From positions 7,737 to 71,736 of the forward strand of contig JBAYHW010000003.1 of the NCBI GenBank assembly GCA_041665925.1: a stretch of DNA of 64,000 nucleotides, given 5' to 3'. Of this stretch, positions 1 to 64,000 are shown piece by piece. This DNA is from Minisyncoccota bacterium. GTDB lineage: Bacteria > Patescibacteriota > Minisyncoccia > Phycocordibacterales > UBA9973. The translations under genes and the position numbers were made by a program. Each line of letters begins with the position of its first letter. Position 1 is the first letter of the stretch. The notes under the pieces are model-generated. The model saw only the letters and a list, made by a program, of their open reading frames with translations, was not told the DNA's origin and searched no databases.

Positions 1-225
1 CACACCGAGGGTGTGCCCTAAAACGATTGCAAATTGGCGGAAAGACTCTCCAGGTGGCATCTGAGAATCCAGACACCCTCCAGAGCTAAGAGCCAGCATC
101 CCGACCCGTCACTCACGGTCGGCCATAGAGCCCTCGGGCTCCCCTGGGCAAATCGCTCCTTCTTCATGCATTCCATGCTAGCAATGCATGCTTCCCAAAG
201 AGCCCCTCCGAATATATTTCTATAG
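1..225. other. GC-rich non-coding stretch, possibly a structured RNA that is partial at the window edge
   Basis: About 60% GC in a roughly 35% GC genome, many short hairpins (for example gagcccgagggctc), and no convincing ORF. The 63-aa ORF 34..225 has no protein-like composition. Confidence 0.3.
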
Positions 226-228
226 ATT

Positions 229-477
229 TCAGTTCAATTTGTCAACAAGTTTTAACTTATCGAATCGAGATAGAGATTTAATCCTGGCTTCTTCGTGAGA
301 AGCTGTAGACCTGTTTTTAAATTTCTTAAAATACACCATTTTCACCGGCCTGCGTCCGTGAGTATACTTCGCTCCCAAATTTGAGCTATTGTGCTCCTCC
401 ACTCGTCGTTTCAAATCCGTGGTAATCCCAGTATAGAAAGTCCCATCGGCGCATTTTAAAATATAAAGATGATACAT
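229..477 (-). CDS. GIY-YIG nuclease domain protein (small UPF0213/YhbQ-like)
   Basis: 82 aa with the YILKCADGTFYTGIT...RRVEEHN GIY-YIG motif. Confidence 0.8.
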   Translation of the reverse strand: MYHLYILKCADGTFYTGITTDLKRRVEEHNSSNLGAKYTHGRRPVKMVYFKKFKNRSTASHEEARIKSLSRFDKLKLVDKLN

Positions 478-480
478 AAT

Positions 481-519
481 TTATACTATTCTCCTATTCG
501 TACGAATTAGACAATAGAG
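481..519 (-). promoter_or_regulatory. 38-bp 5-prime element with 12-bp palindrome ATTCGTACGAAT, copy 1, directly upstream of the GIY-YIG start codon
   Basis: Near-identical copy at 768-805, seen directly in the sequence. Confidence 0.6.
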
Positions 520-767
520 ATGACGGCGCGGGCTAGGGGTGGGAGTTTCGGCGCGAGCGAATAATAGCACGCTAGGCTACGCTGCTCTTTCTCGACAAGG
601 TCTGCCCCGGACAAGACAGCGAGATGCTTAGAAGTCGCCTTGAAAGAAAGTTTGAGGTGCTGGGCTATGTCGCCGACGTTCGCCTCTTTCTTCAGCTTCA
701 AAAATTTCACGACTTGCAATCGTCTTTTATTCGCGAGCGCCTTTAAAATTTTTTCATATTCTCTCAT
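507..767 (-). CDS. ArsR/SmtB-family HTH transcriptional regulator
   Basis: 86 aa with a wHTH signature VGDIAQHLKLSFKATSKHLAVL. Confidence 0.75.
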   Translation of the reverse strand: MREYEKILKALANKRRLQVVKFLKLKKEANVGDIAQHLKLSFKATSKHLAVLSGADLVEKEQRSLACYYSLAPKLPPLARAVISIV

Positions 768-805
768 ATTACTATTCTACCATTCGTACGAATTAGACAA
801 TAGAG
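768..805 (-). promoter_or_regulatory. 38-bp 5-prime element with palindrome ATTCGTACGAAT, copy 2, directly upstream of the ArsR start codon. Candidate ArsR operator.
   Basis: Direct repeat of 481-519. The copy contains TGGTAGAAT, an extended -10-like sequence, just before the ATG. Confidence 0.6.
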
Positions 806-836
806 GGGTTGGGGGAAATTGAAAAGCGAAGGCGGT

Positions 837-1121
837 TTAGATTTTGTCTTTTGGCGGGCCCCACATCCATTTAGGTTTCTCCCCTTTTTTGTATCCGAAA
901 TAAAATATAAGAGCAACCATGAGCAAGACACCGAGGAGGGCTGCGCCTGGCGAGTCATCCGCGTCCCCAATACGAATACCAAGCAAAGCAATAGCAATGC
1001 CCACTAGAACCACAGCCCATCCCTGCCAGCGTACAGGCACCCAGCCCCAGCCATACATCTTCCGCTTAAACCACAAACGCTCCGGATTGTCTTTTAGATA
1101 CGCAATATATTCTTTGGTCAT
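837..1121 (-). CDS. small membrane protein, Trp-rich (KRKMYGWGWVPVRWQGW...KGEKPKWMWGP). Paralog of 23471..23794.
   Basis: ORF with a central TM helix and a conserved motif shared with a second copy in the window. Confidence 0.6.
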   Translation of the reverse strand: MTKEYIAYLKDNPERLWFKRKMYGWGWVPVRWQGWAVVLVGIAIALLGIRIGDADDSPGAALLGVLLMVALIFYFGYKKGEKPKWMWGPPKDKI

Positions 1122-1307
1122 GTAAGTATTATACTCCTTTTAACTTCCTCTTGCTCTTCTGCCTCATCAAAAATCAAACCTGTCCCGTACTAAATAATTT
1201 TTGCATTCGATTAATTATTTCAGTACTGGGATCATTCTCCCCGCCTGCTCCCGAACTATCGTGAGAGCGGGCAGGCTTTACCACCCCCGCCATTTAAGCT
1301 AATTTAT

Positions 1308-1330
1308 AATCATCTCCTTACACGTGTAAG
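1308..1330 (-). terminator. perfect hairpin ctccttacacgtgtaaggag downstream of 1340..1693
   Basis: 20-bp palindrome followed by an AT-rich run. Confidence 0.5.
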
Positions 1331-1339
1331 GAGATTAAT

Positions 1340-1693
1340 TTATTTAAAATAAGAAAAAATTGCTGCCAATACGGAAGAAACCCCAAAAATCCAAAATCCC
1401 CATTTTTCTGCTATCCTCCAGGGCTCTTTCTCCATATATTCAATCCCCTCCGGGGTTAAAATTAAAATTGTTCCCCCAGAATCTCCCCAGCGAAAGTACA
1501 GAGATCTTCCATAGTTTACCATTTGATATATGTCGGGTCCCGTTAGTTTGCCACTTGATCTATTAGCAACCTCTCCATATTGCATATTTGTAGAGTTTGA
1601 TTTTTTATACTCCTCATACATTATTTTTGTAGCAATTTTTTCTTTTTTTGTCATATTTATTTTACCTCTCCGATTATCTTTTTTATACGGCAA
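1340..1693 (-). CDS. hypothetical C-terminal tail-anchored protein. The likely start is an internal Met near 1654.
   Basis: ORF with a C-terminal TM helix. The 37-nt overlap with the upstream gene disappears if the internal start is used. Confidence 0.45.
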   Translation of the reverse strand: MPYKKDNRRGKINMTKKEKIATKIMYEEYKKSNSTNMQYGEVANRSSGKLTGPDIYQMVNYGRSLYFRWGDSGGTILILTPEGIEYMEKEPWRIAEKWGFWIFGVSSVLAAIFSYFK

Positions 1694-2433
1694 TAAGTCA
1701 ATCCATCCATTAACATAATATCAAAAATGTGCCCGACCCTCATAGGATCTTTATGCCAAGCAAAATCCATATTACCGAAGTATTTACTTTTCTTTGATAA
1801 CACCTCAAACCTATATTTGTATTCTTTGTGGGATTTCACCCATTCTGAGCTTACAATTTTTATTCTCAGTCTCTGCCCTTCGCCTTCAACACTACCGCGG
1901 ATTGTCATCTTGTTTGTGATTTTTCTACGAACATTTACATTTGATAAAACTCCTTTCAAAACGCCTTTCCTCGATTGTTTAGCCAATTTATCAACTGCTT
2001 CGTTGTGTTGATCTCCAGAATGACCTTTTACTTTCACAAAATCAACATAGACGCGAAATGTTTGACCCATTCTTCTCATTAAACGAAGGAGCTCCTTCCA
2101 TTGTTCAGTATTAGCAACTGGTTCACCATTACTTTTTAGCCATTTCATTCTTGGCCAAGTAAACATTGCTGTCTTGTAGTTATTAACCACATATTGTGAA
2201 TCGGTATAGACAACTATGTTTTCTGCTCCCTTAATATCATTTATTTTTAACACTTCTTTCAGAGCTAAAATTGGAGCTTGCAATTCCATCATGTTATTTG
2301 TGGCGCCTTTATATCCATAGGGCGTAAAATCTTTTATTTCACCACCTGGAAATATAAAACGCATACCAACACCACCCTTTCGTGGATTGGGAGCAGAAGA
2401 TCCATCTGTATATATTAAAAGGGGGTCGCTCAT
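1657..2433 (-). CDS. RNase HI domain protein with an uncharacterized C-terminal extension of about 100 aa
   Basis: The N-terminal 155 aa carry all RNase HI catalytic positions (YTDGS, MELQA, YTDSQY, GHSGDQHNEAVDKLA). The C-terminal 100 aa have no recognizable fold. Confidence 0.8.
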   Translation of the reverse strand: MSDPLLIYTDGSSAPNPRKGGVGMRFIFPGGEIKDFTPYGYKGATNNMMELQAPILALKEVLKINDIKGAENIVVYTDSQYVVNNYKTAMFTWPRMKWLKSNGEPVANTEQWKELLRLMRRMGQTFRVYVDFVKVKGHSGDQHNEAVDKLAKQSRKGVLKGVLSNVNVRRKITNKMTIRGSVEGEGQRLRIKIVSSEWVKSHKEYKYRFEVLSKKSKYFGNMDFAWHKDPMRVGHIFDIMLMDGLTYCRIKKIIGEVK

Positions 2434-2488
2434 ATTTCCACCTATTTTAACAAGTGCGGTTCTTGTTGAGCCAAATTTTTTAAATATG

Positions 2489-3124
2489 CTACCATTTCTT
2501 TTTTAATTCTTTGGATAAAAAATCCACTAGGGGTCTAGCCCAGTCTTTGAAACTAATAACGTGAGTAAATATTAATGTGCCAATCGTTATAAAGGAAATT
2601 GTATTAAAACTATATTTTTCGGACATTAAAGCAAGTAAACCAAAAGAGATAGAATTGTAGAAACAAAATGCGAAAATTTCCCCTGCATAAACCACTCTCT
2701 CTTTTAAATATTTTGCCTGAGCTTCCTTCGCGGCATAATCAAAATATATTTTTGCATCACCCCGTTGAATTGCATCAACCGCTGCATTTATTACTTCATC
2801 CATCTTTTCTTTAAAAATATCACCTTGCCTTTTTATCTCTTTCGCTTCAAAGTCTACTATTTCTCTTGTGTAAGAAATAGTTCCAATTACAGTAAAGAGG
2901 GAGAAAGTTAAAGACAAAATAAGAAATTGAAGATCTAATTGATCCTTGAAGAAAAACCCAATTCCCACAATAGCAACTACGAGGGTTGAGATTGTTTTAA
3001 ATAAATCTAATTGAGTAAGCAGTAGCTGAAAATTAGAATTTAGTTCGTAATCTGAATATTTATCTTTTAAACGGAACGAGTCCTCTATGGCTTTTACAAT
3101 TATTTTTTTATGTTCTTCGTGCAT
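2489..3124 (-). CDS. hypothetical 4-TM membrane protein
   Basis: Four hydrophobic helices with a soluble Lys/Glu-rich loop of about 60 aa. Confidence 0.55.
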   Translation of the reverse strand: MHEEHKKIIVKAIEDSFRLKDKYSDYELNSNFQLLLTQLDLFKTISTLVVAIVGIGFFFKDQLDLQFLILSLTFSLFTVIGTISYTREIVDFEAKEIKRQGDIFKEKMDEVINAAVDAIQRGDAKIYFDYAAKEAQAKYLKERVVYAGEIFAFCFYNSISFGLLALMSEKYSFNTISFITIGTLIFTHVISFKDWARPLVDFLSKELKKKW

Positions 3125-3153
3125 ATATAACTTGCAATGTATAATAGTAAAAA

Positions 3154-5199
3154 CTACTGTACATCATTATTGTTTAAAACTTTTATTACAACTCCCTGCA
3201 TTTGAATTTCTTCGTTCGATTTAAATTTCAATGGTTGGTGCTTGGAATTATCTGAGCGAGGATAGAGAACGATGAGACCATTTTCCCTACGATACTCTTT
3301 AATAGTAGCATCATCCCCAATTAGTGCCACAACCTTTTTCCCTTCTTCTGGTCTATAGTTTTTAACGCACAAAACAAGATCACCGTCATTTATTCCTGCT
3401 TTATTCATAGAATCTCCGGAAACACGCAAAACAAAATATTTTGAACCAGAAGACATATAATCCTTTCGAACAGAAATCATTTCTTGAACTGTTGGATCAG
3501 CATACATCAACTCGCCACAACCCACCGATTCAAACACGGGAACTTTTACCATTTCAAAAGTATATGGAGAGGCAATCTCTTCCTTTATCCTCTCTGGGGA
3601 ACTTGTAGGTATAGTCTTGTTATTTATAATTTTTTTGAAATATTCTCGAAGATTGTCGTCAACAATATAAATGTAAGTACCTTTTATTCCCCGAGTCAAA
3701 AGTGTCCGGTATATATTTATGATATATCTCTCTAATTCTTTAGGGTCTGCTACACCAGCGTGACCATTGCGATCACAATATTTACTCTTATCTACTACAA
3801 TCTTATTTTCATCTTTATCATAGGTAAGCTCTGGTCCAACAATGACGCCAACATAATTCATGCCGTAACCCTGGACTGTATGTATACAACCTACTTCATT
3901 AACTGCATTAGGAGAGTTGACCCAATCTTTCGTTTTACTATTCCATCGAAACTTATGCCCCTTTATTTCAATATCAAAATCTTGCTCCGGTACGCCGTTA
4001 GCTGGATTCGTAACCCAGGGCCAAGCAAACCCTGCGACCATACGTGAAAGTCCTAATTTTTTATCTTTTTCCTTTATTGCTTTGTGCATTTCCGACACGT
4101 CATCAAAAATGCTTAGTTCATAATTTTTTAAATCTGGAAACTTTGCTTTTCTTTGATTGAGGGTATCATCGATAAATAGAATATAGTCTTCCCCTGCTTG
4201 AATCCGCATTTGCTTTGTGAGTTGATAAAAGCTGGCACCTTTTTGTCGCAGGTCTACGTCATCAATATCAGCAGGAAGTACACTCTGCCCTTGATCATAA
4301 AAAAACACTTGTCTTTTCGTATTCTTAAGAATCCAATCGAGTTGAGTTGCCTCTCTCGACAATCCCAGTTGTTTATTAATCTCATCGAATGCTTTGAATG
4401 CTGCCCCCAGATTTTTGCGCTTTTTTAGCCTATGTGCTTCATCCACAATAACCAAGTCATATGACTCGTTTGTAATATCATAAGGCCCAATGACCATATT
4501 TGATTTAAGCCCAGGCGTAGCTTTAAACACTTTCTGCAGGGTGCCTCGCAAGCTAGTCATGGGCGCAATCAATGCGATTTTGAGATGCTTCGTGCTCTCG
4601 TGGTCTTTTAAGTATTTTATTAAATATGTCGCCAAGATTGTTTTGCCTGTCCCAGCTACACCTTCTACTACATAAGTAGTGGCTTTCTCATTTTCAATAT
4701 CTTTTACTAATTTTTTAACAAAAATATATTGTTCCTCGGTTAACGCTTTATACGGCGAATACTTGAAAAGATCGCTATTTTCGATCTCATAAATTTCTTT
4801 TCGGATAAGTCCTTTCTTTATTAACTCTTTCCAGATTATTTCACATTTTGCTCGATATTCTGATCTTTGATAATAATTATGATTTCTTATTCCGTCATTT
4901 TTATTCTGTAACATAAGCGACCCCTCAGCAGCTAAATGTTCTATAAGAAAAGCTTCAATATCTAGCGCTGCTGATTTGTTATATGTTTCATCGGTAATTA
5001 TATGAGCTTTCTTTAGCCTTCTGCGTTCATCATTTTCATAGTGCTGTCTACTGCGATTGAAAAAGTTTGTTGTCTCACCCACATATGCCTCATTTGTCGT
5101 TTCGAGCAAATAAACCACGGGCCAATCACATCCGTAGTGATATTTGTGTACTTCTTCAAAACCTTGCGGATTAAATTCAAAAGTTTCTATTTGCGCCAT
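3154..5199 (-). CDS. fusion of a GIY-YIG-like N-terminus, a DUF2075/Schlafen-like SF1 P-loop NTPase and a C-terminal LexA-type S24 peptidase
   Basis: N-terminal YVGETTNFFNRSRQH. Walker A GVAGTGKT and Walker B/DEAH-like LVIVDEAHRL. The C-terminus VLRVSGDSMNKAGINDGDLV...VVALIGDDATIKEY aligns with the LexA catalytic domain, including the Ser in GDSM and the Lys dyad. Confidence 0.8.
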   Translation of the reverse strand: MAQIETFEFNPQGFEEVHKYHYGCDWPVVYLLETTNEAYVGETTNFFNRSRQHYENDERRRLKKAHIITDETYNKSAALDIEAFLIEHLAAEGSLMLQNKNDGIRNHNYYQRSEYRAKCEIIWKELIKKGLIRKEIYEIENSDLFKYSPYKALTEEQYIFVKKLVKDIENEKATTYVVEGVAGTGKTILATYLIKYLKDHESTKHLKIALIAPMTSLRGTLQKVFKATPGLKSNMVIGPYDITNESYDLVIVDEAHRLKKRKNLGAAFKAFDEINKQLGLSREATQLDWILKNTKRQVFFYDQGQSVLPADIDDVDLRQKGASFYQLTKQMRIQAGEDYILFIDDTLNQRKAKFPDLKNYELSIFDDVSEMHKAIKEKDKKLGLSRMVAGFAWPWVTNPANGVPEQDFDIEIKGHKFRWNSKTKDWVNSPNAVNEVGCIHTVQGYGMNYVGVIVGPELTYDKDENKIVVDKSKYCDRNGHAGVADPKELERYIINIYRTLLTRGIKGTYIYIVDDNLREYFKKIINNKTIPTSSPERIKEEIASPYTFEMVKVPVFESVGCGELMYADPTVQEMISVRKDYMSSGSKYFVLRVSGDSMNKAGINDGDLVLCVKNYRPEEGKKVVALIGDDATIKEYRRENGLIVLYPRSDNSKHQPLKFKSNEEIQMQGVVIKVLNNNDVQ

Positions 5200-5202
5200 A
5201 TA

Positions 5203-5550
5203 CTAAAGTTCTGTGTATTTGTTGTGTCGGCCTTTGGCTTTTTTTATGGGGTATTTTTTATTATTTTCCTTCATTTTTTTTCTCAAAGCTTTTTCTATGT
5301 CTATATTTAAATCATCACTCAACAAAAGAACCCAATAAAAAACATCTGCCAGTTCATCCCCGATTTCATTTTTATTGGTTTTGATATATTTTTCAATTTC
5401 TTCTTTCGATTTCCATTGAAAGTGCTCCAGTACTTCCCCTGCCTCAAGAGACAAAGAGATTGCCACATCTTTTGGGTTGTGGAATTGTTTCCAATCTCTA
5501 GCTTCCCTGAAATCATTTATTAATTTTGTAAGAGATTTAATGGGATCCAT
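5203..5550 (-). CDS. MazG-like nucleoside triphosphate pyrophosphohydrolase
   Basis: EAGEVLEHFQWK...ELADVFYWVLLL...KYP motifs. The start was moved to the internal Met, which has an AAGGA/GGAAG RBS. The ORF-track start at 5640 adds a low-complexity N-terminus. Confidence 0.75.
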   Translation of the reverse strand: MDPIKSLTKLINDFREARDWKQFHNPKDVAISLSLEAGEVLEHFQWKSKEEIEKYIKTNKNEIGDELADVFYWVLLLSDDLNIDIEKALRKKMKENNKKYPIKKAKGRHNKYTEL

Positions 5551-5779
5551 TTTATTTCTTCCAATCCTTAATTTGAATCCCGCCGGGGATCTTTTTGACG
5601 ACCACTTTTTGCTTCTCCTTCCAGTTGAGCTTTCGGACAAGATCCATGGGTAAAGTGACAGCGAGCGATGCTCCGCCGACCTTGGTTAACTTCCTTATAT
5701 TGCTACTAGCTGATTTAGTTATTCCCATAAATACTTATTCGTTTACGCATTCGATTACGTACATCATACTCCAGCTAGG

Positions 5780-5919
5780 GGGTAAATTCAATCCCGTTAG
5801 AAGTCGCGAGGGATCTTATGACCCTCTACTTCTAACGGGACTAGTCTGAAAAAGAAATCGCCCCGACCGAAGCCGGGGCGACGAGCGTTCTGGCCGTGAG
5901 TACTAACTCGGCCAGAACG
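5780..5919 (-). terminator. cluster of three GC-rich hairpins downstream of the small GC-rich ORF
   Basis: cccgttagaagt...acttctaacggg, cgccccgaccgaagccggggcg, and gttctggccg...cggccagaac, which overlaps the stop codon. Confidence 0.45.
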
Positions 5920-6117
5920 TGATGAGGAACGGGAGCGCGACGGCCAGGGCTGTGGCGCCCCATCCGACCTGAAGCACCCGCCGCCGCAAGAAGACGAAGG
6001 GCTGTTGAGGCTCCTTGTCCTCGGCGATACGCAGCCGAAGCAACCCAGCACCGGCGAACGCCACTAGCGCCAGCGCTACCAGCACGAGGATCAAAACGTC
6101 AATTGGATTCATCTTAT
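5903..6117 (-). CDS. small 2-TM hydrophobic protein encoded in a GC-rich islet (about 62% GC)
   Basis: MNPIDVLILVLVALALVAFAGAG... with a strong AAGGAGGAG RBS. The composition is foreign to the surrounding genome. Confidence 0.4.
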
Positions 6118-6268
6118 TTCTCCTCCTTACGAACTCGGGATTTACATTACCACGATTTAAAAAAATTTCAAGGGCTGAGTCTATTCCCCTTTTTGGATAG
6201 AAATTTATTTTAAACAAGAACAATCCTTGCTGGTCAATGATGCAAAAGACACTCGCAAGGTTTGTTTT

Positions 6269-6460
6269 TTATTTTATAATCCGCGCCCAGATTCTTTCGT
6301 GCAGATAATAGAGAAAAGTTAAGATAAGCGCCAGGATTAAAGTAATCACAGTTGATTCTCTGAGTTCACCGGTGTAGAGATACACAACAATCCCTGTCGC
6401 GATGGTCGCCAAAATTCTCCAAGTTATGGCCTTTAAAATAGATTGTGTTTTAGTTTCCAT
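6269..6460 (-). CDS. DUF2061-like small membrane protein
   Basis: 63 aa with two TM helices, ITWRILATIATG motif. Confidence 0.45.
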   Translation of the reverse strand: METKTQSILKAITWRILATIATGIVVYLYTGELRESTVITLILALILTFLYYLHERIWARIIK

Positions 6461-6468
6461 ATTTATTT

Positions 6469-7200
6469 TTACAACTTCTCTACTTTAAAAGTGACTTTGT
6501 AGTTTGTATACGGCACAGGTTTACTTGCGAGAGGAAATGGTGAACTTGAGACTAAGGAAACTTTCCAAGTATCGAAGCCTCGAGGAGCATCGTTGTCCGC
6601 CATGTTTAAGGTCTCCTGATCAGTATTAGATTTCAAAGTAACATTAACGACGATGTTACCCGCCTGAATACAAGTAGCATCAGCAGGACAGCGACTGTCG
6701 GACAATATTTTATTCAAAGTGATCCGTACTCCATTTATATATTTAGTCTCACCCACCCCGACGATACCGGTAGTAGCAACTTCAGGTGTAGTTTCTTCTA
6801 TCATATCTACCTCGAGAGTGCTGCCAGTGGTAAAGGCCCCCTTCACTTTCACCGTCTTATTTACTAACGTTCCGAGGACGTTGCTTATTCTAGAAAATTT
6901 CAAGGGCATAGAGTATGAAACTTCTTGACCAGAATTTTCTGGCGCAGCAACTATCAAGAAAAAGTCTGCGCCCTGCTGTGACAACTTACCTGTAAATGAT
7001 TCTTGGTTTTGACAGGCTTGAAACTCACACTTAGGACCACTTCTGCCCACCCCGGAACCGTCCGGGCAAATGAGCGCATCCATGGTGCAAGCATATGGTT
7101 CGTCATCAGTTATGTCTGCAGTTTGTTTATCTTTAAAAAAGAAAAACAAGCCTGCTAGAACTGCTAAAATCACTAAAATTAGTATGTAGAATTTTTTCAT
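6469..7200 (-). CDS. secreted or anchored Cys-rich hypothetical protein
   Basis: N-terminal TM/signal and multiple Cys pairs. Confidence 0.55.
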   Translation of the reverse strand: MKKFYILILVILAVLAGLFFFFKDKQTADITDDEPYACTMDALICPDGSGVGRSGPKCEFQACQNQESFTGKLSQQGADFFLIVAAPENSGQEVSYSMPLKFSRISNVLGTLVNKTVKVKGAFTTGSTLEVDMIEETTPEVATTGIVGVGETKYINGVRITLNKILSDSRCPADATCIQAGNIVVNVTLKSNTDQETLNMADNDAPRGFDTWKVSLVSSSPFPLASKPVPYTNYKVTFKVEKL

Positions 7201-7219
7201 ATCTTTATATTATATTTTT

Positions 7220-8089
7220 TTAATCTATCGCGTCTACTGCGTCATAAGCCATGTCTTCGGCTTGGTTGGCATAACTTTTCGCTCGGCTGTAGTTCCCGTC
7301 ACCGTAGGCATCTTCAGCATCTTCGAGTCTGTCTTCGGCTTCATTTAAAAGATCCTCTGCGTCTCTGACGTCACGGCCTCTGTCGTCGGCATAGTCTATG
7401 TCATCTTGTGCTTCGTCTATGGCTTCTCGTGCATCATCTATGGCATCGTTAGCTTGAGTCCTCGAAGAAGAACTGCTACTCGTGGTCCCTCCAGCATCAT
7501 CGAAAGCATCCTCGGCGTTATTGAAGGCATCGTTCGCCTTGGTATAAGCCTTGGTATAATTACCGTCAACAAAATACGCTATCATTGCATCTACCATGTC
7601 TATCCGCGCATCGTCTAAACTATTTTCTGCGGAAGTTGTGTTGCGCCTAGAATCATCTATCTCATCTTGCGCATCTCGAATCATTTTGAGCGCCTCGGTT
7701 ATCCTCTGCATTGCGCGAGTAGTATCTCCTCCGTAATAATTGTTGTAATTCCCTCCACCTATGACGCCTCCAGTAATGGTAAGATACTTAGCTCGGGATG
7801 CCGCATCGAAATACCCAGAAGCGGTAAGTCCGTTACTTGCTTGCCAGGTCATAAGAGCTTGTCTCGTCATCATACCGAAAACTCCGTCTGGGTAACCAAT
7901 AGAATAATAACTAGAACCATAATACCCCACTGAAGAAGAAGTATTTAAATATTGCTGTAGACAGCGGACGTCTTCCCCTGAAGAACCTACCCATAAGTCG
8001 CGAGTAAAATTGCATCCGGTAGCCTCTGCATTAAAAGCAAACAAGGCTATGCCTGAAAGAATAAAAACTTTTAGAATAGTTGTTTTCAT
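7220..8089 (-). CDS. secreted protein with a peptidoglycan-binding (PG_binding_1-like) domain and acidic D/A-rich repeats
   Basis: Signal peptide, GEDVRCLQQYL...DGVFGMMTRQAL motif, and a repeated NY..A..ANDA..DAxDD unit. Confidence 0.65.
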   Translation of the reverse strand: MKTTILKVFILSGIALFAFNAEATGCNFTRDLWVGSSGEDVRCLQQYLNTSSSVGYYGSSYYSIGYPDGVFGMMTRQALMTWQASNGLTASGYFDAASRAKYLTITGGVIGGGNYNNYYGGDTTRAMQRITEALKMIRDAQDEIDDSRRNTTSAENSLDDARIDMVDAMIAYFVDGNYTKAYTKANDAFNNAEDAFDDAGGTTSSSSSSRTQANDAIDDAREAIDEAQDDIDYADDRGRDVRDAEDLLNEAEDRLEDAEDAYGDGNYSRAKSYANQAEDMAYDAVDAID

Positions 8090-8207
8090 GTGTTTTAAAT
8101 AAGATTAATAATGCTAAAACGGCCTTTTTCGCATTCTACTCCAACCCAAACATAAATTCAACACACTTGTATGTATTGAGAATTAATACGCATATTGCCA
8201 TTAATCT

Positions 8208-9098
8208 TTACCAAGAGCCACTGGATCCCCCGCCACCTGACATTCCCCCACCGAATCCTCCAAAGCCACCTCCGCCACCATGACCACCACGCCCACCGTG
8301 CCCGCCACCAAACCACCATGGATAACGTCCTAAAGTTTTCCTTTGAGCGTAAGCTTTAGAAACCATAAAATCAAAGAAGAGGCCGAGACCGATAAACATA
8401 AATACGACTGGGATAGCTGCAAGAATTGAAGAAATAAAGAAATGCCAAATGATAAGAGCCACTCCTCCACCCAAAACTCCTCCGCCCCACCAAGACTTCG
8501 AACGTCCTAAAACGGCAGTAAGAATTTGGAATAAAATAAAAAGGAAGAAGATGATGAACTCCCACGGAAAGTTCGAAGAATTTTCTGAAGTAGAATAGTC
8601 TTCGGGGATTATATTGGTCCCGCTAAGCAAAGCGATCATTTTATCTACTGCGCCATCTATCCCTGCATTATAATCTCCTGCCCTGAAAGCTGGAGTAATA
8701 ACCTCCGACTGGATATATGAAGTTCCTAAGTCTGTAAGATCTCCTTCTAATCCATAGCCAGTGTGAATTCTGGTTTTTTTGTCCGATAAAGAAATGAGAA
8801 GTAGGACTCCATTGTTTTTATCTTTTTTACCTATACCCCATTTAGTAAATATTTCTTGAGCTAAATTTTCTATGACATCACCATCTAAGGATTTAATGGT
8901 TACCACCGCTATTTCATTGGTAGTATTTTTTTCAAATGCTTGAAGTTTTGTCTCTAGTGCTGTCTTTTGCTCCGCGGAAAGCATTCCCGCATAATCTTGC
9001 ACAAAACCCGTAGGTTTCTCTGGAACAGAGAAAGCCATTACTGAAAAAGGTAAGACAAGTAAAAAAAGTAATAAAAATCTAAGTATTAAGCGAGACAT
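8208..9098 (-). CDS. TPM-domain (YgcG-like) membrane protein with a Gly-rich tail
   Basis: Signal peptide, then a TPM phosphatase-like domain, TM segments and a C-terminal GGGHGGRGGHGGGGG tract. Confidence 0.8.
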   Translation of the reverse strand: MSRLILRFLLLFLLVLPFSVMAFSVPEKPTGFVQDYAGMLSAEQKTALETKLQAFEKNTTNEIAVVTIKSLDGDVIENLAQEIFTKWGIGKKDKNNGVLLLISLSDKKTRIHTGYGLEGDLTDLGTSYIQSEVITPAFRAGDYNAGIDGAVDKMIALLSGTNIIPEDYSTSENSSNFPWEFIIFFLFILFQILTAVLGRSKSWWGGGVLGGGVALIIWHFFISSILAAIPVVFMFIGLGLFFDFMVSKAYAQRKTLGRYPWWFGGGHGGRGGHGGGGGFGGFGGGMSGGGGSSGSW

Positions 9099-9128
9099 AA
9101 ATTTAAGCTAAAGAAAATATTTCTCAAG

Positions 9129-9713
9129 CTAATCTACAAAATCAACTTTAGGTGCTGCTTGATTCTCGGCAGGAACATTGAAGTATGCCCTCTCGGTGAC
9201 TCCGAAAACTTTCGCTACTATAGACGTAGGAAAGGTTTTAATATTGGTATCAAAAACACGAACTAGCTCGTTATATTTCTGACGTTCTACGCTAATACGA
9301 TTTTCTGTACCTTCAAGAGATATGATTAAATCTCGGTAAGCTTGAGAAGACTGAAGAGTCGGATAATTTTCTGCAATTATGAGCAGACGACCGAGAGCAG
9401 ACTCTACTTGAGTTGCGGCTTGCGCTTTTTCGTTTGTAGTACCAGCTCCGGAATAACGCGTGCGGGCTTCAGCAATTGCTATAAAAACATCTTGCTCTTG
9501 CTTAGCTACACCTTTGACGGTATTGACGATGTTGGGGATAAGGTCAAAGCGCCTTTGGTACTGGTTTTCTACTTGGGCCCATTGTGCGGTAATCTGCTCC
9601 CCGCCTTTTACAAAACTATTGTATTTAGAAACTCCCCAAAGTGACAAAACAACAACAACTCCCAAAATTACAACCCATTTCATATTTTTCCCTAAGAAAT
9701 TTTTTTCTTCCAT
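9129..9713 (-). CDS. lemA: LemA family protein
   Basis: QWAQVENQYQRRFDLIPN...ENYPTLQSS...LEGTENRI motifs. It is adjacent to the TPM gene, the usual pairing. Confidence 0.85.
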   Translation of the reverse strand: MEEKNFLGKNMKWVVILGVVVVLSLWGVSKYNSFVKGGEQITAQWAQVENQYQRRFDLIPNIVNTVKGVAKQEQDVFIAIAEARTRYSGAGTTNEKAQAATQVESALGRLLIIAENYPTLQSSQAYRDLIISLEGTENRISVERQKYNELVRVFDTNIKTFPTSIVAKVFGVTERAYFNVPAENQAAPKVDFVD

Positions 9714-9784
9714 ATTTTTAATTAAATTTATTGAATAATATTGAGATTATAACACATTTTTATTTTCAATCTATAGCTAGAAGC

Positions 9785-9838
9785 TTGCTCGGGTGCCTGT
9801 GGCCCCGCCTACGCCAAGGCTTCGGACGGGCAAGCATT
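9785..9838 (-). terminator. long GC-rich hairpin downstream of the DUF167 gene
   Basis: gcttgctcggg...cccgcctacgccaaggcttcggacgggcaagc. Confidence 0.4.
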
Positions 9839-9840
9839 TA

Positions 9841-10062
9841 CTACTCAATAATTATTAACTTACTAGGGTGTTTATGACCGTTTACAATTCGGATTTTGGA
9901 AATTGGCACACGAAAATACTCGGCTATTATCTCTAGCACGCGAACATTTGCCATATTGCGCTCGGCTTTTTCTTTTACAGAAATTTCAAAATGATCGGGA
10001 GTCTTCTTTTTAAAATTTTCTTTCTTGGCACTGGCTGTGACTTTAACATGGATGTATTGCAC
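9841..10062 (-). CDS. DUF167/YggU family protein
   Basis: 73 aa with the family-typical IsVkEkAeRnmANvrVlEiIAeyFrVPiSkIrIVnGhkhpsKlI pattern. Confidence 0.65.
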   Translation of the reverse strand: MQYIHVKVTASAKKENFKKKTPDHFEISVKEKAERNMANVRVLEIIAEYFRVPISKIRIVNGHKHPSKLIIIE

Positions 10063-10150
10063 AAAATAATTCTACCATTTTCTTGATAAACTGAGTAGAA
10101 ATAAATAATGCGCAAAAGATCGCAAATAACTTAAATGTTATTTATTGTTT

Positions 10151-10357
10151 TTAATTCGCTGGTGCTTCGTTGTTTCCTGCAGGTAACTTAAGATTTACAT
10201 CTATGCTCCCGTTTTGAGGAGTATCATTGCGCATTGCTGGCAAACCAAACCTGAAAAACAAAAAGATAACTAGGATTGCTAGTATCACCCCTACAATTAT
10301 ACCCACCCCTGAACTATCTCCACTAGTACCACCTGGATTATTTATTACAGTTGACAT
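10151..10357 (-). CDS. small membrane protein
   Basis: 68 aa, single TM. Confidence 0.4.
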   Translation of the reverse strand: MSTVINNPGGTSGDSSGVGIIVGVILAILVIFLFFRFGLPAMRNDTPQNGSIDVNLKLPAGNNEAPAN

Positions 10358-10443
10358 AAATTTTTATAATTAGTTGTTAATATAGACCTAACTATTATGC
10401 CGTATGTGAAGAGATTTGATTTCAATTATTTTTATATCTCAAC

Positions 10444-11094
10444 TTACGGATAATTCCTGCCATCCCCGGTAATAGGGATAACGTCTCCTAAATATTTCGG
10501 CTTACTGTGAAATATTAAATTCAGCACAGCTTTCTCGTTGGCAAATACTTCTCGAACATAATTTTTAAAACGAATGTGTCCTTCGTCAGCTGACAGGCCA
10601 GAAGCCTCCAGTCCGAGCGCCCGAGCAATGAATACAGAACGTGGTAAATGAAAAGACTGAGTAGATATAATCACAGACTCAACTTGAAAAATATCTCGGG
10701 CACGGTACATAGTGCTATAAGTATCAAAACCCGCATGGTCAAGAAATATGTCGGCGTCGGGAATGCCTTTTTCTAAAAGATAATTGCGAACAGGATCCAC
10801 TTCGTTGTGAGCCACGGTGCTGTTGTCTCCGGAGACTAATATTTTTTTAACTTTTTTTGCCCGATATAGTTCTATGGCGGTATTGACTCTATCTTTAAAA
10901 ATAGACGAGATGGCCCCATTCTCTAATATTGCAGCTCCGGGAATAAGCGCCACCTGTGCCTCTCCTACGTCATCTATGTTTTTATAAATATGTGACTTTG
11001 ACCCGAAGTAAATAACCAAATTAGAAACAACAATAAAGAGGAGAAGAATTTCTGCTCCGTAGATAAGAAAAGTTATAAAACGTTTGAAATTCAT
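10444..11094 (-). CDS. DUF218/SanA-like (YdcF/ElyC family) membrane-anchored protein
   Basis: ILVSGDN...HNEVDPVRNYL...FLDHAGFDTYSTMYRAR motifs. Confidence 0.75.
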   Translation of the reverse strand: MNFKRFITFLIYGAEILLLFIVVSNLVIYFGSKSHIYKNIDDVGEAQVALIPGAAILENGAISSIFKDRVNTAIELYRAKKVKKILVSGDNSTVAHNEVDPVRNYLLEKGIPDADIFLDHAGFDTYSTMYRARDIFQVESVIISTQSFHLPRSVFIARALGLEASGLSADEGHIRFKNYVREVFANEKAVLNLIFHSKPKYLGDVIPITGDGRNYP

Positions 11095-11097
11095 TGT

Positions 11098-11250
11098 TTA
11101 CTGTAATGGATTTCTACCTTGAATGATGCGCACCAAAAACAAAACAACAGCTATCACCAAAAGCAGGTGAATAAAACTTCCCAAAACATGAAAGCCGAGG
11201 AACCCCAGAGCCCAAAGAATCACTAATAGAATTGCAATATTTGTAAGCAT
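11098..11250 (-). CDS. lmo0937-family mini membrane protein (50 aa). It is below the ORF-track size cutoff.
   Basis: Translation MLTNIAILLVILWALGFLGFHVLGSFIHLLLVIAVVLFLVRIIQGRNPLQ matches the conserved family pattern. Confidence 0.55.
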   Translation of the reverse strand: MLTNIAILLVILWALGFLGFHVLGSFIHLLLVIAVVLFLVRIIQGRNPLQ

Positions 11251-11274
11251 ATAATTTATGGTTAAGATAATAAT

Positions 11275-11631
11275 CTAATTTTCTTGATTTTCTAATTTAA
11301 CAGCCGCTTCAGGGGTAGAAACTGTCTTCCCCATCAAAAACATTTTGATAATCCCAAAAGCGATCAGCCAGTACACAAGCATAGCTAATAGCGTCGTCCA
11401 TTCAAAAATAGACCCTTCGACCCGAGACATTTTAAAGACACTCAAAAAAGGAGCTGCGAAAATATAACTAAGCTTATAAATAAAACTACTGAACCCAGCA
11501 TAAGGATTTGCTGCTAATAATTTCAAAACAAAACGAAATGCCAATAATACTTCTAAAACACCTAAAACATACCAAACTATTTGTGTCCCGCGATAAAGTG
11601 GCTTCGTGGTCGGAGAATGAAATGAATCCAT
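11275..11631 (-). CDS. YggT-like small membrane protein
   Basis: Membrane helices with an LLAFRFVLKLL motif. Confidence 0.4.
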   Translation of the reverse strand: MDSFHSPTTKPLYRGTQIVWYVLGVLEVLLAFRFVLKLLAANPYAGFSSFIYKLSYIFAAPFLSVFKMSRVEGSIFEWTTLLAMLVYWLIAFGIIKMFLMGKTVSTPEAAVKLENQEN

Positions 11632-11714
11632 ATATTTTTCTATTAATTATTATTGTTAATTACGACTAATAAAGACCTACATATAATGCCGTAGAGATAT
11701 AGAATTTATTTCAA

Positions 11715-12653
11715 TTATTTATTAGCGGAACACTTGACCTGAAGCTCAGCGAGGTCAGCCGCGGTCGCCACTTGATTGTCGCCTTGATTGAGCTCGTACA
11801 TTATCGCTTTCGGATCCTTCACATGCTCCAGGGCGAGAGCGTGCCCTAATTCATGAGCTAAAACACGCACAAGCTTTTCCCTACTACTAAATTCATAAAT
11901 ATCTATTTCCCTCTTTATCTCCTCCTCGATATATACTCCTTCTTCGAAAGACTCTCCGCGAGAAATATTTATGTCATTGTATTTTTCTACCGTGAGATTT
12001 AAAATTTTAGCCAATCTGTTAATCGCCACGACTATAGAGTTCACCTCAGAAGCTAATTCATTTACCTGCCTCTGTTTCTCTTCTAGTGTCCTACCGAGTG
12101 TCTGGAGAGCCTGGTGCTCTTTTTCTAATTTATTAAATTCATCTTCGGGGGCTCCGCCTTTTTTATTCCAAAAATTCACTTCTCGTTCGTAAGCACTCGT
12201 GCGAGCGTTGAAGGCGCTAATCTCTGCCTCGAGAGAACTTTTTTCTTTTTCATATTGAATCTTTAATGGTTCAAATTTTGCCCGCAGACTGTCGTACGAT
12301 GCCTTGTTGTCTTTCACTACAATGCCTAAGTCGTCGAGCTTGCTCGTAGCCTGCTGACGATAATCATATATAAGATTTATGGTTAAAACATTTGGTAATG
12401 TATTGGTAGGCTGATATTCGAAAAGATTCTTGCCATAAGGAGTCTCCCAGACTTGCTCTGCTTCTGACAATGCTTCCAGAAAATATTTCTCTGAAATACC
12501 GAAATTAATATTAAACTTGCCAATGTTATACGGTATGGGCTCGGTGCATGGTGCTGGCTGTAAAAATGGAATGTAATCCCGAAATGCATACACCACTGCT
12601 CCGAGAAAAATGAAAGTGGTGAAAAATTTTAAGATACTTGATATTAGCTTCAT
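11715..12653 (-). CDS. membrane-anchored matrixin-like zinc metalloprotease (metzincin)
   Basis: HELGHALALEH zinc motif plus an AIMY Met-turn. N-terminal TM and a coiled-coil middle region. Confidence 0.75.
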   Translation of the reverse strand: MKLISSILKFFTTFIFLGAVVYAFRDYIPFLQPAPCTEPIPYNIGKFNINFGISEKYFLEALSEAEQVWETPYGKNLFEYQPTNTLPNVLTINLIYDYRQQATSKLDDLGIVVKDNKASYDSLRAKFEPLKIQYEKEKSSLEAEISAFNARTSAYEREVNFWNKKGGAPEDEFNKLEKEHQALQTLGRTLEEKQRQVNELASEVNSIVVAINRLAKILNLTVEKYNDINISRGESFEEGVYIEEEIKREIDIYEFSSREKLVRVLAHELGHALALEHVKDPKAIMYELNQGDNQVATAADLAELQVKCSANK

Positions 12654-12658
12654 TTTAT

Positions 12659-12688
12659 TTTACTTGCTAGGTCTTGCCTAGCAAGTTT
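12659..12688. repeat. REP-like palindromic element, copy A: ttacttgctaggtcttgcctagcaagtttc
   Basis: Identical 30-mer at 13829-13858 and a partial inverted copy at 13384-13395. Confidence 0.7.
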
Positions 12689-13352
12689 CTATATCATTAT
12701 AAGATAACCATTCGAAAATTTCTCTTTTAAAAACTTCGGGTGATGAAAAATATCTTGGATAGTCCTTATAATTTATAATACCATTTTGCTTTCGCACCTT
12801 GCCTATGTAATCCGGATAACTCGAAAAATAATATTTTTGCAAAAAATCTATGGCTTTTGTTTTATTTTTTATACCATTTTCCTTCCAGTCCCCTTGAATC
12901 AATTTGACCGGGTTCAAATGTATATAGGAAAAAATGTATTTCAAATATCTATCATCTCCTAAATGCTCTGATTTAAATTTCCCCTCAAAAAGTCCGCCTG
13001 TTCTTTTATATTTATTATTAAAATACATTACATATGCTGTACTTACTTTCTGCATAAATTTACTGATACCATTTTCCTCTTTTTCAGTTACTAGGATATG
13101 AAAATGGTTAGGCATCAGTACAAAAGACCCGATACTTATCAAGGGCTTGCCTCTTTCAAAAAGATACGGGTCCTTTTCTTTCGTATTTTCCACTAAGAAA
13201 TTCCGAAAATTATTAGTCCCATTACAGGTATACAAAAGAGTGATAAAACGGTAATAATCTTCTTTTTCGAGAAAAATTTTTTGTTTACTATTCCCGCGAT
13301 TATACAAATGATAGTATTCTCCTACAGCAAATGATGTAGTGCGTACTGACAT
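12678..13352 (-). CDS. IS200-like Y1 (HUH) transposase, RAYT-like (REP-associated tyrosine transposase)
   Basis: YHLYNRG N-terminal motif, HUH motif MPNHFHILV, and catalytic Tyr in YIHLNPVK. At 224 aa it is longer than a classic IS200 TnpA, as RAYTs are. Confidence 0.8.
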   Translation of the reverse strand: MSVRTTSFAVGEYYHLYNRGNSKQKIFLEKEDYYRFITLLYTCNGTNNFRNFLVENTKEKDPYLFERGKPLISIGSFVLMPNHFHILVTEKEENGISKFMQKVSTAYVMYFNNKYKRTGGLFEGKFKSEHLGDDRYLKYIFSYIHLNPVKLIQGDWKENGIKNKTKAIDFLQKYYFSSYPDYIGKVRKQNGIINYKDYPRYFSSPEVFKREIFEWLSYNDIETC

Positions 13353-13383
13353 GCTTTAATTATACTCTATCCCGAATTTGCGA

Positions 13384-13395
13384 GGCAAGACCTAG
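13384..13395. repeat. partial REP-like half-site (ggcaagacctag) in inverted orientation
   Basis: Matches the core of the 30-bp element. Confidence 0.4.
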
Positions 13396-13416
13396 AAAAT
13401 CAGAAATCTTATCAAC

Positions 13417-13821
13417 TTAGTCAATCAAATTTTTAACCTTTAAATCATCAAAAACAAACTGACTTACAAGAGAGGTCAGTTCCTTCTTCGAGTAGTGAAA
13501 CCAGTCAATTGCACCTATTTCATTACTTGGCTTAAGTGTTCCTTGGTATTTTGCCTGATAGCATTTTAATTTAACTATCGTCCCTTCAGGCTTGCCATGC
13601 GCTTGAGCCTCGAAGGTCCCATAATACAATATAGTAACTGGATCTAAATCGACATTCAATTCCTCTTTGATTTCTCGTACAAGGGCTTGTTCATCACTTT
13701 CACCTTCTTCGCGTTTTCCGCCAGCAAAATACCAAGTATCCTTATTATGACTACGAGTTACCAAAACTTTTCGGTCTTGTATTTCAATAAGGGCTGATTT
13801 GTAGATGTATGTTTTTCCCAT
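13417..13821 (-). CDS. NUDIX hydrolase
   Basis: Nudix box GGKREEGESDEQALVREIKEELNV. Confidence 0.8.
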   Translation of the reverse strand: MGKTYIYKSALIEIQDRKVLVTRSHNKDTWYFAGGKREEGESDEQALVREIKEELNVDLDPVTILYYGTFEAQAHGKPEGTIVKLKCYQAKYQGTLKPSNEIGAIDWFHYSKKELTSLVSQFVFDDLKVKNLID

Positions 13822-13828
13822 TTTTTTC

Positions 13829-13866
13829 TTACTTGCTAGGTCTTGCCTAGCAAGTTTCCTAGCAAG
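13829..13866. repeat. REP-like palindromic element, copy B, plus an extra half-site cctagcaag
   Basis: Identical to 12659-12688. Confidence 0.7.
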
Positions 13867-13868
13867 TT

Positions 13869-14864
13869 TTATTTCTCGCTTAGAGTGTACCTGTCTAGAA
13901 TAGCTTCGAAGATAAGTGGGGCAACTATGGTGGCGTCAGACTCTATCACGAACATGGGGGTGTCTTTGGTTAATTTGTCCCAAGTGATTTTTTCATTCGG
14001 AGTAGCTCCAGAGTATGAGCCATATGAAGTAGTACTGTCTGAAATCTGACAGAAATAACCCCAAGGTCGGACGGGCTTCTTTAAATCATATTTAATAGAT
14101 GGCACGACGCAAATAGGAAAATCTCCAGAAATTCCTCCCCCTATCTGGAAAAATCCTAGCCCGGGACCTCCTGCGGAAAGTTCAAGATATTTATCGTAAA
14201 GATCCATCATGTATTCCACCCCAGTCTTCATGACACTAGACTTGACCTCCCCAGCTTTACAATAACCTGCGAAAATATTCCCCAAAGTAGAATCCTCCCA
14301 CCCAGGCACGACTATCGGCAAATTTTTCTTAGCAGCTTCGAGGAGCCAGCAATGCTCTGGATTACCTTCGTATTTATCTTTCAATTCATCAGACAAGAGA
14401 ATTTGATAAAAATATTCGTGCGGAAAATATCTCTCACCCTTGGCCTCGGCTTCTTTCCAGCGTTTCAAAATAATCGGCTCTACGACACGAAAAGCTTCTT
14501 CTTCGGGAATGGATGTATCTGTAACCCTTCGCTCCCCTCTTTCTAAAATTTTCTGATCGTCTTCTTTCGTAAAATACCTATAATCAGGATAATCCTTATA
14601 GCTATCGTGTGCCACTAAGCGAAAAACTGATTCCTCTAGGTTAGCTCCCGTACAGGAGATGGCATGAATTTTATTTTCTTTAATCATAGCCGCTAGGGTA
14701 ATGCCCATCTGTGCGGACGACATGGCTCCCCCCATAGCAAGCATCATTTTCCCCCCACCGTCCAAGTGCGCCTTGAAAGCGAGAGTGGCATCTTTCATAG
14801 CCCTCGAGTTAAAATTATGGAATAATTTCTGAAACAAGCCCAATATTGAAATTTCTTTTGACAT
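13869..14864 (-). CDS. deoxyhypusine synthase-like family protein
   Basis: GGAMSSAQ and QIGGGISGDFPI Gly-rich NAD-binding-like motifs. The assignment is tentative. Confidence 0.45.
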   Translation of the reverse strand: MSKEISILGLFQKLFHNFNSRAMKDATLAFKAHLDGGGKMMLAMGGAMSSAQMGITLAAMIKENKIHAISCTGANLEESVFRLVAHDSYKDYPDYRYFTKEDDQKILERGERRVTDTSIPEEEAFRVVEPIILKRWKEAEAKGERYFPHEYFYQILLSDELKDKYEGNPEHCWLLEAAKKNLPIVVPGWEDSTLGNIFAGYCKAGEVKSSVMKTGVEYMMDLYDKYLELSAGGPGLGFFQIGGGISGDFPICVVPSIKYDLKKPVRPWGYFCQISDSTTSYGSYSGATPNEKITWDKLTKDTPMFVIESDATIVAPLIFEAILDRYTLSEK

Positions 14865-14918
14865 ATATATAGTATAGCAACATTTGCCTTATTTTTCAAA
14901 ATATGCAATAATAGTGCA

Positions 14919-15161
14919 ATGATTTTAGTAGCGAAAATTCTGCCTTACGCGCAGATTATCCTTTCGGGAGTATTAGTAACCGCTATCTTGCTTCAGCAAA
15001 CAGCAGCAGGGTTGGGTGGAGCTTTAGGTGGTAGCGATACTGGCTCTTTTCATCATACTCGCCGAGGATTTGAAAAGTTTCTTTTTTACTTATCACTTGT
15101 CTGTGGAATTCTTTTTGCTTTATTTGCATTATTGTCTATAATTATAAAAGCTGCTGCGTAG
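14919..15161 (+). CDS. secG: preprotein translocase subunit SecG
   Basis: 80 aa with two TM helices and LLQQTAAGLGGALGGSDTGSFHHTRRG, the typical SecG core. Confidence 0.75.
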   Translation: MILVAKILPYAQIILSGVLVTAILLQQTAAGLGGALGGSDTGSFHHTRRGFEKFLFYLSLVCGILFALFALLSIIIKAAA

Positions 15162-15190
15162 GGAAAGTGAGAACGCTTTAGATTTCTTAT

Positions 15191-16945
15191 ATGGAAAAAT
15201 TTTATAGTCGGATACGCAATTTTAAATTGCCTAAAAAAGACGAACTTAATTCAGTTTTTCATTCCTTTTCAAAAAATGAATGGATTGTTTTTATTCTGCT
15301 TGTAGTTATATTTTTCATCAGCACGATAACTATAGTAGAAAGTATAAATAAGTCCTTGATGGTGAAAGTTCCATTCCGTGGTGGATCTATCTCTGAAGGA
15401 ATAATTGGAGCACCTCGTTTTATCAATCCAGTTTTAGCCAATTCTCCTGCTGATTTGGACATGGCGGCACTCGTATACTCAGGACTAATGAGAAAAAATG
15501 GAGATGGGACTCTTTCCCCAGACTTGGCAGAAAAATACGAGATGTCCAAAGATGGGTTGACTTACACATTCACGCTGAAAACAGGAATCGTGTTTCATGA
15601 TGGATTACCAATTACAGCGGATGACGTCATCTTTACTATTAACAAAGCAAAGGATTCAATTTTAAAAAGTCCAAGAAAAATAGACTGGGACGGAGTCACG
15701 GTTAAAAAAATAGACGACAGAACAATAGAATTTAACTTAAAACAACATATTCCAGCATTTCTAGAAAATGCAACTTTAGGAATAATGCCAGCGGCAATTT
15801 GGAGCGATTCGGCAATAGAATTAAATCCGGCTAACACATTCCCAATAGGATCTGGACCCTACATGATAAAAGATGTTGCGAAAGAATCTTCTGGAGTCAT
15901 AAATTCTTACGCCATGGAGGCCTTCGATAAATTTATTTTAGGTGAACCATACATTAATACAATGAACGTGCATTTTTATACTAACGAAAATGAACTCGTC
16001 AACGCCCTTGAAAATAAAGAAGTGGATCAAATAAGTTCTATCACCCCGCTCAATGCCGATATATTGAAAGAAAGAAATTTCCAAATTGAATCTTCGGTGT
16101 TGCCTAGAGTGTTCGGATTATTTTTTAATCAAAATCACAACCAACTTTTTACCAATAAAGTAATAACCAAAGCCATAGATCAGGCGATAGATAAAGATAA
16201 AATAGTAAGAGAAATGCTCTTCGGTTATGGTATCGCTATAGATGACCCAATTCCACCTAATCTGACCGCCTATCAAACACTTAGCCCTAAAAACACTCTC
16301 TCCCGCGAAGAGATATTAAAAAATGTAGAAAATAGCTTAGCAAAAGATGGTTGGTCGAAAGGCACAGATGGATTTTTGCAAAAAACTACAACTGATAAAA
16401 AGAAGAAGAAAACAACAGTTCCTCTAGAATTTTCTATCTCTACTGGTAATGCTCCGGAGCTTGCTAAAACAGCCGAACTAATAAAACAAGACTTAACGGC
16501 TATAGGAATGAAGGTAGATGTCAAAACCTTTGAAGTCGGTAATTTGAACGAAGGCGTCATTCGTCCTCGAGATTATGATGCTCTGTTGTTCGGACAAATT
16601 ATAAATCACGAATCAGACCTGTTTGCGTTCTGGCATTCATCTCAACGCAAGGACCCTGGACTCAATGTGGCGATGTATACCAATGCCAAGGTAGATAAAA
16701 TTCTAAAAGAAGCTTTCTCTATGATTGATGAACAGGCTCGAATAAAACAATATGCGATATTTGAAAGTGAAATTAAAAAAGATATGCCAGCTGTATTTTT
16801 ATACAGTCCAAATTTCATATACGCTCTCTCTGGCAAACTCCAGGGATTGTCTATCGATCATATAACATCCCCTGCGGATCGTTTTTCAAATGTATATTCT
16901 TGGTATACTCAAACAGAAAATGTTTGGAAAATATTCTCTAAATAA
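15191..16945 (+). CDS. ABC transporter substrate-binding protein, family 5 (peptide/nickel type), membrane-anchored
   Basis: SBP_bac_5 signature region DGLTYTFTLKTGIVFHDGLPITADDVIFTI with an N-terminal TM anchor. Confidence 0.8.
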   Translation: MEKFYSRIRNFKLPKKDELNSVFHSFSKNEWIVFILLVVIFFISTITIVESINKSLMVKVPFRGGSISEGIIGAPRFINPVLANSPADLDMAALVYSGLMRKNGDGTLSPDLAEKYEMSKDGLTYTFTLKTGIVFHDGLPITADDVIFTINKAKDSILKSPRKIDWDGVTVKKIDDRTIEFNLKQHIPAFLENATLGIMPAAIWSDSAIELNPANTFPIGSGPYMIKDVAKESSGVINSYAMEAFDKFILGEPYINTMNVHFYTNENELVNALENKEVDQISSITPLNADILKERNFQIESSVLPRVFGLFFNQNHNQLFTNKVITKAIDQAIDKDKIVREMLFGYGIAIDDPIPPNLTAYQTLSPKNTLSREEILKNVENSLAKDGWSKGTDGFLQKTTTDKKKKKTTVPLEFSISTGNAPELAKTAELIKQDLTAIGMKVDVKTFEVGNLNEGVIRPRDYDALLFGQIINHESDLFAFWHSSQRKDPGLNVAMYTNAKVDKILKEAFSMIDEQARIKQYAIFESEIKKDMPAVFLYSPNFIYALSGKLQGLSIDHITSPADRFSNVYSWYTQTENVWKIFSK

Positions 16946-16975
16946 CCCCGACGTAAAGTCGGGGTCCCGACCTAA
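16926..16975 (+). terminator. tandem hairpins ccccgacgtaaagtcgggg and cccgacctaaaagcgtcggg
   Basis: The same cgacgtaaagtcggg core recurs at 21243-21290. Confidence 0.5.
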
Positions 16976-17020
16976 AAGCGTCGGGATTATTAATAAAAAA
17001 CATAAAGTAAAAAAATCATA

Positions 17021-18967
17021 ATGAAAAAAACAAGACTATCTTTCAGCTCGATTAGTATCGAAGAAAAAAAAGAAGAAACCAAAGCACCGGCTCGCCCGAC
17101 GACCCACAGCTCTGCCAGCACGTCTCCCCATGCGCGAACCAATGAACACAAGACCCACGACAGAAAAAGAAATGCAAAGACTTCTACCTACCAATATTCT
17201 AAAAATGGCCAAGGCAGAGGTGGTAGCCGACCCTACAACGGGAATAGCCAAAATAAGAAAAAAATAGAAAGTAAAATTCCTCCCACAGAAAAAGGAGTAA
17301 TTCGTATTATTCCCTTCGGTGGAGTAGAAGAAGTCGGTAGAAATATGTTAATAGTTGAATCTGAAGATGATATCATCGTCCTCGACATTGGTTTCCACTT
17401 CATTGACGAAGAAGAAGCTCTGGGCGCCGACTATACTCTTCCCAACTTTAAATATATTGAAGAAAGAAAACATAAAATTCGCGCAGTAGCTATAACTCAC
17501 GGCCACTTGGACCACATAGGTGGTATTCCGTTTATAATGGAACGAATCGGCAATCCCCCAATTTATACCCAGTACCTCACGAGCTTGATGATAAAGAAAC
17601 GTCAAGAAGAATTTGTCGGGAAACAACCTCTCGACATACGTGTAGTAGACCAAGACAGCAAAGTAAAATTTAACCAGCTCTCTTTGGGCTTCTTCCCTGT
17701 TTACCACTCCATCCCTGACTCCATGGGTGTAATAATCGGTACTGAATACGGAAATGTCATAGTTTCGGGAGACTTGAAACTTGATCATGAAAAAGGTAAA
17801 GCCACCCCTGCTGAAGAAAAAAAGTGGGGAGCTTTGGGAAAAGAAAAAAATCTGCTCATGATTGCCGACTCTACTAACGCGGAAGTCCCAGGATTTTCTA
17901 TTTCTGAAAAAGAGGTTCAAAAAAATATTGAAGAAATAATCAAAACTATTAATGGCCGACTCATTATAGGTACTTTCGCTTCACAGTTCGACCGAATGAT
18001 AAAAATAGTAGAAATTTGTGAACGCTATCATAAAAAAATCGTAGTAGAAGGACGAAGCATGAAATCAAACATAGAGATAGCCAAGCTCGCTGGTTTAGTA
18101 AAGCCGAAGGCTGATACCTTTATCAACGCGCAAGATATGGAAAATTATCCACCAGACAAAATTGTGATAATAGCTACCGGCGCTCAGGGTGAAGAGTTCG
18201 CAGCGTTGATGCGAATGGCAACCAATAATCATAAGTATATTCGCCTAAACTCTAAAGACACTATTATCTTTTCATCTTCTGTTATACCTGGAAATGAGGT
18301 AAACATCCAAAAACTAAAAGACAATCTATACCGCCACGACTTGAAGTTAATCCACTATGGAATATCAGAAGTACATTCCGGTGGTCACGCTAGGCAGGAA
18401 GATTTAGTATGGATAAACAAAACAGTTCATCCGAAATTCTTTATGCCAGGGTATGGCAACCATTCCATGCTTCGTATCCATGCACAGCTTATTCATGAGC
18501 GAAATCATATGCCAAAAGAAAACATTGTTGTTCCAGACAACGGTATGATCGTGGAAATTGTAGACAAGGGTACAAAGATAACAACCCGCAAAGAAAAAGC
18601 ACCAGCTAGTATGATGGTCGTGGATGGGCTATCTATCGGCGACGTGCAAGACGTTGTGGTCCGAGACCGGGTTATGCTGGCACAAGATGGAATGTTCGTG
18701 ATTATCGCCCTTGTTGATCAAAAGACTGGAAAATTAAAAAAGTCCCCAGACCTTATCTCTCGTGGATTCGTTTACCTTAAAGAAAATCAAGAACTTTTGC
18801 GCCAAGTGAGAATTATGATTAAAAAATCAGTCGAAGATTCTACCGCAAAGATGCCCCTAGTAGACTTTGACGTTATTAAGGGAAATCTAGGTGAAGGAAT
18901 TTCAAAATTCCTATATCAAAAGACCGCTAAAAAACCTTTAGTCATTCCTGTGATATTGAGCGTATAG
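17021..18967 (+). CDS. rnj: ribonuclease J (metallo-beta-lactamase/beta-CASP) with a basic low-complexity N-terminal extension
   Basis: HGHLDHIGG motif and full-length beta-CASP architecture. The first 90 aa or so are Lys/Arg/Ser-rich. Confidence 0.9.
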   Translation: MKKTRLSFSSISIEEKKEETKAPARPTTHSSASTSPHARTNEHKTHDRKRNAKTSTYQYSKNGQGRGGSRPYNGNSQNKKKIESKIPPTEKGVIRIIPFGGVEEVGRNMLIVESEDDIIVLDIGFHFIDEEEALGADYTLPNFKYIEERKHKIRAVAITHGHLDHIGGIPFIMERIGNPPIYTQYLTSLMIKKRQEEFVGKQPLDIRVVDQDSKVKFNQLSLGFFPVYHSIPDSMGVIIGTEYGNVIVSGDLKLDHEKGKATPAEEKKWGALGKEKNLLMIADSTNAEVPGFSISEKEVQKNIEEIIKTINGRLIIGTFASQFDRMIKIVEICERYHKKIVVEGRSMKSNIEIAKLAGLVKPKADTFINAQDMENYPPDKIVIIATGAQGEEFAALMRMATNNHKYIRLNSKDTIIFSSSVIPGNEVNIQKLKDNLYRHDLKLIHYGISEVHSGGHARQEDLVWINKTVHPKFFMPGYGNHSMLRIHAQLIHERNHMPKENIVVPDNGMIVEIVDKGTKITTRKEKAPASMMVVDGLSIGDVQDVVVRDRVMLAQDGMFVIIALVDQKTGKLKKSPDLISRGFVYLKENQELLRQVRIMIKKSVEDSTAKMPLVDFDVIKGNLGEGISKFLYQKTAKKPLVIPVILSV

Positions 18968-18971
18968 AAAA

Positions 18972-20120
18972 ATGAAGCACAACAGACACATAATATATCT
19001 TGCTGGTTTCTTGTTTTCTATCCCTATTGCTTTAACTTCGTACATAAACTCAAGCTTCCTGGAGGGATATTTGAACAAATACTACGTTAGTGTTTTGTAC
19101 GTTGTTGCTTCCCTCATCAGCATCGTCGGCATGCTCCAAATGCCGAAGATTCTAGAACGCTTGGGCAACCGCCGAGCGACCTTTTGGTTTAGTTTTGTAT
19201 TCTTTTTATCCTTACTCACTCTAGCTCTAGTAAATAATGCAACCCTTGTTGTCTTGGCTTTCGTCCTGTATTGGATATCGGCAAGTTTTATCTTTGCGAC
19301 ACTTGATATTTTCGTAGAGGATTTCTCTAAAAGCTCCACGATCGGTAAACTGCGAGGATTGTACCTTTCTATAATCAACATAGCTTGGGTGCTGTCGCAA
19401 ATGATCTCCGGAAGTATCATAGCCAGAAGCTCGTTCTCTGGAATTTATTTACTCTCGGCTTTATTCACTATCTTGTTTGGAATTATATTTGTATTTTTCT
19501 TGCACAATTTCGTAGATCCAAAATATAAGAAAGTCTCTATCGTAAAGACAATAAAACACTTCATCCAAAATAAAAATATTTCAAAAATATATTTTATAGA
19601 TTTAACTATAAAATTCTTCTATGCCTGGATGGTAATCTACACCCCAATATATCTAAACGAGTATCTCGGCTTTTCTTGGGACAAGATTGGAATTATGTTT
19701 ACCATTATGTTGATACCTTTTGTGGTCTTATCTTTTCCACTAGGTCAGCTATCTGATAAAATCGGAGAGAAGAAGATAATGATTATTGGATTTTTAATAA
19801 TGAGCTTGTCTACCCTATCTATCCCATTCATAACTGAACAAAAAGTCTGGCTCTGGGCCCTCGTGCTTCTGTGCACTCGAATAGGCGCCGCCTCTGCCGA
19901 AGCCGTAACCGAAAGTTATTTCTTTAAAGTCGTCAGTGAAGAAAATGCCGACATGATCAGCTTCTTCCGTAATGCTTCTCCTGTAGCATATATTGTCGGC
20001 CCACTTCTAGCTATCCCGGTTTTATTTTTTATTCCTTCGTTCAAATATATATTTTTTGTTCTGGGTGCAATCTTACTGATCGCCTTCTTTATATCTCTAC
20101 GACTTAAGGATGTGAAGTAA
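18972..20120 (+). CDS. MFS transporter
   Basis: About 12 TM helices. Confidence 0.7.
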   Translation: MKHNRHIIYLAGFLFSIPIALTSYINSSFLEGYLNKYYVSVLYVVASLISIVGMLQMPKILERLGNRRATFWFSFVFFLSLLTLALVNNATLVVLAFVLYWISASFIFATLDIFVEDFSKSSTIGKLRGLYLSIINIAWVLSQMISGSIIARSSFSGIYLLSALFTILFGIIFVFFLHNFVDPKYKKVSIVKTIKHFIQNKNISKIYFIDLTIKFFYAWMVIYTPIYLNEYLGFSWDKIGIMFTIMLIPFVVLSFPLGQLSDKIGEKKIMIIGFLIMSLSTLSIPFITEQKVWLWALVLLCTRIGAASAEAVTESYFFKVVSEENADMISFFRNASPVAYIVGPLLAIPVLFFIPSFKYIFFVLGAILLIAFFISLRLKDVK

Positions 20121-20531
20121 GTGGTTTTTATAAATTTTTTCCTTATAGGGCTTAAGACGGATAACTTTTACCCTTAGACCTCCCTTTTTTAAATCTTTTT
20201 TCAGATTCAAAACATACGCTTTTTGGTCATACCCGAGAGCTATAATATCTGGTCTGATTTTCAAAATATGAGGAATGTGATTTTTAACCCCAGACAGCAC
20301 AACTCCGTCGACTAACTTAGACTTTTTAACTAAACCTAATCGGGCTTTTTCGTTATGGTGGGGATATTTACCTTTTATTTTATAAACATTTTTATCTCTA
20401 GCAATAGACACAACTAAAAAGCTATTTTTCACTAAATTTCTAGCCTGCTTGAATAAATTAAGATGTCCTGGATGCAGACCATCAAAGGTTCCAAAAAGCA
20501 TTATTTTTTTATCCCCAGTTTTTTTTGACAT
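20097..20531 (-). CDS. cytidylyltransferase-like nucleotidyltransferase (HxGH superfamily)
   Basis: MLFGTFDGLHPGHLNLF motif. The start was trimmed to MSKKTG; the ORF-track start at 20558 is likely too long. Confidence 0.65.
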   Translation of the reverse strand: MSKKTGDKKIMLFGTFDGLHPGHLNLFKQARNLVKNSFLVVSIARDKNVYKIKGKYPHHNEKARLGLVKKSKLVDGVVLSGVKNHIPHILKIRPDIIALGYDQKAYVLNLKKDLKKGGLRVKVIRLKPYKEKIYKNHLLHILKS

Positions 20532-20587
20532 AGCACAAGACCAGTATATACTATACAAAGTTCTTTTTAAAATTTAAAGAAATGATT

Positions 20588-20760
20588 TGGGGAAACTGGT
20601 TCAATTCCAGTACAGTGCCGCTACGGTAAGCCTCGTCAAACGAGGACAAGTCCGACTACCATTCATTTCGCGTATCCCGAGCAGGAGTAAAGCCTTCTTT
20701 TTTGAAGGACAACGAATTCTGCTACGGCAGGATTTTTTTATTTCTACAAGCAAGGAGCAT
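20588..20760 (+). ncRNA. candidate cobalamin (B12) riboswitch with a terminator-type expression platform
   Basis: GGGGAAACUGGUUCAAUUCCAGUACAGUGCCGCUACGGUAAG resembles the GGGAA..GGUGAAAAUCC..CCCGCCACUGU core. The downstream AAGUCCGACUACC resembles the conserved 3-prime AAGUCAGGAUACC element. A hairpin ctgctacggcag plus a U-run follows. The downstream genes are DUF4430 proteins. Confidence 0.5.
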
Positions 20761-20821
20761 AAACAAATTTATTTGTTTAATGTCCGAGTCACCGTAGAAC
20801 TATAGTATTACTATATTTTAT

Positions 20822-21241
20822 ATGTCAAAAAAAGCAAAAATAGCAATATCAACAACTCTAGGATTACTATCTGTATTTTTGTATTTATACGTTATCTCGC
20901 CAGTAAAAATAGCCCCAGCCACATCCACCACCCAACTTGTGCCCACGAAGGAAACGAACAAGAACTTGCCAAGTCCTACAGAGTTATCTTTTATTACCAG
21001 AGAACAAGATACTGTTTACGGTTTCATGGAAAAACTCAAGAAAGAAGGAAAAATAAACTTTGTAGATAAAACTTATTCCGGCATGGGGAAACTTATATTG
21101 TCTATCAATGGACAGAAAAGTAACGGCAATAAAACCTGGATATATTATGTAAACGGCAAGGAGGCCAATGTGGGAATTTCTAATTACCAGATTAAACCAG
21201 GAGATATAGTTTCCTGGAAATATGAATCAGTGCATTATTAA
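20822..21241 (+). CDS. DUF4430 domain protein (transcobalamin beta-domain-like, putative B12-binding), membrane-anchored
   Basis: N-terminal TM, then TWIYYVNGKEANVGISNYQIKPGDIVSWKY, typical of the DUF4430 C-terminus. Confidence 0.65.
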   Translation: MSKKAKIAISTTLGLLSVFLYLYVISPVKIAPATSTTQLVPTKETNKNLPSPTELSFITREQDTVYGFMEKLKKEGKINFVDKTYSGMGKLILSINGQKSNGNKTWIYYVNGKEANVGISNYQIKPGDIVSWKYESVHY

Positions 21242-21242
21242 T

Positions 21243-21290
21243 CCCGACGTAAAGTCGGGACCCCGACATAAATTTATTTGGCGTCGGGGT
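21243..21290 (+). terminator. hairpins cccgacgtaaagtcggg and ccccgacataaatttatttggcgtcgggg
   Basis: Shares a 15-nt core with the terminator at 16926. Confidence 0.5.
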
Positions 21291-21305
21291 TAATATTTAA
21301 AAAAG

Positions 21306-23048
21306 ATGGAAAAATTTTTGCAATTTATATTTATTTTAATGTTAGTAATCGGTGCCGGGAATATGGCGTCTGCAGAAGATACTCCGCTCACCATACACCT
21401 TACTCTCAGAGCTGGAGAAGTTTTCTTCTCAGAAGATGTCCCGCTGTATCCTGACAGCACTGTTTTATCTATTTTAAAAGAAGCCGATACTGCAAGTGAC
21501 ATCTTTACGGTTTCTAATATTCAAGAATTTTCTTTTGGTTCATATTTAAAATGTATCAACATAAAAGATATAGGGAATAAGTGTGATGACTGGCAATACA
21601 CCGTAAACGGAAGTTACCCAAGCACCAGCATTGATCAAACTACCCTATCAGGCTCCGGAAGTGTGTACTTTTATTTTAGTGCGAAAAACAGAATTTCTTT
21701 AAGTAGTGACGTTATTCAAACATCTGACACCGTCGTGGTAACTGTAGAAAAATATGATTATGAAGATGGATTATGGTCGGCAGAAGATACTGCCACAATA
21801 GGAGTAACTCAGCCAGACCCTTTGGGGTCTTTTAATCCCCCAACAGAAATAATGACCGGCACAGTGGATGGAAGCGGTCAAGTCAGCTTTTCTTCTATCC
21901 CTGTTGGAATTTATGACGTCGGCATAAGAGACGAATACGGGTATTATTTCCCAACAAAGCCGTTGACGGTTAATCCTGTAGTGCAACACACGGGAGGATC
22001 ATCCTCTTCTCTCTCGATACCTCTACAACAACCCGCAGGCAAAGTCCTAGGTGCGGAAACAAAAATCGGTTTTGACATGACAAAAGCCGTAGAATTCTTA
22101 ATATCTCAGCAGACTGAAAATGGAGCTTTCGGCGAAGATATGTATACGGATTGGACAACGGTAGCTCTAGCTTCTACTGAAGTACAAATACAAAAAATAC
22201 AGCCAATCTTAAAACTGGTAAAGTATTTATCACTTAACAAACCAGCTGGGGCCATGCTGACAGATTATGAACGCCACGCTATGGCCATTATGTCGCTCGG
22301 ATTAAATCCACATAATGCAAATGGAGAAAATTACGTTGAGAAAATTGTGAGTAGTTTCGATGGTAAGCAGTTCGGAGACATTAATGAAGACAATGATGAC
22401 ATCTTCGCTTTAGTGGTCTTAAATAATGCTGGTTATGGAGAGAAAGAAAAAATTATTGAAGAAAGTTTGAAATTTGTACTAGAAAGACAGAAGGAAAATG
22501 GATCTTGGGATGAGAGTATAGATATGACCGGTGCCGGAATACAAGCTTTGTCTAATTTTAAAGAAAACGAAAAGGTAAAAAGCGTGCTAATAAAAGCGAA
22601 GACATTTCTCGAAAAAACACAAGGAGAAAACGGTAGCTGGAATGATGATGCGTCGTCGACAGCTTGGGCCATAGGAGGAATAACGGCACTAGGAGAAAAA
22701 ATAGAAGATTGGAAAAAGAAAGACAGATCTCCTCTCGATTATCTCGCCACAATTCAAGATGCGGATGGAGGGGTGAAAGACGAAAATATTAAAAACAAAA
22801 TCTGGAAAACAGCTTATGTTGTCTCTGCGCTGTCGGGTAAAACTTGGAACCAGGCCATGGAAAAATTCGAAAAAATAGAAACGCAAAAAAATATTGAAAA
22901 ACCAAAAAAAATACTTAAACAAAAAGTAGCCGAGACGGCTCCTGCCACCCCAGCCACTTTAACTCCCCCTTTACCATCAGAATCACCAATAGAAAATTCC
23001 GAGGAAGGTTGGTTCGGTAAGTTCTTCCAGTATATTTTTAATTTTTAA
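21306..23048 (+). CDS. secreted protein with an N-terminal DUF4430-like domain and an alpha/alpha-toroid (prenyltransferase/squalene-cyclase-like) domain, plus a Lys/Pro-rich tail
   Basis: Signal peptide. WQYTVNGSYPS...GSVYFYF DUF4430-like motif. AVEFLISQQTENGAFGED..WTTVALA and QKENGSWDES repeats typical of an alpha6/alpha6 barrel. Confidence 0.6.
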   Translation: MEKFLQFIFILMLVIGAGNMASAEDTPLTIHLTLRAGEVFFSEDVPLYPDSTVLSILKEADTASDIFTVSNIQEFSFGSYLKCINIKDIGNKCDDWQYTVNGSYPSTSIDQTTLSGSGSVYFYFSAKNRISLSSDVIQTSDTVVVTVEKYDYEDGLWSAEDTATIGVTQPDPLGSFNPPTEIMTGTVDGSGQVSFSSIPVGIYDVGIRDEYGYYFPTKPLTVNPVVQHTGGSSSSLSIPLQQPAGKVLGAETKIGFDMTKAVEFLISQQTENGAFGEDMYTDWTTVALASTEVQIQKIQPILKLVKYLSLNKPAGAMLTDYERHAMAIMSLGLNPHNANGENYVEKIVSSFDGKQFGDINEDNDDIFALVVLNNAGYGEKEKIIEESLKFVLERQKENGSWDESIDMTGAGIQALSNFKENEKVKSVLIKAKTFLEKTQGENGSWNDDASSTAWAIGGITALGEKIEDWKKKDRSPLDYLATIQDADGGVKDENIKNKIWKTAYVVSALSGKTWNQAMEKFEKIETQKNIEKPKKILKQKVAETAPATPATLTPPLPSESPIENSEEGWFGKFFQYIFNF

Positions 23049-23431
23049 AACAAAGATAAAACCCAAGGAGTCGGAATCGCCAGAAACATAAGCAACGCAC
23101 CAATGAGACCTAGATTTTTGTAGAAATTAACTCTCTCCCCCATTCTCGCCATCTGATCAGTAACTTCCCAATATCGGTGCATTTTTACTAATGTTCCAAG
23201 TAAAAACAGCACAAGTAAAAGCACAGCATATTCTACATAGACTCCTAGAAGAATCCCCAGACCACCTAAAAGCATCATAGCTCCTGTCAGCAAAACTGCT
23301 TCTTTCGCTTTTGGTACCCCCTTTGACTGCGCATAACCCGTAAGCATTCCAACATTTTTGAAGTGATTATAAGCATTTTGTAAAAAATAACCCCCGAATA
23401 TAATCCTCCCCAACATAAATAAATAAATCAT
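23045..23431 (-). CDS. DoxX family membrane protein
   Basis: 128 aa, 4 TM, DoxX-like pattern. Confidence 0.7.
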   Translation of the reverse strand: MIYLFMLGRIIFGGYFLQNAYNHFKNVGMLTGYAQSKGVPKAKEAVLLTGAMMLLGGLGILLGVYVEYAVLLLVLFLLGTLVKMHRYWEVTDQMARMGERVNFYKNLGLIGALLMFLAIPTPWVLSLF

Positions 23432-23470
23432 ATAGTTCTTATAAGTTATTGATAATGGAACATTATACTA

Positions 23471-23794
23471 CTAAAATTTATCTTTGTCTCCAGATAATCT
23501 CGACAAGAGGGGCTGGATGGGGCCCCAAGACCACTTAGTCTTTTCTCCCTTCCATAGGCATACCCCAACAAAAATTAAAGTTAAAAAAATAAATCTAGGA
23601 ATAAAACTTGCAAGAGTAGCACTAAATGAATTGTGTGAATCATTGATAAACTTTAGGTCTCCCGCAAGAGAAAGTATATAAATAATCGTTACAGCCCAAC
23701 CTTCCCAGGAAATCGGCATCCAGCCCCAACCATACATCCTTCTCTTAAACCAAAGTTTTTTTACTTTTTTATTTCCTTGTATATTTTCTTCCAT
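23471..23794 (-). CDS. small Trp-rich membrane protein, paralog of 837..1121
   Basis: Shared motif LWFKRRMYGWGWMPISWEGW...KGEKTKWSWGP. Confidence 0.6.
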   Translation of the reverse strand: MEENIQGNKKVKKLWFKRRMYGWGWMPISWEGWAVTIIYILSLAGDLKFINDSHNSFSATLASFIPRFIFLTLIFVGVCLWKGEKTKWSWGPIQPLLSRLSGDKDKF

Positions 23795-23829
23795 ATCTGG
23801 ATAAAATTGACGTAATAGCTCTAAATTAG

Positions 23830-24360
23830 TTACAACTTTATATAGAATATTAATTTTTGTCTACCTTTCTCTGCAAGTTTTTTGAAACAAAAACCATTAT
23901 TTTTTTCTATAACCCTCTTTGACGCGTAGTTTTTAGCATCACAACCAACGATGATTTTTTTAATCCCCATTGATTTTGCTTTTCGGACTCCCCATCTTAG
24001 TATTTGCGTGGCGTAACCTTTATTCCTCTCCGTTGGCACAATCGCATAGCCTATGTGGCTAGCATACTTGCTTCTCCATAACCGATGCCTTATCTTTAAA
24101 AGCCCAATAAACCTACTCCCCTTAATGGCCCAATAAACTGTCTGCGGAACGTGGTCTTTGTCTAAACCAATACCAAGTCGATCGTTTCTTTTTTTAATTA
24201 AATATGCAGGGAAATCTTTCTTATTTTTAAAAAACTTAAGTTCACTAGTCCATGGTAAAGCATAAGGCTTTTTAGGTTCCCGTCTTACTTCTTGCATCCC
24301 ATTATAAAAACTATTTAAGTATTTTTTGTTTGGTAAAACAAGTTTTAACTTGGTTTTCAT
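23830..24360 (-). CDS. GNAT family N-acetyltransferase
   Basis: Acetyl-CoA-binding motif GYATQILRWGVRKAKSMG. Confidence 0.8.
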   Translation of the reverse strand: MKTKLKLVLPNKKYLNSFYNGMQEVRREPKKPYALPWTSELKFFKNKKDFPAYLIKKRNDRLGIGLDKDHVPQTVYWAIKGSRFIGLLKIRHRLWRSKYASHIGYAIVPTERNKGYATQILRWGVRKAKSMGIKKIIVGCDAKNYASKRVIEKNNGFCFKKLAEKGRQKLIFYIKL

Positions 24361-25001
24361 CTTTTATATTCTATAATTTTTCCAGCCCTGATTTCAACAT
24401 TATCCGCCTTGCGAAGCTTTTTAACATAGGACCTGGGAACGATATCAAAATGTTTTATTTTATCTAACTCTGCATCTATCCCCCACAGGTCCCCTTCCAA
24501 AAGTTCCCAACCCCCGCCCGAACGACTGGCATCGTCCAGTCGGGCAGGTTTTCCGAAAGCATTTAAATTTAGCAACGCGGAATACTGCCGCAAGGTTTTC
24601 TGTCCGTTATTTAAAAAATATTCGTGAAAATAAGACAACGCCAGCTCGCGTATGTTTTTATATACTGGTTCGCGATACCGTAAAACAGCATGATTGGTTT
24701 TAGATAATGCTCCCCAAAATTTCCCTATTTTAAAAGGCACAATTACGTGGTCATAATCCTCCTTTTCCGCTTTCAAGTGGACTAAATAGGGCCTAAAACC
24801 GTGCTGGGACAAGACGTAAGCCCCAAGGAGGGCACCCTCAAAGCAATGCGCCTCTTTATGCCTTAAAACAAAAAGTGGGCTTCTGAGCGTCTCCCCGTGT
24901 GCTTCAAAATTAAACCGTAAATTATTCAGAAAATCCTGCACCTTCTCTGGTGTATTTAATTTTTTAATTAATATTTTTTCTTTTTTAGTAAAACTGTTCA
25001 T
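24357..25001 (-). CDS. hypothetical protein, possibly a transglutaminase-like cysteine peptidase fold
   Basis: A Cys (HCFEGALLG), a His and an Asp in the order expected for a papain-like triad. Weak. Confidence 0.35.
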   Translation of the reverse strand: MNSFTKKEKILIKKLNTPEKVQDFLNNLRFNFEAHGETLRSPLFVLRHKEAHCFEGALLGAYVLSQHGFRPYLVHLKAEKEDYDHVIVPFKIGKFWGALSKTNHAVLRYREPVYKNIRELALSYFHEYFLNNGQKTLRQYSALLNLNAFGKPARLDDASRSGGGWELLEGDLWGIDAELDKIKHFDIVPRSYVKKLRKADNVEIRAGKIIEYKR

Positions 25002-25004
25002 TGT

Positions 25005-26540
25005 TTATTCAAACTCTGTAGTCGCTGGAGGTTTAGTCGTCCAGTCGAAGAATACGCGAACAATTTTCGGATGTTTGATGAGGGTACTGATTATTTCTTC
25101 ACAAACTTTTGGCTCTAAGTAAAAACCTTTAATAGTCATAAAATCTACCGTCTCAACAGTACGAACAACGAGAGAATATCCGTACACCCTGCCATCCCCT
25201 TTTACCCCGACAGTATTTACTCCAAGAAGCGCGATGATGGTCTGCGAGATTTTATCATAGACATTATGCTTTTTAAGAATTTGAGTAACTTCATAATCTG
25301 CATCCCGCACTATTTCTAAAAATTCCGAAGTAACCGGTGTCCCCACTATTCGTAAATATAATCCAGGGCCCGGAAAAGGTTGCCTGCCCGAAACTAATTC
25401 CTCTAGCCCAAACTCTCGTGCCAATTCTCGCACTTCAAATTTAAAATAATCAGAAAGCGGCATGATTTCTTTTAATCCTAGATCTAGGTCCACGTTGTGG
25501 TGGGTTTTGATCAAAGCCGAATTCCCAGCACTACCAGACTCTATTAAATCCGTCGCCAAGGTGCCCTGAAGCATATGCGTCGCCCCGTAATTCTGTGCAA
25601 CTTCTTTAAATACTTCTCCGTAGACTTTTCTAAAGGCCGAGCGTTTTTCTTCAGCATCTATGGTCTTGCCTATTTCTTCTATAAATTTATTTTTATATTT
25701 ATCAATTATTTCTAAATTTATTCCCGCTTTCTTGGCAATGTCTTTCACATGTTCAATCTCATTTTTACGCATTCCACCCGTATCTATCATAAAAGCTTTC
25801 AATTGACTGCCTAGCGTTGGCGCCAATATGGCGGCAAGAGTAGTAGAATCCACGCCTCCGGAAACTCCAATAATAGCTGTGCCACTCCCTAGGGCTTCTT
25901 TTGTCCTTGCACGAATTTCTTCTATGACACTACCTTTATCATAATCTTTCTCACAGCCACAAATATTCACAATAAAATTATTTAAAATAATATTTTCATC
26001 TTCGGTCTGCTCTACTTCTGGATGAAATTGCACGGCCCAAATTTTCTTATCTGCGCACTCCATAGCTTCTACGACACCCCCACTTTTTGAAGTAGCAATG
26101 ATATTAAAATCACTTGGTACAGTCTTTACAGAATCTCCATGTGAAGACCAAGCATTTATTCTTGCTGGTAAATTTTCAAAAAGTTTACTTTTTTCTAGGG
26201 TTACCTCTACTGGTCCATAAGACTTCCCTTCTTTAATCGCTTGAATTGAATTCTTGTCATTTATATATGCGAGCCATTGCATCCCGAGGCAAATACCTAA
26301 AACCGGAATATCCATTTTTATAACCCCTTCCGGAATATCTGGCATGTCAACATCATACACACTGGCATTGCCTCCAGATAGAATTACTCCTTTAGGTTTA
26401 TTTTCTTTGATCCAACCGAGCGATGCTTCCGAAGATAAAATAATGGAGTGAAATCCTAAATAACGCAGGCTACGTCTGATAATCTCCGTATACTGACTCC
26501 CGAGGTCTATGATTAAAATTTGAGGATTTTTATTTTTCAT
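25005..26540 (-). CDS. guaA: GMP synthase (glutamine-hydrolyzing)
   Basis: N-terminal GATase1 with the LGICLGMQ Cys site, then the SGGVDS PP-loop and a C-terminal dimerization domain. Confidence 0.9.
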   Translation of the reverse strand: MKNKNPQILIIDLGSQYTEIIRRSLRYLGFHSIILSSEASLGWIKENKPKGVILSGGNASVYDVDMPDIPEGVIKMDIPVLGICLGMQWLAYINDKNSIQAIKEGKSYGPVEVTLEKSKLFENLPARINAWSSHGDSVKTVPSDFNIIATSKSGGVVEAMECADKKIWAVQFHPEVEQTEDENIILNNFIVNICGCEKDYDKGSVIEEIRARTKEALGSGTAIIGVSGGVDSTTLAAILAPTLGSQLKAFMIDTGGMRKNEIEHVKDIAKKAGINLEIIDKYKNKFIEEIGKTIDAEEKRSAFRKVYGEVFKEVAQNYGATHMLQGTLATDLIESGSAGNSALIKTHHNVDLDLGLKEIMPLSDYFKFEVRELAREFGLEELVSGRQPFPGPGLYLRIVGTPVTSEFLEIVRDADYEVTQILKKHNVYDKISQTIIALLGVNTVGVKGDGRVYGYSLVVRTVETVDFMTIKGFYLEPKVCEEIISTLIKHPKIVRVFFDWTTKPPATTEFE

Positions 26541-26580
26541 TTATGAAAGATATGATAACATTTTTAAGGAAAAACAAAAA

Positions 26581-26600
26581 TCTCGAGCGCGTGCTCGAGA
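26581..26600 (-). terminator. palindrome ctcgagcgcgtgctcgag flanked by A- and T-runs
   Basis: Lies between the mini-ORF/DsbB transcript and the guaA start. Confidence 0.5.
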
Positions 26601-26609
26601 TTTTTACCT

Positions 26610-26675
26610 CTATTTTTTCTTTGCCTTTTTTGGCTTTTTTACGTCTTTACGATATGCATTGTTTCCTTTTCCCAT
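26610..26675 (-). CDS. possible 21-aa highly basic mini-protein MGKGNNAYRKDVKKPKKAKKK
   Basis: Short ORF between dsbB and the terminator. Speculative. Confidence 0.2.
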   Translation of the reverse strand: MGKGNNAYRKDVKKPKKAKKK

Positions 26676-26702
26676 GATTTTGTGATTATGCTAATAATGA
26701 AA

Positions 26703-27257
26703 TTAAACTTCTTTTTTATAAAAATGCGCTACGGCAAGTAAAGTAAGTAGCGCAAAGAACGCAGTCAGGGCCATCATGGGAATAGAAATATAGCCACCAA
26801 ATTCCGATACTAAACGCTGATAGCAAGAGACGCCGGAAGCATCACACGGCAAATTAGAACTTTCTCCAAAATAATAAAAGAAATTCTGATACAGAGAAAT
26901 TAGAAACCCAAAACACAAAAGGGGCAAGACATAACGAATAACTTTCCTGTCTTTATCCCATAAAGCAACACCGAACATCAAAAAGGTCGGGAACATAAAC
27001 ACTCTCTGCCACCAACAAAGAGCGCATGCTAAAAATCCAATAATTTCAGAATACACTAAAGGAAAAACCGAAGAAAACAGAGAAATCAAAAAAGCTAGAA
27101 TTAAAAAATGCTTATTTATAAAATCCAAATAAACATTTCCTCCCTTCCCGTTTGACCTAAAGAAAAGTAAAAATATAGCAACAACAGAAAGAACTTGAAG
27201 AAGAATAACTCCTAGCCCGAGAAACACATTGAGATAATGTATAGCTTCAGTGCTCAT
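26703..27257 (-). CDS. DsbB-family disulfide bond formation protein
   Basis: 4-5 TM with ACALCWWQR (CxxC...QR) and a second Cys pair CDASGVSC in a loop. Confidence 0.65.
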   Translation of the reverse strand: MSTEAIHYLNVFLGLGVILLQVLSVVAIFLLFFRSNGKGGNVYLDFINKHFLILAFLISLFSSVFPLVYSEIIGFLACALCWWQRVFMFPTFLMFGVALWDKDRKVIRYVLPLLCFGFLISLYQNFFYYFGESSNLPCDASGVSCYQRLVSEFGGYISIPMMALTAFFALLTLLAVAHFYKKEV

Positions 27258-27258
27258 T

Positions 27259-27648
27259 TTATTCTGGTAAAACGCAAGCAGTTTTCTCGGCTAGTTTTTG
27301 AAGTGGAATTTCTCCGTTCATTCGAGACCCATCAGCAAATTCCCAAGTAGGATAGCCTTCGATTTTTTTATCTGTACAAACTGGTAGCTGTCCTTGCCCA
27401 TTAGCCGTAGAACATTCTACATAAGGAATCAATTTCTGAGAAGAGCCGAAAAGCTTTTTCTGTGACTGACAGTGAGGGCACCAGTAAGCTCCATAAAACA
27501 CAGCACCTTTGTCTTTCAAGCAAGTAGCAAATTCGTCATATTTCCCAGGGCCAGGAGGAGTAGCGTCCGACTGAAGTACAACTGTAGCAATCGTACCCAA
27601 AATTAAAAGACCAACAACCGATATGAAAATTTTTACGTTTTTATCCAT
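27259..27648 (-). CDS. membrane-anchored thioredoxin-fold thiol-disulfide oxidoreductase (DsbA/BdbA-like)
   Basis: WCPHC active site and an N-terminal TM. It is adjacent to the DsbB-like gene. Confidence 0.7.
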   Translation of the reverse strand: MDKNVKIFISVVGLLILGTIATVVLQSDATPPGPGKYDEFATCLKDKGAVFYGAYWCPHCQSQKKLFGSSQKLIPYVECSTANGQGQLPVCTDKKIEGYPTWEFADGSRMNGEIPLQKLAEKTACVLPE

Positions 27649-27665
27649 CCCGTAATTCTAACAAG

Positions 27666-28064
27666 TTAAAATATTTTAGGCAAGAAAATTATGACCCCAA
27701 CGATGACAGATACAAACACAGACAGGAGCACTGCTGCGGCGGCAACGTCTTTCGTATCACGAGCATAGGGATGATATTCTGGAGATGTTAAATCTATGTC
27801 TATTTCTATCGCAGTATTGAAGGCTTCAGCAATTATCACAAAACCAATAGCAAAAACCAAAGCAATCCATTCAATGCCTGAGATTTTAAAATAAAATCCT
27901 AAAACTATTACAACAAAAGCCACTCCAGTATGAGTAAGTAAATTACTAGTCGTCATCCAGAAAACTTTCAACCCCCGAAAAGCGTTTAAAAATTTCTCTT
28001 GTGTCTTTACCTCCCGCCAGGCTTTTTTTTCTGTTGTAAAATCCAATACTTTATCTTCGTGCAT
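27666..28064 (-). CDS. dgkA: diacylglycerol kinase / undecaprenol kinase family (DgkA)
   Basis: AEAFNTAIEIDIDLTSPEYHPYARDTKDVAAAAVL. Confidence 0.8.
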   Translation of the reverse strand: MHEDKVLDFTTEKKAWREVKTQEKFLNAFRGLKVFWMTTSNLLTHTGVAFVVIVLGFYFKISGIEWIALVFAIGFVIIAEAFNTAIEIDIDLTSPEYHPYARDTKDVAAAAVLLSVFVSVIVGVIIFLPKIF

Positions 28065-28281
28065 AAGGATTGCGATCTATTATGTTTTCTTCAACCTCCT
28101 GTTCTCTTTTTTTAATCATATCAATCTCAGCTTGCTCTTCAGGAGTTAAAGTTCTTTTAGGAACTCCCACTGAGGGAACAACCTCAGCAGGTTTTTCAAC
28201 TGATTTTTCTGGCTTAAACTCTGGAATCTCTCTGGGGACTCTATTAAATCGAAACTCCCCTTGTTTTTCTTGTTTAGACAT
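28051..28281 (-). CDS. hypothetical charged protein
   Basis: ORF only. Confidence 0.35.
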   Translation of the reverse strand: MSKQEKQGEFRFNRVPREIPEFKPEKSVEKPAEVVPSVGVPKRTLTPEEQAEIDMIKKREQEVEENIIDRNPYARR

Positions 28282-28299
28282 ATCTATATTATACCACTT

Positions 28300-29478
28300 C
28301 TACTGATATTGTATATATATCGGTCTAGGGTTTAATTGTAAAAGAGTTCCTGGGGTCATTAGGGTTGTGCCTGGATCTAATATGTCATTTTTATAAAATA
28401 ATTTAAAGCCGGTAAATTGTACGGGTTCTGGATAAATAAAGTTTTTATAAGTACCAATTTTTTTCGCCTGCCCGCCCCAGCCATCCATATGCATGATGAT
28501 TTGCACTTCGGGTAATATCTTTATACTTTGGTAATTCGTAACCATTTTCTGTGTATAGCGATGGATGATTAAAATTTTCGGAGTTAAGTTGTTTTCTTTT
28601 ACCAATTTCGCTAAATAATTTGAAGCAAAATTTATATCGGCTGCATCTAGTGTCCCCACGACCTTCCCTGGACGAATCCCGCTTTTCATAGAAAATTCAG
28701 GATCAATCCCCAGATGGACGTTCGGCATTTTTAAATATTTTTCTAGCAATGGAATTTCTGTTTCTACTGTAGAAAATCCAACTTGAAGATCTAAAAACAC
28801 AATCGCATTGATCTTCTCTGCTATCGCTAAAACTTTGTCTATTTCAGACGAAGGCATACGCGCGCGATATTTGCCATCTGCGCCTGCGCTCCCCTGCGCC
28901 ACAACAGCGATGTAGTGAAGTGCGGGAATCACTGGCGTAGCTGGATCTGCTACTTCCCATTTTTTAATTTCATTTTTTAGCCGAGTCAGCATCTCGGCTT
29001 CTGGGTATTCTCCAAGTACACCCATTTTCGTAGAATATAAATTCCCATAATATGCAATGATGCGATTAAATGGGAGTAAGGCTCCATCGTTCGGATAAAG
29101 AGTTTTAACTGGCCAAGGGCTGGGCAGAGTTGGTTTCGGCGGGATGGTGACCGTGGTTATTGCTCCAGTTTTAGGATCTTTAACTGTTTTCGTCGTTGGT
29201 GGTAGAGGTGGAGGATTGTTGGCTAGCTCATTTAACTTTTTATCATATAACTCCACGTCTAAGGGAGGAGCTGGTATAGCCTTTTTTTCTTCAGAGAGAA
29301 TATTGGCCACAATATAATCACTTTTACTGTAATTTACTCCGTTACTAAAAACTCTCGGGAAAAAATAAAACACAGCGAAAAATAACGCACCAGCCACTAA
29401 ACACCAAAATAAGGTATTCTTTATACTACCTTGTATTGTCCTAGCAATTCTATTTTTCATTACTTTGCAGTATATCAA
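28300..29478 (-). CDS. membrane-anchored hypothetical protein with a Pro-rich linker. Possible glycoside-hydrolase-like TIM-barrel fold, weak.
   Basis: N-terminal TM, PPLPPTT linker, HLGIDPEF/MDGWGG motifs. Confidence 0.45.
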   Translation of the reverse strand: MIYCKVMKNRIARTIQGSIKNTLFWCLVAGALFFAVFYFFPRVFSNGVNYSKSDYIVANILSEEKKAIPAPPLDVELYDKKLNELANNPPPLPPTTKTVKDPKTGAITTVTIPPKPTLPSPWPVKTLYPNDGALLPFNRIIAYYGNLYSTKMGVLGEYPEAEMLTRLKNEIKKWEVADPATPVIPALHYIAVVAQGSAGADGKYRARMPSSEIDKVLAIAEKINAIVFLDLQVGFSTVETEIPLLEKYLKMPNVHLGIDPEFSMKSGIRPGKVVGTLDAADINFASNYLAKLVKENNLTPKILIIHRYTQKMVTNYQSIKILPEVQIIMHMDGWGGQAKKIGTYKNFIYPEPVQFTGFKLFYKNDILDPGTTLMTPGTLLQLNPRPIYIQYQ

Positions 29479-29513
29479 AATAGTACAAATATAACACTAG
29501 GCGAAAGGCATAG

Positions 29514-30365
29514 TTGTGTTGTCTGGACAAAAACTTTATAATACTCTATATGAAAAACTTTTTATATTTAGTGGTAGCTGTATGCGTTTTATCATTAGGT
29601 TTTAATACGCAACAAGCAACTGCTCAGTATGGTTTTGGAGACGACGTGGATTCTGTTGACTTTGGAAGTGACGGTAGTATTAAACTCACCGACCCTGTGG
29701 ATTCTATTGATGTCGGCGGAACTACTACTAACTCTTCAGGTGATGTTGAGTTGAAAAATGTAAAATTAAAAGATTCAGTAGATTCAATCAAGGTTGAGTC
29801 AATAAATACTACAAGCACTGGCAACGTAAAAGTACAAAACGCCGAATTGAACGGAGATATAAAAGTCCAAAATGTGGAAACAAACGAAGAAGATTCTACT
29901 TTTGAAATTACAATAGATACAGACAGTGCTTCCGTGTATACAGATTCGAACTCTTCAGTAACAAGCGCCAGCGAAGTAAAAACTGCTGATGACCTGACAA
30001 TGTACGTTGCTGGAACAGTTAAAGATGACGAAGCTTTACAAAAAGTTAATTTCAAAAATGATAATCTAGAGGTAGAATATGGTCTTCCTGGAAGACTCTT
30101 CGCTCTTATTCCGATAAACATTCCATACAAAGTCAGTGTTGACTCGTCTACAAATGCAGTTAGCGTAAAACTTCCATGGTGGCAAATATTTGCTACAAAA
30201 AAAGTAAAGGCTGCTAAAGTCAGCTCGGAGCTAAAAACAGAACTCAAGGCAAACGCTCCTACAATAACAGGGCAACCAGTTTCCCTATCCGGTCAAGCAA
30301 AGATAAAAGCCAAGGCAGGCACATTCTCTATAGTTATTGAAACTCTCTCCACGGAAGTCAAATAA
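29514..30365 (+). CDS. secreted repeat protein with VDSIxV repeats
   Basis: Signal peptide and tandem degenerate repeats of roughly 14 aa. Confidence 0.5.
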   Translation: MCCLDKNFIILYMKNFLYLVVAVCVLSLGFNTQQATAQYGFGDDVDSVDFGSDGSIKLTDPVDSIDVGGTTTNSSGDVELKNVKLKDSVDSIKVESINTTSTGNVKVQNAELNGDIKVQNVETNEEDSTFEITIDTDSASVYTDSNSSVTSASEVKTADDLTMYVAGTVKDDEALQKVNFKNDNLEVEYGLPGRLFALIPINIPYKVSVDSSTNAVSVKLPWWQIFATKKVKAAKVSSELKTELKANAPTITGQPVSLSGQAKIKAKAGTFSIVIETLSTEVK

Positions 30366-30451
30366 AATCAATATCCCGCCAAGCTAGCCATTAAGCTGGT
30401 TTTGGTGGTTTAGTGGGGCAATGCATTGTTTAGAGTTTTGTAAATACAAGT

Positions 30452-30964
30452 TTATGAAATAACTTTTGTAATTTCTTCCACATCATAATTCTCAGCCGCA
30501 TTGATGTGAACTATTCTTATACCTACTTTATTCAACATATCCCCTAGGAAATGATCTTTCCCGGGTTCATGCGCTCCTCCGTGCCCGTGCCCATGTCCAC
30601 CATCATGCGGCTTTTCATCCAATTCAATTACGAGATGCGGAGTAAAAAATGCTTTATTGAACAGGGCAAAATCTACGGATTTGATATGAGTCTGGTCTAT
30701 GGGCGCGTACTCCCAATTTCTATCCTTTTCTACTTGCACTAGCTTTGAGAGCTGAAGCTTGGGAACTATGTAATACCTCTCGGCCACAGCTTCTTCTAAA
30801 ACTTTAAAAAAAGCATGCTCATCTTTACTCATAAGGTGATCTTTCTTGGTGTAAGATAAATATTCGAGATGATCTTGAGCGATGTGTTTCCTAAGTAGTG
30901 GCGCATAGTAAATAGACGCCAGGGCCACAAGAATAAAAAAAGCAATAAGTAATGTTATCATCAC
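30452..30964 (-). CDS. DUF2726-like (restriction-endonuclease-fold) domain protein with a His/Gly-rich insert
   Basis: N-terminal TM, then VDFALF...LVIELDEKPH...GIRIVHI pattern with a DGGHGHGHGGAHEPG insert. Confidence 0.5.
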   Translation of the reverse strand: MMITLLIAFFILVALASIYYAPLLRKHIAQDHLEYLSYTKKDHLMSKDEHAFFKVLEEAVAERYYIVPKLQLSKLVQVEKDRNWEYAPIDQTHIKSVDFALFNKAFFTPHLVIELDEKPHDGGHGHGHGGAHEPGKDHFLGDMLNKVGIRIVHINAAENYDVEEITKVIS

Positions 30965-31065
30965 TTATTTTATACCATGTACATCACTTAATTCCTATTT
31001 GACATACATTTTTATATTTCTTGTAAAAGAATGATTTTCAACATAGAATCTGCTATATTTTTATT

Positions 31066-31485
31066 ATGAGTGAATTTTCCCCAGAAAATAAAATTTCCCC
31101 ACCAGGCACGTTAATAAACAACGCGCAGGCGCTAGAAGCTCTTCGAGAATATCTTTCATTTTTCTCTAAACATTTATATCCTCCATATATTTATGAACTG
31201 CCGTCCCATACACTAACAACAGAAGACGCAAATTATTATCACTATATGTGCAGGGGTAACGCCGTCCAAGTAATTTCTGGATTTATGAATATAGTTGTGG
31301 ATGATGCAGATATCTTGAGATTAACAAACGAGCAAAAAATCAAAATCAAAGAAATGGAAAATTCACTTCTTGAGATGAAGAGTGGCTCATTGCGAACGCC
31401 AGAAGATATGGTTTATCTAAAAAATTCCATCCAAACTGTGGTTGATATCCTAACAGAACAGGAAAGAAAATTGTTGGAAAACTAA
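31066..31485 (+). CDS. hypothetical protein
   Basis: ORF only. Confidence 0.45.
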   Translation: MSEFSPENKISPPGTLINNAQALEALREYLSFFSKHLYPPYIYELPSHTLTTEDANYYHYMCRGNAVQVISGFMNIVVDDADILRLTNEQKIKIKEMENSLLEMKSGSLRTPEDMVYLKNSIQTVVDILTEQERKLLEN

Positions 31486-31535
31486 CATGATATTTCTTGT
31501 AAAATAAACACTTTTGGAGTATTCTAACTTTGTAT

Positions 31536-31560
31536 TGCGGGTTCGTCTAATGGTGGGAAT
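31536..31560 (+). pseudogene. tRNA 5-prime-half-like fragment (tgcgggttcgtctaatggtgggaat) with no matching 3-prime half
   Basis: Homologous to the 5-prime acceptor/D-arm of the adjacent tRNA-Gln (shared tcgtctaa.ggt). No T-arm or acceptor complement within 200 nt. Confidence 0.3.
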
Positions 31561-31627
31561 AAAAATGAATCTGCTTTCATTTTTATCTGATTCTCTGAAG
31601 AAATCATTGTTATTTTGTATCCAAAGC

Positions 31628-31698
31628 TGGGAGATCGTCTAACGGTAGGACATATCCCTCTGGAGGATATTATCTTGGTTCGAATCCAAGTCTCCCAG
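31628..31698 (+). tRNA. tRNA-Gln (anticodon CUG)
   Basis: Manual fold: acceptor tgggaga/tctccca with U1-A72 (a tRNA-Gln hallmark), D-arm gtct/ggac, anticodon stem tatcc/ggata with loop cuCUGga, T-arm cttgg-ttcgaat-ccaag. No encoded CCA. Confidence 0.75.
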
Positions 31699-31842
31699 CT
31701 TTGTATATAAAATCAGCAATAAGGGAAGGAATCTGGAGGATTAATCTCCTGACCCACAGCAGTCATATGCTAAGTCAGGTGTCTGACACGCATAGGATAA
31801 ACTAATCAGTCATAGCATACCCGCTGAGAGCGGTATTCAGAA

Positions 31843-31872
31843 CAAAAAAGCACCTCTTGGGTGCTTTTTTGT
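31843..31872. terminator. bidirectional intrinsic terminator aaaaaagcacctcttgggtgctttttt
   Basis: Hairpin flanked by A- and T-runs between convergent transcription units. Confidence 0.7.
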
Positions 31873-31963
31873 TTGAGTAAGTTTAAGACTTCTTTTTTCT
31901 AATTTTGGATATAATAGAGTGCTCGTCAAGAAGTCTAAGAAGTAAACTAGCTAGACTAAGATA

Positions 31964-32374
31964 CTAGATAGTTTTCAGTGGATCATTTTGGATGAAATTA
32001 ATGTGTGCCTTTCTATCCCTTACACCGACGACTCCCTTATATAAATACATTAATCCACGCTGCTCAGCTTTATCCAAGCCACCAACGAGAGAATTAAATT
32101 TAATCTTAGGAACCTGATCACCATCACAACCAAAAATCTTGTTCATTAAATCATCACCGTCTAAATCCCTACCATTTTTATCTTTTCGACGTCCTGTTTT
32201 AGTTTTTACTTGATCAACAACCTCAATAAATGCATTCAATATCGCACCCTTAAAATCATTACTTGATAAGCGTGAAGCAGTGCGAGCTACGCCCTTACCC
32301 TTACCTTCGTCACCCCATTGAAGGCCGATGATCGGAATAATTTTAGAAATTTTTTTTGCTTTCATATTACGCAC
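31964..32374 (-). CDS. hypothetical 136-aa protein with a PurA-type P-loop motif QWGDEGKGKG but no further PurA similarity
   Basis: Motif identical to the adenylosuccinate synthetase GTP-binding loop. The remaining sequence is unrelated. Confidence 0.4.
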   Translation of the reverse strand: MRNMKAKKISKIIPIIGLQWGDEGKGKGVARTASRLSSNDFKGAILNAFIEVVDQVKTKTGRRKDKNGRDLDGDDLMNKIFGCDGDQVPKIKFNSLVGGLDKAEQRGLMYLYKGVVGVRDRKAHINFIQNDPLKTI

Positions 32375-32497
32375 TAACTATATCACTCTACCCATTGTGG
32401 AAAAGGTGGATAAGGTGGATAACTTTCCTTTCCTTCTTGAGTTTAAAGTTGTATATTTATAAATGTAAATTAATTAATATTTTAACTTAAGTTAAAA

Positions 32498-33133
32498 ATG
32501 AAAAAACTTTTAAATAAGAAACTATTTATTTCAAGTTTCTTGATCCTCTTCCTAGTAATGCAGTTCTACGCTTTGACAGAGTACGCTTTTGCTGTCACTG
32601 ATAACGTCGTCGTTACACTTGACGTGGATTCCGGAATTACAATTTCGGATGGTGCAGCGGTTACCATGGCTCCGAACATTAGCATCACTACAGATAGCTC
32701 CATAGGTAGCTCTGCATGGACTGTCATTACAAATGGGGCAAGCGGATATTCACTTGCAGTCAAGGCTTCCGCATCTCCAGCGCTCGTCTCCGGCAGCAAT
32801 TCTTTTGCTGATTACACTGAGGCTGTGGCTGGTACTCCGGAAGCTTGGTCTGTTGCTTCCGGTGATAAAGAGTTTGGCTATTCTGCATACGGTACCGACA
32901 CTTCAACGGCAGAATATGGAGCAGCCGCTACGTGCGGAGCTGCTGGCGTACCAGATGTCGGTCAGAATTATGAAGGGTTTGCAACTTCAGACAACATAAT
33001 CGCCACAAGAGCTACTGTTACTCCTGTCGCTGGTATAGCCACGACTATCTGCTTTGCTGCTGAACAAAATGGAGTTTTTGCTCCAGTGGGAACCTACACG
33101 GCAACAATAACGGGCACGGCTGTCACTTTATAA
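32498..33133 (+). CDS. secreted WxL-domain-like cell-surface protein (csc-like cluster member)
   Basis: Signal peptide. SAWTVITNGASGYSLAVKASASPAL and a C-terminal YTATITGTAVTL. Paralog of 34131..34907. Confidence 0.5.
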   Translation: MKKLLNKKLFISSFLILFLVMQFYALTEYAFAVTDNVVVTLDVDSGITISDGAAVTMAPNISITTDSSIGSSAWTVITNGASGYSLAVKASASPALVSGSNSFADYTEAVAGTPEAWSVASGDKEFGYSAYGTDTSTAEYGAAATCGAAGVPDVGQNYEGFATSDNIIATRATVTPVAGIATTICFAAEQNGVFAPVGTYTATITGTAVTL

Positions 33134-33148
33134 TGAATTAGTCATCCT

Positions 33149-34126
33149 TTGATCTTCCTTATGAAAAAAACCTTATACAGCTCCATCTTTGGAATATTAG
33201 CTATAAGCTTTTTTTTCTTACCTGACCACTCATACGCTTATACAAAGATTAAGGTTGACGTTACTCCCCAAAATGACTTTGTGGTAGAACCAGGTAAAAC
33301 TGAAGTTTTTCTAAATCCTGGAGAAAGTATGGTAAAAAATATTTCAGTTACGAACCGAGTCAATAAGACTGTGAAGTTTAAACTGAGCACAGAAGATTTC
33401 GTCGGTACAGATGATGCAAATCAACCAGTCATACTTTTAGGAGACACGCACAGCCCGTATTCACTCAAGGATTTTATTACACCTGAAATTACAGAATTCA
33501 GTTTGGAGTTCGGGGAAAAAATCACTATCCCCGTCTCTGTTTCCGTACCTCTGAACGCTGAACCACGCGGATTTTACGGAGCCTTGATTGTCTCCAATGA
33601 TCCAGACAAATTAACAAATGAAGTCATTTCTGAAGCCCAGGGTAAAACTCGCATTGTTTCTCGAATCGGTTCTTTGTTTCTTCTAAAAATAAACGGTGAA
33701 GGTATTGAAAGTGGAGATATTGAAAACTTTAAAGTCATAGGTCCATCAAAATTATTTTATAGTGAAAGACCAGATGGATTCGAGATTGCCTACAAAAACA
33801 CCGGGAACGTTCACTTAGTTCCCTACGGTACGATTACTATCAAAAATATATTCGGGAAAGCAGTCGCTGTATTGCCTGTCGATGCTTATTTTGCACTCCC
33901 TGACTCTGTTCGTTATCGAGAGGTAATGTGGGAAGATGGCTTTAACCTTGGACGTTATACCGCTCACCTTTCTCTTTATAAAGGATACAATGAAGAATAC
34001 GTTGACGCTAAAGTTTCTTTTTGGATAATTCCGTGGAAAATATTAATACCAGTATTTGTCGGAATATTACTTCTCGTCACACTGGTTTATTATATTTTGA
34101 CACGTTTTGAATTAAAGAGAAAATAA
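33149..34126 (+). CDS. cell-surface protein with an N-terminal signal and a C-terminal TM anchor (DUF916/CscA-like architecture)
   Basis: Signal peptide, a beta-rich ectodomain, and a C-terminal hydrophobic helix plus KRK stop-transfer. Confidence 0.5.
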   Translation: MIFLMKKTLYSSIFGILAISFFFLPDHSYAYTKIKVDVTPQNDFVVEPGKTEVFLNPGESMVKNISVTNRVNKTVKFKLSTEDFVGTDDANQPVILLGDTHSPYSLKDFITPEITEFSLEFGEKITIPVSVSVPLNAEPRGFYGALIVSNDPDKLTNEVISEAQGKTRIVSRIGSLFLLKINGEGIESGDIENFKVIGPSKLFYSERPDGFEIAYKNTGNVHLVPYGTITIKNIFGKAVAVLPVDAYFALPDSVRYREVMWEDGFNLGRYTAHLSLYKGYNEEYVDAKVSFWIIPWKILIPVFVGILLLVTLVYYILTRFELKRK

Positions 34127-34130
34127 TATA

Positions 34131-34907
34131 ATGAAAAAGTACGCTTCCTTTTTCCAAATAAAGCGAAGTGTTGCTCTGATTCTTACCTTCTCCACATTGT
34201 CGATTCTTCCTTCTCTTATTTTTGCTCAGACAATGCAAAGCACCACTTATAAAATAATCACTGACAGTGTCAATGTCGGAGGAGATGACAATTCCGCGAG
34301 TACAAATTATATAATTGGTGATACTTTGGGCGAGCTAAGCTCTGGAGATTCTAATAGTGCGAATTATTATATGCATGCAGGTTTTTGGCAGATGCAATCA
34401 AGCTATATTTCTATTACTAGCCCATCTGATTTGGCACTTACGTCGATCGGAGGCATCAATGGTGAAAATACTGAAGGTACCATGTCCTGGACCGTATTGA
34501 CTGACAATGTGGCAGGCTATTCTATGAGCATTAAAACACTTACCTCTCCTGCCCTGGCGTCAGCCGAAGATTCTTTTGATGATTATGCCCCAGCGGGCGC
34601 GGATCCAGATTATAATTTTTCAATTGCTACTTCTGTGTCTGAATTCGGATTTACTCCTGAAGGTGCAGATACAAACTCACGTTTCAAAGATAATGGATCG
34701 AGCTGCAATACGGGCTCGGGTGAGACCTCGGCTAAGTGTTGGGACGGACTTTCATTAGTAGATAAAATAATTGCGGGCAAAAGCTCGAGCAATCATCCTT
34801 CGGGCAGTACGACGACAGTGAGATTCCGTGCTGAATCTGGTAGTGCCCATATTCAAACTTCTGGTGCTTATTCGGCTTCAATAGTAGTAACTGCGGTCAC
34901 TTTGTAA
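34131..34907 (+). CDS. secreted WxL-domain-like cell-surface protein, paralog of 32498..33133
   Basis: MSWTVLTDNVAGYSMSIKTLTSPALAS and a C-terminal YSASIVVTAVTL. Confidence 0.5.
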   Translation: MKKYASFFQIKRSVALILTFSTLSILPSLIFAQTMQSTTYKIITDSVNVGGDDNSASTNYIIGDTLGELSSGDSNSANYYMHAGFWQMQSSYISITSPSDLALTSIGGINGENTEGTMSWTVLTDNVAGYSMSIKTLTSPALASAEDSFDDYAPAGADPDYNFSIATSVSEFGFTPEGADTNSRFKDNGSSCNTGSGETSAKCWDGLSLVDKIIAGKSSSNHPSGSTTTVRFRAESGSAHIQTSGAYSASIVVTAVTL

Positions 34908-34909
34908 AA

Positions 34910-36232
34910 ATGCAAACAAAAATTATTTTTTTCAGTGCCCTGCTAATCGCGATTATATTTATGGGAAGCGGGAGCTTTGCTAGTGCCGACGCAAACTCAA
35001 TCCAAATAAACCTTGGAGTCGATGGTTGCAATCTAAACGGTATTTGCGAGGCGGGACTGGGCGAAACAATCGCCAATTGTGCAGTAGACTGTACACCTCC
35101 TTCCCCTGCTGGAAATGCCACGAACACGACAGGCTTTAAATTGCCTGATGTATACAATGTGACTGTTTCTCCTGAACTTTATAGTGCAATTATTACTTGG
35201 AATACAGGCAGGAGCACGATTAGTACTGTGAGATGGGGCACAACGCCCGAGACAAAGGATGGGACAACCCGTAACATTTTTTTTGCTCGTAATCATAAAA
35301 TTCAAATCATCAATCTCGCTCCCGGCACCATGTATTATTTTACTCTTGAGAATTATGATATCTATGGAAACAATTATAGTACTCCCCCTACTTATTTCTT
35401 TACAAAATTTTTAATAGACACAGCATACCCATTGAATCCTAGAAATGTCAGAACTTCTACCGAAGAAAAAGGTATTAGGATTTTGTGGTTAAATCCTGCG
35501 GATGAAAATTTTTCTTATGTGAGAATAATGCGACATCAAAATAAATTTACCGGAGATCCATTTGTGGGCAAATTGATTTATGAAGGAAATAGTGAAAATT
35601 TTTTAGACACAAACGTGTTAGCCGGGAAAAAATATTTTTACTCACTTTTTTCTCGTAATTTAGATGGTAGGTATTCTAGCGGGGTCGGAACACAAGGTAT
35701 CGCTTTTTCTAAAATAATAATTCCAAAAATTTCAGAACCAGAACCCGAGAATATTACTGAAAGACAAGTTGGAGATTTCTTTGTACACCAATACAATCAA
35801 CCGGTCGTGCTTCTTGCAAAAGAATCTATTATTGAAATTAAAAACAACACAAATACTATAGTAGATACAAGTGACAAGACTGAAGCGGATGATTATTTGG
35901 TTGTCTCATATGAAGATGGTGAAAAGTTTGGACAATATTTGTTTTCTTATAACCAAGATAGTGCAAGATACCAAAGTGTGGTCTCTCCATTACCTCGAAC
36001 TGGAAAATATACTTTTGAAGTACTTAGGTTTGTCAATAATGAGAAAAAAATAATTGCCCAGGGCTGGGTTCTAGTAGAAGAAGCCCAGGAAAATATTAGG
36101 ATAATTCCCGTGAAAGAACCTCCGGCGTACCCTTATCTTATTTTCCTATGGATTTTGCTTCTAATCCTCTTAATTTTAGCGATTTTTATATTACTTCGTA
36201 GGCGAAAAAACGAAGAATCACAAGGGTTATAG
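34910..36232 (+). CDS. surface protein with FN3-like domain(s) and a C-terminal TM anchor
   Basis: Signal peptide, TWNTGRSTISTVRWGTTPE...YYFTLENYDIYGN FN3-like block, and a C-terminal LIFLWILLLILLILAIFILLRRRK. Confidence 0.55.
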   Translation: MQTKIIFFSALLIAIIFMGSGSFASADANSIQINLGVDGCNLNGICEAGLGETIANCAVDCTPPSPAGNATNTTGFKLPDVYNVTVSPELYSAIITWNTGRSTISTVRWGTTPETKDGTTRNIFFARNHKIQIINLAPGTMYYFTLENYDIYGNNYSTPPTYFFTKFLIDTAYPLNPRNVRTSTEEKGIRILWLNPADENFSYVRIMRHQNKFTGDPFVGKLIYEGNSENFLDTNVLAGKKYFYSLFSRNLDGRYSSGVGTQGIAFSKIIIPKISEPEPENITERQVGDFFVHQYNQPVVLLAKESIIEIKNNTNTIVDTSDKTEADDYLVVSYEDGEKFGQYLFSYNQDSARYQSVVSPLPRTGKYTFEVLRFVNNEKKIIAQGWVLVEEAQENIRIIPVKEPPAYPYLIFLWILLLILLILAIFILLRRRKNEESQGL

Positions 36233-36377
36233 CCATTTATACCAAAACTGTGGATAACTAGTGGATACTAGGTGTATTAACTAGTATAATATAGGAGATA
36301 TAAAGAATATCGCTTATCCGAGATTTTATTTTCAACTATCTCGTTTATCCAATAAATCCTTTTATATCTTGATATAA

Positions 36378-36761
36378 ATGGAAAAACTTAAAAAAGTTCT
36401 ATCATTAAGTGAGGCATCAAAAATTTCAGGTTATCACCCTGATTATTTGAGTGCTCTCATCCGTAAAGGAGAGCTCAGGGGCGAAAAAACGGGAGGAACT
36501 TGGTTTACCACAGAAGATGATGTCAGGGATTATATATTCAAACAAAAAGTGAGGCACAACCGTCCAGCCTTTTTTGATTTCTTGTCGCAAAAGCGAACTC
36601 AAAATATTGTAATTTATTCTGGAATTATATTCTGTCTCATTTCCCTGCTCGGTTTTTATTTCTATGGAATAAATCATAAGAATTTTACTCCTGAAGCCAA
36701 GAAAACTTTATCTCCTGACACAGAAGCAATAAAAGAAATAAAAACAGAAATTAACCAATGA
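36378..36761 (+). CDS. small HTH (excisionase/MerR-like) protein with a C-terminal TM helix
   Basis: LSLSEASKISGYHPDYLSALIRKGEL HTH, then one TM. Confidence 0.45.
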   Translation: MEKLKKVLSLSEASKISGYHPDYLSALIRKGELRGEKTGGTWFTTEDDVRDYIFKQKVRHNRPAFFDFLSQKRTQNIVIYSGIIFCLISLLGFYFYGINHKNFTPEAKKTLSPDTEAIKEIKTEINQ

Positions 36762-39655
36762 GAAAAATATTTTTACAAAAAAAATATTCACTTGTAAAAA
36801 AAATCGCTCTCACTATTTTCTCCTTAACTTATATTTTCGTTGCGATATTTTTTCACAACTCAAATGCTTACGCAGTTTTTAATAAGCAAATAAATTATCA
36901 AGGAAAACTTACAAATTCGAGCAGTGTTGCGGTTCCTGACGGATCATACAATATGGAGCTTGCACTCTACACCGTGGATTCTGGTGGCACTGCGATTTGG
37001 ACAGAGACCAGGATCGAAGCGAATCGCGTCGCAGTAGCTAACGGATTATTTAGTATATTGCTTGGCGAAGTTTCTTCACTAGCTTCCATAGATTTTAATC
37101 AGACGCTTTATCTTGGCGTAAACATTGGCGGAACTACAAACACTCCGACTCCTACCTGGGACGGCGAAATGGCTCCGAGAAAAAAACTTGGATCTGTTCC
37201 TGCAGCTTTTGAGGCAGTGAATGCGCTTACTGCCACTGCCGGGTTTACCGTGTCTGGAGGAAACCTCGTCTCCCCTATTCTCGTCGGCGGTTCTGGTACA
37301 ACTCAAGACCTGACCCTTCAAACCACGACAGGTGTGGGTGCCTCCGGTGCTGATATGCATTTTCTCGTCGGCAACAACGGTGGCACGGAAGCCATGACGA
37401 TACTAAATGATGGGAATATGGGCATAGGAATATTAAGCCCAAGCGCTGTTCTCCACCTTAAGGCCGGCACAGCATCTGCCGGTACTGGACCACTTAAATT
37501 TACCGCGGGGGCTAATTTGACCTCTCCTGAATCGGGCACATTAGAATTTGATGGCAGTAATTATTTTGGTTCAGTTGAAAGTGTTGGAACAAACTACACT
37601 TCCCAGTACCCATCTGCACATTCTAGCACTTACGTCAAATCTACATCGAGCTATAGCGCTAACTTCGAACCCTGGTTTGCTACCGATCCAGCTAAATCAC
37701 TGACGGGCGACTGGACAAATACGCAATGGGTGTCAGGTAGTGGTTCCCCTGCTTCGCAAAGATTGCATATTGATCTCGGTTCAGCTACAGTTATCAAAAG
37801 AATATATTACGAAAATTCTCATACCTCCGGCGGGTTTACCACTACAGGAGCCAAAAATTTTACCTTGTGGGGCTCTAATGATTCATCGGCTTTTTCGGAC
37901 ACAACCTATGGTTCAGATACAAACTGGACACAACTCTCTACTTCCGCTTCCCAATTTGATCAACACGCCGCATCTAATACCGCTGACCCCAAATATATAA
38001 CTGTTACGAACTCTACCGCATATAGATACTATGCAATAAAAATTGCAGACAACTGGGGCTACGCCGACTATATGGGCATTCGGCGCATTGAATTACAAAC
38101 AGCTGACTCCGTTACTGCGGACAGGCTAGGGTTGGTTATGGATAATGGCACCAGGTTGACTTCGGGTAGAATGCCTTACATAACTACCGATGGCAGACTA
38201 AAAGATACAACAAACTTTGTTTTTGATGGTACCAACCTGGGCATTGGTGATTCTTCACCGGATTATATGCTTGATGTTGCTGGCACTGCAGGATTTGATG
38301 GATTACTAACGGCCACAGCTGGACTAAACATTAGCAACGGAGCGACTTCGGCTGGGGTGCTCACTCTTTTGGAAGATACAGACGATGGTAGCAACTTTGC
38401 ATCTTTCCAAGTTCCTGCACTAGCGGCCAATACTGTGTATGTGTTGCCTGCCAATGACGGTGATGCATCCCAAGTGCTTACCACTAACGGTTCTGGGACA
38501 TTAAGCTGGGCGGCTGCATCTGCGGGCACGCCTACAGCGATTACAGTCGCCAACGAAGCGGCGGACACGACTTCATTTATAAGTTTCTTTACCGCGGCGA
38601 CGGGTGATCTCGGGCCAAAAACAAATGCAGCGCTTACCTTTGATGCTTCGACGGCGAAGCTTAGCGCAACTCAACTGGGTTCCACTGCAACGACAGGCAC
38701 TGCTCCCCTCACCGTAGCTTCTACCACGGTCGTAACAAATTTAAATGCGGATTATTTGGACGGACTGGACGGTTCCGCTTTCACTTCGCTTATTAATGAT
38801 GTTATTGGTAAGACCTCTTCCCTGCTCGGCTTTGCCCAATTTGGTGGCGATGGTTCTGACGGCGCTGGCCCAGCTTCAGGAGCGTTAACCTCCGATCCGA
38901 AACAATACACCAGCTGGACAATCACTGGAGCTGTTACTGTAAGTACTTCAGCGCCAGCGGGGTTGTTTGTGGGCGTGCAAGGCACCCTTACGTTAGATAC
39001 GGGCGGAAGTATTTCAGCAAACGGCAAAGGGCATGACCCCGGGAGTCCCCTTAACACAACCACTGGTATTGGAGAAAATTGTTTAGGTAATGTTAGTCAA
39101 ACCATGGAAGGAGGGTGTATTACAGGGGCTGGTGGAGGTGGTGGTGCCGATTCAGCTAATGCTGACGGGGCAGCTGGTGGAGGTGCGGGAGGTACGGGAG
39201 GTACGGGAGCAACACACGCTGGTGTCTCTGGTGGTGCTGCGGGGACAACAAGTGTAGCCAAAAAAACAGCAGCTAGGTTGGTGAAAGAATATTTGTTTTA
39301 CAATCCTTGGGCCAGTGGTAGGGGTTTAGTTGCGGGAGCAGGAGGAGGGACGGGCCGTACCTATGGCACTGGTGGTATGGGGGGAGGAATAATATATATT
39401 GAAGCAGACACTGTAACCATAACTCCAACTACAGCTGTTGTTACAGCGAATGGAGAGAATGCTGCCAATGATTCAAGTGGTAACGGTGGCGGCGGCGGCG
39501 GTGGCGGTGGTCTTGTGTGGATACGCGCTCGAACTCTAAGTGGGGTCAACACTACCACAGTTACTGCGAACGGCGGTACAGGAGGCACGTCAACTACAGG
39601 GTCGGCTGGAGGTAATGGCGCTGCTGGCGCGGTGATTATCGAAGATATTGATTAA
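36758..39655 (+). CDS. giant secreted protein with fibre-like repeats, a discoidin (F5/8 type C) domain and a Gly-rich C-terminus
   Basis: Signal/TM at the N-terminus. Discoidin-like block WTNTQWVSGSGSPASQRLHIDLGS...YYAIKIADNWGYADYMGIRRIELQ. C-terminal poly-Gly tract encoded by (ggc/ggt)n at 39481-39510. Confidence 0.7.
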   Translation: MRKIFLQKKYSLVKKIALTIFSLTYIFVAIFFHNSNAYAVFNKQINYQGKLTNSSSVAVPDGSYNMELALYTVDSGGTAIWTETRIEANRVAVANGLFSILLGEVSSLASIDFNQTLYLGVNIGGTTNTPTPTWDGEMAPRKKLGSVPAAFEAVNALTATAGFTVSGGNLVSPILVGGSGTTQDLTLQTTTGVGASGADMHFLVGNNGGTEAMTILNDGNMGIGILSPSAVLHLKAGTASAGTGPLKFTAGANLTSPESGTLEFDGSNYFGSVESVGTNYTSQYPSAHSSTYVKSTSSYSANFEPWFATDPAKSLTGDWTNTQWVSGSGSPASQRLHIDLGSATVIKRIYYENSHTSGGFTTTGAKNFTLWGSNDSSAFSDTTYGSDTNWTQLSTSASQFDQHAASNTADPKYITVTNSTAYRYYAIKIADNWGYADYMGIRRIELQTADSVTADRLGLVMDNGTRLTSGRMPYITTDGRLKDTTNFVFDGTNLGIGDSSPDYMLDVAGTAGFDGLLTATAGLNISNGATSAGVLTLLEDTDDGSNFASFQVPALAANTVYVLPANDGDASQVLTTNGSGTLSWAAASAGTPTAITVANEAADTTSFISFFTAATGDLGPKTNAALTFDASTAKLSATQLGSTATTGTAPLTVASTTVVTNLNADYLDGLDGSAFTSLINDVIGKTSSLLGFAQFGGDGSDGAGPASGALTSDPKQYTSWTITGAVTVSTSAPAGLFVGVQGTLTLDTGGSISANGKGHDPGSPLNTTTGIGENCLGNVSQTMEGGCITGAGGGGGADSANADGAAGGGAGGTGGTGATHAGVSGGAAGTTSVAKKTAARLVKEYLFYNPWASGRGLVAGAGGGTGRTYGTGGMGGGIIYIEADTVTITPTTAVVTANGENAANDSSGNGGGGGGGGGLVWIRARTLSGVNTTTVTANGGTGGTSTTGSAGGNGAAGAVIIEDID

Positions 39656-39674
39656 TTAAATTATTAAATAAAGA

Positions 39675-40787
39675 ATGAAAAAAAATAAACTTACAATCTT
39701 GATAATTCTCGTCTTAATATTTGCAGTGAGTTGCGGGTTTGCTAGTGCAGAAGAAATTCTGCCTGTTCCTCCAACGGAACAAACTTCGACGACTCCTGCT
39801 GACCCGGCACCAGAAGACACAAGTACTCCGCCTGCGGAAACTCCTCCCGTGACACCGGATCCCCAAACTCCACCCGCTGGAACGCCAGACCCAGGCACCG
39901 AAACCGGAACTCCCGCCGAAGACCCTGTCGTGCCACCAGCCGAAGCTCCTGCAGACCCTGCGCCAGAGATCCCCGTGGAGCCCATCCTGCCACCAGAGGC
40001 GCCAGTCGTTGTTGAAGAAACAGGCGACACCAATCCGCCGAATCGCATCAATGATTTGTCGCTCGAACGAGCGGGGCCGAAATCCGCGGATATTTCTTGG
40101 ACTGTGCCAGACATTGATGTAAAAAGTTATGATGTTCGTATATCACTGAAAGATCTCACGGAATCCAATTGGAGTAAGGCAGTCCAAATCACCGGCGGAG
40201 AAAATTCCAAAGAAGAAGGCGACGTCGAGATGGCAAGCTTGAGTGACTTGCCTCAAAACACGACGCTTTATGTCGCCGTGCGGACTTATGACAAGTCCGG
40301 CAACCCCTCCCCTATTTCCAATGTTCTTGAAATTGAAACCGAAGGCAAAGTAGAAAAAAGCAGGATTGCCGAGCTACGAGCAGGCGGAGCGGATGATGAA
40401 AACTTAAGTCCAGAAAATAGCGGGGTTGTCCGGCTGGTCTTGCAAGAAGAGGGTACTAAGTCCCCTATCTCCGACGAGTTAATCTTTGTGAATTTCATAA
40501 ATAAAAGAACGGGTGTAAGCACCGGAGGCGCTGTCACCGACGGCATGCTCGCTATGGAAATTCCGGCAGGAGAATATACAGTCAAGCTCATACTGCCGCC
40601 GACACTAAACGTCGCGGACGAATTGCCGACATTCGATATGGAAGAAGGTGGAGATGTGGATCTCGGTATTGTCAGGTTGACGCCCTCAGGTATGGCTGAA
40701 AACACAGATGGCTCTCTTTCTTTTGTAATCAAACTTTTGTTTGAAATAATTAAACTCTTACAAGAAATATTAACTAAACTTGGATAA
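39675..40787 (+). CDS. secreted Pro/Thr/Glu-rich protein with an FN3-like domain
   Basis: Signal peptide, PETPP-rich linker, and ISWTVPDIDVKSYDVRI...LYVAVRTYDKSGNPSP FN3 block. Confidence 0.6.
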   Translation: MKKNKLTILIILVLIFAVSCGFASAEEILPVPPTEQTSTTPADPAPEDTSTPPAETPPVTPDPQTPPAGTPDPGTETGTPAEDPVVPPAEAPADPAPEIPVEPILPPEAPVVVEETGDTNPPNRINDLSLERAGPKSADISWTVPDIDVKSYDVRISLKDLTESNWSKAVQITGGENSKEEGDVEMASLSDLPQNTTLYVAVRTYDKSGNPSPISNVLEIETEGKVEKSRIAELRAGGADDENLSPENSGVVRLVLQEEGTKSPISDELIFVNFINKRTGVSTGGAVTDGMLAMEIPAGEYTVKLILPPTLNVADELPTFDMEEGGDVDLGIVRLTPSGMAENTDGSLSFVIKLLFEIIKLLQEILTKLG

Positions 40788-40790
40788 CAA

Positions 40791-41849
40791 ATGTTGGGAC
40801 GATTGTTAAAAAAAATATTTCGGACGGAAGAACGTTTCAATCGTTTTATTATATTTATTTTGGCACTTTTGGCTGTGTTCGCACTTATGTGGCTCGCGAG
40901 CCGAGTATTTAAAAATGTGCCTTTTATAAGCACGCCGGAAGAAAATTCTGACAAGTGGCTAGACGATACTTTCAATTGGCAAAATTTAGATAAGACTATA
41001 TACGCGGTTCCCGAAAATATCTATCCTCGCGGGTTCAATCTTTTGTTCGTCGCCGATGATTTTCTGTCCTTCGATGAGTTCAAGGTTTCTGTGAAAAAAA
41101 TTGTTGCGGAGATGAAGAAAGTTGAACCCTGGAAAAGTCATTCCGAAATCAATATTTTCATGATTTATCAAAATGATCCGATTTTGTGCGAAGTAAAAGA
41201 AGAAAAAATGTATGCACCGATGCTAAAGTGTGGCAAAGATTTGATTAAACTAGTGCAGACATTACCCTTAATCAAGGTAAAAGTAATCGTCGTTTCGAGA
41301 GAACAATTTGTTTCTTGGTCTAACACCTCGAGACTAGAGAATACTTTTGTATTTTATAGTCTGCCCGCAAATAAAGAAGAAGACGCTTTTAACTACAAAA
41401 TATTTTTACACGAGCTAGCTATGGGCTTCGGATTGCGTGAAGAAATGCGAAGCATTATGGCGGAGTCTGGGTCAGCTCCAGCACGCCCTGAAGGGCCAAA
41501 CTGCGCGCCTACGGTAGATATTGCCAAAGATTGGTGGGGTGATTTTGTGCGCCGGGCTGACAGTACTCTCGTCTTTAGCCGGGCAAAAAATGATGTTGGA
41601 TTTTATTTTGGTTGCGCCGGTAACCAAGATTACATCCGTCCAACTCAAAAATCCCTGATGAATATCCAAGATTTTCCAGATGCAGAGACCTATGGACCGG
41701 TTTCAGAAGATTATTTGAAAAAAGTTTTACAATATTGCTTCTCAGGCAAAATATATGACAAAAAAACTGATTCAATATTCTTTGAACAATATAAAGAGTT
41801 CAAGGCTTGTTTAGGAGAAGAACAAACCTCTCTTTCTGACTCTATTTAA
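40791..41849 (+). CDS. membrane-anchored hypothetical protein
   Basis: N-terminal TM. No confident domain. LHELAMGFG is not a canonical HExxH. Confidence 0.5.
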   Translation: MLGRLLKKIFRTEERFNRFIIFILALLAVFALMWLASRVFKNVPFISTPEENSDKWLDDTFNWQNLDKTIYAVPENIYPRGFNLLFVADDFLSFDEFKVSVKKIVAEMKKVEPWKSHSEINIFMIYQNDPILCEVKEEKMYAPMLKCGKDLIKLVQTLPLIKVKVIVVSREQFVSWSNTSRLENTFVFYSLPANKEEDAFNYKIFLHELAMGFGLREEMRSIMAESGSAPARPEGPNCAPTVDIAKDWWGDFVRRADSTLVFSRAKNDVGFYFGCAGNQDYIRPTQKSLMNIQDFPDAETYGPVSEDYLKKVLQYCFSGKIYDKKTDSIFFEQYKEFKACLGEEQTSLSDSI

Positions 41850-42093
41850 GCTTGCTTTTGAGTTCGGGGGCTTGCTCTACGGCCATGACCTCAAACCTTA
41901 TTTGCCCAATTTCTTGTCCGCTTTCCGTTTTAACTTGAACTCTCCATTTCCCGGCTCGAATATTGTGACGTACGGAATATGTACGGAATCCTCCGTCCCG
42001 CCCGCCCCGGACAGCCAAGCCCACTGATTGATTTTTTGCCGAGAAAGAAAACTTCTTTGTAAGATTAGATACGGTAATGGAATTAGTATTCAT
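41842..42093 (-). CDS. hypothetical small protein
   Basis: ORF only. Confidence 0.3.
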   Translation of the reverse strand: MNTNSITVSNLTKKFSFSAKNQSVGLAVRGGRDGGFRTYSVRHNIRAGKWRVQVKTESGQEIGQIRFEVMAVEQAPELKSKLK

Positions 42094-42358
42094 AAACTAT
42101 ATTTTAGCACTTTTGATTCATTTTTCATTTATAGCCATTTTAGTTAGTTATACTAAGCAGACTTTCTTTTCTCTAAACATGAGTTTACTTTTCATACACG
42201 ATAGCAGTTCTCGCTTTTCCTTTATAGAGCTTGGAATGAGTATGACTGAGACGCCTCAATTTGCTATACTGAAAGTCGTCAAGAAACGCTTGTGGGATCT
42301 CACAGGCTAAGGTTCTAGACTGAGTCAGTCAGCCAATTTTCGAATCATAAATATTTTT

Positions 42359-43267
42359 ATGCCTTCAAAAGCACAGTTTGTAAAAACAAGAGATAAGTTA
42401 GAAATATATACCGAATCATTCGGCAATCCACAAAACTCGGCGATTCTATTGATAATGGGTGCAATGAATCAGGGTATTTTTTGGTATGACTCCTTTTGCG
42501 AAGAATTGGTAAATACTGGATTTTTTGTAATCAGATATGACCATAGAGATACAGGTTTTTCTTCTGTAATAGATTTTAAAAACAACCAGTACAATCTAGA
42601 TGATTTAACGAATGATGCTATTGATATTTTAAATGCATATAAAATTTCAAAAGCTAATATTGTGGGTGTATCGATGGGTGGTTACATTGGGCAATTATTA
42701 GCTATTAATTATCCGGATAGGGTTGAATCACTAACTTTGATTTCGACAACAGCTGATCATAGACCATACATGGATGTAACTATGGATAATTTTTCCAATA
42801 AATACGAACTTTCATACCCATCAGAAAAATTTATTAAATACATAGAAAGTAGTAAAAATAATCCACCTAAAACAGAAGAGGAATTTAAAAATGCTCAAGT
42901 GGAAGGTTGGAAAATATTTTTTGGAAAAGAATTACTTGAAGAAGATTTAAAAGAATTGATTAAGTTGATAGATTTATCAAACAAAAGAAATAAAAATAAG
43001 GTTTCACCATTTAATCACGGTCTCGCTGTCGCAAATTCCAAAGACAGATTGGAGATTGTTAAAAATATAAAAGCCCCTACTCTTATCATTCATGGAGAAA
43101 ATGATGTTTGTTTCCTGGTAGACCATAGCAAATATTTAAACAGTCAGATATCTAATTCAAGATTGGAGATTATAAAAGACATGGGACACATGTTTTCTCT
43201 GGGTGAATCAATAAAAATTGTTAAATATATTGAAGATTTTATTTTAATACCAAATTGTCCACAATGA
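42359..43267 (+). CDS. alpha/beta hydrolase
   Basis: GVSMGG nucleophile elbow plus conserved Asp/His positions. Confidence 0.8.
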   Translation: MPSKAQFVKTRDKLEIYTESFGNPQNSAILLIMGAMNQGIFWYDSFCEELVNTGFFVIRYDHRDTGFSSVIDFKNNQYNLDDLTNDAIDILNAYKISKANIVGVSMGGYIGQLLAINYPDRVESLTLISTTADHRPYMDVTMDNFSNKYELSYPSEKFIKYIESSKNNPPKTEEEFKNAQVEGWKIFFGKELLEEDLKELIKLIDLSNKRNKNKVSPFNHGLAVANSKDRLEIVKNIKAPTLIIHGENDVCFLVDHSKYLNSQISNSRLEIIKDMGHMFSLGESIKIVKYIEDFILIPNCPQ

Positions 43268-43318
43268 ATTTAAGAAAATTCCGTGTAATATTAATATTAT
43301 AAAAACGACTAAATAACT

Positions 43319-44305
43319 ATGAAAAGCAATTTTAAAATAATCGTCTTAGTATTTATAATTATCGTAATAGCTATTTTTGTATATTTAATAAACAGCAGAG
43401 ATGTGGTGGAAGAACTTCCTCTAGCGGGCACAGAGACTTCAATAAAAGGATGCTATGTTGCCCATCTTGAGAAAGATATTTATACCCTGGTTATACAGTC
43501 AGAGAAAGATGGAGCCGTCACTGGCGCCCTGGCCTACAATAATTACCAAAAGGATAGCTCTTCTGGAAGCTTTACAGGAACTTTCAAAGATAATATCCTC
43601 CTTGGGATTTACTCTTTCGACTCAGAAGGAATGCATTCTAATAGTCAGGTAATATTTAAAAAAGTTGGAGACAGCTTCATGCAAGGTTTCGGCACAGTAA
43701 AAGTAGTTGGTGATACATCATCTATCGACCCTATTTCTTCTGTAGAATACAACCCAAAATCAACATTTATAAAATCAGAGAATTGCCTAGAGAAAATTAC
43801 CGACTCAAATAATATTCTGACTTTCGACTACAATCCATTCTTTAAATATGTAGAAGGAAATAACTCCCCTTCTTTTGACTGGAGGTTAGACTCCAGGGAG
43901 CCAGGTGCAATTTTAGCAAGTGTTATCATCCCACGAACATATCTCCCTGGTACCAATTTCTCTGATGCGAAGCTTACCGTGGGTAGAGCAACGACCCCGA
44001 GTGCCATAAAGGGTTGCTCTACAGATGTGGTAAATGGTGAAGCGAAGATTGGTGAAGTCCAAATCAGTGACTATCCTTTTACTAAATTTTCTTCGAATGG
44101 GGCAGCGGCGGGTAACTTCTATGAGACCACTAGCTACCGAGGCATAGTGGACGGAGATTGTTATGCTGTGGAATATACCATCCATTCAACCAACATCAAC
44201 AATTATTCTCCAGATCAAAATATAAAGGAATTCAACAAAACATTCATACAAGATGAACTTGAGAAAATAATTCAGAGTTTGAAATTCCTAATAAATAGTG
44301 ACTAG
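43319..44305 (+). CDS. membrane-anchored or secreted hypothetical protein
   Basis: N-terminal TM. Confidence 0.5.
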   Translation: MKSNFKIIVLVFIIIVIAIFVYLINSRDVVEELPLAGTETSIKGCYVAHLEKDIYTLVIQSEKDGAVTGALAYNNYQKDSSSGSFTGTFKDNILLGIYSFDSEGMHSNSQVIFKKVGDSFMQGFGTVKVVGDTSSIDPISSVEYNPKSTFIKSENCLEKITDSNNILTFDYNPFFKYVEGNNSPSFDWRLDSREPGAILASVIIPRTYLPGTNFSDAKLTVGRATTPSAIKGCSTDVVNGEAKIGEVQISDYPFTKFSSNGAAAGNFYETTSYRGIVDGDCYAVEYTIHSTNINNYSPDQNIKEFNKTFIQDELEKIIQSLKFLINSD

Positions 44306-44313
44306 AAATATTT

Positions 44314-45459
44314 TTATCTCCACTCTTTAGCTACTTTCCACTTTATGCCAAGAGCAGCACCTAGAGATATAGCTACGGAGACACATCCTGCAAGCCAGCC
44401 GATGAAAGGTATCAAGCAAAGTAAGAAATAAACTACAGTGCCGAGTAGTATGGTTTTCCAATTGACTACATACCCTGACCCCTTAGATATCCATTTGTAA
44501 ACTAGAGCTCCGAGGAAAATAGGGGTGATTATGGAAGCAAAAACTAATAACATTGCGAAAGAAAGAAATCCAATTATCCCGAGAGGAATTCCTACGACAG
44601 TAATGAGAAGAAAAACAGAAAATACTGGAAGGACTATGAGAGTAACGACACCTCGCCCGAGCTCTTTGAGAGGATTTTCTGTAGCTTTTTCTACAAGCTC
44701 TCTGCTGTATCTCTTGAAACCAAGCCCAATGAGAAGAGCGGTGAAAAACAACATCAAGAATTTAGCCACGAATACGAAAGTAAAGAACCCAATTACTCCT
44801 GCAGTTATGCCTCTATTGGTCTTGTCGCGTCCAGACAATTGAGTGAAAACTGTATCTCCACGAACCCTGCCTCCCTCTTCAATAATGACCGGCTTTGCTC
44901 CTTTATATTTAAGATTACCTATGATATCTGCATTTGGCCCTAGGGTTAACTTTTCAGCTCTGATGTTCGCATCTCCTCCGATGGGTGCATTGATATAAAC
45001 TTCTCCCCCAGCAATTTTTGCATTTCCTTTAACTTCAGAATCTACCCTCACTGCCCCGCCGGCTATGGCTGCATCGCCACCTATTAATTTACCAGATAGA
45101 ATTATTTGCCCTCCACCAATAAGAGCATCTCCCATAACATTGCCGCTTACAATGATATTACCACCACCTATGCGTGCATCTCCTCTAACTTGGTTTGAAA
45201 CTGTAATATTCCCACCTACGACAAACAAATCCCCAGTAACTGGCCCAGACACTAATGCAGTACCACCAGCAACTAGAAGATCTTCCCCTGCTGCTCCAGC
45301 ACTAACGACACTCCCACCTGCCATGTATAAATTCTCTTCTGCTTTTTCTCCAGAAGAAAAAGATGGCTGCTGTCCTGCCTTAAATTCTGCAGCAAAGACC
45401 AAAACCGGAAACACCAATAAAATAAGCACAAAAATTTTGTTTAAGTTTTTCATATGCAT
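44314..45459 (-). CDS. membrane protein with beta-helical bactofilin/DUF4097-like repeats and a C-terminal multi-TM domain
   Basis: Signal peptide. Repeated GGxI/V-xVSG units (GDLFVVGGNITVSNQVRGDARIGGGNIIVSGNV...). Three or four C-terminal TM helices. Confidence 0.5.
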   Translation of the reverse strand: MHMKNLNKIFVLILLVFPVLVFAAEFKAGQQPSFSSGEKAEENLYMAGGSVVSAGAAGEDLLVAGGTALVSGPVTGDLFVVGGNITVSNQVRGDARIGGGNIIVSGNVMGDALIGGGQIILSGKLIGGDAAIAGGAVRVDSEVKGNAKIAGGEVYINAPIGGDANIRAEKLTLGPNADIIGNLKYKGAKPVIIEEGGRVRGDTVFTQLSGRDKTNRGITAGVIGFFTFVFVAKFLMLFFTALLIGLGFKRYSRELVEKATENPLKELGRGVVTLIVLPVFSVFLLITVVGIPLGIIGFLSFAMLLVFASIITPIFLGALVYKWISKGSGYVVNWKTILLGTVVYFLLCLIPFIGWLAGCVSVAISLGAALGIKWKVAKEWR

Positions 45460-45511
45460 ACATTATACAACGCATTTTTGTACATGCAAGAATATGTTAT
45501 AGTTAATAAAT

Positions 45512-45814
45512 ATGAAAAAACCTTTATTATTTGCATCGGGAGCAGCGCTATATATTATTGTTATCGTTAACGTCACACAAGCTTTATCATTTCTCTTAAA
45601 GAACCAAAATGAAACGATTATCATCCCTATGACTATGCTGAGTCTGTTTGTGTTGTCAGCTGCTGTGATGGGATTTTTATTTTTATCTGAACCTCTTTCG
45701 CTACTTATGGAAAACAAGAAACAAGAAGCCATCATCTTCTTTGCTAAGATTGTCGGATTTTTCGCTTGCTTCGTCGTTATCTTTGCCGTCTTACTTTTTC
45801 TTAATAAAATATGA
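45512..45814 (+). CDS. small 3-TM membrane protein
   Basis: Hydrophobic ORF. Confidence 0.45.
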   Translation: MKKPLLFASGAALYIIVIVNVTQALSFLLKNQNETIIIPMTMLSLFVLSAAVMGFLFLSEPLSLLMENKKQEAIIFFAKIVGFFACFVVIFAVLLFLNKI

Positions 45815-46251
45815 ACGAAGAAAACGAAATCCAGATTAAATGTCGGGCTGTTATCCTACATGAAGGAAAATTGTTAACAGTTAAGCATCCGCATGACAAG
45901 AGCTTCGCAGCACTTCCGGGTGGACATTTAGAATATGGAGAAGATGTAAAAGAATGCTTGATAAGAGAAATAATAGAAGAGCTTGGGGTTAAGCCAGACG
46001 TAGGTAGACTGTTTTATATCAATACTTATCTACAGAGCGACAACAAACAATACATTGAATTTTTCTTTGAGGTAAAGAACGGCATGGATTATTTAAACAT
46101 TGAAAAACTTCCCCGCTCACACGCACACGAAATTGCTGAAATAGTATGGGTAAGCCCAGATGATGATATCCGAATCCTGCCAAAAAGTTTAGGTGATGAC
46201 TTCAAGGCTGGAAAAATAATCTCCAACGAGGTTAGATATATAAAAGGTTAA
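45811..46251 (+). CDS. NUDIX hydrolase
   Basis: GGHLEYGEDVKECLIREIIEELGV Nudix box. Confidence 0.8.
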   Translation: MNEENEIQIKCRAVILHEGKLLTVKHPHDKSFAALPGGHLEYGEDVKECLIREIIEELGVKPDVGRLFYINTYLQSDNKQYIEFFFEVKNGMDYLNIEKLPRSHAHEIAEIVWVSPDDDIRILPKSLGDDFKAGKIISNEVRYIKG

Positions 46252-46279
46252 TTAATTTTGATATTAAATACTTAACAAA

Positions 46280-46306
46280 AACAACCAACAGCTGGTTGTT
46301 TTTTTT
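46280..46306 (+). terminator. intrinsic terminator aacaaccaacagctggttgtt plus a T-run
   Basis: Hairpin plus T8. Confidence 0.7.
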
Positions 46307-46432
46307 GATGTTTTGCATTAAACCACACATTAAGTTGTCATTAAAATACACCCATAACGTCAGGTATCTATACGAGAAGGTGGTCGGTTATTTCTCGATT
46401 AAAAATAACATTAAAAAATTAACAAAAAAATT

Positions 46433-48043
46433 ATGAAAAAAATCTTAAACTTAATTAAAAAATCAACTGCTGTATTTATGCTTTTAGCATTTTCAGTATC
46501 AACATTCGGAAATGGAGCAATGAATATTGCACATGCAGTAGCAACCCCAAACTGGGATGTTACTGGTAGTTATGTAATAAATATGGAATATCAAGGTACA
46601 CAATACCCTCATGATCTTTCATTAGTTCAAGACAATGTCGGCAACTTAACCGGAAACGGTGGTAGCCCTGCTGGAGGTAATGTCTATACTTACGACTTAA
46701 CCTCTGGATTAGTAGATGGAGATACAATTGACTTCTTGGCCAGCTACACAGCTACCCCAGATGCAGTCACTCCACAAACAATTATGCATGTCATGGGTAC
46801 AATTGCCGAAGATGGCACAATTTCCGGGACATGGACAGACAATTATCAGGGTGGTGAACGATCTGGTGCTGTATCGACCGTTAGTGGTAATGCAGTCTCA
46901 GTCGGATCTATGGATGCTGAAGACTTTGGAGTCATGGATTCAAGCGGAGTAAAAGGTTACACTGCTGGATTTGGATTAAATGATGCAACATTTGCAGGAG
47001 CTACTTCTGTAGTTATTAAATTATACTCAGATGCTACTCTATTGCAGACAAACACTCTTAGTGGTCCAAACGCAGCTTTAATAATTGGAGACCAAATCTC
47101 ATCACCATTTGATGTTTTTGGAACTTTTGATTATGCAGCTGACGGATACTGGGTAAATGTTCGAGGTGCTGAATACGGCCAAACCTTAATCCCAACAAAA
47201 GTTACAGCAACTGCTACTCTAGAAAATGGCAAGGTTGTTACAGCAGAAAATACGAACTTAACTGGAGATCCAGAAACAATCTTCCCAGCAAGTGGAAACG
47301 TTACTACGAATGCAGCAACTGCTATAACATCTTCAGACGCAACCTTAAATGGTATGAATAATGAAAACGCAGCTATTGGTCATTCATTTTGGGCTTCATT
47401 AAGTCCATTTAGTACCGAAAGTCCTACACTTCCTAGTGGAGTTTACTCAACACCTGACCTTGGAGCTATTAACGCTGATACATCTTTCTCAGCATCTCTT
47501 TCTTCAGTCTCAGGTCTTCCTGCAATCACAGAAAACACTACTTACTACTTTGCTGCCTGGACTAATGTCGATGGCACTTGGTATCCTGGTGCAGTCTTAA
47601 GCTTCAATACAGGAGATAACACTATTGGTGGTGAAGTAATTCCTGGTAATGGAGAACTCGAAGTTACATCAGTTGAAACTATTGATTCTTCAGCTACAGC
47701 AAATGGAACATTCGAAGACGGATGGGAATATGTGTTCAACATTACTGTGCCTACAGATGAAACTCACTTAGCAATGAAATTTGCTGATTGGGCAAAAACT
47801 GGAGGTGGTGGTACTATCGCAGCAGCAAACAATATCAGAATTTCTTCTCCACAGGCAGACAATGCTGGAGCAACAGTTCTAATTACTGCAGCAAATACGT
47901 ACTCTTCTCCTACACTAAACATGATTACTGACCTTAATCCTTCTATGGATGGAATTCAAGTGAAGGTTACAGTTGAAACATCTATCCCTGTAGGTTCTGC
48001 AACTGGAGCTTATACTACAAGTTACGGCGTATTAACAAATTAA
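46433..48043 (+). CDS. secreted hypothetical protein, Thr/Ser/Gly-rich and beta-rich
   Basis: Signal peptide. Confidence 0.55.
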   Translation: MKKILNLIKKSTAVFMLLAFSVSTFGNGAMNIAHAVATPNWDVTGSYVINMEYQGTQYPHDLSLVQDNVGNLTGNGGSPAGGNVYTYDLTSGLVDGDTIDFLASYTATPDAVTPQTIMHVMGTIAEDGTISGTWTDNYQGGERSGAVSTVSGNAVSVGSMDAEDFGVMDSSGVKGYTAGFGLNDATFAGATSVVIKLYSDATLLQTNTLSGPNAALIIGDQISSPFDVFGTFDYAADGYWVNVRGAEYGQTLIPTKVTATATLENGKVVTAENTNLTGDPETIFPASGNVTTNAATAITSSDATLNGMNNENAAIGHSFWASLSPFSTESPTLPSGVYSTPDLGAINADTSFSASLSSVSGLPAITENTTYYFAAWTNVDGTWYPGAVLSFNTGDNTIGGEVIPGNGELEVTSVETIDSSATANGTFEDGWEYVFNITVPTDETHLAMKFADWAKTGGGGTIAAANNIRISSPQADNAGATVLITAANTYSSPTLNMITDLNPSMDGIQVKVTVETSIPVGSATGAYTTSYGVLTN

Positions 48044-48053
48044 ATAAGTAATT

Positions 48054-48617
48054 ATGAAACACAACATATTATTAAAATCATTCCTTGTGCTCACGTTGAT
48101 CTTTACTCTATCTTCACACGCGTATGCATCAGAAGTAACGGGTACTTTATCTTCGTCAAACACAGGAAATGAAAATAGTACGAGTGGCTCTATGTCTGGA
48201 ACAGTTTCATCTCCTCCATCAGAAAGTGGTGGAGGTGATGGTTCTTCCAGCAGTAGTGGAAGCAGAAGAAGCACGGGTACTGTACTTGGTGCATCAACAG
48301 AACCCACAAATGCCACTACAACAAATTACTTTTCTAACGATGGCACAGCGTTCGTACCTTCATCTCGTAGTCTGGCAATTAGCCCCGGAACAGATGAGGC
48401 AACAGACGACTCAGCCATGATCACCAATAATGAAGACGTATTAGGTGCTGAAACTGCAGAAGCTGCTTCGCCGACACAAGTTGCGGCAGCTGGAGTAGGC
48501 TTGGGCAACTTGAGCGGTATGGCTTGGTTTTGGATTATTCTTCTAATTTTACTTCTTCTCGCAGTTATAATTTATGTTTATACTCGTCAAGGAAAAAGTA
48601 GAACACGAATTCCATAA
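48054..48617 (+). CDS. secreted Ser/Thr-rich protein with a C-terminal TM anchor
   Basis: Signal peptide, low-complexity S/T/G region, C-terminal WFWIILLILLLLAVIIYVY helix. Confidence 0.55.
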   Translation: MKHNILLKSFLVLTLIFTLSSHAYASEVTGTLSSSNTGNENSTSGSMSGTVSSPPSESGGGDGSSSSSGSRRSTGTVLGASTEPTNATTTNYFSNDGTAFVPSSRSLAISPGTDEATDDSAMITNNEDVLGAETAEAASPTQVAAAGVGLGNLSGMAWFWIILLILLLLAVIIYVYTRQGKSRTRIP

Positions 48618-48633
48618 CTTAAATTAGCCGTCA

Positions 48634-48666
48634 AACAAAAAACCCGCAAAAGCGGGTTTTTTGTTT
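48634..48666. terminator. bidirectional intrinsic terminator aaaaaacccgcaaaagcgggtttttt
   Basis: Hairpin with flanking A- and T-runs between convergent genes. Confidence 0.75.
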
Positions 48667-48676
48667 GACTACTTTT

Positions 48677-49186
48677 TTATTTTTTATACAAACCTTTAAG
48701 TAATTCTGTCCCTCTATGTATCTGCACAGCAATGGTATTTTTCAACTGACCAGTAATCTCTGACATCTCATCTAGGGTTAATTCATCTAAATATCGCATT
48801 CGCATAACTTTCTGATATTTGGGCGGAAGACAATCAATCAAAAGAATGGCTTCTCTTCCGTCAAGTTTAGATATTGTCCTCTTAGAGTCATCAATACTCG
48901 GCTCAAAACCCTTGGTTAGAAGAGTGTCTAAACTAACTGTCTTGTGTTTCCTGTACTCATCCACTATTAAATTGTTAAGTATATGATACAAGAATGCTTT
49001 CATGGTTTCTATTTTCCCTCCCTTTACTAAATAATTCCAAGTTTTTAAGAAAGTATTCTGCACTAGGTCTTCGGCGAGAGTACCATCACTTACTTTATAA
49101 TATGCTCGCCTTTTGAGATCATTTGCATAACTCCCATGGGCTTCTGTTAATAACATCTTAAGTTGTATTTCTTGTTGTATTGTCAT
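48677..49186 (-). CDS. sigma-70 family (ECF-type) RNA polymerase sigma factor
   Basis: Region 2 EDLVQNTFLKTW and a region 4 HTH LDEMSEITGQLKNTIAVQIHRG. Confidence 0.7.
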   Translation of the reverse strand: MTIQQEIQLKMLLTEAHGSYANDLKRRAYYKVSDGTLAEDLVQNTFLKTWNYLVKGGKIETMKAFLYHILNNLIVDEYRKHKTVSLDTLLTKGFEPSIDDSKRTISKLDGREAILLIDCLPPKYQKVMRMRYLDELTLDEMSEITGQLKNTIAVQIHRGTELLKGLYKK

Positions 49187-49339
49187 TTTATTGTATGGTT
49201 ACTAATAATTTTAATTAGATATTTAATCTAATTTTAATATTATAGGAAGATGCCCACAATAAGTCAACAAGAAATAACCCTTATTTGGGGATAAAATGTG
49301 TATAACTTTAATATAATTTTAATATTGGTATTTACTGAG

Positions 49340-50578
49340 TTAAATAACCTTTATTGGCAAGGTTACACTGAAAATACTACCCTTAGATTTTGTGCTTTTA
49401 AGTTCAACACTTCCCTTGTGTGTCTCCGCTACCCATTTGACAATAGCAAGTCCTAACCCAGTTCTATTACCGTCAGAATTATGAGATTTATCACCCCGAT
49501 AAAATCTTTCAAAGACATGCTTAATGTCCTCTTTTGATACTCCGACACCATTATCTTCCACGCTTATTTTGACAAAACCTTTTGAGACTTTAGCCGACAC
49601 AGTGGTACGCCCGTTTTGATGACCATAAGTAATAGAATTTTTAATAAGATTCATAAACATTTTTTCAAGATAATCTTCATTTCCAGGAATTTTTATTGAA
49701 GGAATGTTCTTAATAAAAATAGAAATGTTTTTAGGACTAGCAAGAGTAGCACATCTGTTTACTACGCTCTTAATGAGGGATTTGAGATCAATCTTATGGT
49801 AAATAATAGCATCTGTCTGCCCACGTCCTCCTTGCGAAGTTAGAAGAGCCAGGTCTGATACTATGTCTGAAAGCCGATTTACTTCTTCATCAACAGACAC
49901 CAGTATTTCTTTATTAAATTTAGTATCAGAGTTTTTAATCCTTCTCACCAAGTCAATGTTCCCTTTTATTATCGCAAGCGGAGTTCGTATTTCGTGAGTC
50001 GCGTTGGCTATAAAATCATTTTTTAATTTTTCTTGAGAAAGTAGAACCTCTACTGTTTTTTGTTTTTCTGCTAAAACAAGGGCTTTTTGTTCATTTTCAT
50101 TCATCCAATTTATTGTAATAGCTTGAGCTATCGTATTCCCTGCTGTATTAGAAAAAACTATTTCTCCTGCCGAAAAATCATGTTTTTGTTTATAACATAA
50201 AATTATTTCTCCATAAACACGATCTCCGTAATGTATGGGAATAATAATGTAACTTTTTAATAATCTCCAAAAAATTGACTCGTAATTTTCTTTTTTTACA
50301 TTACTATCAAACCATAATTTCCCACCTACTGTCTTCTTCTTTGTTTTTTTTCTATCAGGAAGAGTAGGAACACCAGGGGTATTTAAACTCTTGTATACAA
50401 GCCTGTATTGATCAGCATCATTGAATTTTCCCCAAGCAAAACCAAAATCTGCCTCAAAAATATCAATGCATTGATCAGTAAATTTTTTAACAATAGAAAT
50501 ATTACTCTCTTCGGCCATTGCGTAAAGAGTGGTTTTATTAAAATCCTCTAATTTTTTTGAAGCTACTGTTTTAGTCAT
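49340..50578 (-). CDS. sensor histidine kinase (cytoplasmic, GAF/PAS-like N-terminus)
   Basis: H-box ATHEIRTPL plus an HATPase_c with N, G1 and G2 boxes (EDNGVGV, GLGLAIVK). Confidence 0.85.
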   Translation of the reverse strand: MTKTVASKKLEDFNKTTLYAMAEESNISIVKKFTDQCIDIFEADFGFAWGKFNDADQYRLVYKSLNTPGVPTLPDRKKTKKKTVGGKLWFDSNVKKENYESIFWRLLKSYIIIPIHYGDRVYGEIILCYKQKHDFSAGEIVFSNTAGNTIAQAITINWMNENEQKALVLAEKQKTVEVLLSQEKLKNDFIANATHEIRTPLAIIKGNIDLVRRIKNSDTKFNKEILVSVDEEVNRLSDIVSDLALLTSQGGRGQTDAIIYHKIDLKSLIKSVVNRCATLASPKNISIFIKNIPSIKIPGNEDYLEKMFMNLIKNSITYGHQNGRTTVSAKVSKGFVKISVEDNGVGVSKEDIKHVFERFYRGDKSHNSDGNRTGLGLAIVKWVAETHKGSVELKSTKSKGSIFSVTLPIKVI

Positions 50579-51177
50579 TTTATATACTTTAGCACAAGGG
50601 GAATTTCTTCACGAAAAACAAATGGCATAAATACCTCAATGTTATCATGTTTAAGTAATAACTCTTTAGATATTTTTTGAAAACCTCCTCCAGGAATTCC
50701 TGATTCTTTTATTATTTTTTGAAAATTAACAGGTGATTTGTAAATATATACTGAACGTATAAAATTATTAATCTTTAGTCCTAAATTTTTTTCTTTATCC
50801 TCTAACCCTCTAAGCTTACCCAGGAGAATTAAGTCTGATGTTGCTATAGAAATACCGGTTTCTTCTTCCATTTCTCGAACTGCAGCTTCTAAATAATCCT
50901 CTCCCTGGTTAACGTGCCCACCAGCAGTAGCGTCAAGTAACCCAGCAGACCTGGCGTGTAACCCTCTTTTCTGGAAAATAATATTGAAATCCTTATCAAA
51001 CATCCACACGTGAACTTCGCGGTGAAGCAAGCCCAGTCGATGAACTTCGGTTCGCGTTTGAGCACCGACAACCTCATCATCTTCGGTTACTACCTCGAGT
51101 AGTCTTTTGTTTTCGTAATCTAAATTTGTCATACCTTGTTTCAGTTTTCGCTCTTTTGAGCTCATCAGCGGGGACAC
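50575..51177 (-). CDS. NUDIX hydrolase with a C-terminal extension
   Basis: GGHVNQGEDYLEAAVREMEEETGI Nudix box. Confidence 0.75.
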   Translation of the reverse strand: MSPLMSSKERKLKQGMTNLDYENKRLLEVVTEDDEVVGAQTRTEVHRLGLLHREVHVWMFDKDFNIIFQKRGLHARSAGLLDATAGGHVNQGEDYLEAAVREMEEETGISIATSDLILLGKLRGLEDKEKNLGLKINNFIRSVYIYKSPVNFQKIIKESGIPGGGFQKISKELLLKHDNIEVFMPFVFREEIPLVLKYIK

Positions 51178-51198
51178 ACATCCCTGTAACTGCGATCC

Positions 51199-51918
51199 TC
51201 AACGAACCGCAGTCTGGTTCGTTGGGATCATTGCCGGACGAAGCCCGGCGATTACTTCGAGTTGACGGACACATTCCTCAATTGTGCCGTCGTTGTAGAT
51301 GACGTGATCGTAGAGGACACCGAAGTCGTCACCGAAGTGGTCGACGTTCTTGGCCCACTTGGAGCCAAAATCGATGTTCTCTTTGCGGCACCTCTTGTAG
51401 AGCCGTTTGCGCATCTTTTCGGTGTCAGTCATAGTGATAAAGACTGTCACCATGCTGAGACTGTTGGGAAGTCTACGCACTGCCGTGCGGAAGACGTCCC
51501 AATGCTTCTTAATCTCAGGAGAAGCGTATCCGGACGTGAACAAAACAACATCCACGTAAGGAGACGCTTCCAGCGCTGGCCAGAGCCTCGGGTTCGGAAT
51601 ACCGGTCAGGTAGGGTTTCTTGCGCACTGAAACCCTGTGACTGGTCGAGAACCAGATGTCGTTACCAGGGTCAAACGCGTCAGGAGGGCGTTGTCCTTCC
51701 TCATAAACTACATCGAGTTCTCTTTTCCCGCTCGTAAGACGCCACTCGTATTCCTCCAAGCTCACAAACTCATACTCGGTATTGCGCCGTTCGCGCTTAC
51801 GAGGAGGCCGAGTGGTTACTCTGGGTATCCACAAAACCCGGTTACGCTCCGAGAGAAGCTGGAGCACGGTGCTCTTACCCACTCCCGAAAACCCGTTTAC
51901 TGACAAAATTATACTCAT
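51199..51918 (-). CDS. guanylate-kinase-like P-loop kinase, GC-rich gene
   Basis: GFSGVGKSTV P-loop and TTRPPRKRERRNTEYEFVSLEEY (a GK-like motif). The start was trimmed to the Met that has an AAAGGAGGGG RBS. Local GC is about 50%. Confidence 0.55.
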   Translation of the reverse strand: MSIILSVNGFSGVGKSTVLQLLSERNRVLWIPRVTTRPPRKRERRNTEYEFVSLEEYEWRLTSGKRELDVVYEEGQRPPDAFDPGNDIWFSTSHRVSVRKKPYLTGIPNPRLWPALEASPYVDVVLFTSGYASPEIKKHWDVFRTAVRRLPNSLSMVTVFITMTDTEKMRKRLYKRCRKENIDFGSKWAKNVDHFGDDFGVLYDHVIYNDGTIEECVRQLEVIAGLRPAMIPTNQTAVR

Positions 51919-52041
51919 ATCCCCTCCTTTAGGGATTTTGTTAAATCCCATAGTGAAGGGACAGTTGTTAATGTTCACTTCTTTCACTCTCTTAATACCA
52001 CAAAAACACCTTTTTTGCAAGGTTAAAATGTAATTAAATAT

Positions 52042-52710
52042 TTATTCTTTCAAAACAAATCCGACTCCGCGAACTGTATGTATTAGAGATTTATTTTTAG
52101 CGCCATCAACTTTTGTACGCAAATATCGTATATGCACGTTAAGCTCGTTGTTTGTTTCTTTAAATGCAGGACCCCAGGCATGATCTATGAGTTTACGCCT
52201 ACTGATAGCCTCTCCTTGATTAGAAATAAGTGTGTCTAGAAGTTTATATTCTTTGGGAGTAAGTGGAAGTATTTTCCCCGCACGGGTCACTTCGTGTTTC
52301 TTTTTATCCATTATCAAATCCCCTACTTTAACTATATTGGCATCAGTTATCTTTGGTCGACGCAAAACTGCTCGTACTCGTGCGAAAAGTTCCGTTAATC
52401 CGAATGGCTTTACTAAATAATCATCCGCACCCACATCAAGTCCGTTGACCTTATCTTCTGTGCTGCCTCGTGCAGTAAGCATAATTATAGGAGTATGGAT
52501 GTGGTGTTCACGAAGCTCTTTACATACAGCAAAACCATCTTTTTTGGGCAACATTATATCAAGCAAAATCAAGGCATAATTATTCTTAAGTGCTTTCTTT
52601 AAACCCTCTTCTCCGTCATAAGCCACATCCGTAGAAAAACGTTCGCTTTTAAGCGCCTTTTTTAATATGTCTACCAACTTCTTTTCATCTTCCACAATTA
52701 AAATTGACAT
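52042..52710 (-). CDS. OmpR-family response regulator
   Basis: Receiver domain (ILLDIMLPKKDGF) plus a winged-helix output domain. Confidence 0.9.
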   Translation of the reverse strand: MSILIVEDEKKLVDILKKALKSERFSTDVAYDGEEGLKKALKNNYALILLDIMLPKKDGFAVCKELREHHIHTPIIMLTARGSTEDKVNGLDVGADDYLVKPFGLTELFARVRAVLRRPKITDANIVKVGDLIMDKKKHEVTRAGKILPLTPKEYKLLDTLISNQGEAISRRKLIDHAWGPAFKETNNELNVHIRYLRTKVDGAKNKSLIHTVRGVGFVLKE

Positions 52711-52850
52711 ATCTTATATATACCATTAAATATAACGTTTTGCAACGAACATTAAATATATATTAACATATTACACAAGTTTATCCACAATTTTCAACCA
52801 TTAGAATAAAAAACTGTAATAACTACTTTTCAAAAACGGCTTTACAATAG

Positions 52851-53438
52851 ATGAAAAAAACAAAAATGAAGACTGAAAAAGGCATAAGGCTGAACGGGCA
52901 GCTTTATATTAATAAACTTGGGGAAGAGGGTTGGACATACATTAAAACCGTAGTAGATATTGTACGAGAACCAATTTTAATTCTAGATCAGGATCTACGC
53001 GTAGTAGCTGCCAATGAACCTTTTTATACAACATTTAAGGTAGAGACAAAAGATACAGAAAATAAAATTTTGTATGAATTAGGTAATGGACAATGGAACA
53101 TCCCTGAATTACGAAAGTTATTAGAAGATATTTTACCAAAAAATACTTATTTTAAGGGATTTGAGGTTACGCAAGATTTCCCAGGAATTGGACGCAAGAT
53201 AATGATCTTAAATGGCAGGCAAATTTATTTAAAAGAGGTTTCTGCGGCACAACTATACCCACCCATCATTCTCCTTGCGATAGAAGATATTACAGACATG
53301 ATGGATGTAGCAGATATGCTTGCCCGGCACACAAACGAATTTGAGGAAAAAATGGCAGAAAAAACAGGGCAACTAGAAATTCGCATTAAAGAACTAGAAA
53401 AGGAGATAGCGATGCTAATTAGTAGAATAAAAATTTAA
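52851..53438 (+). CDS. PAS-like sensor domain protein with a C-terminal coiled coil
   Basis: PILILDQDLRVVAANEPFYTTF PAS-like core. Tentative. Confidence 0.45.
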   Translation: MKKTKMKTEKGIRLNGQLYINKLGEEGWTYIKTVVDIVREPILILDQDLRVVAANEPFYTTFKVETKDTENKILYELGNGQWNIPELRKLLEDILPKNTYFKGFEVTQDFPGIGRKIMILNGRQIYLKEVSAAQLYPPIILLAIEDITDMMDVADMLARHTNEFEEKMAEKTGQLEIRIKELEKEIAMLISRIKI

Positions 53439-53450
53439 TTTTTGTTTCCC

Positions 53451-55079
53451 TTATTTAATACACGCTTTAATGAACGCAGTAAATAGCGGATGTGGCGCAA
53501 GCGGACGGCTAAGAAATTCTGGATGAAACTGTGTGCCTAGATAAAACGGATGCACGTTTTTGGGAAGTTCAGCTATTTCCATCAAAATTCCATCGGGAGA
53601 TCTGCCGGAAAATACCAATCCTGCATTTTCGAGCTGTTCAATGTATTTCGGATTGACTTCATAGCGATGACGGTGACGCTCGGAGATTTCAGCCTGTCCA
53701 TAGCTCACGCGAGCAATACTACCCTCTTTGAGTAGTGCCTTATAAGCCCCCAAGCGCATACTAGCTCCGTAATTTTTATTTTTAATCTTATCTACTTGGT
53801 CGGCCATAGTAGCGATAACTGGGTGAATAGTATTGGCATCCATTTCTGTGGAGTTGGCTTCCCGAAGTCCTAAGACATTACGGGCATAAGAAATAGTCAG
53901 GATCTGCATTCCAAGACATAAACCGAAATATGGAATTTTCTTCTTGCGTGCATAATCCGCGGCCAGAATCATACCCTCTGTGCCTCTCTTACCGAATCCT
54001 CCAGGAACGATGATACCATCTAGGCCGTCGAGCTCTTTTAACTTATCTTTGTCGTTTTCAAATTTTTCAGTATCAATCCAGACAATGTTGGGTTTATAAT
54101 TTTGAGCCCAGGTGGCATGATTGATAGATTCAATGACTGAAATATAAGTATCTTTACAGGACTTGAAATTAAAATATTTTCCAACAATCCCGATACGCAC
54201 TTCCTTTTTAATTTTTTTAATCTTATTCGCAAGGGTTGTCCATTCGGCTAGATCTTTATGTCGTGCTGGTAAGCCCATGGTCTTGAGTAACGTGGCACCA
54301 AAGTTTTCTTTTTCAAAATTTACTGGTACGTCATATATAGAGTAGACGTCTGGAGCAGAGATTATTCTTTCAATAGGCAAACTGCAGACGTTGCTAATGG
54401 TACGTTTAATGTCAGGAGTCGCTGGCTGATCAGCGCGACAAATCACAAAGTCTGGATTTAGTCCGACAGAGAAGAGGTCGGTGATAGCGTGCTGAGTCGG
54501 TTTAGACTTTTGCTCTCCAAGTAGTGACGGCGTCGGCAGATAACTTATGAGAACAATTAAAACATCCGCTGGATTTTTAGACTTCATCATTCTCGCTGCT
54601 TCCAAAAATGGCAGAAGCTGGTATTCCCCTACTGTACCGCCGTATTCTATTATTACCACTTCGGAATTATTTTTATCTTTGCAGGCTTTAATGCGTCTGA
54701 TTATTTCCTTAGGAATATCTGGGTAAACTTCCACATCTTCGCCTTCGTATTCTAAATTGCGTTCACGCTTAATAACTTCGGCATATATTTGCCCTGTGGT
54801 TAAGTAATTTTCGCGAGTACTAGTTTGGTTGGTAAATCTTTCGTAATTCCCGAGGTCTTGGTCAGCCTCAATACCATCTTCACCGACGAAAACTTCTCCG
54901 TGTTCGGCAGGGCGAATAGTACCAGCATCTATATTCACATACATATCTGCCTTTACGTTCGTGACTCTATAACCACGAGACTGAAGTATCTTTCCGATAG
55001 AAGAGGCTGCAATTCCTTTGCCTACTGAAGACATAACCCCTCCCACTACAAAAATATACTTTGTCTCTTTTTTGCTCAT
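53451..55079 (-). CDS. pyrG: CTP synthase
   Basis: N-terminal synthetase domain plus a C-terminal GATase with GLCLGMQ. Confidence 0.9.
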   Translation of the reverse strand: MSKKETKYIFVVGGVMSSVGKGIAASSIGKILQSRGYRVTNVKADMYVNIDAGTIRPAEHGEVFVGEDGIEADQDLGNYERFTNQTSTRENYLTTGQIYAEVIKRERNLEYEGEDVEVYPDIPKEIIRRIKACKDKNNSEVVIIEYGGTVGEYQLLPFLEAARMMKSKNPADVLIVLISYLPTPSLLGEQKSKPTQHAITDLFSVGLNPDFVICRADQPATPDIKRTISNVCSLPIERIISAPDVYSIYDVPVNFEKENFGATLLKTMGLPARHKDLAEWTTLANKIKKIKKEVRIGIVGKYFNFKSCKDTYISVIESINHATWAQNYKPNIVWIDTEKFENDKDKLKELDGLDGIIVPGGFGKRGTEGMILAADYARKKKIPYFGLCLGMQILTISYARNVLGLREANSTEMDANTIHPVIATMADQVDKIKNKNYGASMRLGAYKALLKEGSIARVSYGQAEISERHRHRYEVNPKYIEQLENAGLVFSGRSPDGILMEIAELPKNVHPFYLGTQFHPEFLSRPLAPHPLFTAFIKACIK

Positions 55080-55084
55080 TTATT

Positions 55085-56008
55085 TTATCTATTTAAATAT
55101 TTTCTAGCTGCTAAGAAGCTGGAAATAATCCCTAAGATTATACCTGATAATAGAAGTATTGCAAAAATTGTAAGGAGGTTTGAAACATAATAACCATACA
55201 TGTCAATTCCTAGAAAATCAGTCATATTCTTGCCTAGCCATGCTGTTGCCGGCCAAAACAAGGCAAGGGTAATCAATGTAGCTACTGTGCCATAAATTGC
55301 CCCTTCTATCATAAATGGCCCACGCACATGCATCTTAGAAGCTCCAACGAGCCGCATTACCCCTATCTCTTCTTTTGATATAAAAATAGTCAGACGAATA
55401 GTGTTGAAAGTGATGATAATAGATATAATAACCATAAGTAAAGTAATCAGGAAACCTAATTTCTGCGCTCCGGAAATAATGGTATTTAATCTATCTATAA
55501 CTAATTTATTTTTATAATAATTAACATGATCAACGATAGAAGCAGAGCCAAGCACGAGGGCATTGTCGGACTTCATAAAGTTCGCGATACTTTCATACTG
55601 CCCAACTTCTTTAGCTTTCACATTCAAATACCCCCCGAGTGGATTTTCTTTTATCTCATCTAAGGCTTGAATCGTCGGATAGTCATTGGAGTGTCGTTCA
55701 CGAAAAAGCTTTAAAGCTTCTTCGGCGCTGGTATAAGACACCGCAGAAATCTCTGGTAACTTTTCTAACGAGGACTTCAGGGCTATAATCTTATCTTCGC
55801 TCGCCCCGACGGTGAAGTAAATTTTCACATCCACTTTATCTTTAATTTGAGTGAGAGAAAAATGCAAGACAGCTTGAAGCAGAATAATCATTGTAATCAC
55901 CGAAAGTGTAATAGTCACCACTAGTACCGCCGCCCAAGAAACGAGTCCATTTCTTTTAAAATTTATAAATCCTGATTTTATTATTCTTTTTAGGGTAACG
56001 ATGGTCAT
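55085..56008 (-). CDS. ftsX: cell division ABC transporter permease FtsX
   Basis: 4-TM FtsX topology with a large extracytoplasmic loop. It is adjacent to ftsE. Confidence 0.8.
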   Translation of the reverse strand: MTIVTLKRIIKSGFINFKRNGLVSWAAVLVVTITLSVITMIILLQAVLHFSLTQIKDKVDVKIYFTVGASEDKIIALKSSLEKLPEISAVSYTSAEEALKLFRERHSNDYPTIQALDEIKENPLGGYLNVKAKEVGQYESIANFMKSDNALVLGSASIVDHVNYYKNKLVIDRLNTIISGAQKLGFLITLLMVIISIIITFNTIRLTIFISKEEIGVMRLVGASKMHVRGPFMIEGAIYGTVATLITLALFWPATAWLGKNMTDFLGIDMYGYYVSNLLTIFAILLLSGIILGIISSFLAARKYLNR

Positions 56009-56026
56009 TATTTTAGTATAACATAC

Positions 56027-56695
56027 CTACTTATGATGCTTAGTGTCTCGTATTACCTTTCCATTTTCCATAGTAATCACTCTTTTATTAATGGACTCTA
56101 TCACTCCACGATTGTGCGTCGTTAGAATTACTGTAGTACCAAGATCATTTATTTTCTTTAAAATTTGGACTATTTCGTGAGTGTTCACTGGGTCTAAGTT
56201 CCCTGTCGGCTCATCGGCAATTATAAGCTCGGGTTGATTGATGATAGCTCTCGCTATAGCCAAGCGCTGTTGCTCCCCGCCAGACATCTGTCCTGGAAAG
56301 TGTGTTGACCTGTGGCTTAAATCAACAAGTTCTAAGACATGAGGAACGTCGCTTCGGATTTCTTCTTCTGTTTTACCCACAGCTTCCATAGCGAAAGCTA
56401 TATTTTCATAAGCAGTTTTATTAGAAAGTAATTTGAAATCTTGGAAAACAACTCCAATGCGCCTACGTAATTTAGTTAGATCTTTGTTTTTTAATTTACT
56501 AACATTAATAGACTCGAAGAATACCGTTCCGTCCGAAGGATTTTCTTCTGCCATAATCATCCTGGTTAGAGTCGTTTTCCCTGCACCTGAATGCCCTACT
56601 ATGGAAACAAACTCCCCCCCCTCAATAGTAAAGGTAACATCTTCGAGAGCTGTCGCATCTCTATAAATTTTTGAAACATTATTAAAATAGATCAC
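56027..56695 (-). CDS. ftsE: cell division ATP-binding protein FtsE
   Basis: GHSGAGKTT Walker A, LSGGEQQR signature, Walker B IIADEPTGNLD. Confidence 0.9.
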   Translation of the reverse strand: MIYFNNVSKIYRDATALEDVTFTIEGGEFVSIVGHSGAGKTTLTRMIMAEENPSDGTVFFESINVSKLKNKDLTKLRRRIGVVFQDFKLLSNKTAYENIAFAMEAVGKTEEEIRSDVPHVLELVDLSHRSTHFPGQMSGGEQQRLAIARAIINQPELIIADEPTGNLDPVNTHEIVQILKKINDLGTTVILTTHNRGVIESINKRVITMENGKVIRDTKHHK

Positions 56696-56707
56696 TTTCT
56701 TATACTA

Positions 56708-57595
56708 TCATAAATCCCTCTCTGCTTCAATGAAAAGGTTCAATTCACCCCCTAAAACTGCATCGACATTCGATGTTTCTACTCCTGTCCTGTGGTCTTT
56801 AACCATTTTATATGGATGTAGCACATAAGACCGTATCTGACTCCCCCATTCTATTTCTGTATTCTTAGTAACTTGCATACTTTCTTCAACACTCTTCTTT
56901 TCTTCTTCGGCTTTTTTGAAAATCTTAGCGCGAAGAATGGATAGGGCCAATTCTCGATTTTGTTCCTGGGATCTTTCAGTAGAAACATGCACCGCAATAC
57001 TTGTAGGAACATGAACAATACGAACAGAAGTCTCTCTTTTGTTCACATTCTGGCCACCAGGTCCACTTGAACGAGCAAACTCTATTTTTAAATCGTCTGG
57101 TTTTAAAACAACATCTTTTTCTTCCATTTTGGAAAACTTGGGTAGAACTTCTACTAATGAAAAGGAGGTATGGCGAAGCTTTTTCGCATTAAATGGTGAG
57201 ATTCGAACCAGGCGATGTACTCCAGATTCATTTTTTAATTTTCCATACGCATTTTTCCCAGAAACTTCTACGGTGATAAACCGGTACCCCCCATGGTCAT
57301 TCTTGTGTTCGTTAACAAGAGACATGACCCATTTTTCATTTTTCGCATATTTGGCATACATTTGAAAAAGTATGGCAGAGAAGTCCTCCGCATCGTCTCC
57401 TCCCGCTCCCGAAATTATAGATACAATTGCATTACCTCTGTCGTATTTACCCAAGCCTTCTTTTTTAGACTTTAATTCTGCAAGTTCCTTAAGAATGCTT
57501 TGGGCCTTTATTTTGTCACTCCAAAAATCTGGGCTTTGTACCACGGTTTCTAGTTTGGCTATTTCGATTTCTACTTCATTGGTGTCATTTTTCAT
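56708..57595 (-). CDS. prfB: peptide chain release factor 2, encoded in a single frame
   Basis: SPF tripeptide motif (RISPFNAKK) and GGQ loop SGPGGQNVNK. The start was set at MKNDTN, which has an AGGGAAAG RBS. No programmed +1 site was found. Confidence 0.85.
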   Translation of the reverse strand: MKNDTNEVEIEIAKLETVVQSPDFWSDKIKAQSILKELAELKSKKEGLGKYDRGNAIVSIISGAGGDDAEDFSAILFQMYAKYAKNEKWVMSLVNEHKNDHGGYRFITVEVSGKNAYGKLKNESGVHRLVRISPFNAKKLRHTSFSLVEVLPKFSKMEEKDVVLKPDDLKIEFARSSGPGGQNVNKRETSVRIVHVPTSIAVHVSTERSQEQNRELALSILRAKIFKKAEEEKKSVEESMQVTKNTEIEWGSQIRSYVLHPYKMVKDHRTGVETSNVDAVLGGELNLFIEAERDL

Positions 57596-57664
57596 AAAAA
57601 ATACTTTCCCTGTGCACACAACTTACTTTATCAAAAATCACAGTTATTTGCTATACTTATAGAT

Positions 57665-58378
57665 ATGGAACTACACCGACAGATAAATAAAAATTATATA
57701 CACCACCAGAAATCTTCTATTGCTAATGTTTTGAAAGAAGTAGTTTTTGGAATAGAAGACGGGATGGTTTCGACTCTTGGCTCAATCACGGGTATCGCCA
57801 TTGGAAGCAACAATCACTCAATTGTTATTTTGGCAGGCATAGTAATTATCTCTGTAGAATCTATCTCTATGGGAATAGGATCTTATCTTTCGAATATTTC
57901 TCATGAGGAAATGAATAAAAGAAAAATTGAAGAGGAAAAAGAAGAATTGCGAGATTTCCCTGAAGAAGAAAAGGAGGAGTTATATCAAATGTATTTAGTA
58001 AACGGTTGGCCTAAGGACCTAGCTAGGGAAATGTCAGAAGCAGCTTCGAAAAATGAAACTCTAATCCTACAGGAAATGACCATGCATGAACTAAATATTC
58101 CTGGTGATCAGGAATCTATCTCAATAAAAGGAGGTGTTTTTATGTTTTTCTCATATATCCTTGGTGGGGTTATCCCACTGTTGCCATATTTCATTCTAAG
58201 CACTAAAGACGCCATAGCAACATCTATTGTAATTACCTTAATTGGGCTATTTGCCCTTGGGATGGGCACGGCAAAATTCACGAAGCAACCCCTATTAAAA
58301 GCGAGTTTCCGAGTACTTATTCTGGGTGGAATAGCGCTGGCTGTTGGACTTGTCGCAGGTATACTACTAGGACAATAA
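57665..58378 (+). CDS. VIT1/CCC1 family iron/manganese transporter
   Basis: VFGIEDGMVSTLGSITGIAIGS motif and 5 TM. Confidence 0.7.
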   Translation: MELHRQINKNYIHHQKSSIANVLKEVVFGIEDGMVSTLGSITGIAIGSNNHSIVILAGIVIISVESISMGIGSYLSNISHEEMNKRKIEEEKEELRDFPEEEKEELYQMYLVNGWPKDLAREMSEAASKNETLILQEMTMHELNIPGDQESISIKGGVFMFFSYILGGVIPLLPYFILSTKDAIATSIVITLIGLFALGMGTAKFTKQPLLKASFRVLILGGIALAVGLVAGILLGQ

Positions 58379-58446
58379 ATTTGAGCCGCTGGGATGACTT
58401 GCACATCCGACCCACGAATTACGAATTCGTTGCTCTACTACCTGAG

Positions 58447-58908
58447 CTACAGCGGCATATTTTTTGCTAACAAACGTCCTTCTTTAACTCTTTTACTTAG
58501 AGATCTATTTTGTCGACCATTCCCCCTATTAGATCCAGAATATGTTGGGGTCAGTGAATCACAGTTAGGGCAAATTAATCTTAAATTATTTTCCACATTG
58601 TTTCTCCAATTACCATCAACATGATCGGCAACAAGTGGAACCAATCCAGTTTTTTTATTAACTTCTGACCATCCACATAAGCAACATTTATTACCGTACT
58701 TTTCACGTAAATAAATTTTTACAGAAGTAGAAACAATACCTAAGCTTTGTAGTCCGTTTACTTTGCCTTCCTTCCATTTTTTTAAATAACGATCACGCTG
58801 GTAAGCAATTTGACATTTATTACTACAATATTTATACCTAGCTCGCGCTGTTTCTTTTTTACACTTTAAACACTTTTCTCGAATCATCTTAGGTAATGAC
58901 ATAATCAT
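58447..58908 (-). CDS. HNH endonuclease (free-standing, candidate homing endonuclease)
   Basis: CCLCGW...ADHVDGNWRNNVENNLRLICPNCD HNH motif plus N-terminal CxxC pairs. Confidence 0.8.
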   Translation of the reverse strand: MIMSLPKMIREKCLKCKKETARARYKYCSNKCQIAYQRDRYLKKWKEGKVNGLQSLGIVSTSVKIYLREKYGNKCCLCGWSEVNKKTGLVPLVADHVDGNWRNNVENNLRLICPNCDSLTPTYSGSNRGNGRQNRSLSKRVKEGRLLAKNMPL

Positions 58909-58974
58909 ATTGTATTAACTAATACTACCACTGTCAAATTTAAAAGTGGTTGCAAATTCCAATATTCGTTCTCT

Positions 58975-59239
58975 TTGATTGCTGAGCCGTTGATCGGGAT
59001 TGAACCGATGACCTCGTCATTCGTTTACACCCCTATTTCACCACATCGGCTTATAAGAGGACTAGACTGTATCTTACGCATACCTTTCGGTGTAGCGTCC
59101 CTTGTCAGTCGTTCGGGCGAAATTTCTTTCGCCACGGTCTTGTCCTTTACAGGATATTAACCGTAATTCGGGATTCACAAACAAGTTTCCCTGCAAGTGG
59201 GCTATTAACGATAACCAATGACGTGCTCTACCAACTGAG
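58975..59239 (-). tRNA. tRNA-Thr (anticodon GGU) interrupted by a group I intron of about 192 nt at anticodon loop position 36/37. The intron spans about 59012-59203.
   Basis: 5-prime exon gccgttgtagctcagttggtagagcacgtcattggt. 3-prime exon aatgacgaggtcatcggttcaatcccgatcaacggct. The acceptor is perfectly paired and the anticodon stem cgtca/tgacg is restored on splicing. The intron has an R-like element cgaacgactgacaag and an S-like element gtaagatacagtctagtcc. The 5-prime exon ends in U and the intron ends in G. Confidence 0.6.
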
Positions 59240-59614
59240 CTACAACGGCAAAACGACTTTTCGACCTACCAAAACAGCTACAACGGCAACACTCAATCAT
59301 ACTAGTGCATTTTTACTTATTTTGCAAAAACCTTTACCTGATATATAAATAATTTACTTATTAAGTTCTTTCTCTGCTTGGTTGGCTAAGTCAATGATGA
59401 CACCTATTTCTTCCATCGTCAGTTTTTAGGCTTTGTATCTAAAATAACCAACCTATTAACTGCTTCAATTCTTTTTTCTTCATCTACCCCCGTTGGCGCA
59501 TTTTGCATCAATTAATAATACAATTTTTAATTGCGTCTGTAAATAAAAACACACAGAGGTTATCCCCATTTAACTTGAAAAGAGTTTTTAATTCAAGCGA
59601 GGAACTGCGGTTCA

Positions 59615-59965
59615 TTATTTAAAAATATTATAATGAGAAGTAACAAAAATAAAAGCAATCGCTAAGACAAAAAATACCAGCACCCCAAAAGCAATTGCCT
59701 TGTTTGATCCAATTTTAGGCGCAAAATAAATAATAGTAATCATATACGGTATCCATGATACAATAGTTCCCCACAAAACAAACTTAGCATGTTGACTTAC
59801 GGCAAATCCTCCTCCTAGGTGTCCTATAAAAATATAGGAAATGAGAGTAAAAACTGGAATAAGAGCCATAAAACCAGACAACGGACGAAAACCTCTCTCT
59901 TCAAGAAAGACTATCAAGGTAGTAAATAGCCCGCCACTTATGAAATAAATAATTAAATTTTTCAT
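59615..59965 (-). CDS. small 4-TM membrane protein
   Basis: Hydrophobic ORF. Confidence 0.5.
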   Translation of the reverse strand: MKNLIIYFISGGLFTTLIVFLEERGFRPLSGFMALIPVFTLISYIFIGHLGGGFAVSQHAKFVLWGTIVSWIPYMITIIYFAPKIGSNKAIAFGVLVFFVLAIAFIFVTSHYNIFK

Positions 59966-59976
59966 TTATAAATATT

Positions 59977-60072
59977 ACCACAGTTCCCCGTCCACTACAC
60001 CCGTGAACTTTATATGCTTATTTTATTGAGTTAAAACCTTTGCGCGAACTAGTGAACGGTGTTAGAACTGCT
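59977..60072. repeat. repeat element of about 95 bp bounded by inverted repeats, copy 1, with an extended -10 (TGGTAATAT) facing the downstream minus-strand gene
   Basis: About 85-90% identical to copies at 60509-60603 and 61329-61426. Termini cagttccccgtccactac and ctagtgaacggtgttagaactg are inverted repeats. Confidence 0.65.
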
Positions 60073-60495
60073 ATTTTGCTGAATCATTTGAGTATTTTTT
60101 CTAAGAGAAAGGTATGAGATTTCTATAATTACAAAAGCTAACAAAACAATGGCGGTCATGGTCATAATCCCACCCGTCCATGCTAGTTCAGTTTTAGTTG
60201 AAGAAGATAATAAATAGACTATGTATAAAAATAAGATTACGGGTGGTAACGGCAAAGCAAAAGCGGCCCAGTGTTTGTCTTTTCTAAAAGCCAGAGCAAT
60301 TATTATTGAGAGTACACCAACGATAAGCCAAAACACTGCTTCAGTAAAACCCTGTGATAATGAAATCCCGTAGTAATACTGATTACCAGTATCTTGAGTT
60401 GCGAGCCTTATTAAGTGCAATAAATTATTTACACCGCCATAAAAACCAATGAGCAAACCTAGGAGCACATTAATAATTATAAAAAATGTTTTCAT
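60049..60495 (-). CDS. 4-TM membrane protein
   Basis: Hydrophobic ORF. Its last 8 codons overlap the repeat arm. Confidence 0.5.
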   Translation of the reverse strand: MKTFFIIINVLLGLLIGFYGGVNNLLHLIRLATQDTGNQYYYGISLSQGFTEAVFWLIVGVLSIIIALAFRKDKHWAAFALPLPPVILFLYIVYLLSSSTKTELAWTGGIMTMTAIVLLAFVIIEISYLSLRKNTQMIQQNSSSNTVH

Positions 60496-60508
60496 ATACC
60501 CAAATCAT

Positions 60509-60603
60509 ACCATAGTTCAAGTCCAATACACCCGTGAACTTTCTGTCCTTATTTTATTGAGTCAAAACCTTGGCGCGACTTAGTGGATGGTGTTAGAACT
60601 ACT
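60509..60603. repeat. repeat element of about 95 bp, copy 2 (extended -10 TGGTATGAT)
   Basis: See copy 1. Confidence 0.65.
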
Positions 60604-60633
60604 TTTCATCTTGTTTAAATTTTATTTCATTTC

Positions 60634-61284
60634 CTAATAAAGCGACCAGGTTAGGAGAGCGGCAATATCATATGCTGCCAAATGAATCATGAAGTTATAT
60701 ACATAGCCATTTCTTACCTTCAATAACATATAAGGAAATATAAACGAAGCTAATATCGCAAAGAAAGTGAAACCAAGGCCAATAATTGTATCCGCTTTGA
60801 ATATTAGAAAAATGTGAATAGCTCCGAAAAATACAACAAAAAGTGTGATTATCTTCTTTAAGCTCATGCCAGATTGATACAATTTAGTCACCAAAATAGT
60901 GATTAGTAGTTGTTGCACGAATATTTCAAGTGGTTTTGCATAAATAAAGAAATTATTCATTAGTAAAAAGGAAATCCCACGACTCTCAAATGGCCATGCG
61001 GGTTGATCCACAAAATTGAGAATAAAATAAGAAGTAATCCCATGAAAAATAAGGGGGAGAACAACAAGAATAATAAACTCATGCCTGTGTGTTCTCTGTA
61101 TAACTTCAGTAAATACTTTTTTGAAAAAGACCATAAGTGCTAGTGCCATGAGGGACAAAAATGACCCAATTAAGATGTATCTACTGTGAGTAAATATCAG
61201 GCTGGGAAATAAAGTAGTAACACTGAAAGCCAACACAAAAAAGAGTATCGGGGATGTGGTGTTGTTTTTAATTAAAGAAACCAT
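60634..61284 (-). CDS. polytopic membrane protein (6-7 TM)
   Basis: Hydrophobic ORF. No convincing CPBP motifs. Confidence 0.5.
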   Translation of the reverse strand: MVSLIKNNTTSPILFFVLAFSVTTLFPSLIFTHSRYILIGSFLSLMALALMVFFKKVFTEVIQRTHRHEFIILVVLPLIFHGITSYFILNFVDQPAWPFESRGISFLLMNNFFIYAKPLEIFVQQLLITILVTKLYQSGMSLKKIITLFVVFFGAIHIFLIFKADTIIGLGFTFFAILASFIFPYMLLKVRNGYVYNFMIHLAAYDIAALLTWSLY

Positions 61285-61328
61285 TTTTTATACAATAAAA
61301 TAAATCGGGGTTATTTATACCAAAATCA

Positions 61329-61426
61329 TACCACAGTTCCCCGTCCACTACACCCGTGAAGTTTTTGTGCTTATTTTATTGAGTTAAAACCTTTGCGCGG
61401 GCTAGTGTATGACATTAGAACTGCTT
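61329..61426. repeat. repeat element of about 95 bp, copy 3 (extended -10 TGGTATGAT)
   Basis: See copy 1. Confidence 0.65.
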
Positions 61427-61504
61427 TTGAAGAAAAAAACGATACCACAATCTATATCCCCCAACTAGTATAAAATATCGTCAGTATCGTAAATAGCTTA
61501 CAAA

Positions 61505-62443
61505 TTAAAAATACTTTGGAAAAACAGTTTTAAACTTTTCAGCTACCGCTAGAAGCCACGAAAAGTAGATTTCCCATTTTCCCTCATCTTCAAAGTTACC
61601 AGGATAAGAAAGTCTTATACGACTAGCTTTCTTCTCTGGAAGCTCCATCCATTCCAGACTTTCCGATAAATCAGATTGAATTTTATCCTTGTTTTCAAAG
61701 AAATGCTGAAAAAGCTCTTTGTTGTCGGGGATGTATATATCGCAAGTAAAAACTTCATCTCTAGTGTTCACTGTCAGTGCAATATGGCAATCACTATTAC
61801 CGATACTTATATTAGTCCAATGTTGAGGATAACTTTTTTGAAACCGAAGAGTTGTTTTAGCCTGCTTGGCATAACTTTTGAAGGAATCCCAGAATTGTAG
61901 TTGTTTTATTTTAGTATCCGTAAGTTCAGCGCTTTCGGCAGAACTTTTCACTGCCTTGGCCCAATCGTTAGGTTTTGAAATGATTTCAAATTTTGGAGCT
62001 AATGGAGAGTCAGCAATTTGCCAAAGTTCAATCTTTAATAAATAAAACCCGATTTCTTCATTTGTATTTTCGTTTAACCAATCAATAGCTTGTCTATGCT
62101 CCTCTCTCACATCCTTTACTACCCATACAATAATTCTAGCATCGTAGCCAGAGGCATAGGTGATAATTTTACCTAAATGATCGTGATTAGTAACTTCCAA
62201 TTGATTTTCAATAATGATCTTATGCCCTGTAGTTTCTTCTTCTGCTAAAATATCAACATTAAAACTTCCAACTTTTGCCTCAGTCTGTATTAGTTTAATA
62301 TCAAACCCAATTTCATCACTCAAAAGCTTGAGATTTTCCTCTTGCGCTAGCCATTGTGTAAAATCATTAGCTTCGTGTCTCCATCCCTCTCTTAATTCAA
62401 TTTTCTTTAGTTTGCCTAGATTCATATTTTTATTATACAACAT
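61505..62443 (-). CDS. PD-(D/E)XK nuclease-like (NucS/DUF91-like N-terminus) protein with a DUF4268-like C-terminus
   Basis: The N-terminal segment (WRHEANDFTQWL...KVGSFNVDILAEEETTGHKIIIENQL...HDHLGKIITYASGY) fits a restriction-endonuclease-like fold pattern. Tentative. Confidence 0.4.
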   Translation of the reverse strand: MLYNKNMNLGKLKKIELREGWRHEANDFTQWLAQEENLKLLSDEIGFDIKLIQTEAKVGSFNVDILAEEETTGHKIIIENQLEVTNHDHLGKIITYASGYDARIIVWVVKDVREEHRQAIDWLNENTNEEIGFYLLKIELWQIADSPLAPKFEIISKPNDWAKAVKSSAESAELTDTKIKQLQFWDSFKSYAKQAKTTLRFQKSYPQHWTNISIGNSDCHIALTVNTRDEVFTCDIYIPDNKELFQHFFENKDKIQSDLSESLEWMELPEKKASRIRLSYPGNFEDEGKWEIYFSWLLAVAEKFKTVFPKYF

Positions 62444-62465
62444 AAATATAAACTTTTATATAGAT

Positions 62466-63572
62466 TTAACGCTTATTTACTACTAAATTAATAACATCAC
62501 TAACAGCTATTTTTTGTTCAGAAAAATCTTTCAATACTTGATCTAGTTGGGTATTTGTTTGAAAATAATCAAAACTCAAAACAGGTACAACTTTCCACTC
62601 ATTTTTTTCAGCAACTCTTTGGAGCACCTGTTTATTAAATTCTTCAACTAGGTAATTTCTAAGATCGTTTAAATGCTTTCTATATCTTATTACTGTATAA
62701 ACATCATAATATTGAGTTATATTTAATCCTGGACTGACAACATTTTTGAACGTTGTCATTAGTTTACTTTTTAAAAGGAGATTTTCTCTATTCTTGTTTT
62801 TGTATGTTTTGTATCTAGCTTTTTCCAACGCGATGGTATGGTTATCTGGTTCTAAAGAAGTCCTTTGTTGATTAATACCAAATTGCCAAAAATTTCTCAA
62901 AACTGGAACAAGTTTATATGTTCTTTGAACTGGAGATTTCCCATGAAAGGGATATTTGAAATAGATTACTTCTTCATCCTTAAATTTAAATTTTCTTTTA
63001 TAGGTTTCATCTTCGCCGTATAATTTTTTGAATTGATGATCTGTGAAGTAAGAAATTAAACTATATTTTTGACGAAAGCCGCTACCGAAAAAAGACTTCC
63101 TTGTACTTGAAACATCTAGGGCATGAAAAGATGTAGGTAAAATATATTTCTTTTTACTAATCTCAACCTCTTGCCATTCTATTGCGCAAAAAGATTTTCC
63201 ATATATGAGTAAGTTACGCAAGGACATAGAAAACATATCTGATAAATTATCCCTGCCTTCATATAGGCCTTCGGAGAATCTAGAATGTTTATCCAAAAAA
63301 TATGACTCTAGAACTTCTTTTGTTTTGTCGTTTGGGTGACTAATGTGAAAATAGTCGTGTTCATGAGTGACATAACCAAGATGTCTGGGAGAAGGCACTT
63401 CTCGTGATGGAAAAATTGCATATTGAAAAGCATCTACCATGTTTCGCAATCCCTCTAGTCCATCATCCACAGCCTTAGTTAAAGCTGAATAACCTTTTAT
63501 GTAATGTTTAAAATTATCAGTAAACCAAAGCCCTTTTTCTTCACTTCTTTTTTTTCTGGGTTTCATTTTCAT
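62466..63572 (-). CDS. hypothetical protein
   Basis: ORF. Its start lies 1 nt after the upstream stop, suggesting translational coupling. Confidence 0.5.
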   Translation of the reverse strand: MKMKPRKKRSEEKGLWFTDNFKHYIKGYSALTKAVDDGLEGLRNMVDAFQYAIFPSREVPSPRHLGYVTHEHDYFHISHPNDKTKEVLESYFLDKHSRFSEGLYEGRDNLSDMFSMSLRNLLIYGKSFCAIEWQEVEISKKKYILPTSFHALDVSSTRKSFFGSGFRQKYSLISYFTDHQFKKLYGEDETYKRKFKFKDEEVIYFKYPFHGKSPVQRTYKLVPVLRNFWQFGINQQRTSLEPDNHTIALEKARYKTYKNKNRENLLLKSKLMTTFKNVVSPGLNITQYYDVYTVIRYRKHLNDLRNYLVEEFNKQVLQRVAEKNEWKVVPVLSFDYFQTNTQLDQVLKDFSEQKIAVSDVINLVVNKR

Positions 63573-63573
63573 A

Positions 63574-64000
63574 CTACTTTTTCAAAAGCAATGCCGAGAT
63601 TAGTTTTTTCATAATCTCTCTTTTTTCGACCCATTCAGCAAAAGTTTCTATTATCTTATCTTGATGAAACCCGATGTCGTGGCTTAATTCACGAATAAAT
63701 TTACTTGGATGATCTGCGACTTCTTGTAGTCCTCCGTAAAAGCGCACATGATCGTAAGTTTTCGGAAGGTTGTCTATTTTTTGATGCATCTGGCCGAACC
63801 AATGATGATATCTATTTGTTTCTGTTTGTATTAATTTAATTTGTAAATTTAGGCCTCCAGCTTCTTTTGGCTTAGATAAAAGAGGTATGGTATTTGAAAG
63901 GAAGTTTTCTGGATAAGTTTTTTCAATTAAATCTACATATCGTATTAGAAAAGAATTATTTTCTTTGAACTGCGCTTGTAAGTAGATAAATCCACCAAGA
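63574..64000 (-). CDS. hypothetical protein, 5-prime partial (continues beyond the window end)
   Basis: The reading frame stays open with no stop from 64000 down to 63574. The ORF-track Met at 63789 is internal. Confidence 0.5.
   Translation of the reverse strand, partial: LGGFIYLQAQFKENNSFLIRYVDLIEKTYPENFLSNTIPLLSKPKEAGGLNLQIKLIQTETNRYHHWFGQMHQKIDNLPKTYDHVRFYGGLQEVADHPSKFIRELSHDIGFHQDKIIETFAEWVEKREIMKKLISALLLKK

What the first reader, a model, noticed from the sequence alone, without database searches (positions are those of the whole stretch)
58447..59290. Group I intron in tRNA-Thr(GGU) with an adjacent free-standing HNH endonuclease
The minus-strand tRNA is split after anticodon position 36 by an intervening sequence of about 192 nt. 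The 5-prime exon ends in U and the intron ends in G. The intron carries recognisable group I elements: R-like cgaACGACUgAcAAg and S-like AAGAUAcAGUCuAGUCC, a P7 pairing GACUG/CAGUC, and a GGGAAAC loop. Exon joining restores a perfect cloverleaf. The HNH endonuclease gene starts 67 nt downstream of the tRNA. This fits the collaborative-homing model, in which an intron lacking its own endonuclease mobilises with a neighbouring free-standing one. tRNA-Thr is not one of the classic bacterial intron hosts (Leu, fMet, Ile, Arg). A duplicated first 12 nt of the tRNA lies 29 nt upstream.
Basis: partly seen in the sequence, partly recalled or inferred. Interest (0 to 1): 0.65.

Follow-up and report, generated by a model that had tools for sequence, protein, structure and literature searches.

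The report
Known-type tRNA-Thr group I intron
The split tRNA-Thr(GGU) gene is real and carries a small self-splicing-type (group I) intron of a family already described in Patescibacteria, while the neighbouring HNH nuclease gene is a separate resident of the tRNA-Thr locus and not the intron's homing partner.

Summary
On the minus strand a tRNA-Thr(GGU) gene (59249-58985) is split after anticodon base 36 by 192 nt (59213-59022). The 5' exon ends in U and the insert ends in G. Joining the exons gives a perfect cloverleaf.

The insert belongs to a large family. At least 119 GTDB species representatives, nearly all Patescibacteria, carry a homologue, at tRNA-Thr(GGU) 36/37 wherever the site could be read (111 loci). 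A P1-P9 group I fold is strongly supported by covariation: 92.5% of cells paired versus 30-44% in slid controls, and 35 pairs with compensatory changes.

Rfam RF00028 misses it. That is a published false negative for these "divergent group I introns" (Castelle 2018; Nakagawa 2026, PMC13011429). The kind is therefore already known.

Collaborative homing is not supported:
- Close HNH homologues are always followed by tRNA-Thr(CGU), and the tRNA-Thr(GGU) upstream of them is usually intronless.
- Some of those intronless alleles have an exon junction identical to this one.
- Only about 12% of intron-bearing loci have the HNH.
- The closest HNH relatives lack the intron, and the closest readable intron relatives lack the HNH.

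The upstream "duplicate" is a recurring tRNA-Thr leader motif that also occurs at intronless genes.

The parts
59214..59249 (-). tRNA-Thr(GGU) exon 1 (positions 1-36, ends U36)
   Evidence: the same split is present in 111 homologues
59022..59213 (-). ORF-less group I intron, 192 nt, terminal G at 59022
   Evidence: MFE fold; alignment A1 and covariation; family covariance model 195.7 bits; leave-out profile E = 7.5e-46
58985..59021 (-). tRNA-Thr(GGU) exon 2 (positions 37-73)
59200..59216 (-). P1: GGU|UAU paired with AUAGCC. U36.G wobble at the 5' splice site; internal guide GCC.
   Evidence: the G-C, G-C and U.G pairs are invariant in 64 of 64 sequences and the intron-side pairs covary (helix 1)
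59176..59199 (-). P2 hairpin with GAAA tetraloop
   Evidence: all 8 pairs show compensatory changes (helix 2)
59134..59164 (-). P4 (ACGGU/ACCGU) enclosing P5 with a GUAA loop
   Evidence: P4 is invariant; 3 of 4 P5 pairs covary (helices 4 and 5)
59116..59133 (-). P6 hairpin GGCGAAA/UUUCGCC with GAAA loop
   Evidence: 6 of 7 pairs show compensatory changes, for example GG..CC to CC..GG
59065..59110 (-). Catalytic core: P7 5' strand GACUG, J7/3 ACAA, P3' GGG, P8 hairpin, J8/7 UAAGAUA, P7 3' strand CAGUC. P3 5' strand is CCC at 59170-59172.
   Evidence: this stretch aligns to RF00028-positive phage and giant-virus introns
59030..59060 (-). P9 (CCUCU/AGGGG) with an inner hairpin
   Evidence: all 5 pairs covary (helix 10)
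59263..59287 (-). tRNA-Thr 5'-half mimic in the leader (GCCGTTGTAGCTGTTTTGGTAGGTC)
   Evidence: It recurs upstream of tRNA-Thr(GGU) and tRNA-Thr(CGU) genes with or without an intron, and is not part of the intron.
58447..58908 (-). Free-standing HNH nuclease ORF (151 aa from the ATG at 58902). A separate element, not part of the intron.
   Evidence: PHROG HNH families down to E = 5e-18; motif residues invariant; fold matches only to HNH nucleases; more than 1600 homologues, the named ones from Patescibacteria
58909..58937 (-). Promoter-like site TTGACA-17-TACAAT abutting the HNH start codon
   Evidence: conserved in L009, L010 and L157
58383..58456 (-). tRNA-Thr(CGU). Its positions 8-10 (UAG) serve as the HNH stop codon.

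Best explanation
The 192-nt insert is an ORF-less group I ribozyme intron. It belongs to the 'divergent' family that occupies position 36/37 of tRNA-Thr(GGU) in Patescibacteria.

Inferred mechanism:
1. The precursor folds so that exon bases G34, G35 and U36 pair with the internal guide GCC (P1), with a U.G wobble at the cleavage site.
2. An external guanosine bound at P7 attacks after U36.
3. The terminal G (59022) then takes the same site, and the freed 3' OH of U36 attacks after it.
4. This joins U36 to A37 and restores the anticodon loop UUGGUAA.

The exons, the helices and their conservation are shown here. Catalysis is inferred.

The adjacent HNH gene is a separate element that lives between tRNA-Thr(GGU) and tRNA-Thr(CGU) in many Patescibacteria, usually without the intron. 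It probably moves on its own. Its presence beside the intron here reflects a shared tRNA-Thr locus, not a homing partnership.
For: Intron identity:
- Exon joining gives a perfect tRNA-Thr(GGU).
- 111 of 120 GTDB pattern hits were validated as the same split, with U before and G at the end of every insert and 111 different insert sequences. Eight of the nine remaining hits are also family members by covariance model.
- The P1-P9 fold with the P3/P7 pseudoknot: 92.5% of cells paired versus 30-44% when partners are slid; 35 of 52 pairs with changes on both sides; covariation score 0.437 versus at most 0.109; 0 of 500 shuffles reach the observed values.
- The family model also matches RF00028-positive phage introns end to end (for example L015, L016, L027, L033) at E = 5e-8 to 7e-5, and L018 and L020, which are cut by the contig end, at E = 4e-4 to 8e-3.
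- A family member in viral contig L051 interrupts a 1528-aa tape-measure ORF. Removing its 194 nt, which is not a multiple of 3, restores the reading frame.
- The literature describes the same thing: tRNA-Thr(GGU) 36/37 introns in Patescibacteria, missed by RF00028 and mis-called Arg(GCG) 34/35 by ARAGORN (PMC13011429). reproduces that mis-call.

Independence of the HNH gene:
- intronless tRNA-Thr(GGU) lies upstream of most HNH copies.
- an HNH is present at 11 of 95 intron loci.
- the closest readable intron relatives, L111 and L149, have no HNH. The HNH relatives at 83-89% identity have no intron.
- intronless alleles next to an HNH have identical junctions.
Against: No Rfam Intron_gpI hit even at E <= 10 on a 236-nt slice. 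P3 is only 3 bp. P4 and P7 are invariant, so they give no covariation; P7 is invariant because of how the homologues were found. Splicing of this Thr family has not been shown experimentally in what I could read; Nakagawa et al. tested only Asn and Asp introns.

On independence: 4 of 15 HNH loci with an upstream tRNA-Thr(GGU) carry the intron, against 3 of 95 complete genomes in the literature. A distant HNH homologue also follows a tRNA-Thr(UGU) with another group I intron (L200 and L201). Some enrichment, uncorrected for phylogeny, is therefore possible.
Confidence: 0.85

Rival explanations
1. Collaborative (trans) homing. The HNH enzyme cuts intronless tRNA-Thr(GGU) at or near the 36/37 insertion site. 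Repair from this locus copies the intron, and often the HNH gene 113 nt away, into the recipient. The intron protects its own genome by splitting the target.
For: The intron and an intact HNH gene are about 110 nt apart. The HNH family is tied to tRNA-Thr genes of all three anticodons. The intron is present at 4 of 15 HNH loci with an upstream tRNA-Thr(GGU), against about 3% of complete Patescibacteria genomes (PMC13011429). L200 and L201 pair a distant HNH homologue with a different group I intron at tRNA-Thr(UGU) 36/37. HNH similarity disagrees with PrfB and FtsE similarity, which suggests the HNH gene moves.
Against: Most HNH copies sit next to an intronless tRNA-Thr(GGU). L184 carries the exact 25-nt junction of this window's spliced tRNA, and L173's anticodon-arm junction matches that of intron-bearing alleles such as L192 and L194. 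An enzyme with that target would cut its own chromosome. Of the intron loci, 84 of 95 have no HNH nearby. Intron and HNH relationships are discordant.
Confidence: 0.07
2. The HNH gene is not selfish. It is a vertically inherited, selected component of the tRNA-Thr operon in Patescibacteria, with an unknown cellular nuclease role, and has nothing to do with the intron.
For: Very high conservation: 65-89% identity across more than 1600 clusters. All Zn-binding and catalytic residues are invariant. Position and synteny with prfB and ftsE are fixed. The reading frame ends in the tRNA in 27 of 38 loci. The gene has its own consensus promoter.
Against: The gene is present or absent between the same two tRNAs; spacers of only 11-29 nt occur in some genomes. 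Its identity is discordant with neighbouring housekeeping genes: 85-89% HNH identity with 57-60% PrfB identity, versus 70% HNH with 73% PrfB. Its best family matches are phage HNH endonucleases.
Confidence: 0.25
3. The locus is a broken tRNA gene: two fragments separated by unrelated DNA, or another kind of insertion such as a group II intron, an archaeal-type intron or an IS element.
For: Standard tRNA and Rfam scans report nothing here.
Against: The same interruption, at the same phosphodiester bond, with a conserved and covarying fold, is kept in more than 110 species. The insert has no ORF and no repeats, and it matches a group I core.
Confidence: 0.01

Closest known systems
'Divergent group I introns' in tRNA-Thr(GGU), position 36/37, of Patescibacteria/CPR (Castelle et al. 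2018 Nat Rev Microbiol, as cited in Nakagawa et al. 2026 mSystems, PMC13011429)
   Same: Same phylum, same tRNA, same insertion site. Similar length (the paper reports 184-894 nt for tRNA introns overall). No ORF. Missed by RF00028. Mis-called Arg(GCG) 34/35 by ARAGORN.
   Different: Nothing essential. The paper lists three cases in 95 complete genomes. The scan here finds at least 119 species representatives and adds a covariation test. The paper does not discuss neighbouring free-standing nuclease genes.
Classic bacterial tRNA group I introns: Azoarcus tRNA-Ile, Agrobacterium tRNA-Arg, cyanobacterial tRNA-Leu(UAA) and tRNA-fMet (Reinhold-Hurek & Shub 1992 and others, as cited in PMC13011429)
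   Same: Small, ORF-less, in the anticodon loop. P1 is formed with anticodon bases. GNRA loops on P2, P5 and P6. 36/37 is also the tRNA-Arg site.
   Different: Those are subgroup IC3 and are found by RF00028. Nakagawa et al. place the Patescibacteria Thr introns on a long branch with IA introns. I did not classify the subgroup myself.
Collaborative or trans homing in phages: the free-standing endonuclease and ORF-less psbA intron of cyanophage S-PM2, and T4 mobE with I-TevIII (reviewed in PMC3984707; PMC2790892)
   Same: [quoted passage not shown]
   Different: The defining feature, endonuclease target equal to intron insertion site, is contradicted here by HNH genes lying next to intronless alleles with identical junctions. 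This is a cellular genome, not a phage.
Free-standing HNH homing endonucleases in phage tRNA gene clusters (T5 F-Tfl enzymes; recalled from memory, not checked here)
   Same: A small HNH gene wedged between tRNA genes. Distant homologues of this HNH sit in dense tRNA clusters (L203, L206).
   Different: No cleavage data exist for the Patescibacteria protein. It is fixed upstream of tRNA-Thr(CGU).

Membership tests
Group I intron | The 5' exon ends in U, which forms a U.G wobble with the internal guide in P1 | tested here: met
   U36.G in 64 of 64 aligned sequences (columns 8/27); 111 of 111 exons end in UGGU
Group I intron | The intron ends in G (omega G) | tested here: met
   111 of 111, while the two preceding bases vary
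Group I intron | Conserved helices P3-P9 with the P3/P7 pseudoknot and the P4-P6 domain | tested here: met
   P2, P5, P6, P8 and P9 covary. P3 (3 bp) has one pair with a compensatory C-G to U-A change in 2 sequences and wobble changes in the other two pairs. P4 and P7 are invariant and therefore uninformative.
Group I intron | Match to the curated covariance model Rfam RF00028 | tested here: not met
   No hit at E <= 10, although the model works on control introns. This is a published false negative for the family. The reciprocal test is positive: the family model R1 matches RF00028-positive introns.
Group I intron | Guanosine-dependent self-splicing | not testable with these tools
   Indirect support only: the family member in L051 must be removed exactly to restore a 1528-aa ORF.
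Patescibacteria tRNA-Thr(GGU) 36/37 intron family | Same host gene and site, with sequence homology to other members | tested here: met
   Leave-out profile E = 7.5e-46; model R1 195.7 bits; invariant core blocks
Collaborative homing pair | The endonuclease target site coincides with the intron insertion site, so intronless alleles are cut | tested here: not met
   Indirect test: intronless alleles with identical junctions sit next to intact HNH genes. The enzymatic test was not possible.
Collaborative homing pair | Intron and endonuclease gene co-occur and are inherited together | tested here: inconclusive
   11 of 95 intron loci have an HNH. 4 of 15 HNH loci have the intron. Nearest relatives are discordant. 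No phylogenetically corrected base rate is available.
HNH (beta-beta-alpha-Me) nuclease | CxxC...(D/E)H...N...N...CxxC(H/D) motif and fold | tested here: met
   Invariant C73, C76, H94, N101/N102, N106, C111 and C114. PHROG HNH families down to E = 5e-18. The AlphaFold model (pLDDT 84) matches only HNH nucleases, and weakly (E about 5e-3). Pfam HNH_3 is below its cutoff (14.5 versus 24.8 bits).

The most novel reading that the evidence does not exclude
The HNH protein is a free-standing homing endonuclease that recognises tRNA-Thr genes. Group I introns at position 36/37 of tRNA-Thr(GGU), and of tRNA-Thr(UGU) in L200, persist partly because they shield the gene from it. That would be the first case of collaborative homing, or of intron-as-immunity, in cellular genomes rather than phages. 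The apparent counter-examples would then have to be explained by resistant variants or by tight control of expression, for example through the stop codon that lies inside the downstream tRNA.
Probability: 0.07. Interest if true: 0.55.

Novelty: already known. Interest (0 to 1): 0.2.

Why it matters
The practical value is mainly for annotation. Default tRNA finders and Rfam both miss this gene, so a genome would wrongly appear to lack tRNA-Thr(GGU). The family is also much more common than the three published complete-genome cases suggest: at least 119 species representatives carry it. The idea that would have been most interesting, an intron and nuclease homing partnership in a cellular genome, is not supported. 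The HNH gene tied to tRNA-Thr(CGU) and the tRNA-Thr leader mimic are small open questions of their own.

Tried and rejected
- Rfam at gathering threshold and at E <= 10, on 1.1 kb and then on 236 nt: no group I hit. Kept as a recorded failure and explained by the literature.
- Exact look-up of the window's HNH protein: not on record.
- First DNA pattern, with an N{30,60} gap: it did not match the window's own 29-nt spacing and returned only canonical phage and giant-virus introns. Those were reused as a positive control.
- My first two exon-finding scripts picked the upstream leader mimic, or odd ARAGORN variants, for some loci. The window was then set by hand.
- PDB sequence search with the HNH protein: nothing at E <= 1. 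The fold search gave only generic HNH matches.
- Castelle et al. 2018 could not be read. It is cited only through Nakagawa et al.
- The upstream copy as a homing or integration scar: rejected because the motif recurs at intronless tRNA-Thr genes.
- A programmed frameshift in prfB: no sign of one.
No proper 2x2 association test was therefore possible.

Full report
**What is in the sequence**

Read on the minus strand, 59249-59214 is the 5' half of a tRNA: acceptor GCCGUUG, D arm, and anticodon stem CGUCA followed by UUGGU. The 3' half is 59021-58985: AA, then UGACG, the variable loop, the T arm, CAACGGC and discriminator U. Between them lie 192 nt.

ARAGORN folds the joined exons as a perfect tRNA-Thr(GGU). 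Default ARAGORN and Rfam report only the tRNA-Thr(CGU) at 58456-58383 and a tRNA-Gln elsewhere in the window.

With introns allowed, ARAGORN proposes a 35/36 split that reads as Pro(GGG). The 36/37 split is the only one that puts U before the 5' splice site and G at the end of the insert. It is also the only one that gives a single anticodon across all homologues.

The context is a small AT-rich cellular genome with pyrG, ftsX, ftsE and prfB. The HNH homologues that carry a source name, and nearly all related loci, come from Patescibacteria.

**Is the insert a group I intron?**

Rfam RF00028 gives no match, even at E <= 10 on a 236-nt slice. The same model scores 60-87 bits on phage and giant-virus introns fetched as controls.

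The evidence from folding and from homologues is nevertheless strong.

- The minimum-energy fold on its own yields P1 (GGU|UAU with AUAGCC), P2 with a GAAA loop, P4-P5 with a GUAA loop, P6 with a GAAA loop, P7 (GACUG/CAGUC), P8 with a GAAA loop, and P9. The z-score is -3.9.
Nearly all are Patescibacteria.
- In 111 of these loci I could define the exons. Every one is tRNA-Thr(GGU) split at 36/37, with U before the insert and G at its end. The inserts are 158-266 nt long and all 111 sequences differ.
- ARAGORN's calls of Arg(GCG), His(GUG), Leu(GAG) and Pro(GGG) for many of these loci are boundary shifts of one or two bases.
- Eight of the nine remaining loci are family members by covariance model.

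On a 64-sequence alignment (A1, median identity about 66%) I counted pairs for the P1-P9 structure with P3 as a pseudoknot:

| Measure | This structure | Partners slid by 1-3 columns |
|---|---|---|
| Cells forming a standard pair | 92.5% | 30-44% |
| Pairs (of 52) with changes on both sides | 35 | 15-27 |
| Covariation score | 0.437 | at most 0.109 |

None of 500 shuffles reached the observed values. P4 and P7 never vary, so they say nothing either way; P7 was fixed by my search pattern. P3 is only 3 bp.

Three further results link the family to canonical group I introns.

- A model built from this family matches RF00028-positive introns, end to end where the contig allows, at E about 5e-8 to 8e-3 (L015, L016, L018, L020, L027, L033).
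- It also matches the unrelated-looking tRNA-Thr(UGU) intron of L200.
- A full-length family member in viral contig L051 interrupts a tape-measure gene. Removing exactly 194 nt restores a 1528-aa reading frame.

I take the group I assignment as established at the comparative level. Catalysis itself is inferred.

**Comparison with the literature**

Nakagawa et al. 2026 (PMC13011429) list tRNA-Thr(GGU) 36/37 introns in three complete Patescibacteria genomes. They call them 'divergent group I introns', citing Castelle et al. 2018. They state that RF00028 does not detect these introns and show ARAGORN mis-calling them as Arg(GCG) 34/35. They place them on a long branch with subgroup IA introns.

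That is the object in this window. Their splicing assays covered Asn and Asp introns, not Thr. The kind is therefore known. What my scan adds is scale (at least 119 species) and a covariation test.

**The HNH gene**

The ORF 58908-58447 has a Zn-ribbon N-terminus and a complete HNH motif. C73, C76, H94, N101/N102, N106, C111 and C114 are invariant across close and distant homologues. It matches phage HNH families down to E = 5e-18. The predicted fold matches only HNH nucleases, and weakly.

More than 1600 homologue clusters were found, and the 120 best-scoring ones are 67-89% identical to the query.

Its position is fixed.

- In all 28 close homologues from metagenomes, and in all protein-database loci with a readable 3' flank, it is followed directly by tRNA-Thr(CGU).
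- In 27 of 38 such loci, as here, the stop codon is U8-A9-G10 of that tRNA.
- A consensus promoter, TTGACA-17-TACAAT, abuts the start codon, which suggests a leaderless transcript that runs into the tRNA.

**Does the HNH partner with the intron?**

The defining feature of collaborative homing is that the nuclease's target is the intron insertion site (PMC3984707). The evidence against this here is as follows.

1. The tRNA-Thr(GGU) upstream of the HNH gene is intronless in 11 of 15 metagenome loci and in all three lineages reached through the protein database. These include the HNH copies most similar to this one, at 83-89% identity.
2. L184 has an intronless allele whose 25 nt around the junction are identical to this window's spliced junction. 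L173's anticodon-arm junction matches that of intron-bearing alleles such as L192 and L194. A nuclease with that target would cut its own genome.
3. Among intron-bearing loci with at least 700 nt of downstream sequence, only 11 of 95 have an HNH within reach. Seven loci in all have one directly downstream.
4. The closest intron relatives whose downstream sequence could be read (L111 and L149) have no HNH. The closest of all, L167, is cut by the contig end, so its HNH status is unknown.

The evidence on the other side should also be stated.

- 4 of 15 is higher than the roughly 3% of complete genomes that carry the intron in the literature.
- A distant HNH homologue follows a tRNA-Thr(UGU) with another group I intron (L200 and L201).
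- HNH similarity is discordant with PrfB and FtsE similarity in the same loci: 85-89% HNH with 57-60% PrfB, against 70% HNH with 73% PrfB. This suggests that the HNH gene itself moves horizontally.

I could not correct any of these figures for phylogeny. My reading is that two separable elements share a tRNA-Thr hot spot. I give collaborative homing about 7%.

**The upstream duplicate**

The 12-nt copy is real, and similarity to the tRNA extends to about 25 nt (59287-59263). The same motif consists of the cognate acceptor 5' strand followed by GTAGCTGTYTTGGTAGGTA.

It lies upstream of tRNA-Thr(GGU) in L056, L076, L136, L163 and L168. It also lies upstream of an intronless tRNA-Thr(GGU) in L186 and L187. 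Two tandem copies precede tRNA-Thr(CGU) in L056. It is a leader element of tRNA-Thr genes in some lineages, not a footprint of intron homing. Its function is unknown.

**Verdict**

The homing partnership is not supported, and the kind of element is already published. Interest is low. The remaining value lies in annotation and in two side observations: the HNH gene tied to tRNA-Thr(CGU), and the tRNA-Thr leader mimic.

Noticed in passing
window 58447-58456 (minus strand); also L001-L013, L173-L188, L190: The HNH ORF ends in a stop codon formed by positions 8-10 (UAG) of the downstream tRNA-Thr(CGU), in 27 of 38 loci. No terminator lies between them. 5' processing of the tRNA would therefore remove the stop codon from the HNH message, which could limit expression.
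   Followed up: partly
window 58909-58937 (minus strand): A near-consensus promoter, TTGACA-17-TACAAT, abuts the HNH start codon. It is conserved in relatives L009, L010 and L157, which suggests a leaderless HNH mRNA that also serves as the tRNA-Thr(CGU) precursor.
   Followed up: partly
window 59263-59287 (minus strand); L056 3238-3263 and 4158-4240; L076, L136, L163, L168, L186, L187: A tRNA-Thr 5'-half mimic lies in the leader: the acceptor 5' strand, matching the cognate tRNA, followed by GTAGCTGTYTTGGTAGGTA. It occurs upstream of tRNA-Thr(GGU) and tRNA-Thr(CGU) genes with or without an intron. Function unknown.
   Followed up: partly
L001, L007, L009, L010 and L173 compared with window 56027-58908: HNH amino-acid identity is discordant with that of the neighbouring PrfB and FtsE. 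For example, HNH 85-89% with PrfB 57-60%, against HNH 70% with PrfB 73%. This suggests horizontal movement of the HNH gene between Patescibacteria lineages into the same tRNA-Thr site.
   Followed up: partly
L051 5926-6119 (IMG/VR contig): A 194-nt member of the same intron family interrupts a 1528-aa phage tape-measure / lytic transglycosylase gene. Exact removal restores the reading frame, so the family is not confined to tRNA genes or to cellular genomes.
   Followed up: yes
L200 and L201, 1131-1437 and 1501-1884: A tRNA-Thr(UGU) carries a different 231-nt group I intron at 36/37. It is followed directly by a distant homologue (49-51% identity) of the HNH protein.
   Followed up: partly
L163 6366-6680: A tRNA-Asp(GUC) with a 240-nt insert lies in the same contig as a tRNA-Thr(GGU) intron. 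It is likely one of the 35/36 Asp introns described by Nakagawa et al.
   Followed up: no
L059 (Pedobacter sp. MAG), L101 (Niastella populi); 'Gammaproteobacteria' MAGs L086, L091, L093, L104, L115, L117: Members of the tRNA-Thr(GGU) intron family occur in records labelled as non-Patescibacteria. Niastella populi is an isolate genome. This means either real spread beyond the phylum or mis-binned contigs.
   Followed up: no

Follow-up and report, generated by a model that had tools for sequence, protein, structure and literature searches.

A ~100-nt promoter-bearing repeat before unrelated genes at a tRNA-bounded locus of a Minisyncoccota bacterium: candidate junctions of single-gene cassettes

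Among CPR bacteria, genomes are very small, recognisable regulators are few and mobile elements are poorly known. A 64,000-nt stretch from a Minisyncoccota bacterium (GenBank assembly GCA_041665925.1, contig JBAYHW010000003.1, positions 7,737–71,736), called the window below, contains three consecutive membrane-protein genes that each follow a copy of the same ~100-nt repeat. What is this repeat, and how did it come to stand before these genes? The repeats are read here, at about even confidence and from the DNA sequence, as possible att-like junctions of tandem single-gene cassettes between tRNA-Asp and tRNA-Thr, each cassette having its own promoter.

Repeat copies and adjacent genes

A repeat search of the 64-kb window identified one family with three 106-nt copies at 59970–60075, 60501–60606 and 61323–61428. 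Two conserved cores occur exactly 3 times each in the window, where shuffled sequences give expectations of 0.00 and 0.04. Pairwise identity over 100 nt is 88% for W1/W3, 82% for W1/W2 and 81% for W2/W3. The three copies reported in the first-pass annotation were thus recovered, while its identity of 85–90% was slightly too high and becomes 81–88%. The minus strand is the sense strand of the elements and of the three genes behind them. The features of the array are as follows.

59601..59608, minus strand: W0, GCAGTTCC (first 8 nt of the element), 6 nt past the gene 1 stop codon
59615..59965, minus strand: putative cassette gene 1, 116 aa, four hydrophobic segments, weak GlpM (PF06942) match of 26 bits
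59972..60071, minus strand: W1 element copy, 5′ of gene 1
59981–59986, minus strand: W1 3′ arm GAACTG
59990–60007, minus strand: W1 segment TTCACGGGTGTAGTGGAC
60017–60040, minus strand: W1 invariant core AAGGTTTTAACTCAATAAAATAAG
60041–60071, minus strand: W1 5′ module GCAGTTCTAAC...TTCGCGCA
60049..60495, minus strand: putative cassette gene 2, 148 aa, four hydrophobic segments, no family match
60503..60602, minus strand: W2 element copy, subtype B, 5′ of gene 2
60634..61284, minus strand: putative cassette gene 3, 216 aa, polytopic membrane protein, no family match
61325..61424, minus strand: W3 element copy, 5′ of gene 3

The tail of the gene 2 ORF extends into W1. The 8-mer GCAGTTCC occurs once in the window, at the W0 site beyond the last gene of the array, and W0 may be a vestigial fourth (terminal) copy. 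The variable region has 33% GC content against 39% in the rest of the window; the elements themselves have 40–43%.

All three proteins contain at least four hydrophobic 19-residue segments, and gene 1 alone among them has a Pfam match. BLASTP detected no mutual similarity (all E > 0.08), which bears out their earlier description as unrelated membrane proteins. Tandem duplication of an ancestral gene-plus-promoter unit, raised in the first-pass annotation as the explanation that would overturn its own, is excluded because the downstream proteins are unrelated and retain no residual similarity.

A second array and its bearing on a transposon-like origin

Pattern scans of genome and metagenome collections located copies outside the window's array in only one other Paceibacterota genome, again confined to a syntenic array, and no dispersed copies were found in the ~71 kb of the contig. 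Matches on viral contigs (three patterns, 12 loci) covered the half-motif only at nhmmer E > 0.002, and were attributed to chance. The element sample therefore comprises two genomes, with six full copies (W1–W3, La, Lb and Lc) and three partial ones (W0, Ld and Le).

Both arrays lie in the same order of genes: tRNA-Met, tRNA-Met, tRNA-Asp, array, tRNA-Thr and prfB. Their gene content has nothing in common. The genes behind the copies in the second genome, which include GrpB, a serine hydrolase and a VanW-like protein, are also mutually unrelated. The elements are 75–87% identical between the genomes and prfB DNA is 67% identical; none of the other non-tRNA non-coding DNA of the two loci aligns. 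The nearest relative of W2 is La of the second genome (87% identity), and subtype B, with members W2, La and Lb, is hence present in both genomes. Lb is a mosaic in which a 5′ third of the Lc/Ld type is joined to the 3′ part of La, and Ld and Le are half-copies with the 5′ third only. The breakpoints of Lb, Ld and Le all fall directly after CGCGCA (3/3). Le and W0 are half-copies at gene 3′ ends without a same-orientation gene downstream. No recombinase is visible within ~11.6 kb of distinct sequence in the second genome. The element is absent from the prfB neighbourhoods of five close relatives, reached via RF2 (nine loci), where the prfB locus is nonetheless a hot spot, occupied by integrases or a diversity-generating retroelement.

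The first-pass annotation had proposed a mobile promoter cassette, MITE-like, as one option, and the two parts of that label fared differently. Upstream regions at least 80% identical over 50–100 nt before non-homologous genes are what the operational definition of a putative mobile promoter (PMP) describes, and the elements show them. A MITE with an outward promoter, Correia-like and moved by a transposase encoded elsewhere, is very unlikely, although the imperfect terminal inverted repeats, the length of about 100 nt, the promoter at one end and the A/T-rich centre all resemble one. No copy has a target-site duplication: the sequence 5′ of each copy is rich in A, that on its 3′ side is TGGTAT, and the two flanks have no direct repeat. 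The copies share one orientation and cluster in a single array, IS elements with matching ends were not seen, and neither the 71 kb of contig nor the metagenome-wide scan gave the dispersed copies that such an element would leave.

Promoters and the regulatory alternative

The gene-proximal end of the element is an extended −10 of the form TRTGnTAnnAT, found in 6/6 full copies and with no −35 box beside it. In the window it is placed as follows.

59972–59980, minus strand: W1 extended −10 TGGTAATAT, 6 nt before the ATG at 59965
60504–60512, minus strand: W2 extended −10 TGGTATGAT, 8 nt before the ATG at 60495
61325–61333, minus strand: W3 extended −10 TGGTATGAT, 40 nt before the ATG at 61284

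The gap from the −10 to the start codon is 6–8 nt in 4/6 full copies, and longer leaders are predicted for W3 and Lc. From gaps of 6, 8 and 40 nt, two transcripts of the window are predicted to have no leader or almost none, and the third a leader of ~33 nt. A TAnnnT hexamer lies 6–8 nt before the ATG in 20 of the 55 ATG genes of the window, and TGn-extended hexamers fall at this distance in 9 of 13 cases. No gene of the window has a Shine-Dalgarno-like motif within 12 nt of its start codon. Since a −10 at 6–8 nt from the start is a signature across the genome, leaderless promoters are well supported, and the extended −10 sequences of the elements appear to be genuine promoters set for leaderless transcription. 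The two leaderless transcripts of the first-pass annotation agree with the window-wide −10 peak. With a predicted transcription start at or next to the ATG, each cassette would have its own leaderless promoter and the element would lie outside the 5′ UTR. An ECF-sigma or −35 reading of GGAAC and TTGACT was rejected because the spacings are unsuitable. Boxes resembling a −10 are present 5′ of W3, W2, Lb, Lc and Ld and absent 5′ of W1 and La, where the preceding ORF abuts the element; an sRNA gene with its own upstream promoter was dropped on account of this inconsistency among copies.

The alternative is a shared control region, the other option named in the first-pass annotation. The element would then be a promoter-plus-operator DNA module, bound by a transcription factor at GTTCAC/GTGGAC half-sites and spread by duplication or gene conversion (‘promoter propagation’); having spread to unrelated genes, it would make the three genes a small regulon. 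Spaced by 11 bp, the half-sites would make up a direct repeat from about −103 to −87, with a 6-7-6 dyad centred near −34 and the A/T-rich centre as an UP element or bending site. Several features fit: the elements conform to the PMP definition, the −35 position, which has no −35 box, is overlapped by the dyad GTTCACnnnnnnnGTGGAC, the centre is A-rich at −62 to −40, and the stem changes without covariation, as protein-binding half-sites would give. An OmpR-type response regulator and a histidine kinase are encoded about 7–10 kb from the array. This pair, however, is conserved core synteny also in relatives without the element, and no regulator gene adjoins either array. A regulatory module leaves unexplained the confinement to one tRNA-bounded locus in two genomes with different genes, the half-copies Le and W0 without a same-orientation gene downstream, and a 9-nt repeat that flanks the recombinase element described below. 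This reading is rather unlikely.

Inverted repeats and the hairpin alternative

The ends of the element are inverted repeats with imperfect arms of 6 and 10 bp. Over 21 pairs (CAGTTC/GAACTG, CCGTTCACTA/TAGTGGACGG and an inner CG stem), 82% of cells are paired, against 31–52% when the partner is slid by 1–3 columns, and the terminal inverted repeats noted earlier are confirmed by this comparison. The best-conserved part is the centre, AAGGTTTTRACTCAATAAAATAAG, which is invariant in 5/6 full copies.

Such pairing could act in RNA. Read-through from the upstream gene would place a long imperfect hairpin on the sense strand, as a terminator/insulator or a 3′-UTR stability or processing element; its U-rich tail would overlap the next −10 box and part neighbouring leaderless units. 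Sense-strand folding exceeds that of shuffled sequences for W1 (z = −2.45) and W3 (z = −1.67), G-U pairs make up most of the non-Watson-Crick pairs of the sense strand (15, versus 3 on the opposite strand), the 3′ arm is followed by a U-rich stretch, and in W1, La, Le and W0 the 5′ module starts at the stop codon of the preceding gene or just past it. W2, however, folds at the shuffled level (z = −0.78), and half-copies are unable to form the hairpin. Covariation among the six sequences is not above shuffles, of which 136–145/500 reach the observed measures; there is 1 compensatory pair, and position 77 breaks a pair in 4/6 copies without compensation. The terminator scan gave nothing at the elements. 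Rfam searches of the window at the gathering threshold and of the region at E ≤ 10 returned two tRNAs and chance matches away from the copies, so that no match overlaps any copy even at E = 10. Conservation is also greatest in the 50-nt ‘loop’ and not in the stem. Of the hairpin RNA that the first-pass annotation had allowed for, the pairing stands and the RNA role does not gain support; a function of this kind is unlikely.

tRNA setting and recombinase element

Both arrays lie directly 3′ of tRNA-Asp, which precedes them in the same orientation. In the window's genome, a serine-recombinase/PrimPol element stands between tRNA-Asp and the first copy. The features that bound the array within the window are as follows.

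58984..59250, minus strand: tRNA-Thr(GGT) with a ~190-nt insertion in the anticodon loop, downstream boundary of the variable region
61505..62443, minus strand: DUF4268 gene, probable last gene of a ~10.6 kb integrated element

This ~10.6 kb element, which also carries a large serine recombinase and a Prim-Pol, is inferred to end at W3; its genes other than that for DUF4268 are located at and past the window end. The recombinase has 559 aa, is encoded on the reverse strand and abuts tRNA-Asp, in the window's genome only. A recombinase next to attL is thus seen for the ~10.6 kb element and not for the single-gene units.

The sequence AGTTCTAAC occurs in the 71 kb only in W1, in W2 and at a site 61 nt 3′ of tRNA-Asp, the point where the recombinase ORF leaves its conserved domain. 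The first 9 nt of W3, CAGTTCTAA, recur at the other putative end of the recombinase/Prim-Pol element, outside the window. With the AGTTCTAAC site 61 nt past tRNA-Asp, CAGTTCTAA is present on both flanks of the ~10.6 kb element. A box just past tRNA-Asp in the second genome is not claimed, the gapped search giving a near-match only and the ungapped search being negative.

The elements may also resemble the tRNA. tRNA-Asp with its flank aligns with them at z = 3.2–5.2, the sole one to do so among 10 tRNAs tested, and La and the tRNA-Asp region have GGTCGCGCAA in common. When the alignment was split, the similarity was weak: the 5′ module matched the last 24 nt of the tRNA marginally (p = 0.00–0.05, for this genome's tRNA-Asp only) and the 3′ module did not match the tRNA flank (p = 0.25–0.9). 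The module has about 5 extra nt relative to tRNA-Asp. A copy of the tRNA-Asp end plus flank as the origin of the whole element was rejected: the flank part is non-significant alone, and the element HMM misses the tRNA region.

Proposed cassette junctions

Under the proposal of tandem cassettes, the element would be composite. Its gene-proximal two thirds would consist of the A/T-rich invariant core and the extended −10. Its distal third, GYAGTTCYAAC...GTCGCGCA, with a T-loop-like box at the start and a finish like the 3′ end of tRNA-Asp, would be, or derive from, a recombination site for serial insertion of cassettes and larger elements, and the ~100-nt repeat would be the junction remaining between neighbouring insertions. 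The inserting enzyme would act in trans, with the 559-aa large serine recombinase by tRNA-Asp as the obvious candidate. The imperfect inverted repeat would serve as half-sites for protein binding, or fold as a single-stranded substrate, and would not be a regulatory RNA. Several observations count against the cassette reading, among them the weak likeness to the tRNA-Asp end once the alignment is split and the lack of a visible recombinase in the ~11.6 kb of the second genome. Neither an excision product nor an empty site or presence/absence polymorphism was seen. The crossover evidence splits between the 5′ box, indicated by the flanks of the recombinase element, and the CGCGCA end, indicated by the mosaic and half copies; and a simple att scar does not explain the conserved centre of the element.

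Arrays of small unrelated genes separated by imperfect palindromes also call to mind classical integrons: the copies would be attC sites of a cassette array or a CALIN, and an IntI tyrosine recombinase would act on their folded bottom strands. The repeat spacings of 531, 822 and 623 nt are within the cassette size range, the genes are small, unrelated and accessory, with an ANT(2′′)-like nucleotidyltransferase gene beside the array that has no element copy before it, each imperfect hairpin leaves some bases unpaired, and a YYYAAC box (TTCTAAC or TTCCAAC) stands close to the 5′ end of the element. The boxes at this end are TTCTAAC, TTCCAAC or TTCTAAT. The 3′ end of every copy, however, lacks a GTTRRRY box, and the terminal helix is CAGTTC/GAACTG and not R′′/R′. 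The centre is the most conserved part, while attC centres vary, and each unit has its own promoter. No PF00589 protein is found among the called genes in 21 kb round the array, which has a serine recombinase instead, nor in the ~11.6 kb of the second genome. An integron origin is extremely unlikely.

The cassette-junction proposal may extend beyond these two genomes. In three other genomes a homologue of gene 3 follows a tRNA gene directly on its 3′ side. In one case a module-like sequence follows (22/31 nt, a score that 0/300 shuffles reach), and an exact repeat of the end of tRNA-Asn, 14 nt long, closes the islet. The full element is absent near four gene 3 homologues in other genomes, and a module HMM gives the proposed relatives there no better than E = 2.4, which is not significant across the database. 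It is put forward tentatively, as possible though doubtful, that Paceibacterota (CPR) have an integron-independent cassette system. In such a system, genes with leaderless promoters would be captured serially at a T-loop-like box by a tRNA, by a large serine recombinase or another enzyme acting in trans, at a ~100-nt site that is perhaps folded as a single strand and whose 5′ part adapts to the 3′ end of the host tRNA (Asp here, Asn elsewhere).

Comparison with known systems

In Dehalococcoides, tandem islands are inserted at the T-loop of ssrA and bounded by repeats, with ~85 bp of surrounding conservation, and a ~540-aa serine recombinase is encoded on the reverse strand by attL, some islands being integrase-free (McMurdie et al. 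2011; PMC3146451). The locus described here is similar in that its variable region immediately follows a tRNA-type gene, about 85 bp round each repeat are conserved, the large serine recombinase is of ~540–560 aa and encoded on the reverse strand, and some units lack a recombinase of their own (cis-mobilisable, by accretion). Dehalococcoides repeats start in the T-loop and mimic the gene 3′ end; tandem units here are likewise separated by repeats, which have a T-loop-like box and may resemble the tRNA end. Unlike the multi-gene Dehalococcoides islands, the units here are single genes of 0.5–0.8 kb. The Dehalococcoides repeat is an exact 20 bp, whereas the one here is ~100 nt, matches the tRNA end loosely and holds the promoter of the next gene. 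The target differs from ssrA as well, and would be tRNA-Asp or a box about 60 nt beyond it, with recombination proposed from sequence.

Integrons likewise carry small unrelated genes in the same direction between imperfect-palindrome repeats of 60–140 nt, and chromosomal integrons have repeats conserved within an array, as here. Unlike integrons, this array has no R′′/R′ and no IntI, uses promoters of its own instead of Pc, and is anchored beside a tRNA gene. Putative mobile promoters are upstream regions of 50–100 nt with at least 80% identity before non-homologous genes, within a genome and across genera (Matus-Garcia et al. 2012; PMC3488235), and the elements share this likeness upstream of non-homologous genes. 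That category is descriptive and implies no mechanism; the copies here are confined to one array and reach back to where the gene before them ends. Correia elements and promoter MITEs (about 100–150 nt) also have terminal inverted repeats, an A/T-rich centre and a promoter out of one end, but their target duplications and many dispersed copies in both orientations have no counterpart here.

Significance

On the modest reading, the element is a portable leaderless promoter, with an extended −10, no −35 and no Shine-Dalgarno sequence, for a lineage without genetic tools. If the cassette proposal is true, the element and the recombinase would be a candidate recombinase/att pair for genome engineering, and the element would be a handy marker of strain-variable cargo in metagenomes. 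The cassette system would parallel integrons in function with different parts, and CPR cells would gain, and at once express, single accessory genes at a tRNA-linked hot spot.

Repeat family and predicted promoters

A repeat search of the region recovered a single family of three 106-nt copies (59970–60075, 60501–60606, and 61323–61428) with pairwise identities of 81–88% over 100 nt. Two blocks, AAGGTTTTRACTCAATAAAATAAG and TTCACGGGTGTAGTGGAC, are conserved best; the 64-kb window has exactly three occurrences of each, and shuffles predict 0.00 and 0.04. On the gene strand, one copy (W1, W2, and W3, respectively) lies directly 5′ of each of three genes:

59615–59965, minus strand, gene 1, 116 aa, GlpM match (26 bits)
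60049–60495, minus strand, gene 2, 148 aa
60634–61284, minus strand, gene 3, 216 aa

Each of the proteins is strongly hydrophobic and has four or more segments of membrane-spanning length. Genes 2 and 3 have no family matches; the GlpM match is limited to gene 1. The proteins share no similarity (every BLASTP E > 0.08), and therefore tandem duplication of an ancestral gene-plus-promoter unit, the case that the first-pass annotation saw as refuting its proposal, was rejected. Its description of three related elements 5′ of unrelated membrane-protein genes agrees with both searches. We put at about an even chance the reading of these ~100-nt repeats as cassette junctions with a promoter; its promoter component is far safer than its recombination component.

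Every copy closes, on the gene strand, with TRTGnTAnnAT:

W1 promoter box, CTGTGGTAATAT, 6-nt gap to the ATG
W2 promoter box, CTATGGTATGAT, 8-nt gap to the ATG
W3 promoter box, CTGTGGTATGAT, 40-nt gap to the ATG

Upstream regions of all long ORFs in the window were collected and motif offsets placed in a histogram. A TAnnnT hexamer ends 6–8 nt before the ATG in 20 of 55 ATG-start genes, and each remaining offset holds 0–7 genes. TGn-extended hexamers fall in the 6–8-nt bin in 9 of 13 cases. GGAG, GAGG, and AGGA are absent within 12 nt of every start in the set scanned. Together, the hexamer peak and the lack of Shine-Dalgarno-like motifs indicate that leaderless mRNAs from predicted −10 or extended −10 promoters are the rule in this organism. 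Conformity of the element's gene-proximal end to this rule is well supported by motif and spacing, as had been proposed from the placement of the extended −10; TGGTAnnAT lies 6–8 nt before the ATG in four of the six full copies of both genomes. With transcription predicted to start at or near the ATG, the mRNA of the downstream gene would exclude the ~90 nt upstream of the −10 box, and this speaks against a leader of the riboswitch type. A shared operator/promoter module is possible, and could coexist with the cassette reading.

Inverted repeat

The element had also been suggested to fold into a long hairpin RNA. The inverted repeat itself is real: 82% of cells pair (21 pairs) versus 31–52% with the partner slid. 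No copy matches Rfam at gathering thresholds or at E ≤ 10. Across six copies only one stem pair shows compensatory changes, covariation measures were reached by 136–145 of 500 shuffles, and one stem position is broken without compensation in four of the six. W2 folds no better than shuffled sequence. The inverted repeat thus resembles one that is decaying or is protein-defined. Single-strand folding is hinted at only by a mild surplus of G-U relative to C-A mismatches on the sense strand (15 vs 3). A terminator or insulator hairpin is possible and, like an operator, could coexist with cassette junctions.

The proposal of a MITE-like element was set aside. No copy has a target-site duplication, all are clustered in the same orientation, and no additional copies occur in the window or the adjoining 8 kb of the same contig.

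Copies in a second genome

The first-pass annotation had asked for a wider search for copies. When one genome per species was scanned for the exact pattern, a Candidatus Paceibacterota MAG (L001) was the only organism to match, and a looser scan of JGI metagenomes returned the same sequence only (L002). Viral-contig matches to the element patterns were dismissed as chance. L001 has three full copies (La, Lb, and Lc); the genes that follow them encode GrpB, a serine hydrolase, and a VanW-like protein. The first copy directly follows a gene for an ANT(2′′)-like nucleotidyltransferase, and a DUF6624 gene is situated between copies two and three. Profile search added two partial copies, Ld and Le, that keep the first ~31–34 nt alone. 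Ld precedes a 137-aa gene with a different, TATAAT, leaderless promoter; Le begins 3 nt past the stop codon of that gene, and no co-oriented gene follows. Lb is a mosaic, with its first third of the Lc/Ld type and the remainder identical to La. The junction in Lb and the truncations of Ld and Le all come directly after the invariant CGCGCA. The element is thus built of two modules, a 5′ module that tracks the preceding unit's end and a 3′ module that carries the promoter.

The two genomes represent clearly different lineages (prfB DNA identity of 67%). Their elements are 75–87% identical, and no other non-coding DNA aligns between the window and L001 except tRNA pieces. Either nearly every position is constrained or the element has moved between lineages. 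W2 shares more with La (87%) than with W1 or W3; subtypes are therefore common to both genomes.

tRNA-bounded locus

Two look-ups on the same 93-kb contig, part of a Paceibacterota MAG, gave the order past the window end (L030). In gene orientation, the source genome encodes GatA, a 211-aa gene, tRNA-Met, tRNA-Met, tRNA-Asp, a reverse-strand 559-aa large serine recombinase abutting tRNA-Asp, Prim-Pol, small ORFs, an 812-aa gene, a 366-aa gene, DUF4268, W3-gene 3, W2-gene 2, W1-gene 1, an intron-like split tRNA-Thr(GGT), an HNH gene, tRNA-Thr(CGT), VIT1, and prfB. L001/L002 encodes tRNA-Met, tRNA-Met, tRNA-Asp, Nudix, peptidase S51, nucleotidyltransferase, the array, two tRNA-Thr genes, and prfB. 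The matching order shows that both arrays hold the same tRNA-bounded locus. They have no gene content in common, and both are co-oriented with the tRNAs. The region has 33% GC versus 39% for the rest of the window, and the elements have 40–43%.

The prfB-upstream region is also variable in five other relatives, and the element is absent from it there. Contigs of the closest relatives (RF2 82–83% identical) stop just upstream of prfB or VIT1 (L013 1–75, L015 1–310, and L016 1–73), which fits a strain-variable or repeat-rich locus at which assemblies break. A relative (L017, likewise L018) encodes an RVT_1 reverse transcriptase and bAvd just downstream of prfB, with a 119-nt repeat pair of 84% identity (L017 11696–11814 and 12192–12310), the layout of a diversity-generating retroelement.

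The following features adjoin the array:

58984–59250, minus strand, tRNA-Thr(GGT), apparently split by a ~190-nt insertion in the anticodon loop
58447–58908, minus strand, HNH endonuclease ORF adjoining the split tRNA

Compared with the intact tRNA-Thr(GGT) of L001, the 5′ part (about 59214–59250) has 97% identity and the 3′ part (about 58984–59022) 90%. ARAGORN missed this gene, and Rfam gave a sub-threshold tRNA match alone (24.6 bits), with no group I intron match. A degenerate duplicate of the 5′ part is found at 59266–59292.

Recombinase and tRNA-Asp

Within 71 kb, the 9-mer that starts the element, AGTTCTAAC, occurs only in W1, in W2, and at L030 1540–1548, 61 nt 3′ of tRNA-Asp. At that point the recombinase ORF is already past its conserved domain (the family match stops at residue 510 of 559). 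Together with the start of W3, this box means that both inferred ends of a ~10.6-kb recombinase/Prim-Pol element carry CAGTTCTAA as a direct repeat of 9 nt. The 559-aa ORF as called (L030 1440–3119) enters the opposite-strand tRNA-Asp (region L030 1405–1479) by about 40 nt, and the ~49 residues at its end fall beyond the conserved recombinase domains, as though the ORF continued over an integration junction. ATTTACGATACTGACGATATT, a perfect 21-nt inverted repeat, joins the DUF4268-W3 spacer (61474–61494, or L030 12073–12093) to the 3′ end of the Prim-Pol gene (L030 3488–3508), 8.6 kb apart (self-BLAST E = 7e-4). No recombinase was found in the L001/L002 sequence examined. A putative vestigial terminal element copy is marked by the 8-mer GCAGTTCC, present a single time in the window, 6 nt past the gene 1 stop codon.

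Ten tRNAs with flanks were compared with the elements, and only the source genome's tRNA-Asp aligns (z = 3.2–5.2 for W1, W2, La, and Lb). The register places GTTCNAA over the T-loop and GGTCGCGCAA over the 3′ end. Scored apart, the tRNA and flank parts are marginal or not significant, and the second genome's own tRNA-Asp fits more poorly. The resemblance in sequence is only suggestive.

Gene 3 homologs and other repeats

Gene 3 has 26 homologs in Nomurabacteria and Paceibacterota. Neighborhoods were read in four other genomes:

L022, homolog 27 nt after tRNA-Asn (region 3645–5181)
L024, homolog 4 nt after the 3′ exon of a split tRNA (region 3490–4140)
L031, homolog just after tRNA-Leu (region 5778–6000)
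L025, homolog between three copies of a short related motif

Two of the three L025 motif copies are followed by the leaderless promoter TTGCTATAAT. In L022, the 31 nt that follow the gene match the W2 5′ module at 22 positions, ungapped, a score reached by 0 of 300 shuffles. This match terminates in the local tRNA-Asn acceptor sequence rather than that of tRNA-Asp, and the two-gene islet ends in an exact 14-nt repeat of the 3′ end of tRNA-Asn (E = 0.002). Because the module HMM falls short of database-wide significance on the distant matches (E = 2.4), these module-like sequences are treated as leads. A ~590-nt insertion splits the anticodon loop of the L024 tRNA gene (about 3490–4135). The insertion resembles an ORF-bearing intron, and its 110-aa ORF is preceded by a leaderless promoter of its own, TTTGTGGTATAAT.

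Elsewhere in the window, a 40-nt intergenic pair of 95% identity (12651–12689 and 13819–13858), containing the hairpin CTTGCTAGGCAAGACCTAGCAAG, lies upstream of genes 11715–12653 and 13417–13821. A further short intergenic pair (10378–10431 and 11667–11720) precedes different genes.

Interpretation

The closest described system is the tandem ssrA genomic islands of Dehalococcoides: they enter the gene at its T-loop, and the repeats at their borders copy its 3′ end, with ~85 bp of conserved sequence around them (PMC3146451). Next to attL, on the reverse strand, is the gene for a ~540-aa serine recombinase; some islands have no integrase, and these are proposed to move by accretion (PMC3146451). 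In contrast to those islands, the units here are single genes, and the repeat is longer, only loosely tRNA-like, and bears the promoter. Integron cassettes are a functional parallel, but the copies lack the defining attC features, and no IntI is called in the 21 kb around the array. The element falls within the purely descriptive category of putative mobile promoters (PMC3488235).

In the cassette reading, the ~100-nt repeat would be the junction between adjacent insertions. Its 3′ two thirds would be the leading arm of a cassette, holding that cassette's promoter, and its 5′ third the recombination-site part. Two candidate crossover positions emerge from these data, one at the 5′ box and one at the CGCGCA end. 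A simple scar leaves the invariant center unexplained; this center may act as an UP-like element, bind an accessory protein, or belong to the recombinase site. The most economical reading of the sequence is that this locus may be gathering small insertions through site-specific recombination.
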